A stretch of DNA of 60,545 bases, counting the filler, from Platydemus manokwari (lineage: Eukaryota), in NCBI GenBank assembly GCA_037951405.1. It is 5 parts of 5 records of this genome, joined end to end, with 100 filler letters (N's around TTAATTAATTAA, not from the genome) between each part and the next. Parts side by side here need not be neighbours in the genome. Positions count along the whole stretch, not along the records: positions 1 to 13,018 come from JBBMOY011879166.1; 4 more parts are not named here. One strand, given 5' to 3'. Positions 1-60,545 of this stretch are shown in pieces. How positions within the stretch are numbered: position 1 is the stretch's first letter; each line of letters begins with the position of its first letter. Under the pieces are notes generated by a model. It did not search any database and was not told the DNA's origin. It saw only the letters and a list, made by a program, of their open reading frames with translations. The translations under genes were made by a program, and so were the position numbers.

Positions 1-78
1 ATAATAATATTACAATAACAATAATAATGATATAATAATAATAATATTATTATTAATAATCATAAAATTAATTCTTAC

Positions 79-3000
79 CATTTTTTTCAGTCGTCAACTT
101 ATCTGCATTGGAACAATTGAAAATTTCGGATTTATCTGATTTATTGTAATAATGCACCTTCACCAAACTGTTGATGTCCATTTCTTGTTTAAAGACAGCC
201 ATCTGTTGAATATATTACGCAATTACAGCCAGCTATGATTATATTATTATGATCATATATATATGTGTACAATAATATATGAAAACAAGTTCGATAAATG
301 ATCTTTTATTGTGATAAATATTACCAAATCTGATATCGATCATAATTAATGAGAATAGATGAATTTTGGTAATGGTGTTTTATCAATTAATAAATGTGTT
401 ATTCTCATAGAGAGAACCTGTGCTAATTAGGTAGATTGTGTTGTTATTCAATTTAATAATAAATCTAAACCAAACCTTGAACCCTGGACTCTCGATACCA
501 TATTAATAATATTATTGTGATAAATAAATGATGAAGGATTGATGAAACACAAATGCTCATGGAGAATAATTACATCATACATCAATAATTGTTCTCTAGT
601 TATCTTTTAAATCAATTAACAGATCGATTATAAATTTATACCAAGCGGGAAATTCCCCAAAAAAGGTGTATCATGATAACTAGGAGCAGACAACTTTGAA
701 AATCGTTATTGAACTATGATATGTGTTTGATATCGTTTACGCTAAGATGTTAGCACTTAAATAAATTCGATAGTTTACGCAATTGACCACCATATTTTCA
801 CCGGTCGATTTCCAATTCTTATCCAACTACATTCCACGGTGATTTTTCGTTTGAAAAATATATTTGTTTGTGTTCTGTAATACCAATCTACTGAAATTGT
901 TATAGAGATGTTTTCTCAGCGCTCTCTTAACGTGCTTGCTGATTTTGAACTTTAAGCAGCGCGATTTATTTAAAAAAAAAAACTGAAACCATACGCACAT
1001 CGTAATCACATCATCATCATCATCATCATCATCAACATCAACAGCAGTAGTAGTAGTAGCAGCAGCGTTACAAGTTTGTTTATCAAAAATATATTAAATG
1101 TGTAATATCGGAATTTTTGAATTTCTCTATTCATGATAACAAAAAAATCAATTCATTGGAAAAAAAATCAATGAAACCAATGAAATTAATTCGTTCATAG
1201 AACAAAATTGATTATGAAAATAATATTCGAATTTATTTTCCTCCAATATTTTCAAAGGAGGTGTGTATGTGTGTGTTTATGGGAAAAAAATAATAATGAG
1301 TAAATCAAGGAAATTCGATTGAAATTCCTTTGAAATTTTGACAACACAATTAAAATGGTTTATCGATAAAACTTTCCAAACATCGCCATGCAATTCCGCA
1401 TTCGTTTTCGAGATGCCAAAGATTACTTAATTAATTTCAGATCGAATGCTAAGATTTTACATTTATTATTGGATGAATGAGAAATTATCGAACAACCTCC
1501 AGGGATTATGATTATAATGGAAGAAATAAATGAAAATTTAGGGATTGATTTTTAATTGATCCATTATTTTAAGGGGGTATCACAAATGCTTGTTTGATTA
1601 TGGGTTTTGTTTTTAAACTTGTTCTAATTATCATTGATTTCTTTTATGATTGGATGGGGTCAGTAAATGTGCTTGTTTAAATTTCGAAACTATTTCATCG
1701 ATTTATCTACAAAATCTATTGATATTTGACCTGTGTGTTTATAAGATGATTAGATAAAATTACAACTAACATGGATACTGTTTTTCTGGACATGGAAGTG
1801 ATCCAAAACATCAATATATCGTCTGAACACAGATCCACAAGGCTTACATTCGAAACCCGTAATAACTTTCTCGTCCTTGAAATTATTGTTGGTCTCCAGT
1901 GATTTTTTCCAAATGTGGAAAGAATTGGCGATTTTCTGGTTGATTTGGTGATCACTGCTGTCGACATGAAGTCGCAATTTGTGAGCTGTGGAAAACGTAG
2001 CTCGACACAGACTGCAGTGAATACTTATCAAAGACGTTTGTTCCGTTACCATTTGGAGCATTATTTTATTAGCATTTTCTATCCCTCCTTCTCCAGCGTG
2101 CGCCAACAACTGAAGTTTCTGCTGATGCTTTTCAGTTTTGAAATGAAGAAGAAAATTTGCTTTGATTCGTGTTTTATAACCATCCAACATGCACACGTGT
2201 TCTAATTCTGCGCCAGATGCTCCGTCCATACTTGCTCGCACGACTTTACTAACTTCAGAATTGCTCGGTAAGGGTCGCGGTCGTTCAGCATGGTCGAGGA
2301 TGATTTCGATATCGGAATGAGAATAACTATGACAAATCTCACATTTGAAAATGGCCATATTTGTAAGACCGCTTTCAATGGGTAACCCGATTGCTGATGA
2401 TTCTTTCGTTTGATCGCTACTGTGAATGGTCGGCCAATTTGAAGGAAACGGGTTGGCCTTAATGTTAGAGAAAAAGTCATTTTGAGCTCGAGAAATCAAT
2501 GTGTCCAATATGTGCAGCTGTGGTAGAGATCCAAGAGTCGGTGAGGGATCTTGATTATGTAAATGACCTTTATGTTCATTTTGGTCGTGCTCTCGTTGAT
2601 TGTTCCTGTGCTTTTCTGATTGAAAATGAATGTGTAAGTTTCCTTTGGTTACGGTTTTATAATTGCAAATGTGACATCGGTATTCTCTAGACGCTGCTGC
2701 AATCGGTCGATTCGTACACCGATTAATTGGGGTATTAGAGCCTTGATGATTTAATCTGGTGTGTTCTTCAAGTTCGACTGTCGATGTAAATACGGAATCA
2801 CAATTCGTGCATACAATTGTGCAAGGTGATGTAGCGGTGGTCCAACTGGGTAAAATAGACAAGGATGGCGACGATTGAGATTGATCAACATCTCTACGAT
2901 AAGCCATTTGATCGAAATTTGGAACAATAAATGGTATTGAGACCGGCAATTGCGTTCCCAACCAATCAACATGAGTAAATCTATTCACGATGCACTCAGC

Positions 3001-3618
3001 TTCATTTTCATATTGCGCTTGCAGTACAACTGCATTACTTCCAATCTGTCCCCATTCTTCATCACTCACTGTCCATTTATGTTGTTCAATTGCATGTTGG
3101 CGACAATCCGTTTCATTCCACATTCTGATTCCACATTCGATGCAGAACATCAAGTTCGTTTCAGTAGAGGATTTGATCACCGTGTTTATGGTTTCCATCA
3201 ACTGTTTCGATACTGTACACACAGCCTGTCTCGACTCATCGGTTTCGGAATATTGCTCATCAACCAATAACTCAAAATCGATTCCACTATTTCCTCGTTT
3301 AGAATATCCATAAATCAATACGTCAAATTTGAAATTTTCATTGATTGCACTTTGTCGACTTTTAACACAATCGTAATCGATTGTATTCATGAATTCTTCT
3401 ATTTTGTCAATGCAAAAATTGGCATTGACATCCTGGAGTATTGCACAAATATTCAATCGATATTCTTTATTGCTTAAAATGAATGTCTTCAATAATTGAC
3501 TATCAACTGATAGAGCTTCTACAATGGCATTCGAATTGCCACCAATGCAGCCGGTTTTATCAGAATTATGAACACTGATTTGAGTCGAGCAAGGTATATT
3601 TGAAGTGTCAAATGACAT
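79..3618 (-). CDS. zfhx: ZFHX3/ZFHX4 (zfh2/ATBF1)-like multi-zinc-finger transcription factor, 5' portion (gene continues past window start)
   Basis: ORF 1750-3618 has C2H2/matrin-like fingers typical of the ZFHX N-terminus (CHICNYKTVTKGNLHIHFQSEKH; CMLDGYKTRIKANFLLHFKTEKHQQK; CSLCRATFSTAHKLRLH). Coding exon 3618-1771 ends at CAT|GTTAGT (phase 0). Next exon 202-79 (ttcaacag|ATGGCT...AATG|gtaag) is open in phase 0: MAVFKQEMDINSLVKVHYYNKSDKSEIFNCSNADKLTTEKN. No homeodomain is seen within the window. Confidence 0.85.
1008..1066. repeat. Compound trinucleotide microsatellite (CAT)n-(CAA/CAG)-(TAG)n-(CAG)n in zfhx intron
   Basis: Directly visible. Confidence 0.85.
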
Positions 3619-3809
3619 AATTATCTAAAATCAATATCATATAAATTATCAAATCCATTGAAAGTTATCGATACAATAAAATAAATATAGAATAAATAAA
3701 ATATAGTGACTAATATATGCATCTATGACTGCTTCAGATATCAGACAAAATTAACAAACAATTATGGAAAACAGAAAAAGTAAAGAAAATATTGAAAATA
3801 GAAACTTAC

Positions 3810-4822
3810 TAGAAATCAATATCAACAAAATAAATGATCTATAAAAATAATAATTAATCGAATATTTAGCTAATTGAAATTATAACGATAGGCTCGCATA
3901 AGTGGATATTTTATAAAATCATCTCCCAATGAGAAAAGAGCTGGTAAACTAGATGGTAGTACAAGCAGAGCTTCCATTCAGTTAATTGCGCGGGTGACTA
4001 TACAGACTGTGTTTGTGTGTCGACCTGTATTGGGGAGATTTTTGGGTGTGTATTAAGTTAGAATCGTGACTGTATGCTCGTGTCTACTAATTACAGTAAC
4101 CAATGCAAATTACATAATTAGTCTCATCAAATCTCTCCAGCTCTGAACCCCGTACGAACAAAAGACAGGAAAGATGAAGCTAATTTGTCTTAGACCGCTT
4201 GGCTGCTTGCTCAAGTACCAGTGGACAATTAATCAAATTTCTCGAGAGCACCCACTTACAGATTGCGATCGCCTTGCCATCTGGTAGCAGTGCACATGCT
4301 CAACCAGATTATCAGTAGCATCTTGTTGTTGTTGTTATTATTATTATTGTTGTTGTCGATGATGTGCTGGTAAAGATGCTGTTTCTGCATCAGCACCAGC
4401 GAAACATCGTTATCGTCATTAGCAGGACTCATTAAAACTCACCGGGCTCGGTATACACAGATTTCTAATGGCAATCAGTTACTCTTATTAACTTAATTTG
4501 CAGTGCCACCAAAACCGAGCCAGCGGCCTACAAATGGCCAAATGCTGATAATCGAAGATTGCTAATTAGTTAGGTAGTGAAATATTCCCAATTAGAATCT
4601 TCCAGCTCTTTTCTCATCGATACAAGAGCCCTCCTGAGATGACCATCTTTGCTCACTAACTTAATTGCGTGTGCCCATCTAGCGTTCCGCTAATTGACTC
4701 AATCGGGTTTTATCTATCTCTACTCAAATATAATTAACTGCTTCTTTCTCACTTCAGAGCTTTTCTAGATCATTTTGTTTTAATTCACTAAACAACTTTT
4801 CTTTTTCCAGAAAACCGAACCA
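3810..4822 (-). other. Predicted non-coding (5' UTR) exon of zfhx containing a structured GC-elevated island
   Basis: Minus-strand acceptor with a pyrimidine tract (gtgattttttctag|, AG at 4824-4823) and donor |gtaagt at 3809. Acceptor ttttag| at 3626-3625 lies 6 nt before the ATG. The spliced junction puts an in-frame TGA just upstream of ATG 3618. No ORF >=60 aa. Predicted from splice motifs only. Confidence 0.45.
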
Positions 4823-7608
4823 CTAGAAAAAATCACATCGAAAAAGGAAAACAAATTCTCCCCAAAACAATTAAGAATCCTTAAAGGTCGTTTTTCTTTT
4901 CGATAAAACCATAAAATCAATACTTTGATTAAAAGAATGATAATAACTCATATGATGCCATTAATAATAATTTCAATATCGAGTAGTCTCAATGATATGA
5001 AATCACCAAACAGTTTTTAATTAAAATGCTAATCAATGGAGATCGATGCTGTGGAGAATTAAAGTAAATTACAGAGGATTTTAATTAAGAGGCCAATGGC
5101 TGTTTATTGAAGCTTGAAAATGCAATTAGTTGTCATGCATGGTTACATCTCCTTATATAGCTACTAAAAAGTAATCAATGGAGAATAAAGATTTCTAATT
5201 ATTCTTTAACTTTGCCATGAAAAAAAAGCCGAAATTAGACTTGATTAGTGATTTGGTCAGTATTATTAGTAAGCTTGGATTATTATGATCTTTTTTCCAG
5301 ATAATATTATCACTGGTCTAATTTTGTTATTGGTAATGAATTTGTGAGAACGAGAGAGAAATCCGTTGAAATTCGCCAGTGAATGTTAACGAAAAAACGA
5401 ATATTTTTTAATAGATTATATTTAATTATATTTAATAATGATTGAGTGTGATTTTGAAACTCATTTTGAAAACCTTGAATAAGCGTTGGTAATTCAAAAA
5501 ATACCACAACATAAAAATCGACCCACGCTTATTACAAACTGATAAACTTGGCCTACAATATTTTTTTTTGATAGTGATTGTCTACACAAGATCAAAAATT
5601 AAGATGTAAATAAATATCGATGAGATTTCTGTAAGAAAAAACGTCACATTATTACAATGATATAAAATGAAAAAGGTCGATATGATTATATAATTATATT
5701 TTATATATATATTTTTTGTTCACACTAATTACAAAACATTATTTCGAAAATTACCACTCTGACATAATTCTTTAAACGTTTCTCTTGGATTTAAATCTTG
5801 AAAAGCCCAAGACATCTTATTTATGGATAAAATATATGTTAACATGTAATCAAGCTACTGACTAATTATATAGTAATATTAACCTTCGGAAATAAAATTT
5901 ATCTATTCATAACGATATTATTCATCAGGGTTTGTCAAATACAAATACAAAATAACGAATTTCATTTCGACATTTTCTACGTACAGATTTCATTTTTTGT
6001 TCTACTACTCACAAGTCGGCTGACAAAATTGAAAAAAAACTTCACGAAAATTAATGTTTGAAAATTTTATTCGACAGAGCAATGGTTGGCGCTCATTATC
6101 AGACGAGTTTTTCTAAAATAAAAGCCTGCTTCATACAAACGTTTGTGTTGATTAATTGTGTTCATAATTTATTGAGTAATCCATCAATCAATATCTTACA
6201 AAAGACGATCAATCAAATTTGATTAGTAATTCTAGTTTGATACCTTTCAATTACAGGTTTGCATGTGCGAAATGGTTTTGTCTTCATTAAAAATGGCTTT
6301 AAGAGTATAATACACCATATATTGGGGGTGGGTGGATATTGGAAAACAAAATATTCGCGAAATATTGTGAAGTTTACGATAATTGAATATACTAACGAAA
6401 TAAATCGATCAAGGTAAAGGTTTCGTTAATTATTGAAAAATTGACGGTGAGTTACGTAATCACATAGTGTTAGGGGGTAAGTCAAAGCTTTTGTTCACTG
6501 AAATAATAAATTGTTAACCTTCGTTTTCGTGAGCATGTGCGCCAGTATGCACAATTTCCCAAACAATTTCAAAACGAATACACTGCAGTGTATGCAGAAT
6601 GTTTGGTATGTATCGATTGATATGTTAAAAACACAAATATTCGGGCAAATTTCTCACTAACCGCTGAATATTTATATATAAACTCTATAATATAATTAAA
6701 TTATAATAACATGGCAAATTATTTAAATACGGGACAGTTGTATCGACACATATCAACCCAAAGATAAATTTAGCACCCATTTGTATGCCGTTAGATCATT
6801 CGAATTTTACTGTCCAATAACACACAAAACATTCCATTCCACAAAACACGTTGGCGAAATGCAACCAATGCCAGGATATTTATTGGAAAAAATTGTGTTC
6901 CATTGACAATGGCAATTGTTTCCATCCTTTCTCATTTCAATCGATGGCCGGTTGGAACGCAACGAAATCGTTTTGAAATATTATTCCCACGATAAACTTG
7001 ACATGCACACAAACCCTGAACCATAACGTGTTTCGTCTCTTAAATTGTGGGATAAATTTTTTCTGGCCAAAATCGATCATAATAAAATATGGATTTAAAA
7101 TCGATAATGTTTAAAATGGAAAATTCCAGTGGATTTCTTTAATCAGGCATTATAATAACTATTGAAAACTATTCATAAACAAACGAGGTTTGGCCTAATT
7201 TGCATAGAAAATGCGAGCTCATTATACAGCCATATTATAATATTAATTTACTAAACAGGAATATTAACCACAAATTAGGCATTTTTTTTAATATTTAGAC
7301 TAATTGCAGTTTTTCTAGCACGAGTTCAGCATTAATTAATCCAACGGAATGGTCAGCAACTAAATGGAACTCAGTGAAAATTTGTAAAGTATATTTACAT
7401 GATCACTCCAATTCTATTTGGTTTATAAATTGTTACAAAACAAAATCTATTTAGATTAATTTAGCTATTCATTAGCGGTGCAATCGGTTCGGTGTGGTAG
7501 AGTTGTTTTTCTAATTTAAAAAACACATGAAAATTCGTGAAATGAAAATGAAAACAAAAACAAAAACTACAATGGCTATTATACGAATTATTCGAAAGAA
7601 AATCTCAC

Positions 7609-8178
7609 CTGTTTTGATAAATAAGTAATCGAAGTCAGCCGTGATAGATATTGAATTGAATATTTTGTATTGATTTTAATTATGAAAGAATTATCAATAA
7701 TTAATGACTATGGCAAATCATAATCCTGCTCATTAAATGCGTGCGAAGCATTAATAGATGGTGTGTGCAAGGCCTAGTCGTACACACCATCAGGACCTGC
7801 TTTATCAGTACCATCGCGATTAGGAGACAAGTTAAAACAAGAAACTTAAAATTAATTATCACTTACAAACATTAGCGACATGAGTCATCAAACATGAATT
7901 TCAACCTTCAACCTCCAATAACACCAGGGTACTTCAGTGTAAAATCTGTGTGGTGTGTGAATACAATCTGCACTCTTGTATCAGGCATTGAGTTCTACAA
8001 TGTCAGTGTGCTTAATAGGAAGCTAATTAACTGTTCGACAATCTTAATGACGATTTGATGGTATGCAAGTCGGTGGATATCAGCATGCAATCATTTCAAT
8101 GTTAGTATATCAATTGCGTGAACACAGACGTTGGGAATCAAAGCTTTGTCTTCGATGGTATACAGTGCAGTACACATG
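7609..8178 (-). other. Predicted upstream non-coding exon of zfhx (second GC-elevated island)
   Basis: Strong donor CAG|GTGAGA at 7608. The island ends at a (TA)n tract at ~8179-8195. 5' boundary unknown. Confidence 0.3.
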
Positions 8179-11100
8179 TATATATATATATATATGAAGG
8201 TATATGTCCAATATGAATGATCAATTATTTATTGAACGAATTATTTTCCTGTGGAGCAACTGGACTCTTTGGAAAGAAAATCTTTTAACGCAATTCCAAG
8301 ACTTAAAATTAAAATAGAAAACGATCTGTTATGATGTTGTAATTATTTTAACATTTCAACACCAACTTTTCCTGGTTTTCGTTGGACAACACCAATCCTG
8401 GTGTTTCATGACTAGATATAAGTCACTGGTTAAACAAATCAATTCTATTAATATAATTAGTGACTTTGATTACATTGTCAAAGTAAATAAAAATGTATAA
8501 ATATGATATAATACAAATGCACACCAAACGATATTTATAAATCAATATAAAATCGACTCTGTCATAAACATATCTATTTACGATATTTCATCACGTTATA
8601 ATAAATAAATATTGTATACACGTCGATATCGATGTTTTATAATCAATATTAAATCAATATTTCTTCATCAATCGATTTGACGTAGGTCCACCAAAAGAAA
8701 ATGTGGTGTTCATTAATTTCTGTCATATCAAATCGATGTGGTGTCTTTATTGATCGATAATTTGACAATTTGGCTATCAAATGTGTCTTTGTGTACATCA
8801 TCAGCCCATAGGTATGCATTGCATATTTGACATGACCAACAACAAAAACATTATTCGCTGTACAGAGTCATCAAATTATGGTTTTTTTTATTGCGGATAG
8901 CTTTCACAGCCAAAATTTTTAATTTTACCTAATCTTTGTTCGGGAATTTTTTTTTAATAACTGATAAAATTTACTGATATAGCTGCTATTAGCCAGTCGT
9001 ATTCGGTTGGTGTTGGAAAGAAAAAACCTACAGGAATTTTTGTTATATAATAAATTACCATAATTTATTAATTGGTCTGTATTGCATATCGGGTTACATC
9101 TTTACGCTGAATTTCTTCAATCGTTTATTTGGAAGATAATTAATTTATGGAGTGGAATTTCGTTAGTTTTATAACGTTTCACAATTATCATTAATGTAGG
9201 CTATTTACACAACCAGAAAAAGAGAATTTTTTCCAGGAAATACGGGATTTTTTTTCGTATTTATTTGATATTGATCGATTAAGTCGAAGGATAAAAGGAG
9301 AAGTAAAGCTACAAGAATTGTAACCGTACTTAGTTCGACTGTTTTTTTACGTTTTCAAGAGGTAAAGCTTTATTAGGAAGTTGATTCTGATACAATAAAT
9401 TAATTTTGGAGTTTATGGGCGAAAACCGATGGCTATATGAAAAAGGGTATTCGAGAAGTTATGTAGTCTTTTATATACAATAATAAAGGCTCTGTAGTAG
9501 TCTTTTGTTTGAAAATTCAGGGGAATTTGTTATATTATTATTCAGAACTGAATGGGAAAAAATATGACCATTTTATGTCCACAAGCGTTTTATCATGAAT
9601 AACAATAGGAAGTTTTGTTGTCAAGGTTAAATTAATTGTTTTAATCTCATGATGATACAGACTTTATGAAAAATATTTACATTATTAGTGGTTTTGTTTG
9701 GTAATCAGACCAAAGAAATCAACAATGTTTGAAGGATACTGGTGTTTTATATGATTATAGTAGTTGTGTTTGATCAAAGGCAATTGATTAAGATATTAGT
9801 TGATGGAACTGCGTGTTCAAATAAAACGAGTTTCCAATTAAAAACTCAAGGATTTGTGATTGTATTTGATTGTTGGAAAAAAATCATTTGAAGAAACTTA
9901 TCCTGGCACGATGGTAATCAAATATTGAGCTGCAATGGATTACATGAAAGTCGTATCTGAAATCATCTGAATACAGGTCATCTAAAATAATAATCTTATA
10001 AAAATCGTTTCATTGAGACGAGGGAAAAATACATTCTTCTGACAACATAATATTCCTGAGTTCATTGAAAGGAAATATGTTAGATATTGTAGATATGGCA
10101 CCAAAATTCTATCAAGATAATTTCTCAGAATTCAGTTATGAGAATCAACTAAACTGATTGAAGTGGTTGTATGAACCAATGAGTGAATTTTGGAATATAG
10201 GATTTGAGGTTCGATTCGAAACGGAAACGAAAGTGGTCTATCGATGAACGATCCGTGGGAAATATCAATGATTCTGTCATTTGCCCCTCATAATATTCCC
10301 AAAACCAATTTCACAGAAATTATAGTGAAAGGCGTTGAAAAGGATAGTTTTACCCAATGAGTTGGTTCTGCAACATGATTTACGAGAACCTGTTAGACTT
10401 ATTAATTGAATTTGATTTGCTATTATTTATCATGATTTTGAAGTTCCGAAAAATGTGAAATAAACTTCATATTTGTTTGCAAATCTTGAAAACTATTTTA
10501 AATCGTCAAACATTCTTCAATATGCACTCGAATACTTTGTTGAATATCTCTAAAATTAATGGTAGTATTATAATCCCAATGTTTTGATATTGAACTTATT
10601 TACCACAAGTTTTACTGTTGTAGTTCTCCTTGAATTTGCTTCCAGTAAATATAGTTAAATTGGAATTTTGACCAATTTAAAAAAAATCTGGAATTCGATT
10701 TTTAATAAAAAAAAACTTACATAAAAAATCGTCTCGCCCTTTGGCCCGAAACCATTTAAAATGAGATCATTTTTTCTGATCTGACTTTAAATTAATTAAG
10801 GATATCATAATTATTTACTGATCTTACATGAAATATAATACATCACTCAAGCTGCAGTTTTATTTTAACAATTTTTAATATTTATAGCCCACCTTACAGT
10901 GCATGGAACATTTCATTTCTCAGGAGTTGTTTACCTTCTTACAGCCTTATTTTTCCACGATTGTAATTTCAAGGGAAATTACATTTTATTTAAAATTAAA
11001 TTTTTCTTGTAAAATAATCTTTATAAATACGCATTACTATCAATGGTTTAAGATATTCTACACCGTCAGTTTCTTTGATTCAGCTAAACATAGATGAATC

Positions 11101-12009
11101 AATCTGACCATTTAAAATATAGTTCAATTTCCCAACGGTGAAATTATAGCCATTGCAATGTGGATTCCAGTGCCAGTAGAAGAAAATATCTAAAAGGGAC
11201 TGCTAACTTCATCGAATTCTTTTGTGTGCTTGAATGACTAAAACAAAACCATTGCTTTATCAATTATTTTACTATTTCAGATGTTCTATTGTCGAGTTGA
11301 AATAAATATTGATAAGAACCTTGTGGTTGAGTCAATTATGACATCTAAGTTCCTTTCATGTAGGTTTGATCGGAATAAGAACCTTTAAAAAGCCATATTT
11401 CTAAAAATACAACCAAATAACGCGTAGCATTAATGGATTCAAAATTGTTTATATTTTTGCGTTGGGATCAAATTTTTTTTATCAATTATTTCATATGCGT
11501 TGCAAGGTGTAAACTGAAATTGGAACGGATTGTGGATAGGAGTTACGAATTAAGAATTTTGGACAAAAAAATGTCAGTATTGATTTGTGTGTGTGTGTGT
11601 GTTTATGAATTACAATAATTACAGCACTCGATCACAATAAAAATGGTAATATGGATTTTATTATCAGCCGGAATTTTCGATATAGCGGATATCACGGTAT
11701 AACAACAACAAAACGGTGTCGAATGTAATTTGTAAAATAATCAAACTATCACGAGGATCGATGGAAGCAATGCCATGGACATACAGAGTTAAATTTCAAA
11801 CTGAAATTTTTCGTTTCGAAATTTAAGCGCAAATTGAAAATAATTAGTAAATAATTTTTAATTAAATTAATTGATAAGCCATAGTTTTTAGGTTGATGAA
11901 ATATTTTGAATAAATAAATAATTAATCAACTATTTAGATAAGCAACTAAACAATTTTAGAATTAATATAGAATGAGCGGCAAAGTTTAAGTATTATTTAT
12001 AGCAATATA

Positions 12010-12265
12010 TTAAGTATAAAAATATAAATCTATGGAAATATTATTTTATAAAAATATCTATTTATAAATACATTAATTTACAAAAATATTGATTTGTAAA
12101 AAATGTAATTTTAAAAATATTGATTTAAGAAAATATTGATTTTAAAAATATAGATTTATGAAAATATAAATTTTAAAAATATTAATTTATATTGATATTA
12201 ATTATAAAAATTTTAATGTTTAGAAATACTAGTCCATGAAAATTTAATTTGTAAAAATATTAATA
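12010..12265. repeat. Degenerate AT-rich minisatellite (~15-16 bp unit, AAAATATTGATTT[T/A]..)
   Basis: Repeated aaaatattgattt/aaaatatagattt/aaaatattaattt units. Confidence 0.6.
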
Positions 12266-12938
12266 TTAGTAATTCAAATAATGATAATAATACCCAGTGT
12301 CTCAATAATTAAAATGACTTCAATAATAATAATGAATCACTGATAAAATATTCCAGATTTTCAAACTCTAATTATAGCATTCAACAAATTTTTAAACGCA
12401 ATTTCAAAATTCTAAATAATTAGAATGACCGAAAATATATGGCGTTCATATCTTGTACAGGTTCACATTTTCATAATATTTTCAAAATTCGATTCATTAT
12501 TAAATAGATAAATGGATCTTATCGGAATACTGAAAACATAAACAATATTTTCAAACTAAAACCTTATATTAATATAATGATATTCCAATAAATGTATACT
12601 ACGATTGCCAGCCATTAATTTTAGAGAAAACTAAGCCCCCTAATTCTTGTTTTGGAAAAACTGCGAACAGGTGCTATTCATGCAATTAATTGAAGATAAC
12701 GTTTTAATCTCAGATGGCATTAATGATAATGGGCTGATTTTTCTTGATTGGGATTTCATTAAAGATGATTAACATATCAAGTAGCATTATCAGCCCTGTT
12801 CAAATATATTTTCCAAACTGATGAATTACACACCAGCAATCTTCAATGAGGCAAACAAATGAACGATTCTACAGCAATTCCAAAGGAGTGTTAACAATGA
12901 ATTTTATGACTATTTTTTATAATTAAAATTTAAATAAC

Positions 12939-12941
<3 letters not shown>

Positions 12942-12997
<56 letters not shown>

Positions 12998-13018
12998 GTT
13001 ATTGTTATTATTATTATT
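12942..13018. repeat. (ATT)n microsatellite abutting assembly gap
   Basis: Directly visible. Confidence 0.95.
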
Positions 13019-13118
13019 NNNNNNNNNNNNNNNNNNNNNNNNNNNNNNNNNNNNNNNNNNNNTTAATTAATTAANNNNNNNNNNNNNNNNNNNNNNNNNN
13101 NNNNNNNNNNNNNNNNNN
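13019..13118. other. Artificial 100-nt assembly spacer (N44-TTAATTAATTAA-N44)
   Basis: The same construct recurs at 27059-27158, 38480-38579 and 51293-51392. TTAATTAATTAA puts stops in all six frames. Confidence 0.95.
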
Positions 13119-16100
13119 ATTATATTAGTTTATATCAAAATCATGAACCTCATCAACCAACATTTAAAAGTGAGGTTAATATAATTTATAAAATAAATTA
13201 TTAATGAAAATAATATTTAATATCAAATGAGAATCGAAACTGATAAAGATAAATTAAATTTTCGAGAATCATTGGTATTACTTTAATATTGTCTTTTTCC
13301 ACTTGATTATAATACGATAAAAGATCATAAACTTTCAATGGAAATATATAGAGAAGCACGGTGAGGTATTTGTAATCATGATAAATTAATTCAAAATTTT
13401 CTCTAACGTGCTACTTTCATAATATTAGTAATTATGGTTTACATCTATTTTTAGGAAATAATGAATAATTGATAGTGATAGAATAGATGAAATATATATC
13501 TCACAATGTTTATAAGAAAAATTAAACTATTATATTCAATAAATTTTGTAAGATAAGAAATTTCAGTAATTAGAGATTTCAGTGAATGTTAAATATTTAA
13601 TGAATTTAATTTGAGACCTAAAAAACAAACACTTCGTTATGAATACGTTAATAGAAATAATTTCAGTGATATTGATGAGTTATTGAGTATTAAAGGATAT
13701 CAAAATTTTGATTGATTTTATTAGATTTGAACATCAGACATTGGATGATGAAGAATACTAATAAGAAAAACAAGATTATATTACGTATATAAGTTAGATT
13801 TAATAGATGATTATTCTGAAAGATTGACAGATATAGATAGAAAGTATTTTCAATAAATTATAAAATATTTCGTCGCGATACTGATGAATGTTTATGGTAT
13901 TTATTTTAACGAATAGCTCCAAATAGTGTACGGGACTCTTTTAAGTGGCACCGAACATATTTTAAAATGATAAATTGTCTTAAAATATGGACATTATTCA
14001 CATTCAATTGACGTATTAAACAACGTAAGTCTGTTAATAAATTTATTCATTTTCTAATTTTAAAATATTCGAATTGTCAGTAATATTTATTGCTTCATCT
14101 ATGAAATCAAATCATCTAAATGGTGTTACTAATTTTTTTGAAGTGAGGTCTTTATTTGGCATGGAACACAGTTTTTAGTTATCCTTTAGATCACAATCAA
14201 TGATGTGTTGGATAAAAAATATCTTATATGAAATCAAATTTTAAAAAAGGTTTCTTTTATTAATACAAAATTACACCAAATTATTATAGGTTAAAGTGAT
14301 TCCAATTAATATGAGGTACAAATAAAATGATTGATTTTCGTGAACATGATTTTAATAAAGTTATTTATAATGAAGAAATATCAAATAAGTCAGTTGTGGA
14401 TAAACATTTGGTTATATTAAAATATATTATTATGAAATATATTATTCATTTTAATGATTTAGAATGAGTTGACTGATAATAGAAATGAAATAACTTTTGA
14501 TCTGATGAATATAAAATATTGTTGAGTTCGAGATATTGAATATTGGTGATGAATCTTGAAGGAAAATATTATTTCTTTTAATAAATAATAAATTAACGGG
14601 GGAAATTGTTTTTGAAAAGGAAATTGTGTTTAAAAGCTGCAATCGCAAATTTGTAATGTTCAAAACGTTTGGAATCATTTCCGATAACATATTGAGATTC
14701 GTGACAATATGAGGATGTCGGAACAATTGTAATGAGTGACTTAGTAATAAATTGATAAGTAAAAGTATCAGTCCCGTCAAGTCAATATAGTGTTAGTCTG
14801 TAATGATTGTCAATAAATATTTAATAAAACAATGTGTTATCTTATTTACTTTATCGAATAAGTGGAAAAAGTTTTTTGGATTAAAAAAGATCGTTAGAGC
14901 GAATTCATAGAACATTAGAAGAAATTTTATAATGTAAACGAGTAATTTTTATTTAATTGCTAATCCACCCACCGTTAATCTTTAACCAAATTGTCCATAT
15001 ACAATTATAAGATAGTTGCTTATTTGTTACCCATAATCTGTTTGTATTGAAAACCATGCCAGGCTATAAAGGCGGCAAGCCTTAATATTTACTTGAGAGT
15101 CTGTACCTGACAAAACAGAATTGTATCTTAAAATCTATTTAATTTAATTGAGAATAAAATTATCGTCGCTAGTGTTTTGTTCATTTATATATCTGATTTA
15201 TATTTTAACTATTATTATTTTTAATATAACTAAAGGCAAAACAACCAATTAGTTGAAAGAGTCAGATTTTGTTGGGAAATTTTAATAGAACGATTTTATG
15301 TATTATATTACAGTACCTTTTATTGATAATCGTGGTTATTTCAAAAGGCTTGTTCGACATTCTTACAGCATCAAATCTTGGTTTAAAATATATCAAACTT
15401 ATAGTACACAATGCTTTGATGATTCTAGTAGTAAGGACTCATATGGCTCTTTGTTCCTCCGATTCAGACAGACTTTTAAATGAAGAAATGTTGACTTAAT
15501 ATGTCTTCATGAATATCATAATATGAGTATAAATAGTTGTATTATTCTTCAGCTTGAATATCATTCAGAATTAACGTGAGTGGTAAAGTTATTTTTCCCT
15601 TTAAAACGTGCTCATCTCAATAAATGATTTCTATTAAATAAAACCTTGGAAGAAATATGTTTTATTCGAGGCTAGGTAAATAGATTGAGATAGGAGCCAC
15701 TGCGGTGTGTACGAGAATGGGTGATCCTCGGAAATAGTTATAACAGAAAGATTAGCCTGTTATTTCTGACAACTACTGGGTTGAGTGTTATATGGTCTCT
15801 TCCAAGGAATTTCATGTTGTTCATTATGCAAGTTTGATAATAATTATAGTTTTGTTATTTTATTTTATTTTATTAGATCTAGTCATTTTATTCAATATAA
15901 ATTATTTAAAGATAATCAATGAAGACATAAATCATGCACCATAAAATCAAAATTAAATTCACAGTTGATCATGCAACAAATATTATTGATTTCGCCATTA
16001 TTTGGAAGAAATTTGGTTAATTTTGCTCTGGCTTTTTCTAGTTCCAAATTGCTGAAATAAAAAAATAATTCCTCCAGGTGTTTTTTGCAGTTATATATGA

Positions 16101-16720
16101 TGACTATGATGTGCCATCATTCTTGTCGATGAGTATTGCTTTTTGTTACAGTTATTTAAAGTCTATCCTTAATTAATTTCTATATAACTTATATAAATCT
16201 TTAAAAGCAATAGACTTGACTAGTCTTTTAAAATAAAATTATATGAAATCTTTCAACCAGTTTGAATTTATTATTCATTAATTATTCATTAATTATTCAT
16301 TAATGATTTATTAACGTAATTTAATTTATATTTAATTTATTTTGTTTTAATATTTTTCAAAAAATCATCTGGTATATCAAATAATTTTAATGTTTCTTTT
16401 TAAAATTAAAAATTGAAATTTATTGTGCTTTAGACTTTGAATCAAAAAGTAAAATATAATTAACATAATACTGAAATTTAATTTAATAAAAAATGTATGA
16501 TAATATTAATTTGTTAATAAGATTCAATTAATTGAAAAAATTATTTAAATAATTGAAATCCGTATTTTCATTTAAAATTTGAAGGTTTTTAACTGATAAT
16601 TTTAAAATACATTTTATTCTAAATTTAATAATTCATATTAATTTGTTTATTTAAACTGTGTTAACCTTTTTTAAGGAAGACATTCATTTAAATAGACAAT
16701 TGGAAATCCAGTATAATAGA

Positions 16721-18112
16721 ATGAATTCTGAAATACAAAAGCGTACTCAAATTTTAAATCAAAAAGTCAAAGAAATTAAAGTTGAAAGTGAGAAAAAATC
16801 CAAAAACACAGACAATATAAAAACTAATGACAAAAAGTCAGATGAATCGAAAAGTAATTCCACGTCTACTAAAAATAACAGAAAGCGTCCAAATGTTGAA
16901 GATATAAAAGACCATGCAAAACAAACTAAAGTTGAGAAGTCTGCCGATAATTCTACATTAACAAGTCAACCTGCTAAAGCCGGTTCATTTGCCATACAAA
17001 CGAGAATAATTATTTTTTTGAAAGAACGTTTTCTAAACAATGAAGTTTCCTTTCTTTCGATTGACGAAATATTGACAGAAATAAAGGAAAAGGCTTCCAC
17101 TGATATCATAAATCATTTGAAAGTAGTAAGTATCAATAATTTCATTCTTTAAACCAATTGTTTTATCACCATTTTCAATCTTATTAATCAATTTTATTAA
17201 TTTCTTTGAAGTTTTTTTTCTTTTTTATTCAACAAATTCACCGCATTTCCTTGAAATTTTAATTATTTTCCACAAAAATATTATTAAATCATATAATATG
17301 GGTTCAAAGTTAAAAGAAATTGAGTCAGATTTTTCGATTGATAGACGTCCTAAATCCTTTTCCGTAGTTTTTTTTATGGCATTTTAAAAGTCACCAATAA
17401 TCTCCCATTTACGGTCCATTGAATAATAAACGGTTGAAATAATCTGACCATTTATTTAAACACTTGTTTTCCTTGAAATTACGAGTTTAATAAACGCTGC
17501 CAACACTCATGTTCAAAACAATGATTTGAAATTCTCTTTTGCCCATTTAATTAAATATATATGCAGTTCCTTCGAGAAAATTTCAAAATCGAAATCGAAA
17601 ATGAAACCTATCGGTTCAAACCCCGATATCTGATGAGAAATCGAAGTGATTTGTTGAATATTATCAAGAACCGTTACTTGGTGGGTTTGACGACATTGCA
17701 GGATGATGTTTTGGAATCTCACAGGAAAGCTCATGTTTTTATCAAGAAACTGATCAATGAGAAACAGATCTGTTCATTTGAAACCAAAAGAGAACACAAA
17801 GTGATATTGATGTACAAAGAAGATGTTATGCCGATTCCCGAAGGTAAAAAGGATTTGGTTCTCATTTCATTCCATTAATCCCACTTAGATGCAGATATTT
17901 CTATTTATAAGAATCTTTATCAGTTGTGTAAAAGTGAATCACACGATCGAGACAAATATATCAGGGATAAAGAAAATTTAATCAAAACCGATGGCACTGA
18001 GGGTGTTAAAACATTCAAAAAACCATCAGCAAAGGCAACAAAGAAAAAGAAAAGACCGGTTGTTATTAAATCTAATTCCAATTTAGCACATACTTTAGAA
18101 GATTATGATTAA
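16721..18112 (+). CDS. GTF2E2: General transcription factor IIE subunit beta (divergent)
   Basis: Exons 16721-17125, 17567-17843 and 17889-18112 with phase-consistent GT-AG introns (0, 1). TFIIE-beta hallmarks: winged helix GSFAIQTRIIIFLKERF..LSIDEILTE, NFKIEIENETYRFKPRY (cf. NPKIEVIDGKYAFKPKY), basic tail KKKKRPVVIKSNSNLAHTLEDYD (cf. [21 protein letters not shown]). AATAAA at ~18117-18126. Confidence 0.85.
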
Positions 18113-18321
18113 TTTAAATAAATAAACAATTATTCTATGATTTTGATGTTGTTTCACCCCTCGGGTTATAATATTATCACCCAGTGAATTGATAGAGTTT
18201 ACCCTATCATTGAAATCGCTTTCGTTTTATCAAATCACAACAAGAATAATTAATGATAAAGGACAGAAAAAATTAATCATTACCAAAATATTAACACAAG
18301 ATATCAAATGTTTTACTAGTT

Positions 18322-18700
18322 TTATTCGGCAACCACAACGTTATTTGGGATTGATTTTTGTTTCTGGTAAATTGATTTTTTGTTTTTTGGAGATTGGGTA
18401 TTCGTGTATTTGTTGAATATCAGAAATGTTATTTTAAGATAATTGAGATTTTTATTTAGGGACTGTATGGCTCGACCTTCAACAATTTCATTGTCATAAA
18501 AAACTTTTCTAAAATCACAAATATCATTATTTTGATTTATTCCTTTTATTTTGAAACCATTTTTATCTGAAACTTTGTGATACAATTTCGGTTTATTCAA
18601 ACGACCTTTTATATTTTCTTTTGATTTTTCGTCTTTAATTTGAAATATTTCATTTCCTATAAAATCTTTTATCTTCGTCATTATGTTCCCATAGTTTCAT
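18322..18700 (-). mobile_element. Probable Polinton/Maverick-type protein-primed DNA polymerase B C-terminal fragment
   Basis: Translation contains KPKLY...FKIKGI...DFRKVFYDNEIV, resembling the KxY and KxKG motifs of pPolB. Fragmentary. Confidence 0.45.
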
Positions 18701-18899
18701 TTTTAGATACAATAAATTCTATAAACATAAATTCTATAATTTAAACTTATGACATAATATACTTGAATTTATCCTTTGAATCCTAAATTTATCTTTAGGA
18801 AATATTTTTGGTCGAATTTAATTAATTTTGATGTTAAAATCTTGAAGTCTTACATGATTATCAATTTTATAAAAATGATAAATAAATAATAAAATGTTT

Positions 18900-19350
18900 A
18901 AACCAAATTCTAAAATCTACTAAATGGGTATATCATGCTCCTGAAAGTGACCACACAGAATCAACTATAAGCATGAATGAACAAATTCTCAACAATAGCA
19001 GACATATTTGACTACAAAGATATATCAATAATAGGAATTGTCCTATATGCTTGAAGATATAACATATGAAGACGATTATTAATAAATTAATAGATAATTG
19101 AGAATCGATTTGTTTGCAACACAGATTCGACTATATTTAGATCAATGATTATGATTAAATACGACAATGAGAGAGAAAACATTAATAATTAAGACACTAA
19201 ATGTACAAAAAATTATAATATGCTAAGCTGCTTATAACATGAGATAAAAATACGACTCATGTCGGCAACACTAGCAACTTTTGATAAAAATATCAACTGG
19301 GAGATTTGCGAAAGATTTAACCTTATTCAATTAACTGGAACAATATTTTG
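18900..19350 (+). mobile_element. Possible decayed non-LTR retrotransposon (RLE-type, R4/NeSL-like) 3' fragment
   Basis: Broken peptides LFATQ...DTKC...KNINWEICERF resemble the region around the CCHC knuckle and IHWxLC motif. Many stops. Confidence 0.25.
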
Positions 19351-21149
19351 GTCATTTCTTTGGTAAATGCTTCCGTATTTAATATTATACATAAAATAAT
19401 AAATTACACTCTTTTTTTATTATTCACTTTATTTTATAATTATTTTAATTCCTTCTAAAGTAATTGAAAATTCAATTTCCTCTAAATTTAATGCATTTTC
19501 ATGTGATTTATATTTTGATACTTTATTCTCATTCATTTTTACAGAATGAAAATAAGCTAAATAAGGACATATAAGAATTTACTATTATTTTTTTTAATAT
19601 TTAAAATCACATTTTTATTATATAGTAAATCAATATAAATTTCTACAACCGATGACTGATATTTGGATATATGAATTTCAACACTTTCAATATCACTGAA
19701 TATCCAACTAGAACGTGTTAATTCTTGTTCATAATAAAGTCCAAAATGATTTAAATGATTTTAATATTAATATGATCTTACCATAACGACAACACTTAAA
19801 TTAGAATATATTTGTTTATATAAAATCATATTTTTTATTGGAGGAAAAATTTATTTTATATATTAAATATTTTATTTTATATTAAATTTAATTAAAGCTT
19901 CAAATTCTTTTGAAAGGTTCTTTAACAAGATCAATTATTTCATCTATAAGTTTGAAAATTCATCAAATACTTTATTATAATTATTTATCTAATCATAAAA
20001 ATTATTTTCTTCTGATATATTATGATTATTTTGTTCATAAGAAATCTGTTTGAAGTTCTTTGATTTTTATTTTATGAGAATTTGATTTAATATTATTACG
20101 GATTAGGTTTATATCATTTGGGAAAGGCTCATAGGTAAATAGTTTCAATATTTTTCCTTTTTGTCGATTTATTATAATATTATAGAATTATCCTTCCGTG
20201 CGATATTCTTATTTTTAATTTATAAAATTACTTCTTTTATTTTTTTAATAACTTCTTTTGTTTTTAACATCCTACCATTACAAAGAACAGCAAACTAATA
20301 CCACGTGTGGGAAACCATTCAAGTAACTTCGATCCAACCAAATAATAAATATCAGTATACATTTTTTCAAAATGTGGGACATAAATTATAAATATAACAA
20401 TAAGTGAAAGAATTAAAATCACAAAAACTCATAAATTAAAGTGTTTAATTATATCAAAAATTACATTTGTTTAAGTACTTTAAAATAATCAAATATCTTG
20501 CCTGACCTCAAGGTCACAAAAGATTTTATTGGAAACTTTTTTTAGCAACTGTGTCAGTCCTAAAAATAGATTTAGTAAAATTATCAACTAAAATTGTGGG
20601 TTGTTGCTAAATTTAGCACTGACGTGTAAACGTGGCAAGGAATAGTAACAAATATAGGCAAATTTCATAATCATGCACACATAGCACTCTAAACATTATA
20701 TAAACTGAAGGCAATAATCATTTTTCGAACAATTTTATTTCGGCACAGTTTCGAAGATGCAATATTAACTGGCACAAATTTACATCTCCACAAGTTCTAT
20801 TTTATTTACGAAATCCACAGAAGAAACATATCCAACTGATATTTGATTTTATTGTCTGGCTTTTCACAGCAGGAAGAAATTATTCATTATTTTAATTGTT
20901 TCAGGTATAAGCATGAGTTAATTTTTTATTATTTTAATTGAAGCACGATCCACTGCTAGTTTTAGCCTTGCGTTACTAAAAACTCAAATAAGCTTACACT
21001 TTTGCTTCCCCACTGAATTTTTTGAGAGAGACTTGCCCAGCCACTTAAAGGGTAAACACTATATTTTTTGCCTTGATTCTCGAGACCTCACATAAATACT
21101 ATCTATTGTCAAAATAGCTTTGTTTTTGAAACAAAGAAGCATGTCAAAT

Positions 21150-21610
21150 CTTCAATATTTCACTAGCCAATCGTCCTTACATTTCAAATTCCGGAGTCAA
21201 TTTTCAGTGAGCTCAAAAAGACAATTAGAGGTATTCGTCAATCCGAACTAAAAATTCCTTTCGATATGAGCGACAAGTCTAGCGTCTAGAAATATAGAAC
21301 CTATACCATCTAATCATGTTGGAAGACGAGATTCAAAATTCACCTTGATGTCATATGCAATGATATACTTTGGTCTTGGGATCGTCACAATGACAAATTC
21401 TATAGAATATCGGACTTGACAAAAGCACGTCTCGTTTAACTCGAGGTTTATAATAACAGCTTTGCTCAGAGATGCCTACATGACTTACAAGGCTCATAGA
21501 AAATCAAAGAATGCCTGTTGAGGTCGAGTACTAACTCTCCAGGAGTGGCCAACCAAAAATAATGTGTATAACCAAACTATTTGGCACTGTTGCAAAGCAA
21601 ACGAGAAGAC
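21150..21610 (+). mobile_element. Decayed LTR-retrotransposon (Gypsy-like) connection/RNase H remnant
   Basis: GC-elevated block with broken peptides FSELKKTI, IPFDMSDKSS and GLGIV, similar in order to the RT connection-RNase H region. Confidence 0.35.
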
Positions 21611-22571
21611 TTTAAATTAAAGTGTTTAAATATATCAAAAATTACATTTAAAATAATCAAATATCTTGATTTCTGGTCTTTTTAGTTTATTCCGTCATTT
21701 GCGGGTGCTGAGTTGGCTAGTTATTTAATGTGTGTTCAATCCCTGAGAGAGTGATGTCCTTTAGATTGGAATTGTCTGCGTGTCTTGGCAGGGCTGGGTT
21801 AAAGTTTGCTGATAGTTTATGTGGAGCCAGTTTTGAAAAATTTTTGGACGAAGAATTAACATGCATGGGTTATGACTAAATAAACCAAGTCACCACGATC
21901 AGATCATCAAAGAAACGGAAGATCAATAAAATCAGAAGCCACAAGCTTAAGAAAATTCAATGATAGAAAAGAAGTCGTAAAATTTTTTCGGTTGTAAAAG
22001 AAGTTTTAGTGAAGTAAGAACCATATAAGATAAAGAAGAACGTAGGCCGTTATGGAGATTCCCACAGAATTTTGAATTTTTAAGCCCACATCAAGTGCTT
22101 CTTGATTTCCATGGACAGCTTAAATCTCGAATAATTGAGCTATGTTGCTATTGAAATCAATCCAAGTAAATGAAATAATTATAAATATGATAAAAGCTTA
22201 AATTATTTAAATTCAAAATACAGTTCTAAGCACAGTTCAACTATTGGTTTGCAATGTCATTTTAAAAGAGCAAATAATAATAACAATAAATATATAATAC
22301 TATTAGTTCGTAAAATTAGTCAATATATTTTTTATCATAATTTGCAAATAAATTCACCAATTCATTTATTTTAAAATATATAAATTAATTTAATGAAAAA
22401 TAACATGCAAATAATACAAATGTATATTGAGTATTGACTGAGAAATGTTGATCATAATTTTCTTATTTAATTACAAAATTATTTTAGATTTTGAAAATTT
22501 GTTCATTGTTTAAATATCTGAGAAACTTTAAAAAGTCAACAATTATATAAAACTTATTTCAAATTATTTTT

Positions 22572-25500
22572 ATGAATAATACGCGAGGTGATTGCCATAA
22601 AGGCTATCTTTACAAATGGACAAATTATATTAGAGGTTATCAGAAACGGTGGTTTGTTCTTTCAAATGGTTTACTATCATATTATAGGTTAATATTTGTT
22701 TTTCACTGTAAAACCATATTTTATTTGATTCCCCTTTGATTTAGGAATAAAAACGAAGTTTCGCATACGTGTCGTGGAACAATAAATCTATCAACATCGA
22801 CAATCAGAGTACAGGATGGTTGTACAATTGTCATTTCCAATGATTCAAATCAAACTTTTCATTTGAAAGCTCAAAAGGAAAACGAAGCATATCAGTGGAA
22901 TGTAGCTCTTCATTTGGCCAAAGAAACAGCTACCCAGTTAAACAAAGCAGGTATTTCAAAAAAATTAATTAAATTTAAATAAATTATAATGTCATTTAAT
23001 TTATTTTTATTTAATAGATAAGTAATAGCAGATATTTTAAGAAATAATTCCGCATTTATTGGTTGTTATTAATGATAAAATAATTAATGTAATAATAATA
23101 ATCAAATAATATAAACTTGTTCATTTCAAACATTGATTCGAGCAATTTGTCTCGAGTCGTGTGTGCTTGACATACTGAATGGAATTGTTGTCAAACATGT
23201 AATTAATGTTTATTATGATATAATAGTACTGTTGGACATGATATTGTATCAACTATAGAATCTAATTAAATGGATTTTGTCTTTTTTTGTATTGCAATAT
23301 GTGATTTGTCTTGATATGTGCACGACCTCCTTGCCGGAATTGTGATGATTAAACAGGATGACATAACATTATCATTGACGTTGATATATCATGAAGTTCT
23401 CTCTCTCTCTCTCAATATTTGTAATGTTTCAGTAGAATGATTTTGTCAAAGTCCATGTTGAAGTGATTGTTGTGTTGCATAAATCAGGCTTAATGATCTG
23501 AATTCATTTTTATAATAAATGAGCATACACGTTTTCATTTTGTTTTACATGTGTTTAATGTGTTTTTAAATGTGACATGTTCTTTCATAATTGTTTCATT
23601 AATGTGTTTTTGTTTAATAATTTATCTATATTTATATGGTTACATGAGAAATAGATCAATAATTATCTCTCTCTCTCTATATATATAATCAATTTTTTTC
23701 TGTGATTTTTGGTATTGATATGGGAAAAATCAATAAATGTAAGTCGACATTTTTCGAGTTCATTTGTGGAGGAATTTTATTTCAAATCGACAGCAAAAAC
23801 CGTCATAATTTTGTTAATCGATTTGGTTGACATGGATATTTTAAAAAAATTTAATTTTTTATTGACAAAAAATCAATAAATCCATTTATATTTTTCATTA
23901 TTTATTGTTTAAAAATAAATCAATATTTTTGGATTCAACTCGATTCAGTAAGTTGTGGTATTTTTATTTATAGATATTTATAAAATTCAATAAAGCTATT
24001 TCATTAGTGCTGATCTTCCGTGATTTTGGATTCGGCTTGATAGGTATTTATAGGGGGAAAAAATCAATAAATGCCATTCGACATCATCCATACGGGCCAT
24101 CTGTTTTGAAATATTCGTTTCAGTTTTTCATTGATAAGCCGTGTTTGGAAATATTTTCATTTATTTTTAACTTCGTTCAGAATAATTTTTCATCACATCA
24201 TATTTCAACGACTCTCACACCAAAATTTGATCAATTAATTATTGATATGATATTTATAATTTGTGCTAGCAACATTCTATTAATAATATTTCAACTGATA
24301 CCAATTATTGGTGTAATTATATTCAGGTCATTGTTTAGAATATGAACACAAAAAGTATTTATCGAAAATTTTCATTTATTTTATGATTGTTGTTGTATTC
24401 ATATATTTATAATAAATCCATATTGCTATTAAATAAAAGTGAAAGACAAATAATGTGGAAAATTCTGAAAACGTTGGAAAATCTTTGTGATATTGCATTA
24501 ATTATATAATCATTGCGGAACACGGTAATGTCTTTTGTTGGAAAACAAATTGGATTACTATAATATTAAAAATCAAATTTGAATTTACGTGGCTAAAGTA
24601 TATTTAGGAATTACATCATCACGTTATATTAAATGCTTTCTTTACAACCCGAATGACATATTAAATTCCCGGAAAAAGAATTTAGAATGTGGTATTAGGA
24701 ATTGAATAGCTGAAATATTTTCTTTAACGCGATATTCTAATAATTAGGAATCGACTAAATCCAATGGATCATCTTTCGTAGTTAGGTCTTGATTAAAAAT
24801 TACACGTTTGTGCGTAATCAGTTTTAATTCGAAATTTTGAAAAACTATGGATTCATTTTCTTTAGAGGTGGCAATGTAGGGTAAGGTTTAATCATTGTGA
24901 TTAACGATATATTTTTCGGAAATAGAAAGAATGTTTTACCTTGTTAATCTGCTTTGTGAATTATTGTAATTGTCTGTGATGGAAAACGATAGCATAATAG
25001 AACAATGTTTGATTACAGCTTGATGGATTACACTCATCCATTATCGATTTATTAAAAAATCTGTAAATAAAACTTTAATAATTCTGTTAGTCTACAAAAT
25101 ATTATCTAATATTATCTGTTAAATGGCGTGATCGAGAATATTTTAAGATAATAGTTTGTCAGAAAATAGGGGCATTATTTGAATTCCATTATTACACAAC
25201 ACAACACAAGTCTCTTAATAAATTTATTAATTTTCTAACTATTTAATTAGATAATTTACTTTGTATATATTTTTTCATACACATCTTATTTTTCGAGATG
25301 ATCATCAATATCAATATCATTATAAATGTTAAGATCAATGATATTATTTGGAGTGATGGCACTGTTTGTAGAAGTCTTCAATCATTAATATCGATTTCAT
25401 ATTTCCATAATTGCCAGGAATATCATTTGTTAGTGAGATCCTATTGTCAGTTTTTGGTTTCGTTGTGTGAATAACTAACAGTTTTCATTCCAAACTCATA

Positions 25501-26295
25501 ATATTGGTTGTTAGAATATAAATGACTCTTCGTTCTTTTTCTTGGCGTATCTTTAAAGCTTAATTATTATACACCAGACTTTACGTTGTTTCAATAATTA
25601 TGGTTAAGGTTTCGACTAACTTTTGATTTTACTGCAGTCTATAACATCTTGATAAGTGGTTGTTAGTCCATATACGGATGATCTAATTTTACCTTTATTA
25701 TTAATTTTTTTTACCTAATCCTTTTAATATTAAATTACTATATTATAGTTATTATTATTATTAATAATGTTAAATTAAAGTATTAACTTTAATATTAATC
25801 TTATTTGAATCAGTTATAGTTTTAGATGATTCTGATTCCGAAATGGGTGTCGGATCCCCTGTCGATGGGAATTCATTGAATAGGAATGTACTTACCACAG
25901 ATGCATTGCATTTGCCATGCGGTCAACACTGCCAAGATATACCTGATATTTCTCAATATAACAAAGAATTTGAACAAAGACTATTTGACCTTAATACCAG
26001 TGTCACATTAGTGAAAAAAACTGGCGAATCTTTATTGCATGTTTTAAAAGATGTCACCAAAATGAATTCATGTCATAATATTAGCTCCAACTATAGTATC
26101 AACAGTGATTCTAACTCCATCGGTGATTTGAAAAATCAAGACCAATTATCTATTAACAGTCATTCAAGTGGAATTCAACAATCAGAATATCGAGCATTTC
26201 AGCATATTCCCCATTCCAATCCAATGACAGATCTTCTTAATAAATTGAAAGACAAAAATAAAACTTTCTATGTATCAGCACAAGCTTGTGTCAAT
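22572..26295 (+). CDS. OSBP: Oxysterol-binding protein, N-terminal part (PH domain and coiled coil); 3' exons not found
   Basis: Exon 22572-22687: [39 protein letters not shown]. Exon 22745-22950: [60 protein letters not shown]. Together these closely match the OSBP PH domain. Exon 25826-26295 (DDSDSEM...[12 protein letters not shown]|gtaagt) matches the dimerisation coil. Intron phases 2 and 1 are consistent. Confidence 0.92.
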
Positions 26296-27058
26296 GTAAG
26301 TTTCCCTTTATAATTTTATATTGATTGTAGCAAATATACCAGACTAAATCCAATCTAGAATTGAGACAAAAAGTGTTATTTGAGTTCATAATCGATATTT
26401 GGGGTGGGAAATTATTTGTTTGCGATTATAATTATTGGATATTGGAACTATATTATGGTTACAGATCAAATATCGAAGTTTAAGCTATTAAAATATAGGA
26501 TTTATTTCGATAAATGCCACACCATATTTTTATTGTTTGCTGTCACAACCACCACCACCGGTTTTAGCTAAAACGGTATATATTTAATTAAATTCATTTA
26601 ATTCTTGTGAAATTCCCTTACCCTCGATATACAGAACAAAACGTGAAATTTATAAACACTGGCCATTGCAGAGCAGCAAACAATGACAAGCAATTTTTAG
26701 TGACCGCTAGAAATATTTGGAATGAATTTTAATCCTTTAATAAGTCGCATCAGTCACCTAATATTCAATAATCTAAATTTATTTCGAAAACACCACAATA
26801 AGCTATTTGGGATTATTGGATTTATTCAAATCATTATAATCCAATATTAGATTTAAATTTGTTTCCTTCATAAAAAATTAGTATTTTTATTCATTCATTG
26901 ATTTTTCTATAATATGCACTGCTTGAATATTTATCAAAGATAAATACAATTCTTATTAAAAATATTAATCTCATCGTCATGTACCAGAGGTGGCCAACTT
27001 TTGTGTACGTAAGATCGACTTTTCATTTGAATAACATCTCACGCGATAGACTAAAATT

Positions 27059-27158
27059 NNNNNNNNNNNNNNNNNNNNNNNNNNNNNNNNNNNNNNNNNN
27101 NNTTAATTAATTAANNNNNNNNNNNNNNNNNNNNNNNNNNNNNNNNNNNNNNNNNNNN
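27059..27158. other. Artificial assembly spacer
   Basis: N44-TTAATTAATTAA-N44. Confidence 0.95.
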
Positions 27159-27375
27159 CCCTTCTTTGCATGGTAAACTTAGAACTGGTGGTGACATTAA
27201 TGATGTTTTTAATTTGTGAAAAGATGCAGTTGCCAGATCGTTCCACTCAAATTTACTCTTTCTTCATTAATTGGTATAACGGTTGGGTAATACCAGCAAA
27301 ATCATTTATAAATCGCCTATAATAACCATATAATCCCAAAAATTCCTGTAGTTCCTTGACACATTTGAAGGATTG
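27159..27375 (-). mobile_element. Ty3/Gypsy pol fragment (RT thumb/connection)
   Basis: Minus strand reads VKELQEFLGLYGYYRRFINDFAGITQPLYQLMKK, then a frameshift, then FEWNDLATASFHKLKTSLMSPPVLSLP. Confidence 0.9.
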
Positions 27376-27795
27376 TGACACAAATTTGAATCTTTATGTA
27401 AAAAACATTGTAGATTCCAAATATGTTATCAAAATTGAATTAGATGAATATTCGCAAAAATATTCGAGTTTGAAACTATAATAAGAAATAATTAATTTAA
27501 AATGATTATTAACTATTATAAGTAATCATTTTAAGAATAAATAACTTTATTCAATTTTTGTTTTTCAACCAATTTTGTCAACGTCATGATTAATATTTTA
27601 ATATAATTATTTAATTATAAGAAGTATCTCAATTAATTAGTTTTTTATTCATTCTTATTATAATTTAAATATAAGTAAATATTTTTAGTGAAATAAATAT
27701 GAGGATAAATGATGTTTTTATATAAACATGTAAATAACACATTACTCATTATTTAAAATTTCTTTCATTTGCAAAAATATATTTTTATAAAAATT

Positions 27796-28108
27796 TGTAA
27801 CTAAAGATTTCTGATGAAGTGGCCGCACACATGAATTCGGGAGTTAAAGATCACCTCTAGATAGAAAAGCTAGTGCGTGAGTTGATTATATCTAGGGTTT
27901 TTCGATTTCTTAATCTCCGAGAGCCTAGACGTTTTGTCTTTCTAAATAAAGGTCGTTGGGTGGTCTACTAATAGCTATGATTCTTAAATTTTCACTGAGA
28001 GTGGTGGCTGGATTTGAGTGACTCTCAACTCTATTGTCTTAGTTCAACTCTTTATTTATTTCCTTAAGATCCTATTTTAAATATTTTCTTATTTAGCAAT
28101 GTAATACA
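27796..28108. mobile_element. Possible solo LTR
   Basis: GC-elevated block starting TGTAAC with an internal AATAAA and a possible CA end. No target-site duplication recognised. Confidence 0.25.
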
Positions 28109-28419
28109 AAACATAAAGCTTTCGATAAAGATTAACATTTAATTACTGATGATGTGTTTACAATTTCGATTTGAAACCCCAGCTAATTCAAATCTGTTTA
28201 AGATTTATGATTATTAAAATTATATTAAAAAATAGAAAAAAACTGAAAAACTGTTAAAAAATATATGAAAATTCACTCTGCGTGTCTGACGTTCTAATTC
28301 ACCAGATTTTTTTATTTGATATTGTTAGCCGAAACTATTTTATAAAAAACGCATCGAAAATGAACTGAAAAGTCAAGACAACCAATTTTATTTGAAAGAC
28401 AATTATCTAAACAAATAAA

Positions 28420-28610
28420 GAAAATTTAATACCAAATTAAATTCAATAAAAATTTAAATTGAAATAAAATTTAATTCAATTCAATATATTTAATATTCAA
28501 TATAAAATTAAATTAAATTTAAAATCAAATTCAATACAACATTAAATTCAATATAAAACTCAATTCAATATAAATTAAATTCTACTAATTCAAATTGAAT
28601 TCAATTTGAT
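28420..28610. repeat. Low-complexity AAATTCAATA-type degenerate tandem repeat
   Basis: Repeated aaattcaat/aattaaatt words. Confidence 0.55.
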
Positions 28611-31028
28611 ATTCTCACAATAATATTACTATACATTTGTTGAAATCTAACAATAATCTTCATAATATAATAAGCAATAATAGGATAACCGTATCCATGC
28701 ATTAGCCGACAATAAACTCAATTTGCTTAGCTCAATCAATTAATTCGAAATAACTTGTTATGATTCAGTGCCAGATTGATTTCAACTCAAGCTAGAGGTC
28801 CATATCTATTATTTATCTTTTCTAAATTATATTGAAATATCTATAATTTGAAAAATCCCGTAATTTAGACTTTCATACTTTTTGTGTGTTAAATTTTAAT
28901 TTGATATTTCATTTCTACAATAGTAATTGGGTTTTTCGATTTTCTGTTATTGAGATTGGTCAATCCCTACACATGAATTGTTATGTAGTTATGCCCTTGC
29001 TTTATGAAGCGAATAATGCGCATTTCTTAAAATAAAATCACTATTTGGAATTATGCTGTCATTTTGATCTACAAATTTTCTAGATAATAAATAAGCTCTG
29101 ACAATAACAATTCTCATAAAATGTATCTACATTAAATATTTCACTCAAATTTATTGACATCAATAGTGCTCTATTATCAATAATTGTTATATATTTTATG
29201 TGGTTATAAATAATGTTCTGGTGTTTCAAGATGCGTTATTTCAATTCACATCACTTAATGCACATTACAATCTACATTCTACACTAAAATAAAATCAATT
29301 CCTTGTCATATCGGGCACAATAATATCGATCTACATCACTAACCTGTAATATTCACTGAACTATTTTCCTTCGTTTTGGTCTTTATATTGTTTTTACGTT
29401 TCAATATATCTCTTCTATTCAAGAACCATTTCATAAAGCGTTCATAATTTCATATATAATTCGATAGAGAAATCCATCACTGACCAAAAATCGAACATAA
29501 ATCTTATTTTGTGATACTTCTTTCAATGTTTTCTAAGATTGGTTATCATATAGAGGTGACAAAATATGCGCAGCTAATAATTATTCATCACAACCAAGGT
29601 AAATTCAAGGTTACTTATCGAAAAATACTCAATTTTATCAATATCTCATAATGCGACTTGTTTATGACAAGACAGAAATTTTGAAATTATGTGATCAATG
29701 AACGAAAATCTTCGTTTCTTTAAAATATAATACATTTTACAAATTAAATTCCTATAAGTCAACAATATTACCTACTAAAAATTTTCACTGGACTGGTCTC
29801 ATAAAATTGTCTTCAGGCAATCATGTTCAAATAACGAAGATCAAAGCCACATCAAATCTTAAATGATAAATTTATTCAATTCTAAATTTGACTTCAGATT
29901 TTATTTGAAGATTTTTAGTCCACTAATAGACTTTTATAAGGGAAAACTCGGTTATTCAAAGAAAAATGATAAGTACATTTTTGAGTTCGTTGTAGAACTG
30001 AAAGATGGTAAGGCTTCATTGGATGAATTCAGATTTTGTTTCATTTATTTTGGAGAAATGACACTTAATAATATTGGTGTATATGTTGTGATTCCATTAT
30101 ACAGTAAAGTTTGTGAAAGAGGCTTCATTGGTCAACGAAATTGTTGACTGGATCTGATAGGCTTTCAAATTAAAGAATTTATTTTAATCTACGAATATAT
30201 TTAGATAAAATATTCGATCAATCTCCGAATAATATAGCCTTGGTTTGAATTTAAATCACAATTATCCTCTCACTGTCTTATTCTTTGGTGTTTTCTAACA
30301 TATATAGTTATAATGTTTCAAAAAGTATTTATAATTAGTAATTTCCTAACATTTATATCTAATATTAACTCAATAAACTGCCTACTAGATAATCAAATTA
30401 TTATAATAATCTATTGTAACTAGAATTGGATTCTTTAGAATAAAATTCAACTCATGTCTAATCTTCAATTCGCTAATTTGAGATCTTTTGAAATAAAAAG
30501 AGATGAAGAGAATGTGCCAACCCTACAGTAAAATTCTCGACAAAAAACATTAAATTACCTATTGAAAAATGAAATATACAAAAGCGAGACTATCAGTAGC
30601 CAATTAGAGATCTTGAAATTTATGGTTTCTGATGTGATTGGCTTAGTTTTTGTAGTGTAAAAATATAAAAGGGAATAGCAATTATAAAACGCAAGAGAAA
30701 AAAATGGGAAACCATAAAGTAATTAATGAGTTAAAATAATCATTGATTTAAAACCTAGAATACTAACAACAAATGAAAATATAAAACTCCTTAGAAGCAT
30801 AAAAAACATTTTAAAAAAATCAGAGTCACGTAAATCGTGATAGGAGGTGGCCAAATAGCATCATCCTCTGATCAATCAACATACACAATAAATCGAAAAC
30901 TGTTTGATATCATAATAATACATAATTAGATTTTGTCGCTAAGATTTACAAATTGGTTCAGATGTCAAGTGTCATTGTCAAATCAAAGTTTTAATAATCA
31001 GGCTCAAATTCCGATAAAATCAACATCA

Positions 31029-34000
31029 TTAAAATTCCGTATTACAAGGTCCATCAGCTGCATATTTCTCAATGCTTTCCTCATCAAAATCTCGCTTATT
31101 CTTCCCTATCACTGGTTTCCCGTGTGCTAAAACACGGGCTACTTCGTCAAATGACCGATTTTTGGTTTCTGGCATAAAAACAAAGAAGAATATCCATCCA
31201 AGTATCACTATGACCAAAAAAGGCAGAAACGAGTAGCCACCAATGGCTTTCTAGAATTTATATATTAAAGTTGCAATTGTGAAAATATTATTGCAATATA
31301 ATTAATAATTATTATTATGAATGAACAATGTTATTCACAGATACCAATATCAACTGGTATACAATAAGAATTTGACACGGATAATCGCAACACAATTTTG
31401 GAAAAATCTTGGCTACATTGAGTGAATGCTAACATTAAAACTCATTGATTACTCTCAAAGAAAATCAGCTGATATTTATTATTGTAATTGATGAGACAAT
31501 ACAAACTATAATATCGAAGCAAAATTCTATAAATTAAATAGCAGTAGTATTTTAAAGTACTAAATAACGTGACTTGTAATAAATATTGGCATAACTCGAA
31601 CAAAAAATTAAATTAAAATAGCTCACAAAACAAATTTAAATAGATAAAGATTCTAAACTCTTACATTCATATTAGGATAACTGAAAAGAACAATTAAACT
31701 GGAGGTCCATTGAATAGCTTGACTAATGGAATAAGCAGCACCTCGTGGTTCTTGGCGGAATATTTCTGCAACAATCAATGCTGGCACTGGACCCAATCCA
31801 AATGCAAATCCAATGATATAAGTCATGATGAAAAACACCGATATTCCGCCAGTAATTTTTTGAGCATCTGTTGATAAAATACTTTTTGCATTGGTCAGAT
31901 TAACTGTAATCGTAAGCAGCAAGAGAGACGCAGCTAATACAACGGACGGCCATAATAACAGTGTTCTTCGGCCAAATTTTTCCAATAGCGGAAGCGATAC
32001 AACAGTACATATGACATTTAATAATCCAATACCAATGACACAATATTGGCTGTAAATGTCTGGAATTCCAGCTGTACTAAGCATGGAACTGGAATATGAA
32101 ATTACCTAGACAATACATTTGCATATATCATTGCAATTAAATAACAGAAATTAAAATTGACTATAAGCTAGCTTCCCGAATGAGGACAAGAGACATTTGT
32201 AAAAAGAAATTATATATTAATAATATATTAAATAGCTAGGAATCATAGTAAAACATTTACAATTTAGTTCTTCTACTAAATATTAAGCTGAAAATATTTT
32301 TAAGATAAGTTTTAAGGAACTTGGACGTAATTTCTTGCCACGAAACAAAGATATATATCGGGGATTATCGATAATCAGATCTTGGAAGTAATCTAAGTCT
32401 CAAAAATTGTGCCGCATTCGACATTGTATTTAAATGTTTTATTTTATTAACCTCTATAGCAAATTCTGATAACTATCTAATTTCTTCACCATAAAACCGA
32501 CGATGAAGTATATTTTGATTGTAAAACACAAAGAAAACCTAATGAATCTAAAATTAATAAACCAATATTAGTATAAATATCTTTTATATTAGCAAACTTT
32601 TTGTTTCGCCTTCATAGTTCTGAAAAAATTAATTCAAATATAAAAATAATCAAAAAAAACATTATTATTTTCACCAGTTTTTTATATGATGGTTTTTATG
32701 TGATGAATTTCATCTTGGTTTCAGTTTTATTCCGTATTACAATTAGATATCAATTTTTTATCTTTGACATAATGTTTTTATCAATTCCATTACAAACTTC
32801 TCAATTAATGGTTTGTCGTGCAGATTATGACCTGATACCGAAGTCAATAGATTAGTCCGCCTTAAATACGATAAGAAAACCTTCATTCCAGTTTTATATT
32901 TTACAATGTTAGAATGATATGACATCAGAACCGTGACCTTAATACTCACGTGTTTTCATCCAGTTATTTTGTAATAATTTATCTATCAATGACATTTAAG
33001 AATAATTTCAATATTAATTTCTTCAAAGTAAACTCAGTTAGCATTAACAATGGTGATTTAATTAAACTCATTACATATATGTGAACTTCGAAATTTAAAT
33101 GTTGAATTAAAGTACAAAACAACCATTAAATATAAAATCAAGTGAAAGAATTAAAGTATTCTAAATTAAATGGTGAAAAAATAATAGATTTTTTAATGTT
33201 TTTGTTAAATTTTTTATTTTTAGCTTTTTAAAATATGTTTGGATTTCAAATCAATTTGATTCTTCTGCTGTCGAAATGATTCATAAAAATATCAAATATA
33301 AAATAATTAGGCTAAAGTTAAAATATAGGGTCCTGAAATGAAATTTTGAATTTGTTGAGTGTATTGCGAAATTCTATATAGTTTATTTAATTATATTTTT
33401 TAAAATATTTTGAATATTTTATTTAAGTACTTAAGAAGAATTTTAGTTGTTTGAAATCAAATATCAAATACAATAGAGTTGCAAAAAATTATAAAGTTTG
33501 ATTATTTGAAAAAACGAAAAAAGTAGATCAAATTGCAATTTATTGAAAATTTGAGAGGACCACTATTTTTTAACATTAGAGGGAAATTAAGAGATATTCT
33601 CAATTTTTACAATTATTTTATAAAAATAATCAATGATATTATTAAACATATCTGAAATTAACTAACTCGAATTATAAACATTTAAATTTAAAAAATCCAA
33701 TAATCATATAGAAGTGTTGTGATTAGAATGAGAACTTGGTTTTAAAACTATGTTTTGTCATTATTAGACATCTTCAAAAATGAGATATTAATTGAATTAT
33801 ATGAATAAATCAATCAAAGCAGTTAAATATAAAAACAAGTTATGAAATTATCTGATGATCGAAAATTCATTATAACGAAAGTAGGTCAAAAGACCCTTTT
33901 TCTTAACTTAAGCCAAAAATTAGAATTAAAATTGACTAACAATAGCATAAATATAATATAAAAGGTTGATATTTTCCAAATTTTATTTTACCTGAATAGC

Positions 34001-35754
34001 TTGTCTTTAATGAGATTTTTTAAAATTTGATACTACTTTCAATTAATTATGTTCAATATTGTATTTATATCGATGAAAACATTTCCCATAATCTATTGGT
34101 TTCTGTACAAATATAATTTTAAAATGCTTTGAAACATACGGCGTTAATTCCAGAAAGCTGTTGCATGATTTGAATTATACATGCTATGGCAACTGGCATT
34201 CTTAAATCACTCTGAGTAAATAATTGACCAAATTTAAATTTTGGTTGACCTTTAGTTTTCTCCACTTCCTCTCGAAGTTCATCCACGAAAACATCTACGC
34301 TTTCTATTTGATTAATTCTGAGAAATTCTTTTCTTGCCAGCGTTTCGTCATTTTTCTTCAGATATATGAAGCGTGGACTTTCGGGACAAATTGGTAGTAG
34401 AAACAGTGATACAATAGCTGGAATCACAGAACAAGCGCAAGCAACTGGCCACAATGTATCGGTATTGAGTGTGTGTGTCATTGTCAGAACGTATCCGACA
34501 ACAATTCCAATTGTCACTGCCAATTGATGGCATGCTCCGATTGCTCCACGATACATTGTTGGAGCTAATTCCGTTAGGTACATCGATGCCAAACCGATAC
34601 TGATTCCAGAATTTATTCCAATGAAAAATCTTCCAACGTATAACAGTGCTGGTATTGCTGTTTTGACGGTTAACCCACTAATAATTGCTCCGATAATAAC
34701 AAATATATGATTGAAAAGTAGACCATTCCTCCTAGGAAACAAAAATCAGGGAATAAATTAATGCTTTAAATTATTATATATCAAACCTTCCAATAAAATC
34801 CGCAACCCACCCTGTACTAAAGGCACCAATTATTCCAGCAACAACGAAAGCCGTACTGGTTTGAGCATAAAGAAAATCCGAATCGACGCTAGTTTGTGGT
34901 ACATCAGCAATAAGGCTTGCATTATATGTAGGACTATCTGGATTATAGGCATCTTTACATGGCACTTTAAGTATTGTCGTGTTGAGAAAACATTTAATAT
35001 TCTGAAAAATTAGTAGTTTATTGTTAAATAGATGAGATTCTGTTTCATTGTTTTACTTTGATGAGCTATAGTTTCCATATTGAAAATAATTACTTCAATT
35101 TATCATTTATTGAATTAAATTTTATCTGATCAATGATAATGATTATGTAAGATTATGTACGACGATATTTAATAATTAAATTTTTAGTGTCATATATGCT
35201 GTAGTTGTTGAGAAATATCAACACTTACCAAGACCATCAACAATCCACTTACATATTTTATAACGAAAATCAATTACAGACTTTAAAATGTATGGAATCA
35301 GAATTATCTAACTGGCTGGAATCAGGCTTTGTTCCAACACTAATCTGTAAAATGATACTCTTACACAAAAATACCTTTCATTGATCGAAACTATTATATT
35401 ATTAAGTAAAAAAATAATAAATATATTAAAAAAAATTAACTTATAAGTGTTATGATTTTTGAAATTGAAATGATCTTTGAACTGCGTTTGGGTAATTTTT
35501 TTATCAACAAAATATCCATTATTTTAAATAATAACATTACTGAAATTAATTTTTTATCTGACTAACATCGGCAGGTAGATTGATGACTCCAGTATTATAT
35601 CCATATAACATTGAAGATCCGAAACACGTTAAAAACACCGTAAAAACCAGAACTGGTGTAATTTTCTGTCATCAAAATATATTTAAACGATATTTGATAA
35701 TTGGTTTATAAATACCCCGCTCTTTTCCACCAATTCTTCGCTTGACACTAACAT
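31029..35754 (-). CDS. Facilitated glucose transporter, GLUT/SLC2A family (flatworm SGTP1-like), ~535 aa
   Basis: Six exons: 35754-35716, 35665-35567, 35001-34787, 34731-34140, 32105-31665, 31250-31029. All introns GT-AG and phase-consistent (0,0,2,0,0). Motifs: YGYNTGVINLP, DFIGRR, GRFFIG, PESPR, QQLSGINAV, EKFGRRTL, PETKNRSF. Confidence 0.96.
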
Positions 35755-38479
35755 TTTGAAGTTATCAGTGAAAATAATATGATGAATGTAATTATAAAAC
35801 AATGACTAGAATTTTTTTTATAAAATATTTATGGTAACCAATCAAAACCATTCGATCAATGTATGTATGTGATTCTGTAAAGTTTATCTGCGAATTCTTA
35901 TTCTACATTAAAAAATTGAAGTCCAGTATTTAACAATATCGAAATCCATTGAAAACATTTTATATTATGAGGTGGAATATTTTTATTAATTTATCAAACA
36001 TAATATATAAATTATTAATTCTTAGTTTCAAATATATATTAATTAATGAATTCAAGATTCTTTGTTTTAAAAAATTATATAGTTTTTATTTAATTAAATA
36101 TCATTTTAAAATAACTAATTTACAATTTTTAACAGGCATTACATTATCATAAAATAGCATGAAATCATTTTTCGATATTAATAACAAAATAATATTAAAT
36201 ATTTCTATTATGCAAACTCACAGCAAGCTATGGAAAATAGAAATAAAAATATATTACTTGATAAGACCAATTAAAGTGTCAGATAATGGTTTCTTTGGTT
36301 TTAGTATTGAATTAAAGTCTTGGTGATTATAAAATTAACCTGATAAAGAGTGATAGTTCTTGAGTAAAATAATAAAAGAAATATTAGTAATTAGTTGTAT
36401 AATATCACATAATCACTTGACATCATATGTTTGCAGTGCGTACAAACTATTATAGATATCAATGGTCTATTGTTGGCTGTTACATTTAATTTCAAAACAA
36501 ATAATCAGAGAATTCTTTGTTAAAACTAATTATCACATAATTGTATTCAATAATGCCATACGTTGCCATTTATTTTGATGATGGACATGATATTTATCAA
36601 AAATACTTTAAATTTTAAAAAAATTTGTCACGCCAATGTGGTTTTGAATAATCCGTTAACAATGCTTGATTCCGTAATTATTAACTCGAGGAAAGAAATG
36701 AGCTAAAGACTTGTAAAATCCACGTTAGAAAAATTAAATAATTTAAAAAAATAATCAAGATGAATTGCATAAAATTTCCACATGTAAAGTGATGAAATTT
36801 TTTAAAAATTCGATTCATAAGATACTAAAGAAAAATGTGAAATTGATAAACAACTTTAAATAATATAGTTAAAAGTTTTCATGAATTGTTTATTGTTTTA
36901 TGTTTACGTTTTCATAATCTAAACATTTTTAACTTAATAAACGAAAACATAAGTTCTGCTGACTGATAAGAATAGTGACAAATCATTTTTGTTTTTTTCG
37001 TATTTTTCTAAAACACATTAATTTTTAATTCCAAGCTTGCATTTATTCAATGGAGAGTCAATATTTCGCCTGAATTTATTGAATTTGAATTTTTTAAAGA
37101 ATTTTTTCCATCTTCCAGAAATGATAAAACAAAAAATACATTTCTAAATAATTCTAGATAAAATACTTTTACACCAAACTTTAATATATATTCAACAATG
37201 TTGGTTTTTAACATAAACAGATCAATAAATTTCACACTTATAAACAAGATATTGATTATATTTACTCTATCTTTAAAATGATTGGATGATAAATTATGAA
37301 TTGAAAGATCTCGGAATCCCAACATTTATAAAATCAATAATAATTAACTAAAAGAAAAAGAAATATTTTGACTGATTTATTTATTCTGATTTATAGATTT
37401 ATAAATAATGATTTTATTAATTATTAATATTATAAGGGAGATTTGTAAATGGAAAGGGAAATGTCGTATGTATGATATGTGTATGTTGTTTAGCCATTGC
37501 GAAATTGTCAGTTACTACAATCCAATAAACCTCCCAAGACGTTATTATATCATCAGTAATAAGATGATGTATATAACATCGTTATTGTGTTTAATAAATC
37601 ATTCCGCATAAAACGACTTATTTCTCACAATATGTAATGAAATATTTTATCATTATTAATATTATAATAAACTCAAAGTCAAATCCAAATCGGTATACTT
37701 TGTTCTCAGCCGCCATTGCAAATTTTTTGTAATAAAATAGCAATTTTGTACCACATGTGTTTCGCTATAAAAACATTTTTCTTTAATTTTTACTTTTAAA
37801 TTAAAAAGAATCAAAATTTTTAAAAAATTATACTTTATTTAGAAAAATACAAACAATCAGAGAGGGCATTTTATTTGAATACTTTTATTAAAATTTCAAA
37901 ATATATTAAAAACAATTTCAAAACTGACACTCAAATAATGGGTTTATCCCAATATACACAATTGTCGAGTAAGTGATCGAATAATGATGAGAGCTGTGGA
38001 ATTTGATTTGAATTTTCCTTGATTATTCGCACTTATCTACCGAAAATTTGTTCGTATATTGAATAGAGACTTATCCACATTTATGCGTTTAGGTATATAT
38101 AGTTTAGTAATGACCTCAATCCAAATAATATAATAATATACATTGTTTTTTAGAAATTTTCGAGATTTTTTCATACATAAATTAAACTAAAAATAGACCA
38201 AAATCAAAAAAATATTATATAAAAATCTATAAATAGATAAAATAATTTAAGAGATCTAAAAATAGCAACAATCAATGATAATTAATTAAAGTATAATTAT
38301 CAATAAACTATAAATTGTGACAAATTAATAATTAGTGTAGAGCTTGTTTAGATTCTTAAATCCTTCGTTGAAATATATTTCCATAAGAACTTAAATGTAA
38401 TTCTAAAACATGATATTGAAAAATGATTAACTTTTTAACGAATTTTTCAATTAAACCCTTCAAATTAAAAACGCATTAA

Positions 38480-38579
38480 NNNNNNNNNNNNNNNNNNNNN
38501 NNNNNNNNNNNNNNNNNNNNNNNTTAATTAATTAANNNNNNNNNNNNNNNNNNNNNNNNNNNNNNNNNNNNNNNNNNNN
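38480..38579. other. Artificial assembly spacer
   Basis: N44-TTAATTAATTAA-N44. Confidence 0.95.
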
Positions 38580-39799
38580 AACTGAATTACTATAATTTTC
38601 ATTGAATTCTGAAATTTTTAGATTGCGTTCTGTGTTCTTTTCTAAATTAAAGATTTTAATATAATACCAGAACCAACAACCTCTTTGTATATTAGAGATA
38701 ATATATAAATAATCAAAGTATAATAAATGAACAATGATTACCAATGATTATTGATTACCAAAAGTAAACACTAAATTAAGTTTAATTAAGCTTGTTAAGC
38801 TTCACTTACTGATTCCATAGGTCTTCAATAGTTCATATGATGACAAACTACACCCAAAGTTAACTGAAATATATAAATGTAATATGCTAACTCTTGATAT
38901 AGAATTGATTTTATTTCAAGTGCATAACATAGCATTGAGTTGATGCACTCTTGAGATAGAAAATATGCTAAGTGCAATTTCTAGAATTAAGTCTTTTTAA
39001 AGTCACAATTGTTCTACTTCTATAATGATTAAAAATGTGTTTTATGGAAAATTCGCTTAGAAAACGCGGTCATTGGAACCCTTCTGTTAACAATATACAC
39101 ACATTCATGTCCATATTGTCATACATGTATGGTAACCGACTAATTAGACGCCACATAGACAAAAAATACGATATAGAAGGAAAATATAGGAAAAAAGATT
39201 GTTCTCAGACAGTCTGAACAAATAAACAATCAATCTATAAGAAAGTAAACAAATACCTGACAAAGCGTATAAAAGCAGTCAGATCTTAAACACATATACT
39301 ACTCTTTTATGGTCGGTAATTTCTGACTTTATTTCAATCTTTCAGATATGAACTCAATGTGATCTTACACTTGAGTTTGCGGTTTTGAAGTTTAGTAACT
39401 ATTCTAACAAAAGTTTATCACACAAAACAAGACAAACTAAGATTATAAATTACAATGCAAATATGGCTTATGTTTAGTCTGAAGATACAAATATTGAAAT
39501 TTATGTTGTATAGGCTGAGTAGCCAATTGAGACCGATGAAAAAAGAAAATTTTTTATTCTGATTTTGATGTCAAAGGCTTATTTTGGAGTCAGATGCCTG
39601 AATGGCAATAGATTTGAGAAAATAAAAGTTACAATCACTATTTCGTTTTGATAAAACTCAACAAAAAGGATTGAACTTAAATACTTTAATATCTGGTAAT
39701 TAAAATAAATAAATAAAATGTTCCTATTGTAGTAAGTATAAACAACAGGATGTACATAGAAGAGATGTGCATAGTAAAAATAAACATGTGAGGAGCGAG

Positions 39800-41330
39800 A
39801 TAACTTTTTATTTTTGCTCATTCAACGAGAGATTCAAAAAGTAAGATGTTTTTGGTATAGTGGCTAGCCCTGCAACAAGTGTAGTTGTACGGGATTAAAA
39901 GTATATAAGAAGGTATTTTTGGTATTAGCAGCGCGCTAATTCGTACAGAAGTGTATTTAATGTGAATTGGTCAAGACTAGATTCTAACCTAAGGTATTCA
40001 GAAAAAGTGTCGGGACTTGGTCTTCGTTATTATTAACCTGTTACAGGACAGGATCAACAAATTCAACAACATCATCTTTATCTTCAGCACATCAGAAGAT
40101 CAAACCTCAATCGTCTCAATCAACCTCCTATCAAAACCTACAATTCAGGTGGAAAGTCGACATTGACGATTAATAAATATTTGACTATGTTTGACTTTTT
40201 GTGATTAATCTGACTCTTTTAACTTTTTGTGATTCAACTGTCAGATCTTCGCTAACTGAGCAGTGTTCATTATCCTCTACTTTATTATTCATATTTATGT
40301 ATTTAATTTTCCGTTCTCTACTCGACGTTTGATCATCATTTATTCGTCGTGGATATGTCATTGCTCGGTGCCTATATTCTTGACAGTTAATAAAATTATA
40401 TATTTCCATCTTTGTTCATTTTATACCTTGTAAATCCTAGGCTGTTTCCTCTATTTCTCTGATTGAATCCTTGATTCTGTTCTCGACCTATTGAGGCTTT
40501 TTGTTTTTAATTGAAACTATTTTTATCATTATTCCATGGATTTCGATACTCGTTGCTTCATAGCATTCTATTGTTTCTGTTTCTACTATTTTATTGATTT
40601 CGATAATTCCAATTATAATCCATATTCCAATTATTTCCATTGTAACGGTTTCCAGGACTATTTCCTCAATAACCATTATATCGACTTCCAGGACTGCTTT
40701 CCCTATTATATTGTTGAGTGAGACGAAATTTTGCAAAAAGAAAAACGAAATTACACCTTGGAACCCTAGTTTTGGCATTTTGAACATTTACATGCCTACA
40801 AGACCATACAGGTATGCCAATCGGCCAATTACAGCAAAGCTAGCTAGTAAATTACAATCGGGAAGAAGGGCATAACTACACAAAACACACATCTATGGAT
40901 TGACCAATCCCATTCATGTCAAAACCTAAATACTCAATAAGAACACAGAAAGGCAAACACCAAATCAAATTGTAGTACATCATGACACAGAGAGATGCAC
41001 ACAGATCACGAGTATAAAAAGCAATGTAAAAATGGACAACTGCCATTTGAAAGCCAGATTTGGTGAAATCATTTTGCTTGTATTGATTATTGAGATTTTC
41101 GTCAGTGTTGTATTTGTATATTGACTAATATTCATTTTGAGGAGTCAGAAGTTGTTATTCATTTATACCCCAACAATATCTATTCCTCAAAAGCTCGTGA
41201 TTTTTGAATTGTTCGAAAAAACTTATTTATACAATCAAACAATATTTTAAATTTTCACAACGCACAGATTAAGAAAGATTTTCAACAAGGAAAGGCTCAG
41301 ATTCCGAACCTCCTTTGCGTTGATATATGA
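39800..41330 (+). mobile_element. Possible decayed LTR retrotransposon (LTR/gag/protease/RT-start remnants)
   Basis: LTR-like GC-elevated block with TATATAA (~39903), then Q/N/Y-rich gag-like low-complexity peptides, NRPITA (protease-like context) and LLCVD near 41310 (cf. RLCVDY). No intact ORF. Confidence 0.3.
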
Positions 41331-41907
41331 TTTTTTTATATTAATATATTTTATAATATGGGCGGGCCCTTCAAGTATATTTATCCCTTTTTTACTAAAT
41401 ATTCAAATGTCTCACCTTGATTTATTTCTTTTTTACTAAATATTCAGAAGTTAACACCTTTATTACTATCATCTTCGTCGATATTCCAGTATGAACGTTT
41501 AGATGGTTGACCAGAATAGTTCTGATTGTAAGATTGAAATTTGTGATTTTGCAACTCCTTATATAGTATTTTCTAGGTCGTATTATGAATAATCGTCTTG
41601 TTTATTATTTTCCTTTTTTCTATTGGATTTTAAAATTATTTTACAAATCCGCCTAGATTAACAATTTTTATTTATTTTTCATCCATATTATTTATAATCT
41701 TTTTCTTTTTCTCATACATTTAAAATTCCAATTTTCGCCCAAAAATACACCCACATTTATAATTTATATTATTATCATTATTATTATTTATGGAAATTAT
41801 TTTATTATTTGTTATCTCGTCCGAAAATTATTTCCTTTTATTTATTTCATTCATTTTTAAGTAGAAATAAAGGCGAGTCGTTAAGTTAGAGTAGTTCTAA
41901 ACTTAAC

Positions 41908-42563
41908 ATGTGGATGACAACAGGAATATTTCAAACATGGTTGACAATGTTAAATAGTGAAATGATCAAGAAAAATAGAAAAGTAGTACTCCTTCTTGAT
42001 AATACCAGTTGTCATAAATCATTGGACTGTTCAAATGTCAAGTTACTATGTTTATCTGAAAAGAAAACTTCACTTAATTCAACCTTTTGATATGGACATC
42101 ATCAAATATTTTAAAACATGTATTTTAAAAACACTCATGAATTTTTTTCTTAATGTTTGCAAATCAGCGAATTTTCTTTCAAAATTAAATATACGTCAAA
42201 CTTTTGTTATAACTTAAATGCTTGGAAAAGAGTTGATACTATCAAAAACTGTTGGAATAAAATTAATGAATATCATAAATCAGACCTTGCTGACATTATA
42301 AAGGGTGAAGTTGAAGAAAATATCAATGAAGTAATAGAAGAAACAATTGAAAATATGGATGGAGTTGAAAAATTCAATTTTACAATGACGAAGATGTTAT
42401 AAACAATATTGAAACTTTAGATATTTTAAAACAATTAGAAAAATTAGAGGAAATTATTAGAATATTTAGTTCAGATTCTTTAAAAGAATTTTATGTATTC
42501 AGGCAAAAATTTTTGAATGATATTAGAAAAGCTCGTAATATCAAAATTCCCGATTTTTTTTAT
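41908..42563 (+). mobile_element. pogo/Tigger (Tc1-mariner superfamily) DDE_1 transposase pseudogene
   Basis: Frameshifted peptides WMTTGIFQTWL..RKVVLLLDNTSCH..NVKLLCL..TSL/IQPFDMDIIKYFK..NAWKRV..TIKNCWNK match the DDE_1 consensus. Confidence 0.9.
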
Positions 42564-42952
42564 TAAAAAATAAATGCTTTTACCATGGAATTCATGTATT
42601 TTACATCAAAAGTCCTTATTTAATGTTTACTCTCTGGTTCTGGGTCATCCCCGGGTTTTTGGGGAAATCGTCAAAAATGGTGCACCAAATCCGGTGTCCG
42701 AGTTTATTACAGTTTTTTAATTTCTTAAAAATATTTTACTAATTTGCTGTATTAACTCTATTTCTCAAATATGATTTCTTTAATTTACATAACTGATTTT
42801 CAATATGACATGAAAATTTGATCAAATAGTCAGCCATATATAATTAAAATGAAATTAAAATTGAAAATTCGATATCCATTGTTTCAATAAAAAGTCCAAA
42901 TAAATGACAATGTTTTCAAAACTGACTAACATTTAATGAATATCTTCAACAC

Positions 42953-44644
42953 TTATAAATATGGAACTTTTATTTGAATTTTTTCTTGCAATAATTTTCC
43001 GGAACGAGGATGAATCAATTTGAAGTTGTGTGCTAAACCTTCATTTTTGAGATCATTGCAACATTTTCGAATATGCCTTTCGTTTCCATGGAGATGCATA
43101 ACGAAATTAATGTCACCACATCCATGAACTTCGAGGTTATATTCCTTACTGATAACTTTACCACATATCATATGACGAACAAGTATCTTATTTACAAGTG
43201 ATTCTCTCTCGGAAATTCGACCCTCTATAGTACACTCTACAACATAAAATTGACCACATGGAATTTGATTAATGGCTACCCCATAACACTTTTGTGCAAA
43301 TGTTTCGAAAATTTCTGTTTTCATTATTCTTCTTAATGTTTTAAATCGACTAAATGAGTTCGATTGATTACCTGGTGATGTGGGTTCATCAGACATAAGA
43401 GATTTATACTCTAACTCATTACATGAATGTAAATTAAATAGGGCATTCTTACATAGGATATACGCATAAGTATCGTCAGCGATTATCGATACCAGATTGA
43501 ATGAAGACCCATTAAATAATATTTGAGAATTATTGAAACTAACATTGTTAACTTCAGCATTGTGTCGTTGGGATCTCATATAATTAGAAAATGGTTTATA
43601 AACAAGATCAGATTGTGAATAATTTTTGTTGAAAAATTCGTCCTTATCTGATTTTAGAAAATAACTAGAATTAACTTTCGTTTCTTCGTAAGTACAAGGT
43701 AAAGATTCGTTTCTAACTAAAGGCAGTCTATAAGATGTAGATAATTTCGTTCGTGAAATATTTGGCATATTCTTATAACTATCTACATCAACACTGTCTG
43801 ACTTTAATTGTATGATTTTGGTTTTATTAGATGATTTCATTATATGTTTATAATCATCGGTAGATTTGATTATGAAAGGTACCTTGCCTTGTACATTGAA
43901 ACAATATGAATGTATAATACCTTGAACTACTTGTCGACGTTGACCTATTATCACGAGAGCTCGAAGTGCATTGTCTTCATAACCGAATCGATCCGAAATT
44001 CGTAAATGAACGCTTTGTTTTGAAAGTATTCTATTAATGATAAACGATTCCTTGAAATGTTTATCTTTCAAATCCAGGTAAACATTGAGTAGATTGAAAT
44101 ATTTGGAAATTGTATTTTTATGACCAACTGTCAAACACCAGTTTTCAAAATCATGTTGAGTTAAACTATCCAGTTTTAATTTATAAAGTGTCAGATAATG
44201 TGCTAAAACGATTTCACATTCAGGTAAGTAAATAACTCCACAGAAACACGACGTTCCATCATTTGATCGAATTTCATATAACCCTAATTGTTCAATTTGG
44301 CTTCTTTGATAATTAGGCAGAAGCTTGCGTATATTAATGGATTTATTTGGTTTTCCATCTTTTTCCGATGCATATGATACTGGTAGTGATTCTGCAGGTA
44401 ATGATTCCACTGGGATCTCTGTATAAATTTTTGTGATATCCATGCTTGTCATCATTTTATCCATAAGATACGATGATAATTTGTCACCACTGCCACTTTT
44501 TCGAGCCGATTTAACACACATTAAAGAGTTTTGATTGTTCTTCAATTGAATCGACGATTGTAAAGATAAATTGGATGTGAAATTCTTTTTATCTATCATC
44601 CTTGATTTTGATTTATCAAACGATTTAGAATTAGGTAATCCCAT
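42953..44644 (-). CDS. Uncharacterised 563-aa protein, single coding exon
   Basis: 1692-nt uninterrupted ORF in very AT-rich DNA. The ATG follows an acceptor (ttatag|ATG). Candidate upstream donor AA|GTAAGT at ~44891. No family recognised. Confidence 0.8.
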   Translation of the reverse strand: MGLPNSKSFDKSKSRMIDKKNFTSNLSLQSSIQLKNNQNSLMCVKSARKSGSGDKLSSYLMDKMMTSMDITKIYTEIPVESLPAESLPVSYASEKDGKPNKSINIRKLLPNYQRSQIEQLGLYEIRSNDGTSCFCGVIYLPECEIVLAHYLTLYKLKLDSLTQHDFENWCLTVGHKNTISKYFNLLNVYLDLKDKHFKESFIINRILSKQSVHLRISDRFGYEDNALRALVIIGQRRQVVQGIIHSYCFNVQGKVPFIIKSTDDYKHIMKSSNKTKIIQLKSDSVDVDSYKNMPNISRTKLSTSYRLPLVRNESLPCTYEETKVNSSYFLKSDKDEFFNKNYSQSDLVYKPFSNYMRSQRHNAEVNNVSFNNSQILFNGSSFNLVSIIADDTYAYILCKNALFNLHSCNELEYKSLMSDEPTSPGNQSNSFSRFKTLRRIMKTEIFETFAQKCYGVAINQIPCGQFYVVECTIEGRISERESLVNKILVRHMICGKVISKEYNLEVHGCGDINFVMHLHGNERHIRKCCNDLKNEGLAHNFKLIHPRSGKLLQEKIQIKVPYL

Positions 44645-46374
44645 CTATAAATTAATATAGATTATTATTAATAATTAATTTTCAAATTTTTATGTATTGC
44701 ATTTGTTTGTTCTCTTTATTTCATATTATCGTACTAATTATAAATCTATTTGATAATCAATTATTTGAAATGAACTTGAATCGAGAAATATCTATAACAG
44801 ATTACAAAGACAAATTAGCCACTTCTATAATTTTACGAATGAGTTTAATTTGCCAGACTTAACAAAAACTAAGAAAATCAAATCTACTTACTTTTCGATT
44901 TATTTTCTCATGATTAAACAAGAGATTATATTAATCATAGACAGTTAATCACTAAAAATGTTGAGCTTAGGAATAAAAAAGGATTTTTGAATATTAATTA
45001 AGATTGTTCATATACTTAATTGGTTTTAATTAGTTTATTAGCCATTTTTACACGAGAAAAAAATAATATTTTCTATAATGCTCGTTATAAAATGCAATTT
45101 CACAATAATTTAGCCCTCGAATTGTTATAGTATTATATGATAAGTTCAAAGATTAAATTACATTGTAGTATCTTATAATTTAAATACTTCCAACGATATT
45201 GTGTGAATGTCAGTAATTTATATCAAAAAGATTGTATTGATGATATACATTATTAGAGTCTCCCATATATCAGTTATCATAAAGAATAAAATTAAATAAA
45301 TAAACAGAAATTTCAAAATTGATGATTAGTATGAATTCCTATGACAAATAATGTGATGAAAACACGTTAAAGATTGTGTTATTAAATTGAATAATTGAAA
45401 AAATAACAAGAAAAGTAGAAATGTATTCATAAACCTTACAGAAACGAGTATTTACTGTCAAATAATTGGTACAAAGTATGTGTGTGATGAATGTTATAAT
45501 ATTTACAAGTCTTTGAGTTAATTGTATTCCAATATATATTTGGTAAAGCTGTTGCTGATACAACTCAGAGTACCTTGCAAAATCACAACTAAAAATAGTC
45601 AGCCATATTTTAATTTCAAAATTTTAATCTCAGAACTCCAATCAATCTCACATGCTACCATCTATTCGAAAACCCGCAGTATTTATGTATTTTTAAGATA
45701 TTGATTGATTAACTAGACCCATTTTTAATCTATTTTAAACATTTTAACTTATCGGACTCTAAATTTACGATGATTATATAATAATCATTCAGGGTTTTAT
45801 GATATCAATAAAAGTTATCATTATAAATGATATGTAACACATATGGACATGTTTAACAAATACTATAATTTATGACTTATTCTTTAGCTTGTTGGAATTC
45901 AAATACCAAAGGCAAATCGTGATGGTACTATAAAATAATGGATACTATAATGGATAATAAAAACACTTGACTTTACAAAATGCAAACATACTGTGTTTAG
46001 TTAAATAACCACTTAAAAATTAACAAATCGAATAAAAGTTGCGTTGTTTTATTGCATTTTTTAATAAAGTAGATGACGGTGAATTTTGAACTCTCAGTGA
46101 TATTATTATTACTGAATATGTTAAACCATATTACCATGATTTAAAAATGTTTAAAATAATTTACAAAATCAATGAAAAGGCAAAATTCTTAGTCATAGAC
46201 GAATTTAAATATAGATTATTTATAACTACCAGATTTAGAAATCTATTATTGATATTGGTGTGCATAAAAATCAATATAACATAACCTGTAAATTTGCAAA
46301 ATGTATTCATAAAAAATCAACCAATTAAATCACGAAGTCACAAGACTAATGTTAAAAAGAATTTAAAAAATTTA

Positions 46375-47794
46375 TTATTGTCCACCAGGAAAATCGGGTT
46401 GATTTTCCGGAGCAGCCGTTTTAAAAGCTTCATGAGCCATCAAAGTTTGATTTATTCTCGAGATGATAGGGAAAGGAGTTAGATCCACCTTGAAACGGCT
46501 AGAACAATATATAAATCTTGAACCAATCAAAATAAAACATCACTTAGCATTGTAAACCTGTGGTACCAAGCAAATATCGGCAATCGATATCTCATCACCG
46601 ATGCAATACGATTTGGCAGTTTTACTGAGCAAAGTTTCAATTGCTGAATTTCAATAAAATTCCATTAAATAAACATCTTCCTAATTCGTCAATTAAATTT
46701 TTTAGAAATCAAATCGATTTCGAATAAATTTATTCAGGAAATTTCTTCAAAAAGTGTCATTTTGTCCCAAACATCAATTGAGGAACATAAGACGTTGTCA
46801 AATATTGAAATGACAGAATTTTATATAATTGATATCAAGGCACTCCCAACGTGCTTAAATTCGATTGGCGGTTCAAGGTCAACATTAAAGGAGAAAATAC
46901 CGGCGACAAAGGTTTGAAAGTGCAAAATCATTTCATTGATAAACATTAAAATAAGTGGAAATCAATTATGGATCTTATTAAACGTATAAACGCCGTCAAC
47001 CAGTCCGCGGGGCACATGTTATTGTACAACTAATATCGACCGATCAATATTCTATTGGGGATATAGAAACAATAAATCTAAAACGAAACCTTTGAAACCA
47101 TGACTGATGACATTTTGAGCCCAAACTTGAGGGTCTTCTTTAATAGCACGTAGAGTTGTTAGATTTTGTAATGGTTGAATTCCAGAATTAATTATTTCCG
47201 CTATACTCCGTGCAAGAGCCCTATCCTCAAGATTTGCCGGAAGCAGCTTGACACCGGTTGTGAATTTTTCCTCGATATATTCTATTATACTGATCTACAA
47301 TTGTGCTCAATCGATATCTATATCCAATGATAAATCTAACCGATTGTGTCATTGTAATACCATCAACGGCAAAGCTCGGTACTTGTTGCATTGGATTGAT
47401 TGCTATATAGTTTTCACTATGCTAAATATGTTTAAATCAAGAAATAAAAAACTTCAGTGAAGGTTAAAAGATTCATATAATACAATTTAACTTTAAAAGT
47501 TGTGTAATTAAATAATTATAAAAATGACGTAATCAATATTAAATACCTGCTCGCCACCATCTTTCAATAAATCGACAGGAATATATTCAAAAGTAATATT
47601 CTTTAAAGCCAAAGCTAAATGGAAACAAACAAGTTAAAGAATATAAGAAAGCTAGTAATTGTAAAGAAATTACAAAAGACGTTTACCTATTCTCACACGA
47701 AATGAAGCAGAACTTCGATAATATGAAAAGAGCTTAATCTGGAAAATAAATCTTACATAGTAATATCAATATTTAAATGAATTACATTTGACAT
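46375..47794 (-). CDS. GSTZ1: Glutathione S-transferase zeta / maleylacetoacetate isomerase, 212 aa
   Basis: Seven exons: 47794-47786, 47738-47687, 47614-47547, 47421-47341, 47294-47090, 46643-46544, 46498-46375, all phase-consistent. Motifs: SYYRSSASFRVRIALALK, LLKDGGEQ, NPMQQVP, SGIQPLQNL, YCIGDEISIADICLVPQVYNA, PENQPD. Confidence 0.96.
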
Positions 47795-50609
47795 TTTGTG
47801 GAATATTGTTGGACTGAAACTTAATGTATCAAAAATATTTTAACGCTAATTATGAGCTTTACTAATGTTAAACAAAGATAAATATTCAAATTTCTGAAAA
47901 TTTTTGTTAAAAATATTTACAAAGTCAATATCTTTTAGAAAATCGATTTAGCTTAGAATATAAATCAAACTATATTAATATACTCCTGGACTTGAAAGAG
48001 TTTAAGCAACCCTATCTCTATTCGGAACAAGGTGAAAATTTATTCTTTTAAATGAGGTTACGGTTCTATTAAAGATTGTCTAGATTGAAAAATAAATAAG
48101 ATTAATAAAAGTAAAATCATAAATAAACTTTGATCTAACATTGATGCAGTCAAATTGTTACAAAAATAAAATTGTTTTTAGATTTCATTGTTTCTAATTA
48201 ATACTTAGTTTAACAAGATTAAAGTAAAATTGAGACAATATCCAAACATTATCTTCTGAAATTGTAAAAATCTGATAACTTTGTAATATTATCAGTAGTT
48301 AATGAAAATTTAAAACGATTGGTAAATAAAAAATTCTCAAATTGGTGAGTTGATATTATTTATGAATAATATGTGTCTATGGTTGGTTTTTATTCAATGA
48401 ATTTAATTTATTTTGTTTTTATGGCAACTATAACTTGAAGATTCAATCACGATTATTTTTCCACAAGGTCATATAGTTATTAAATTAAGCAGTTTATTTC
48501 TGCATGAGCAAGAAGATTAAGACAGGAAATACTTATTGTTATCAATGAAATTGTGTATATGTACAATACCTATCAATATAATGTTATGTTGCGTTATCAA
48601 GCAACATTTTAAATCTGAAATTCTGTATTAACTAAAATAATACACTGAAAGTCTCAATAATAACAACAACAAATCTTTACACAATTCACAAAGAAAATCA
48701 GCCAAGATGGGATCAGCGCCTGAAAATCAAAAACAGAATTAAGAGTAATCAAAAAGACTGATTACTGAAATCACGCATAAGGTAAGCACTGAAGTTACCG
48801 ACAAATAAAGACTGGTCATTATTGTCAAAATGGGCTTCTTTTATAATATTCCCACACACATCATTACATTTATTAATTTAAACAAATTGTTCTGAAATAT
48901 TCTATTAGTTTTTATTTTTTGATTTAAGAAAATTATTAATGATTTTATTTTAGAATATTTCTACGTATATTTATTTACAATTTTTTTACTATTTTTTTAA
49001 AAGTTTATTTTTCTACCTAATCAACAGTTAAATCAAATGGTGATTTATAGAAACGTGTATTGAGTGTAGTGCCATATTGTAAAAAAAATTTTAGAAAGTT
49101 GTTGAATATCGACACTGATAAATATATACCTGATCATATTTTATTCTCATTCATTGAAACCTTGTTTATTAATAGATATTTCCAAGTTATTTAAATCTTT
49201 ATTCTTACTTCCACTGATACTGGAAATCAATATTTCTATCTTATTCTCACTGACCAATGCCAATGGATGGATTATTCAACAAACATCGACAGACATTTTA
49301 AATACCATCCTGAGGCACTAAGATCATTTACCAAATCGTCAATAATTATTCCAAGATATTTTGTAACAGTCATAATTCCAAATATTAGATTCACTAGCCT
49401 GAAGTCCACAATCTCGATAATCTGTTTTGTTTGATAAAAATGTGTTGACGATAACATTTTTATTCATTAAAATTCTTAATAATTTCTGTTTACATTGATA
49501 ATATTTTTCTAGTAATCAATGCTATTTTATTTCTGATTGAGTGCTAACTATCGGTGAAATAATTTTATTTTAATAATGTTGGAACATTTGTAAAAATTCC
49601 ATTTTATTGAATCAAATGTTTAAGAAACTTGTTCATGGAATAATAAAATATAAAAATTAATAGTTAAAAACGACAGAATAAATACTGATGTTAAGATAGG
49701 AAACTGCCAGTTGAAAGTCGATTAATATGAAATTTTTCGTTATTGATTTGTGGGGTATTTTTGAAGAATTTTGGGGTTGTTTAGGTACTAACTAACTAGC
49801 ACAAATGAATAAAAATAAATCTTTTCCAAACTTCAATTCTTCTGGACTCAATGTCTTGATTAAGAGAATTATATTCCTCGAAACGATTTTGGAATTAGAA
49901 AAAAAAATTTCTTATTATAGATTTTTCTATCAAATCACGGTTTTTGATTATTGTTAAGTGAAAGAAAGTGATCATATGTTGGCTTCTATCTTGATGCCTT
50001 TCCTATTTATACTCTTCTTTTTACGTAAATGTTCGCGAAGATTTCCAGCAAATGTTTTATTTACCCATGCATCTTTATTTTTCAAACATCACACTTTATC
50101 GTATACATTTTTGTGTATTTATCAATATTTTATCATTATTTATCTTATTTAATTACTTATTTCTTAATATTTCATTTTTTGCCCAACAAAATTTGCCTTC
50201 TTCTCTTACTCCTCTTTTGCAATTTCAACCAAAATATAAGAAAGTTATCGATAAATAAGATGGTAGTCATAATTAATATAATTTTAGTGATAAAAATTGA
50301 GTTACGAAACCACTAGTGAAATCACATACTTTAATGACCACCGTAATATACGTAAGAGGCCTTCGGTTCTACAAAGATGGAAGAAAATTCAGAAATAAAG
50401 AAAGAATATACTATAAATGTTTATCACTTGATTGGTAATGTCAGCCCAGAAAATTATTCTGTAAAGAATATGATGAAAATGTAAAATATGTGCTCAAAAA
50501 TTTTCGATCACTGACAATATTTGTTAGGTTTCAGTGGTTCGAAATTTCACATACTGCTATTGATTAAACCAACCGGTGAGTTTTGTAATTAAAAAAATCA
50601 ATACAATAA

Positions 50610-50910
50610 CTTTCCCATCACCAGATCTTCAAGCGCTACTGGATTCATTTAATAGACAAATAGTTTTTTCAAATATGGATTTGGATTAAAAGTGCCAACA
50701 AGTCGGGGTTAAGGAAAATTTCAAGTTTATAAAGGACATGATAGTTTATTTACAGATTACCATTTGTACTTTATACCGCTCCAGCAACTTTTCAGAAGTA
50801 TGTGAATAAAGTATTTGGGAACTGAATTTACAAAGACGTTCTTGTTTATCTGTGTGATATGTTAGTTTATTGAAGAAAAGTCGAGGAACATCATGAGATA
50901 CTCAACCAAG
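50610..50910 (+). mobile_element. Ty3/Gypsy reverse transcriptase remnant
   Basis: LPFVLYTAPATFQKYVNKVFGN*IYKDVLVYLCDMLVY*RKVEEHHEILNQV matches the MPFGL.NAPATFQ...YLDD region, with YLDD decayed to YLCD. Confidence 0.85.
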
Positions 50911-51292
50911 TGGAATTTCATTGATGATTACTTGTAAAAACATCAACAGAAACACCAAACAAAAACACGAAAACAGATGAGAGAGAAATGAAACAATGAT
51001 CAGAGAAGATAATCGTTGTGTTTTGTCTTACTTACAAACATAATATAATATTTACAAAATAAAATATAACAAAAACACTTACAAACTGTAAACATATAAA
51101 ATTATTCCCTGACCGGGAGTCGAACCCGGGCCGCCTGGGTGAGAACCAGGAATCCTAGCCGCTAGACCATCAGGGATCAATTGTATTCCAAATGTGTCAC
51201 ATCATTTAATTTGCTGTGGAATTTCATTGATGATTACTTGTAAAAACATCAACAGAAACACCAAACAAAAACACGAAAACAGATGAGAGAGA
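50910..51292. repeat. 306-bp tandem repeat unit carrying tRNA-Glu (second copy truncated by gap)
   Basis: 77 nt GTGGAATTTCATTGATGATTACTTG...GATGAGAGAGA is identical at 50910-50986 and 51216-51292. Confidence 0.85.
51105..51176 (-). tRNA. tRNA-Glu (anticodon CTC)
   Basis: Reverse complement TCCCTGATGGTCTAGCGGCTAGGATTCCTGGTTCTCACCCAGGCGGCCCGGGTTCGACTCCCGGTCAGGGAA is 72 nt with a full cloverleaf. Anticodon arm CCTGG-TTCTCAC-CCAGG, T-loop GGTTCGACTCC, and a downstream T-run as terminator. Confidence 0.98.
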
Positions 51293-51392
51293 NNNNNNNN
51301 NNNNNNNNNNNNNNNNNNNNNNNNNNNNNNNNNNNNTTAATTAATTAANNNNNNNNNNNNNNNNNNNNNNNNNNNNNNNNNNNNNNNNNNNN
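51293..51392. other. Artificial assembly spacer
   Basis: N44-TTAATTAATTAA-N44. Confidence 0.95.

Positions 51393-51463
<71 letters not shown>
51393..51463. repeat. (ATT)n microsatellite abutting gap
   Basis: Directly visible; it generates the spurious poly-Ile ORF. Confidence 0.95.
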
Positions 51464-51464
<1 letters not shown>

Positions 51465-54400
51465 GTTCAATGTAATGGGATTATTTTTGATATTTGTAAA
51501 TTTCAACCAGTAAAATTCAACCCAACCCACATTAATAATATGAATCATCAGGCATTAATTTTAATTTTGAAAATTTAATTTACATCACCATGGTGATTTA
51601 ATATATTCCTAAAACGAAAGCAGTAGTAAAATTGAATCACTATAGAAAATTAGTAATCACTATGGGAGAAAAATAAAATTACGGAAAATTAGTAATCACA
51701 AAAATCTGTGTACATAAACCCAGTCCAAAATTGGAAAAATTCACATAAAATTATGTACAAAATTCGACTCCGGGTTTCATGAAAATTTGCAACAGATTTT
51801 CATCCTTGCTCAGTACGCAAACAGTATTCTACTCAGTCAAGTATTAGGGCAATCCTCATCCAAGCCTTGGGATCTCATCACCCAATCGTCGGAATAACAT
51901 TGGTATTCACTACATCTATTGAGCAAATTCAAAGCGTTTTCAATTCATTCAATTTTCCGATCATATTATGTCAATGGTAAATTATATTAATTTTTAACCG
52001 ATCATCCCCTTACAAAGCTCGATGAGATTTGTATGACCCCAAAAACTAACTTGCAAGGCCATAGGATTTGTAACATTTAAATTCATTTCTTTAGTTTATT
52101 GTCCGATGTAGGGCGGCACCCAGCTCCCTTCATTTCATTCAGTGCACAACACTAATACCTTTTAAATTCCTCACATTACACATTTGATAATTTCTATTAT
52201 AAAAGTACTATTATTATTGCTTCATTATTTTATTGCTTTATAATTATTATATTATCCGGATTATAACACGCAACCTATTATTCTGATTTGGATCAGATCA
52301 TTGGTGTAATCGTCATTTTTCTAATTTGAATCGTGTCTTTTTAAATTACGAGTTTATACGAGTTGAATTGTCTTTGAAATCTCACTCCAAACACTACTTA
52401 GCATAGGCTAGTAGGATTCCATCACTACTTCTTCAAAATCTTTCTATGGAACGTGATTTTTTATAATAATGATAATTAAAAATTTTAAAAATAAATATGA
52501 ACTAATAATTAGATTACTTAATTAAAATATTTCTACAAGATTCAACAAATTTATTTTGCAATAAATAATTGATATTCGTCCTTCTCCAATAAACTTAAAC
52601 AAATAAAATGTCGATTTCTTTCACGAAATAATCTGATGCACCTCTTGTGATTAAGAAAGCTTCGGAATCACAGAAAAATCTGAAGATATAATAAATAAAA
52701 CAATAGTTTTCAAAACACTAATTAAAATGTAAAATTCCATTACAAATAAAACCCCATATCTATTTGATATTCAATTCAACTCAAATATTCAAGTACAAAC
52801 TTATTCACATTTTAAACGGTTGTCAAAGTAATCAATGTTGGTAACAGTACATATTCTGACCTTGACATTCTTTGAGAATAAATCACGTTTAATAAATTTG
52901 ATAACATTTCATTCATTAAAATGATTTAGCACATTATTTATAACGACTGGCCAATGCTATGAACTGAAATAATTTTACTTTACGAGTAGAACTAAAATGG
53001 TAATGGAAACATAAATTGTAGTATAATCATGTTTAATTTTAAAGCATATTTATGTGATAGATACACCACAATAATAACAACTACCGACGATTTATAAATA
53101 GTAGTGAAATTAAAGTTGACCACCATTGTTTCAAATCTACTAACAAATTCGAAGATCAATCTGATACTGATGAACATTTAAAAAACCACAAAACTAATAT
53201 ATTGGTAGACCATTAACGATTCTATCAGTAATTGAAAGCAATTAATGTTTATTTTTGTAAATCGATATTGAAATAATTATTCTTTAAGCCATTATTGATG
53301 ATATTGAACTATTAAAAGCAACCATTTATTAATCACGGTTTGGAATATTTCATTATTTAAACCAAACATCGGTTGTATGAAAAAGAAATTAAATTATCAG
53401 AAAAAATACACGTGACTATTATATTATATTTACTATTTATAATCACAAAACAAGTGAATAAATGTAATACAACATGTTGGTCAAACTGGGCGTAAACGAA
53501 CGAGTTTGGTATTAATTTCGCAAGATGTTAATCTATTCATTCGATCCTATCACCTATACATATGGATTTATCATTTTAATGAATATTCGAGTTAAAAAGT
53601 TAACATTGAATGAAATCAAATAAAGAAATGAAAATTTTAAAATATAATTTCTGTGTAGATTTTGAGTTGAAAATGCTGTTGTTGTAAACTTAATAAAGAA
53701 AATAATTACCAAATAATATTTTGTTACAATTCAATTTTTAATGTTTTGAAAATATTTTTAATGATAGCCAAATGATCTTTCTTATGTTATAATTTTAACA
53801 ATCAATTACTTTGTAGTGTCAACATCAATTTAAAAAAAATAATTTTGTTGGCCAATTATAGCTGTTTATTGATTGAAATATGTGTTTGTCATTTCCAAGC
53901 ATCACTATCAATCAAAATCTCGTATCGGTAGAGTAAGTATATTGACAAATTGGTAAAAAAATTTGGATGATTCGGAATTTGATTAGTAAAATATAAATAA
54001 ATAAAATCTGACGATGAATTCAGAATTAAGAATGTTTCACTAGTAAACTCCACCAATAAATTAGCACGGCATGAAAATTGAAGATCATATGAAAAAATTC
54101 TATTGGAAATGTAATTACTTTTAGATAAGTGTAAAAATTAGAAAACATTTTGTTATATCTTTGTTTGTTTAAGCTTATTCTAGAACAAACAATTTCATTT
54201 ATTGTAAAATAACTCAATTCATTCTTTCCAGTCTTGAATTAATAAATTTATAATTAAAATTATAAGTATTGAAATAATCATGTTTCATATAAATATCTCC
54301 GCGGAAATCGTGGTTAATTAAAAGTTAGAGCTTGCTATATGTAGAAAAAAGTGACTGGAATTGGCTATTAATTGAAATGTTTTCTATTGATTTAGTATTC

Positions 54401-57256
54401 ATGAATTAATTGATGAAAATATTGAATCTAATAATAGCTCAAAATTATCTCTTTCATTGAGAGTAAAACATTATTATCATTTAAATCATGTAGGCCGATC
54501 ATAGCAAGGGGAAAACAAACCGAGACATTTAATTTGAAATAATCTAACATATTTTGCATTAGATTGAAATGAGAAGTTAAACATTTAGGTAAATTTATTG
54601 TGTGATCCTGAAAAATTGTCTCGGGTTATAGACCAGTCATTTAATTACAGTTAAATAAAAACAATAGATTGAGCATTTGATATTTTCTGCATATGTAAAA
54701 TACAAAATGGGGATTAAATTAAATAAGATAGACCTATTATTTGTAAAAATGTATTTTAATAAATGGTATACATACAGTATGACCCGTAATCGAGGAACCT
54801 TAAGAAAACCATTAGTATATGCTCAAAATCTGCAGATACCGAAAAATAATTTCATTTAAATATCAATTGAAAATCAACAAAGAAACACACTGAGAAACCA
54901 ATTTAAGAAAACAATCAATATTCACAGTAATTAAATGCGTGTACATGATATACGTATTGATTAAGCTCATCATCATTAGTTTTAAGCACCACAGAATTGA
55001 TGAATTTCGAGAATTTCACATACATTGCCTATAGTTATTTTGTGTATCCAAATCAATTTGTTTATCTCACAATACATGATTGTACTTTGACCAAAAATAA
55101 TGTAAATCAGATCTACTAACAGACAACACGGTTAATTATATGATTTAGATTCACAAATCTAGGTAAACGAAATGATTTTCATTTATATTAATCACTTCTA
55201 TAAATTAAGCCAGTTGATTTATATCGATCTGCATTTAATAATTTGTTAATATTTGACTTTTCAGTAGTCTAGAGTCTAATGATTTGTAATGATTACCATG
55301 ATTAATAAACAGAATTAGAACTAAAGATTCGGTGAATAATTTTTCAAAGAGATGTGTTTCTTAATTTTGTGCACCAATGAGAATTTTTTTTATAAACTGG
55401 AATTTAAACAGATTACTTTTATAATATTTCATTATTAGAGAATATTTAAACAAACTGAAATTTCGAATAATTTATTAATGGAAATTTCAACGAAAAATTA
55501 TTCCCATTAATATATAGTAAATTAAAATCACAAAAATAAATGGTAAACATTTGTTTACCCGAAGGTTTAAGTTACTCTATGGATTAATGTTTTACTGAAA
55601 TTGTGGACTTTAGTATTGAAATTTGGCAAACAACATTGATGTGTATTTGAACAATGAATTTGCACGATTTTAATTCAGATAAATTTGTGGGTGTTTTTCA
55701 CTTTTGAAATCAGCGTTTTATTTCTTTTCATTAAAATATTCTTAATAGGATTTTTTATTTCACAAAAATGGGTTTAAAGCTAACATGAAAAATGATGGCA
55801 ATGCACTTAAATTGGCCCGATTCATTAATATTAATAACTTCTAAGTTCTAAGACTTAATGACGGATATGGATTCAATTGTCCGTCAATAACAAAGAATTT
55901 CATTTCATAATTGATAGTTCAATTTATCAACATAAATGCTGCCATCGTGCAAATAAACTTTGAAGTTAATTTAAAAAAAAACAGAATTCAGGTTTTATCT
56001 TTAAAATTAGAAACAACTTTATTCGTATAAGAATATTATCTATGTGATTGTAAATTTCATTTCTCAATAAACGTTATGTAGTTTATTGTATTTTTTTTAC
56101 CCGGAAGAAGTATTCATGGTCGATTTAAATCTGTTAATTTCTTTGTTCAACTTGATTTCAAAGATCTGTGTTATGATGCGTTACTTTATTTTATTGGAAT
56201 TATGCTGACTAATATTACCTTGCCATTTATTTAACTTTAACTTATATTTATTTTGATGTTACAATAATTAAGAATTGCTCTTTTTGTACACTAAAAATAA
56301 CTTAAATTATAAATAACGGCTCTTGTTGTATATTAAGTATATTAAGTTGTATATTAAGTATGTTAAGTATTAAATAGAGATAATAATGGTTTTGGAAGTG
56401 GTCTTCAACTTGTACAAGCGAAAAATTAATGAGTATATTAAAATGGATAAATCAAAATTATTCAATGATTTTACAAATCAAGATTTGTTTTATTTTCAAT
56501 TCGGTTTTGTTATTGGTCAAATGGTATTGATTTTTGCAAGCATACAGTTGATAATGCATACCTACGATGTGGTGCCAATGAATCACTAATAGAGAAGTTC
56601 TAGAATTTGTGTCTTAAATGGATCTAGAATATCTTAAAAATAATTATCAATATTTTAATAAAAGGTTTTTACTGGTCTGTATTATTAATAATTCACTTTT
56701 CGAATAAATATTTTTCTATGAAAATTTCAATGTAATACTATTATCTAATTAATATAAATACGATGTTATAAAATACATTAAATTCAGCAATAATAATTCA
56801 AAAATATCGGTATAATATGATTGTGTAATCAATTTTCTAAATTAATCTCTACCAAAAGAGAAAAGCGAGACATAAACTCCGTGATTCCAAAAATATTGAC
56901 AAATAAAATCGTCCTAGACAGGGAAAGAGAATTTTCTTTGGAAAGAATTATTTTATTTACAATTACGCCCAATATGATAAAAAGAAACTATAAAATTATA
57001 ATATTTATTTTACCATCTTTAATTTATAATTTGATAATTTAATATTAAATTAACCTACATCATATTATAATATGAAAATTAAATTTATAAATCAAAACTA
57101 ACTTCATGATTGATTTTTCGATTTTAGTTTCTTAGTGATTATTTGAAATTTGAAATTCATTTTTATTTATAGTCAAAAGAAAGATATCAAAAATATAATT
57201 TATTACACCAATATAAATAAATCAACAACTAATGATTGTTGTATCCAAGCAATTGT

Positions 57257-57916
57257 TTAATAACTGTCAGTGATGTGTCTTTGAGCACCGAAACTCACAC
57301 CTGAAGCATTAGCCATTTTATTTGTTCCCATTTGCAAGCTAATCTCAGCTTGACCAGATCGTAATTGCTCTTCGGTAAATTCTCGTTTATTTTCTTGATG
57401 TTTAGCCATCCAAAAATCTTTCGGTCCATTGTAATTAGGTTTGCTTTGAGCTTCAATTCCTAATTGTGAAAGACAGACAATTACTTGGTTAAGATTAGTT
57501 TGTTCAAATAATTGATCGGTTTGGAATTCGAATGCCGATTTCAAACCGAATTTCGAACAGAAGCCTAAGAATAAACCAATTCGTTCTCGTTGGCGGTTTG
57601 TTTCGAAAATTGGTTTATCAGAAACAACCCATGTCTTTCCTTTAAGTTGTTCTGCATAACTTGAATCTAATGCGGCCATCAAATATCCTAATACAAGACC
57701 ATCAAACAAATATTTGTGGTAATCATCCATTTGACATTCTTGAACATTGGCAGGAATTTTATTGAAAGCTTCTTGAATATGTGAAGGAACAGATGCTCTA
57801 AGCATTTGAATCCAACGCAATGTTTTGGCTGCTTCTCCCTTATCGAATTGAGCAGCTAATTTTTCTTGAACGTCCTTAGCGAAACCAGACTTTGCAGCAC
57901 GATAATTTTGAGCCAT
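57257..57916 (-). CDS. Myophilin/transgelin (calponin family) protein, 219 aa, intronless
   Basis: Starts MAQNYRAAKSGFAKDVQEKL, has a CH domain (FQTDQLFEQTNLNQVIVCLSQLG), ENKREFTEEQLRSGQ and one calponin repeat ISLQMGTNKMANASGVSFGAQRHI. Confidence 0.93.
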   Translation of the reverse strand: MAQNYRAAKSGFAKDVQEKLAAQFDKGEAAKTLRWIQMLRASVPSHIQEAFNKIPANVQECQMDDYHKYLFDGLVLGYLMAALDSSYAEQLKGKTWVVSDKPIFETNRQRERIGLFLGFCSKFGLKSAFEFQTDQLFEQTNLNQVIVCLSQLGIEAQSKPNYNGPKDFWMAKHQENKREFTEEQLRSGQAEISLQMGTNKMANASGVSFGAQRHITDSY

Positions 57917-57954
57917 TGTAATTTTTGTTAGTATATTTGATTCCAAACAACTTG

Positions 57955-57962
57955 TATTTATA
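57955..57962 (-). promoter_or_regulatory. TATA box (TATAAATA) upstream of myophilin gene
   Basis: cgtgTATAAATAcaag on the minus strand, ~40 nt upstream of the ATG. Confidence 0.5.
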
Positions 57963-59193
57963 CACGATTGGCAAAGCTATGTGCAAATAATAAAGTTGAT
58001 GTGTATTGATTAAACATGCATGTATTCACCAACCTCACGTCTAGTGTCTGAAAATCTTTTGTTTGTATTGTTGTGTGTATCGATTTAATTGTAATAGTGG
58101 TTGGAATGCCTGAGTCAAGACACACACTGTATTTGGATAGAGAATCAATTTAATTTTTCTATGCATGCCTTTTTCATAATGTAAAATTCTTTCGCATGCA
58201 AACTTTCGTATTTGTTACCAACTCATCCGATATTTGAGTCTGCTGATTTGTTTATCCGTAATTCTAGGTGGAAATAATTTTAGTTTTCATTCTTACAATG
58301 TAATGGGGAAATCCCTTATTATATCCTCAATCCTAGCAATGATCGGTACTGCAATACTAATGCCTATGAAGAGGAGTGCAATGAATTGTATAATTAATCT
58401 TTTGAATCACTTGTAGTGGCTCGCGATAATTTCCTATTTATTGATTACGAATAAGTACGCTTAGATTTAAAATGGTGTTGAAATTAATAATCAGCATAAT
58501 ATTAGTCAGACAACTTGAAATAAATTCAATCAATAATAAAACGTAAATTTAATTATGATTTGACAAAACATGGATTTCAGAACATGGATTTTCTAATTTT
58601 TTAATAATTTGTATGGACGAATTTTCATATTTGTTTTATTAGTCTGTTATTTATTATAATTTTCTTTCATTGAGACGTCATTCAGTCTGATACCATGTTT
58701 CATATTGTGACTCATTTACTAGTATTGATTGTTCCTTTGTTGATTTCTAAAAATTAGATATATAGAAGGAAAAATATTGGTGCATTTAAAATATAAGCAC
58801 ATTAAATGAAAGATTTTTGCAAAAATGGTAACTTATCATTAATGCACTGTTCAAGTCAGAGTGAGCATTTTATTATTTAAGATTGGTTTCTGATTTGGTT
58901 CATTTTGTTAATGTAAATAAATGATCTTGAGAATACTTGATAAATTCCTATTTTGATATTCAATCAATATGAATCTTTGATAAGGCCTATTATAGAGTAA
59001 TTCAAAAATTCACACAAAGATAACATTCACAGAGGTAGGTAGATGAATAATATATACAGATGTATTGTAAAAAATCTTGATGTTGTGAAGGAAGCGACGA
59101 GAATAATATTTGTTATATATAAAGCGAGAAATTTTATCGGTAATTTAGCCTACAGAAACACAATAATAATGATATGTCTATGATTAATGTTTG

Positions 59194-59354
59194 NNNNNNN
59201 NNNNNNNNNNNNNNNNNNNNNNNNNNNNNNNNNNNNNNNNNNNNNNNNNNNNNNNNNNNNNNNNNNNNNNNNNNNNNNNNNNNNNNNNNNNNNNNNNNNN
59301 NNNNNNNNNNNNNNNNNNNNNNNNNNNNNNNNNNNNNNNNNNNNNNNNNNNNNN
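59194..59354. other. Sized assembly gap (plain N run)
   Basis: 161 N without linker. Confidence 0.95.
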
Positions 59355-60545
59355 GTGACTGTGAGGGTTGTTTGAATCAGCAGAAATAGCGATTCATAAA
59401 ATTAGTATTTGTAATCAATACCATTACATAAAGTTGTCAAGCTTCATCAAACGTTAATTTTGATTCACAACATATTTTAATTTTCCGATAAACTCATAGT
59501 GAATTTAAGCTCTAAAATAAATTTCTTGTTGTATAGGATTATAAATTTTTCGATTGCTATTTTTCCAAATCATTTCCAATGATATTTTTCCGAAATGGAT
59601 TGTTATCGATGAACCAAACAAGAATTTTCTCTTGACAGAATATTTGTTATTATATCCTGTGTAAATGGCCTTTAATGTTAATGTCTGACCGAATAAATAT
59701 ACAAATATCGATTTATTTGTGACTTAATTGAATGACATTGTACTATAATTCAAGCATATAATCAGCTGTTTTAAAAATAGATATTTTATTATTGTTTTAT
59801 TTGGAATCGGCTAGATATATTTAGGTCTAGTTAAGAACAAACGATAACAATTATCATATATTGTAAGATTATCAAATCGATAGAAGGTAATTCAATAAAC
59901 TATAATCGGCCAAATGACCAAAATCACAAGCTCTAAAAATTAAAGAAAATCACTCCAAGAATAGAAGATATTTTCACTAAGAACTACCGATCATAAAGAC
60001 TGTCAAATCTTCTAGAGATTTAATTTTTCATAGACTGTGCTGTTGGTGTGTGTTCATTTACTGCTTAAAATCATACTTTTCATTCGTTAGAACCGTTTCA
60101 AGACTTGTCCATGAATATAATTGGCAGATTTTCTTCCATCGTTTTTTCTATAATTAAATTTCAATGTTTGTTACTTTCTGTTAATGTTCACCAATGAAAA
60201 ATCGAAATCCAAAAAGAGTGTTGATTCGAAGGTCTCTTATTGGCTACTGGCACTTACATACCTTGTGCATACATGTTCACCCGATGGTTTTGATTAGGAA
60301 TTTTGTTCAATTTTATCCTATTCTACATGTTATCATTATTTTCGATAAAATGCAAAACTCATTGATTTTATTTATCTTCCAGTACTTACAAATTCAATCT
60401 TATAGTAACATGTGTATGACAAGGCATTCACATCAATTATTAATTAGTGAAAATGTAGTAACATAGAAAATAAATACACCATATGCATTTATAATTAATT
60501 AATTTGAAATCTCACAAGTGAAGATATTTAATGCAATAATGTATT

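Follow-up and report, generated by a model that had tools for sequence, protein, structure and literature searches.

A motif-dense, GC-richer island upstream of a zfhx-type gene in Platydemus manokwari: a candidate promoter-proximal cis-regulatory module

A kilobase of single-copy, non-coding DNA lies just ahead of the first coding exon of a zfhx-type (zinc-finger homeobox) gene in the flatworm Platydemus manokwari and most likely serves that gene as an ordinary regulatory or leader region. We tentatively read it, with somewhat less than even confidence, as a promoter-proximal cis-regulatory module that may overlap the 5' leader. This reading draws on the orientation-free recurrence of short motifs in a single-copy, GC-richer block directly upstream of a homeobox gene. 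A role as RNA would be bound to one strand and the motifs are free of orientation, which points to a cluster of binding sites at the level of DNA. Both strands of the island also fold more stably than expected, the effect being weaker on the minus strand, the one to which a zfhx leader would belong. An interpretation of the island as a functional RNA is unsupported by the tests run.

The gene and the island upstream of it

The window comprises 60,545 nucleotides, made up of five parts of five records of assembly GCA_037951405.1 joined with filler. The features described here (Table 1) all lie in its first part, the contig JBBMOY011879166.1 (positions 1 to 13,018). This contig is AT-rich, with a GC content of 0.23–0.33 over most of its length, and its two GC-richer blocks are the coding ORF and the island.

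The coding block (1750-3618) is a minus-strand ORF of 622 codons. Only weak C2H2 matches were obtained for its 622-residue product with Pfam, and a PDB sequence search with the same query did not resolve the protein family. An exhaustive HMMER search identified 149 relatives at E ≤ 1e-10, many of them 2300–3900 residues long, and each of the three long relatives sampled contained four homeodomains and PF24056 (zf-C2H2_ZFHX3). The ORF was also collinear with residues 473-757 of a 2734-residue four-homeodomain protein (BLASTP 2e-24 over 311 residues). Together, the 149 relatives, the domain content of the sampled long ones and the collinear alignment support the name zfhx, which a sequence-only reading of this DNA had given to the gene. 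The ORF below the island belongs to the ZFHX gene class by collinear similarity, with the homeodomain exons lying outside the window.

Two close orthologues (90% and 81% identity) share their start methionine with the ORF. Past a shared ...SIH at the proposed donor, one orthologue diverges and the other stops, which argues for a donor near 1770 and for 1771-3624 as the first coding exon. Looked up as exact sequences, neither the window ORF nor the 81% orthologue (P0002) gave a match, and no transcript-derived orthologue was present among the orthologues and relatives retrieved. The metagenome-derived P0002 stops precisely with the final codon of this exon (...SIH); a metagenome scan for a contig carrying it was blank. 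Trinucleotide runs of the (ATC)n/(CAT)n and (CAG)n-like types were observed at 996-1060, within the intron that follows the coding exon.

Upstream of the gene, the core of the island reached a GC content of 0.415, compared with 0.23–0.30 on either side and a background of ~0.27, and the island began 192 nt from the ATG at 3618. The raised GC and the position just upstream of the zfhx start codon, both part of the sequence-only reading, were borne out. The rise in GC tapered over ~80–120 nt before both proposed splice sites, while the edge of the coding exon was sharp at 3625. The island had likewise been described as lacking an ORF, and no open stretch above 60 codons was found in it on either strand. 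Its longest ORF, at 4256-4432 on the minus strand, has 58 codons and contains a run of ten asparagines contributed by the microsatellite, and its stop codon overlaps the GTAAGT at 4259. A word search with this 58-residue ORF found no relative. A missed coding exon was rejected on the absence of any frame above 60 codons and because splicing at 4259 would leave the 58-residue ORF in a different frame from the ATG exon.

Within the rest of the 911-Mb assembly, matches were confined to the microsatellite of the island, which is otherwise single copy. The island is therefore non-coding, non-repetitive DNA near a gene, as a cis-regulatory module is. When the island was searched with the Rfam covariance models, no family matched; the sole hit was CrcZ on the microsatellite, at 21 bits, far below the gathering threshold of 95, and a known RNA family was rejected on this basis. 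The "many upstream AUGs" of the sequence-only reading turned out to be at chance level, with 16 observed vs. 19.8 expected from composition, neither enriched nor depleted. Two further GTRAGT sites were found within the island, at 4442 and 4259. Elsewhere in the contig, a tandem array of ~16.5 copies of a 16-nt AT-only unit, ATATTAATTTATAAAA, occupies 11991-12264 in a stretch with a GC content of 0.14. The contig ends, at 12942-13018 and 1-65, carry (TTA)n and (ATA)n microsatellites, which probably explain the assembly break at these ends.

The island had been reported as bracketed by minus-strand splice signals, and a donor-like CTA/GTAAGT at 3809 and an acceptor-like tttttctag/TGG at 4823 are indeed present; a third splice-like word, the acceptor ttttag/ATAATTATG, lies at 3625 (slashes mark the proposed cuts). 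A genomic contig of a related species (L008, 2849 nt) was reached from the orthologue P0001. It is the sole related-species DNA compared and reaches only 3 nt into the island, starting with ccaGTAAGTTTa 3 nt before the donor. The GTAAGTTT donor motif of 3809 was seen again at the start of L008, which aligned across the whole 185-nt interval to the acceptor, with both intron ends aligned. Identity was 0.64 in the putative intron; third codon positions reached 0.54, a value that places neutral divergence near saturation, and the downstream intron 0.55. The higher identity of the putative intron makes the 3809 donor and the 3625 acceptor plausibly real. Given the recurrence of the donor motif in L008, a non-coding exon upstream of the ATG exon and joined to it via the 3809 donor is plausible.

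A 48-residue ORF in the L008 intron, used as a query, retrieved L008 itself and no other contig. Inside the putative intron, at 3745-3767 on the minus strand, a block of ~23 nt (GTTTGTTAATTTTGTCTGATATC) is identical to L008 at 20 of 23 positions; set against a neutral identity of ~54%, it may mark a branch-point region or a control element of the intron. P0002 ends at an exon border and L008 starts next to one, which could possibly reflect mixed spliced and unspliced templates in those assemblies.

Table 1. Features of the zfhx-type gene and of the island upstream of it (positions along the window)
Feature	Position	Strand	Basis or remark
First coding exon of zfhx-type gene	1771..3624	minus	ATG 3618-3616; CAT/GTTAGT donor near 1770
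Putative intron, 185 nt	3625..3809	minus	GTAAGT donor 3809; ttttag acceptor 3625, 6 nt before ATG
Island as first delimited	3810..4822	none	Single copy, non-coding; minus-strand splice-like signals at both edges
GC-richer core, proposed cis-regulatory module	~3890..4720	none	Composition; dense short motifs in both orientations
TATAAAA, candidate TATA box	3909..3915	minus	Gene-proximal edge of GC-rich core
Left arm of perfect 16-nt inverted repeat, ATGAGAAAAGAGCTGG	3929..3944	none	Sequence
Two opposed homeodomain-type cores, ACTAATTA / TAATTAGT	4086..4122	none	Stem when folded in silico
Third copy of the 8-mer core of the 16-mer, CCAGCTCT / AGAGCTGG	4137..4144	none	"Switch" partner of the sequence-only reading
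Short stem on CTGGTA / ACCAG	4279..4309	none	Overlaps E-box-like CCATCTGG
(TTG)n(TTA)n microsatellite	4323..4356	none	Sole part of island with matches elsewhere in genome
Imperfect palindrome, 69 nt, strongest local hairpin	4352..4420	none	Arms with GCTGGTA / ACCAGC
87-nt hairpin	4440..4526	minus	Fold; better on minus thanks to G-U pairs
Right arm of perfect 16-nt inverted repeat	4602..4617	none	Flanks unrelated to those of left arm

Short motifs in both orientations and the regulatory reading

The recurrence of short words in the island was compared with dinucleotide shuffles after removal of the microsatellite. Twenty-nine 8-mers occurred at least twice vs. 12.7 ± 4.7 in the shuffles, and four occurred at least three times vs. 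a shuffle mean of 0.15, a count that none of 500 shuffles reached. The words seen three times, with both orientations counted, were AGAGCTGG, ACTAATTA, TAACTTAAT, and TGAGAAA. The sum of squared 6-mer counts was 1410 vs. 1223 ± 38, with the island value reached in 0 of 1000 shuffles. The coding exon showed no excess of 8-mers, and other non-coding stretches showed a mild one.

The top 6-mers were TAATT variants, and occurrences were nearly equal between the strands. Ranked only after inspection of the data, the leading words were CTAATT (7 observed, 0.70 expected), TAATTG (5, 0.75), TAATTA (4, 0.35), TTAATT (5, 0.86), CTGGTA (4, 0.34), and CCATCT (4, 0.46). Roughly eleven homeodomain-type TAATT cores lie in the GC-richer core, and such cores ran at 2 to 3.5 times expectation over 3500-5500, that is, past the proposed acceptor at 4823. 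Short motifs are over-represented here whatever their orientation, which is a property of cis-regulatory modules.

The same words account for much of the apparent secondary structure. The arms of the 16-mer are made up of AGAGCTGG, and the left arm runs into GCTGGTA, a copy of CTGGTA at 3939-3945. The 4086/4115 stem is made up of CTAATTA, and CTGGTA / ACCAG contributes to the 4279-4309 stem and to the arms of the palindrome at 4352-4420. Words that recur in opposite orientation would thus produce four of the five stems as by-products.

Under the regulatory reading, the island would be the non-coding promoter-proximal region of a zfhx-type transcription-factor gene, most likely acting as DNA. 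The TAATT cores, CTGGTA, CCATCT, AGAGCTGG, and TAACTTAAT would be clustered candidate sites for homeodomain and other factors. Oppositely oriented motifs would pair in silico on either strand and so give rise to the nested "stems" and to a modest fold excess on both strands, and the isolated 16-nt repeat may be a composite site that was duplicated, or else a small, neutral inverted duplication. Transcription would probably begin at or within the gene-proximal part of the island, giving a short non-coding first exon that would run to the conserved GTAAGT donor at 3809 and be joined to the acceptor 6 nt before the ATG. The candidate TATA box would place the start near 3880 and predict a first exon of ~70 nt ending at 3810; TATAAAA occurs ten times on the minus strand in 13 kb, which makes it weak evidence for a TATA box. 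What we infer in this model is the binding of factors, the place where transcription starts and the use of the splice sites. If the model is right, the result would be an ordinary yet usable annotation, a candidate control module for a flatworm zfhx gene, which would come with a concrete list of motif sites and a likely short non-coding first exon.

Several observations count against the regulatory reading. Two hairpins, 4440-4526 and 4080-4128, are clearly favoured on the sense strand via G-U pairs, which argues against a model in DNA only. The 16-mer exceeds the typical length of a binding site and shows no enrichment in the rest of the genome, its near-matches numbering 32 vs. 23 for a control word. 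The GC of the island, at the level of a coding exon, and the good flanking splice signals also fit a transcribed exon. The roles of regulatory module and transcribed exon are not mutually exclusive.

The transcribed-exon account in its simplest form is a plain long 5' leader exon with no special structure, in which the island would be transcribed, entirely or for the most part, on the minus strand and spliced from 3810 to 3624, and in which the 16 upstream AUGs would dampen translation, as is ordinary for developmental regulators with long leaders. Exon-like GC speaks for it, as do the acceptor-like site at 4823 and the consensus CTA/GTAAGT donor at 3809 with the acceptor near the ATG, the last two aligned in L008 despite near-saturated neutral divergence. 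Yet the AUGs are at the chance level given above, the edges of the GC block do not coincide with the proposed splice sites, and the island contains the additional GTRAGT sites at 4442 and 4259. An internal non-coding exon of 1013 nt is unusual and needs another exon upstream, and a role as RNA leaves the orientation-independent motifs unexplained. We consider this account unlikely, though it is compatible with overlapping regulatory DNA.

The 16-nt inverted repeat and the folding of the island

The perfect 16-nt inverted repeat on which the sequence-only reading was built was found, as was the alternative 8-nt partner of its left arm, a copy of the CCAGCTCT core. None of 2000 dinucleotide shuffles of the island reached a 16-nt inverted repeat, the longest being 14 nt. 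The exact 16-mer occurs twice in the 911-Mb genome, both times in the island, and its genome-wide near-matches (≤1 mismatch) were no more frequent than those of the reversed word taken as the control (32 vs. 23). Similarity between the arms stops at 16 nt, with sharp edges and unrelated flanks (...TCCCA and CGATA...), and no target-site duplication was found around the 16-mers. These three features indicate that the 16-mer is not a transposon end. By our estimate, chance would be expected to supply hundreds of 16-nt inverted pairs within 1 kb in a scan of this size, so the repeat on its own is little proof. Outside low-complexity sequence, the contig contains only one other inverted repeat of at least 13 nt, a perfect 16-nt palindrome (ATACACTGCAGTGTAT) at 6578-6593, 2 kb upstream of the island.

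The chance estimate is one of the points in favour of a neutral origin, in which the island is neutral upstream sequence, its 16-nt repeat arose by chance or as a small inverted duplication through template switching, and the other stems are ordinary. The sharp edges and unrelated flanks of the repeat fit this account, and local fold scores resemble those in the rest of the contig. It is, however, at odds with a GC of 0.41 in a background of 0.27, with a motif recurrence far above that of shuffles, and with a location just ahead of the first coding exon in a developmental regulator gene, and we regard it as improbable.

Fold stability was assessed on 1-kb folds compared with shuffles within 100-nt blocks, which keep local composition (n = 40), and separately with whole-sequence shuffles. 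Against block shuffles, the island scored z = −1.97 on the minus (sense) strand, with 2 of 40 shuffles as stable, and z = −3.49 on the plus strand, with 0 of 40 as stable. Against whole-sequence shuffles, the values were −2.26 (minus) and −3.92 (plus, 0 of 20 as stable). Control kilobases gave z = +0.4 (minus) and +1.1 (plus) for the coding exon and −0.3 (minus) and −0.2 (plus) for upstream DNA. Since the island beats shuffles and the control kilobases do not, the excess of self-complementarity is real. Scrambling one repeat arm cost 5 kcal/mol on the minus strand and 10 kcal/mol on the plus strand, leaving estimated residual z values of about −1.3 and −2.1, respectively, relative to the block-shuffle distributions. 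The shuffle baseline was −241 kcal/mol for the minus strand vs. −226 kcal/mol for the plus strand, so the advantage of the plus strand in z is partly a baseline effect. At the scale of 200-nt windows, the best z in the island was −2 to −2.5, and the coding exon and other parts of the contig reached the same. The sequence-only description of the island as heavily base-paired is thus borne out only in part. The island folds better than shuffles on both strands, but the excess is weak in the sense direction (z of about −2) and stronger in the antisense direction (about −3.5).

The individual stems named in the sequence-only reading were largely recovered, and all scores for local hairpins are inflated by their having been picked after looking at the data. 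The words ACTAATTA and TAATTAGT were found at 4086-4093 and 4115-4122 and form the stem claimed for them; the surrounding hairpin (4080-4128) scored z = −2.7 on the minus strand and −1.2 on the plus strand. The 4279-4309 stem is present but not continuous, as ATCTGGT+AGCA pairs with TGCT+CA+ACCAGAT around a 2-nt bulge (CA), and the 4274-4314 hairpin scored −1.4 (minus) and −2.6 (plus). The hairpin of ~60 nt noted at 4357-4415 was found within the imperfect palindrome, which folded equally on both strands (−25.0 kcal/mol, z = −4.9 minus; −26.0 kcal/mol, z = −4.3 plus). The words GGCTCGGT and ACCGAGCC pair at 4445-4452 and 4514-4521 and, just as described, the inner stem at 4463-4473 / 4504-4514 closes on the minus strand only, via three G-U pairs. 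The 87-nt hairpin that contains them reached −27.7 kcal/mol (z = −3.2) on the minus strand and −20.0 kcal/mol (z = −1.6) on the plus strand.

These folds bear most directly on the proposal, made in the sequence-only reading, of a structured zfhx leader RNA, in which a 16-bp helix would close ~660 nt of nested hairpins that control translation through an IRES or a switch, as reported for ZEB2. The minimum-energy fold of the island does include the 16-bp helix, the 4440-4526 and 4080-4128 hairpins favour the sense strand (z −3.2 vs. −1.6 and −2.7 vs. −1.2) and are the one specific point in support of the proposal, and the island folds better than shuffles where the control kilobases do not. Against these points, the sense strand reaches no more than a z of about −2, or an estimated −1.3 once one repeat arm is scrambled, and antisense scores better, the 200-nt windows of the island are no better than those of the coding exon, no Rfam family matches, and the hairpins were selected post hoc. 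A helix that spans 657 nt is also weakly favoured kinetically. The sense-specific fold stability of a ZEB2-like structured 5' UTR was not found, and with the upstream AUGs at chance level as well, the claim of a specially structured leader with translational control or an IRES did not hold up; we judge it very improbable. The idea would be moderately interesting if true, and no test here favours it. Because clusters of binding sites in both orientations imitate nested stems, any fold excess needs checking on each strand before a structured RNA is put forward.

The stronger fold excess of the plus strand (z between −3.5 and −3.9, matched in stability by none of 40 block shuffles and none of 20 whole-sequence shuffles) and its estimated residual of about −2.1 after arm scrambling would instead suit a plus-strand non-coding RNA, a divergent or upstream-antisense transcript running from near the zfhx promoter, 3810 to 4822. 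The two most asymmetric hairpins, however, favour the minus strand, and the stronger z owes something to the baseline difference (−241 kcal/mol for minus shuffles vs. −226 kcal/mol for plus), and this account appears more doubtful still. The combined proposal that the two genome-unique 16-mers pair in RNA, be it that of the zfhx leader or of a divergent transcript from the plus strand, and enclose ~660 nt as a domain that, with the sense-favoured G-U hairpins at 4440-4526 and 4080-4128, gates zfhx translation or splicing, is the most doubtful of the RNA proposals. A MITE or foldback transposon relic with the 16-mers as terminal inverted repeats is practically refuted, since the ~690-nt unit that they bracket is single copy, the check for a multi-copy family matched nothing elsewhere in the genome beyond the microsatellite, the 16-mer occurs nowhere else and its near-matches are at control level, there is no target-site duplication, and terminal similarity does not extend beyond 16 nt.

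Comparison with known systems

The island resembles a MITE or foldback element in having two inverted terminal words around a few hundred bases, and differs in being single copy, with arms of 16 nt only, unrelated flanks and no target-site duplication. Its 69-nt hairpin at 4352-4420 is similar to a pre-miRNA in energy (−25 to −26 kcal/mol, z below −4 on both strands), whereas a 6-nt asymmetric bulge, the lack of an Rfam miRNA match and the lack of paralogues set it apart.

The 5' UTR of ZEB2 (SIP1), to which the sequence-only reading likened the island, contains an IRES in a retained intron and is controlled by a natural antisense transcript. The island shares with it a long non-coding stretch with upstream AUGs and flanking splice signals, placed before a zinc-finger homeobox coding exon. 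The two differ in that the structure of the island is not specific to the sense strand; moreover, ZEB and ZFHX are different families.

Homotypic-cluster enhancers of developmental transcription-factor genes are similar to the island in several respects, as it is non-coding, single copy and upstream of zfhx, with TAATT cores in both orientations. A perfect 16-nt inverted repeat is not usual in such enhancers and the island has one. For zfhx3 of Schmidtea mediterranea, a lox5a/b (Hox) footprint has been predicted within an enhancer-like stretch that lies upstream of the gene body (PMC9522251), which offers an analogy to the candidate module in kind only.
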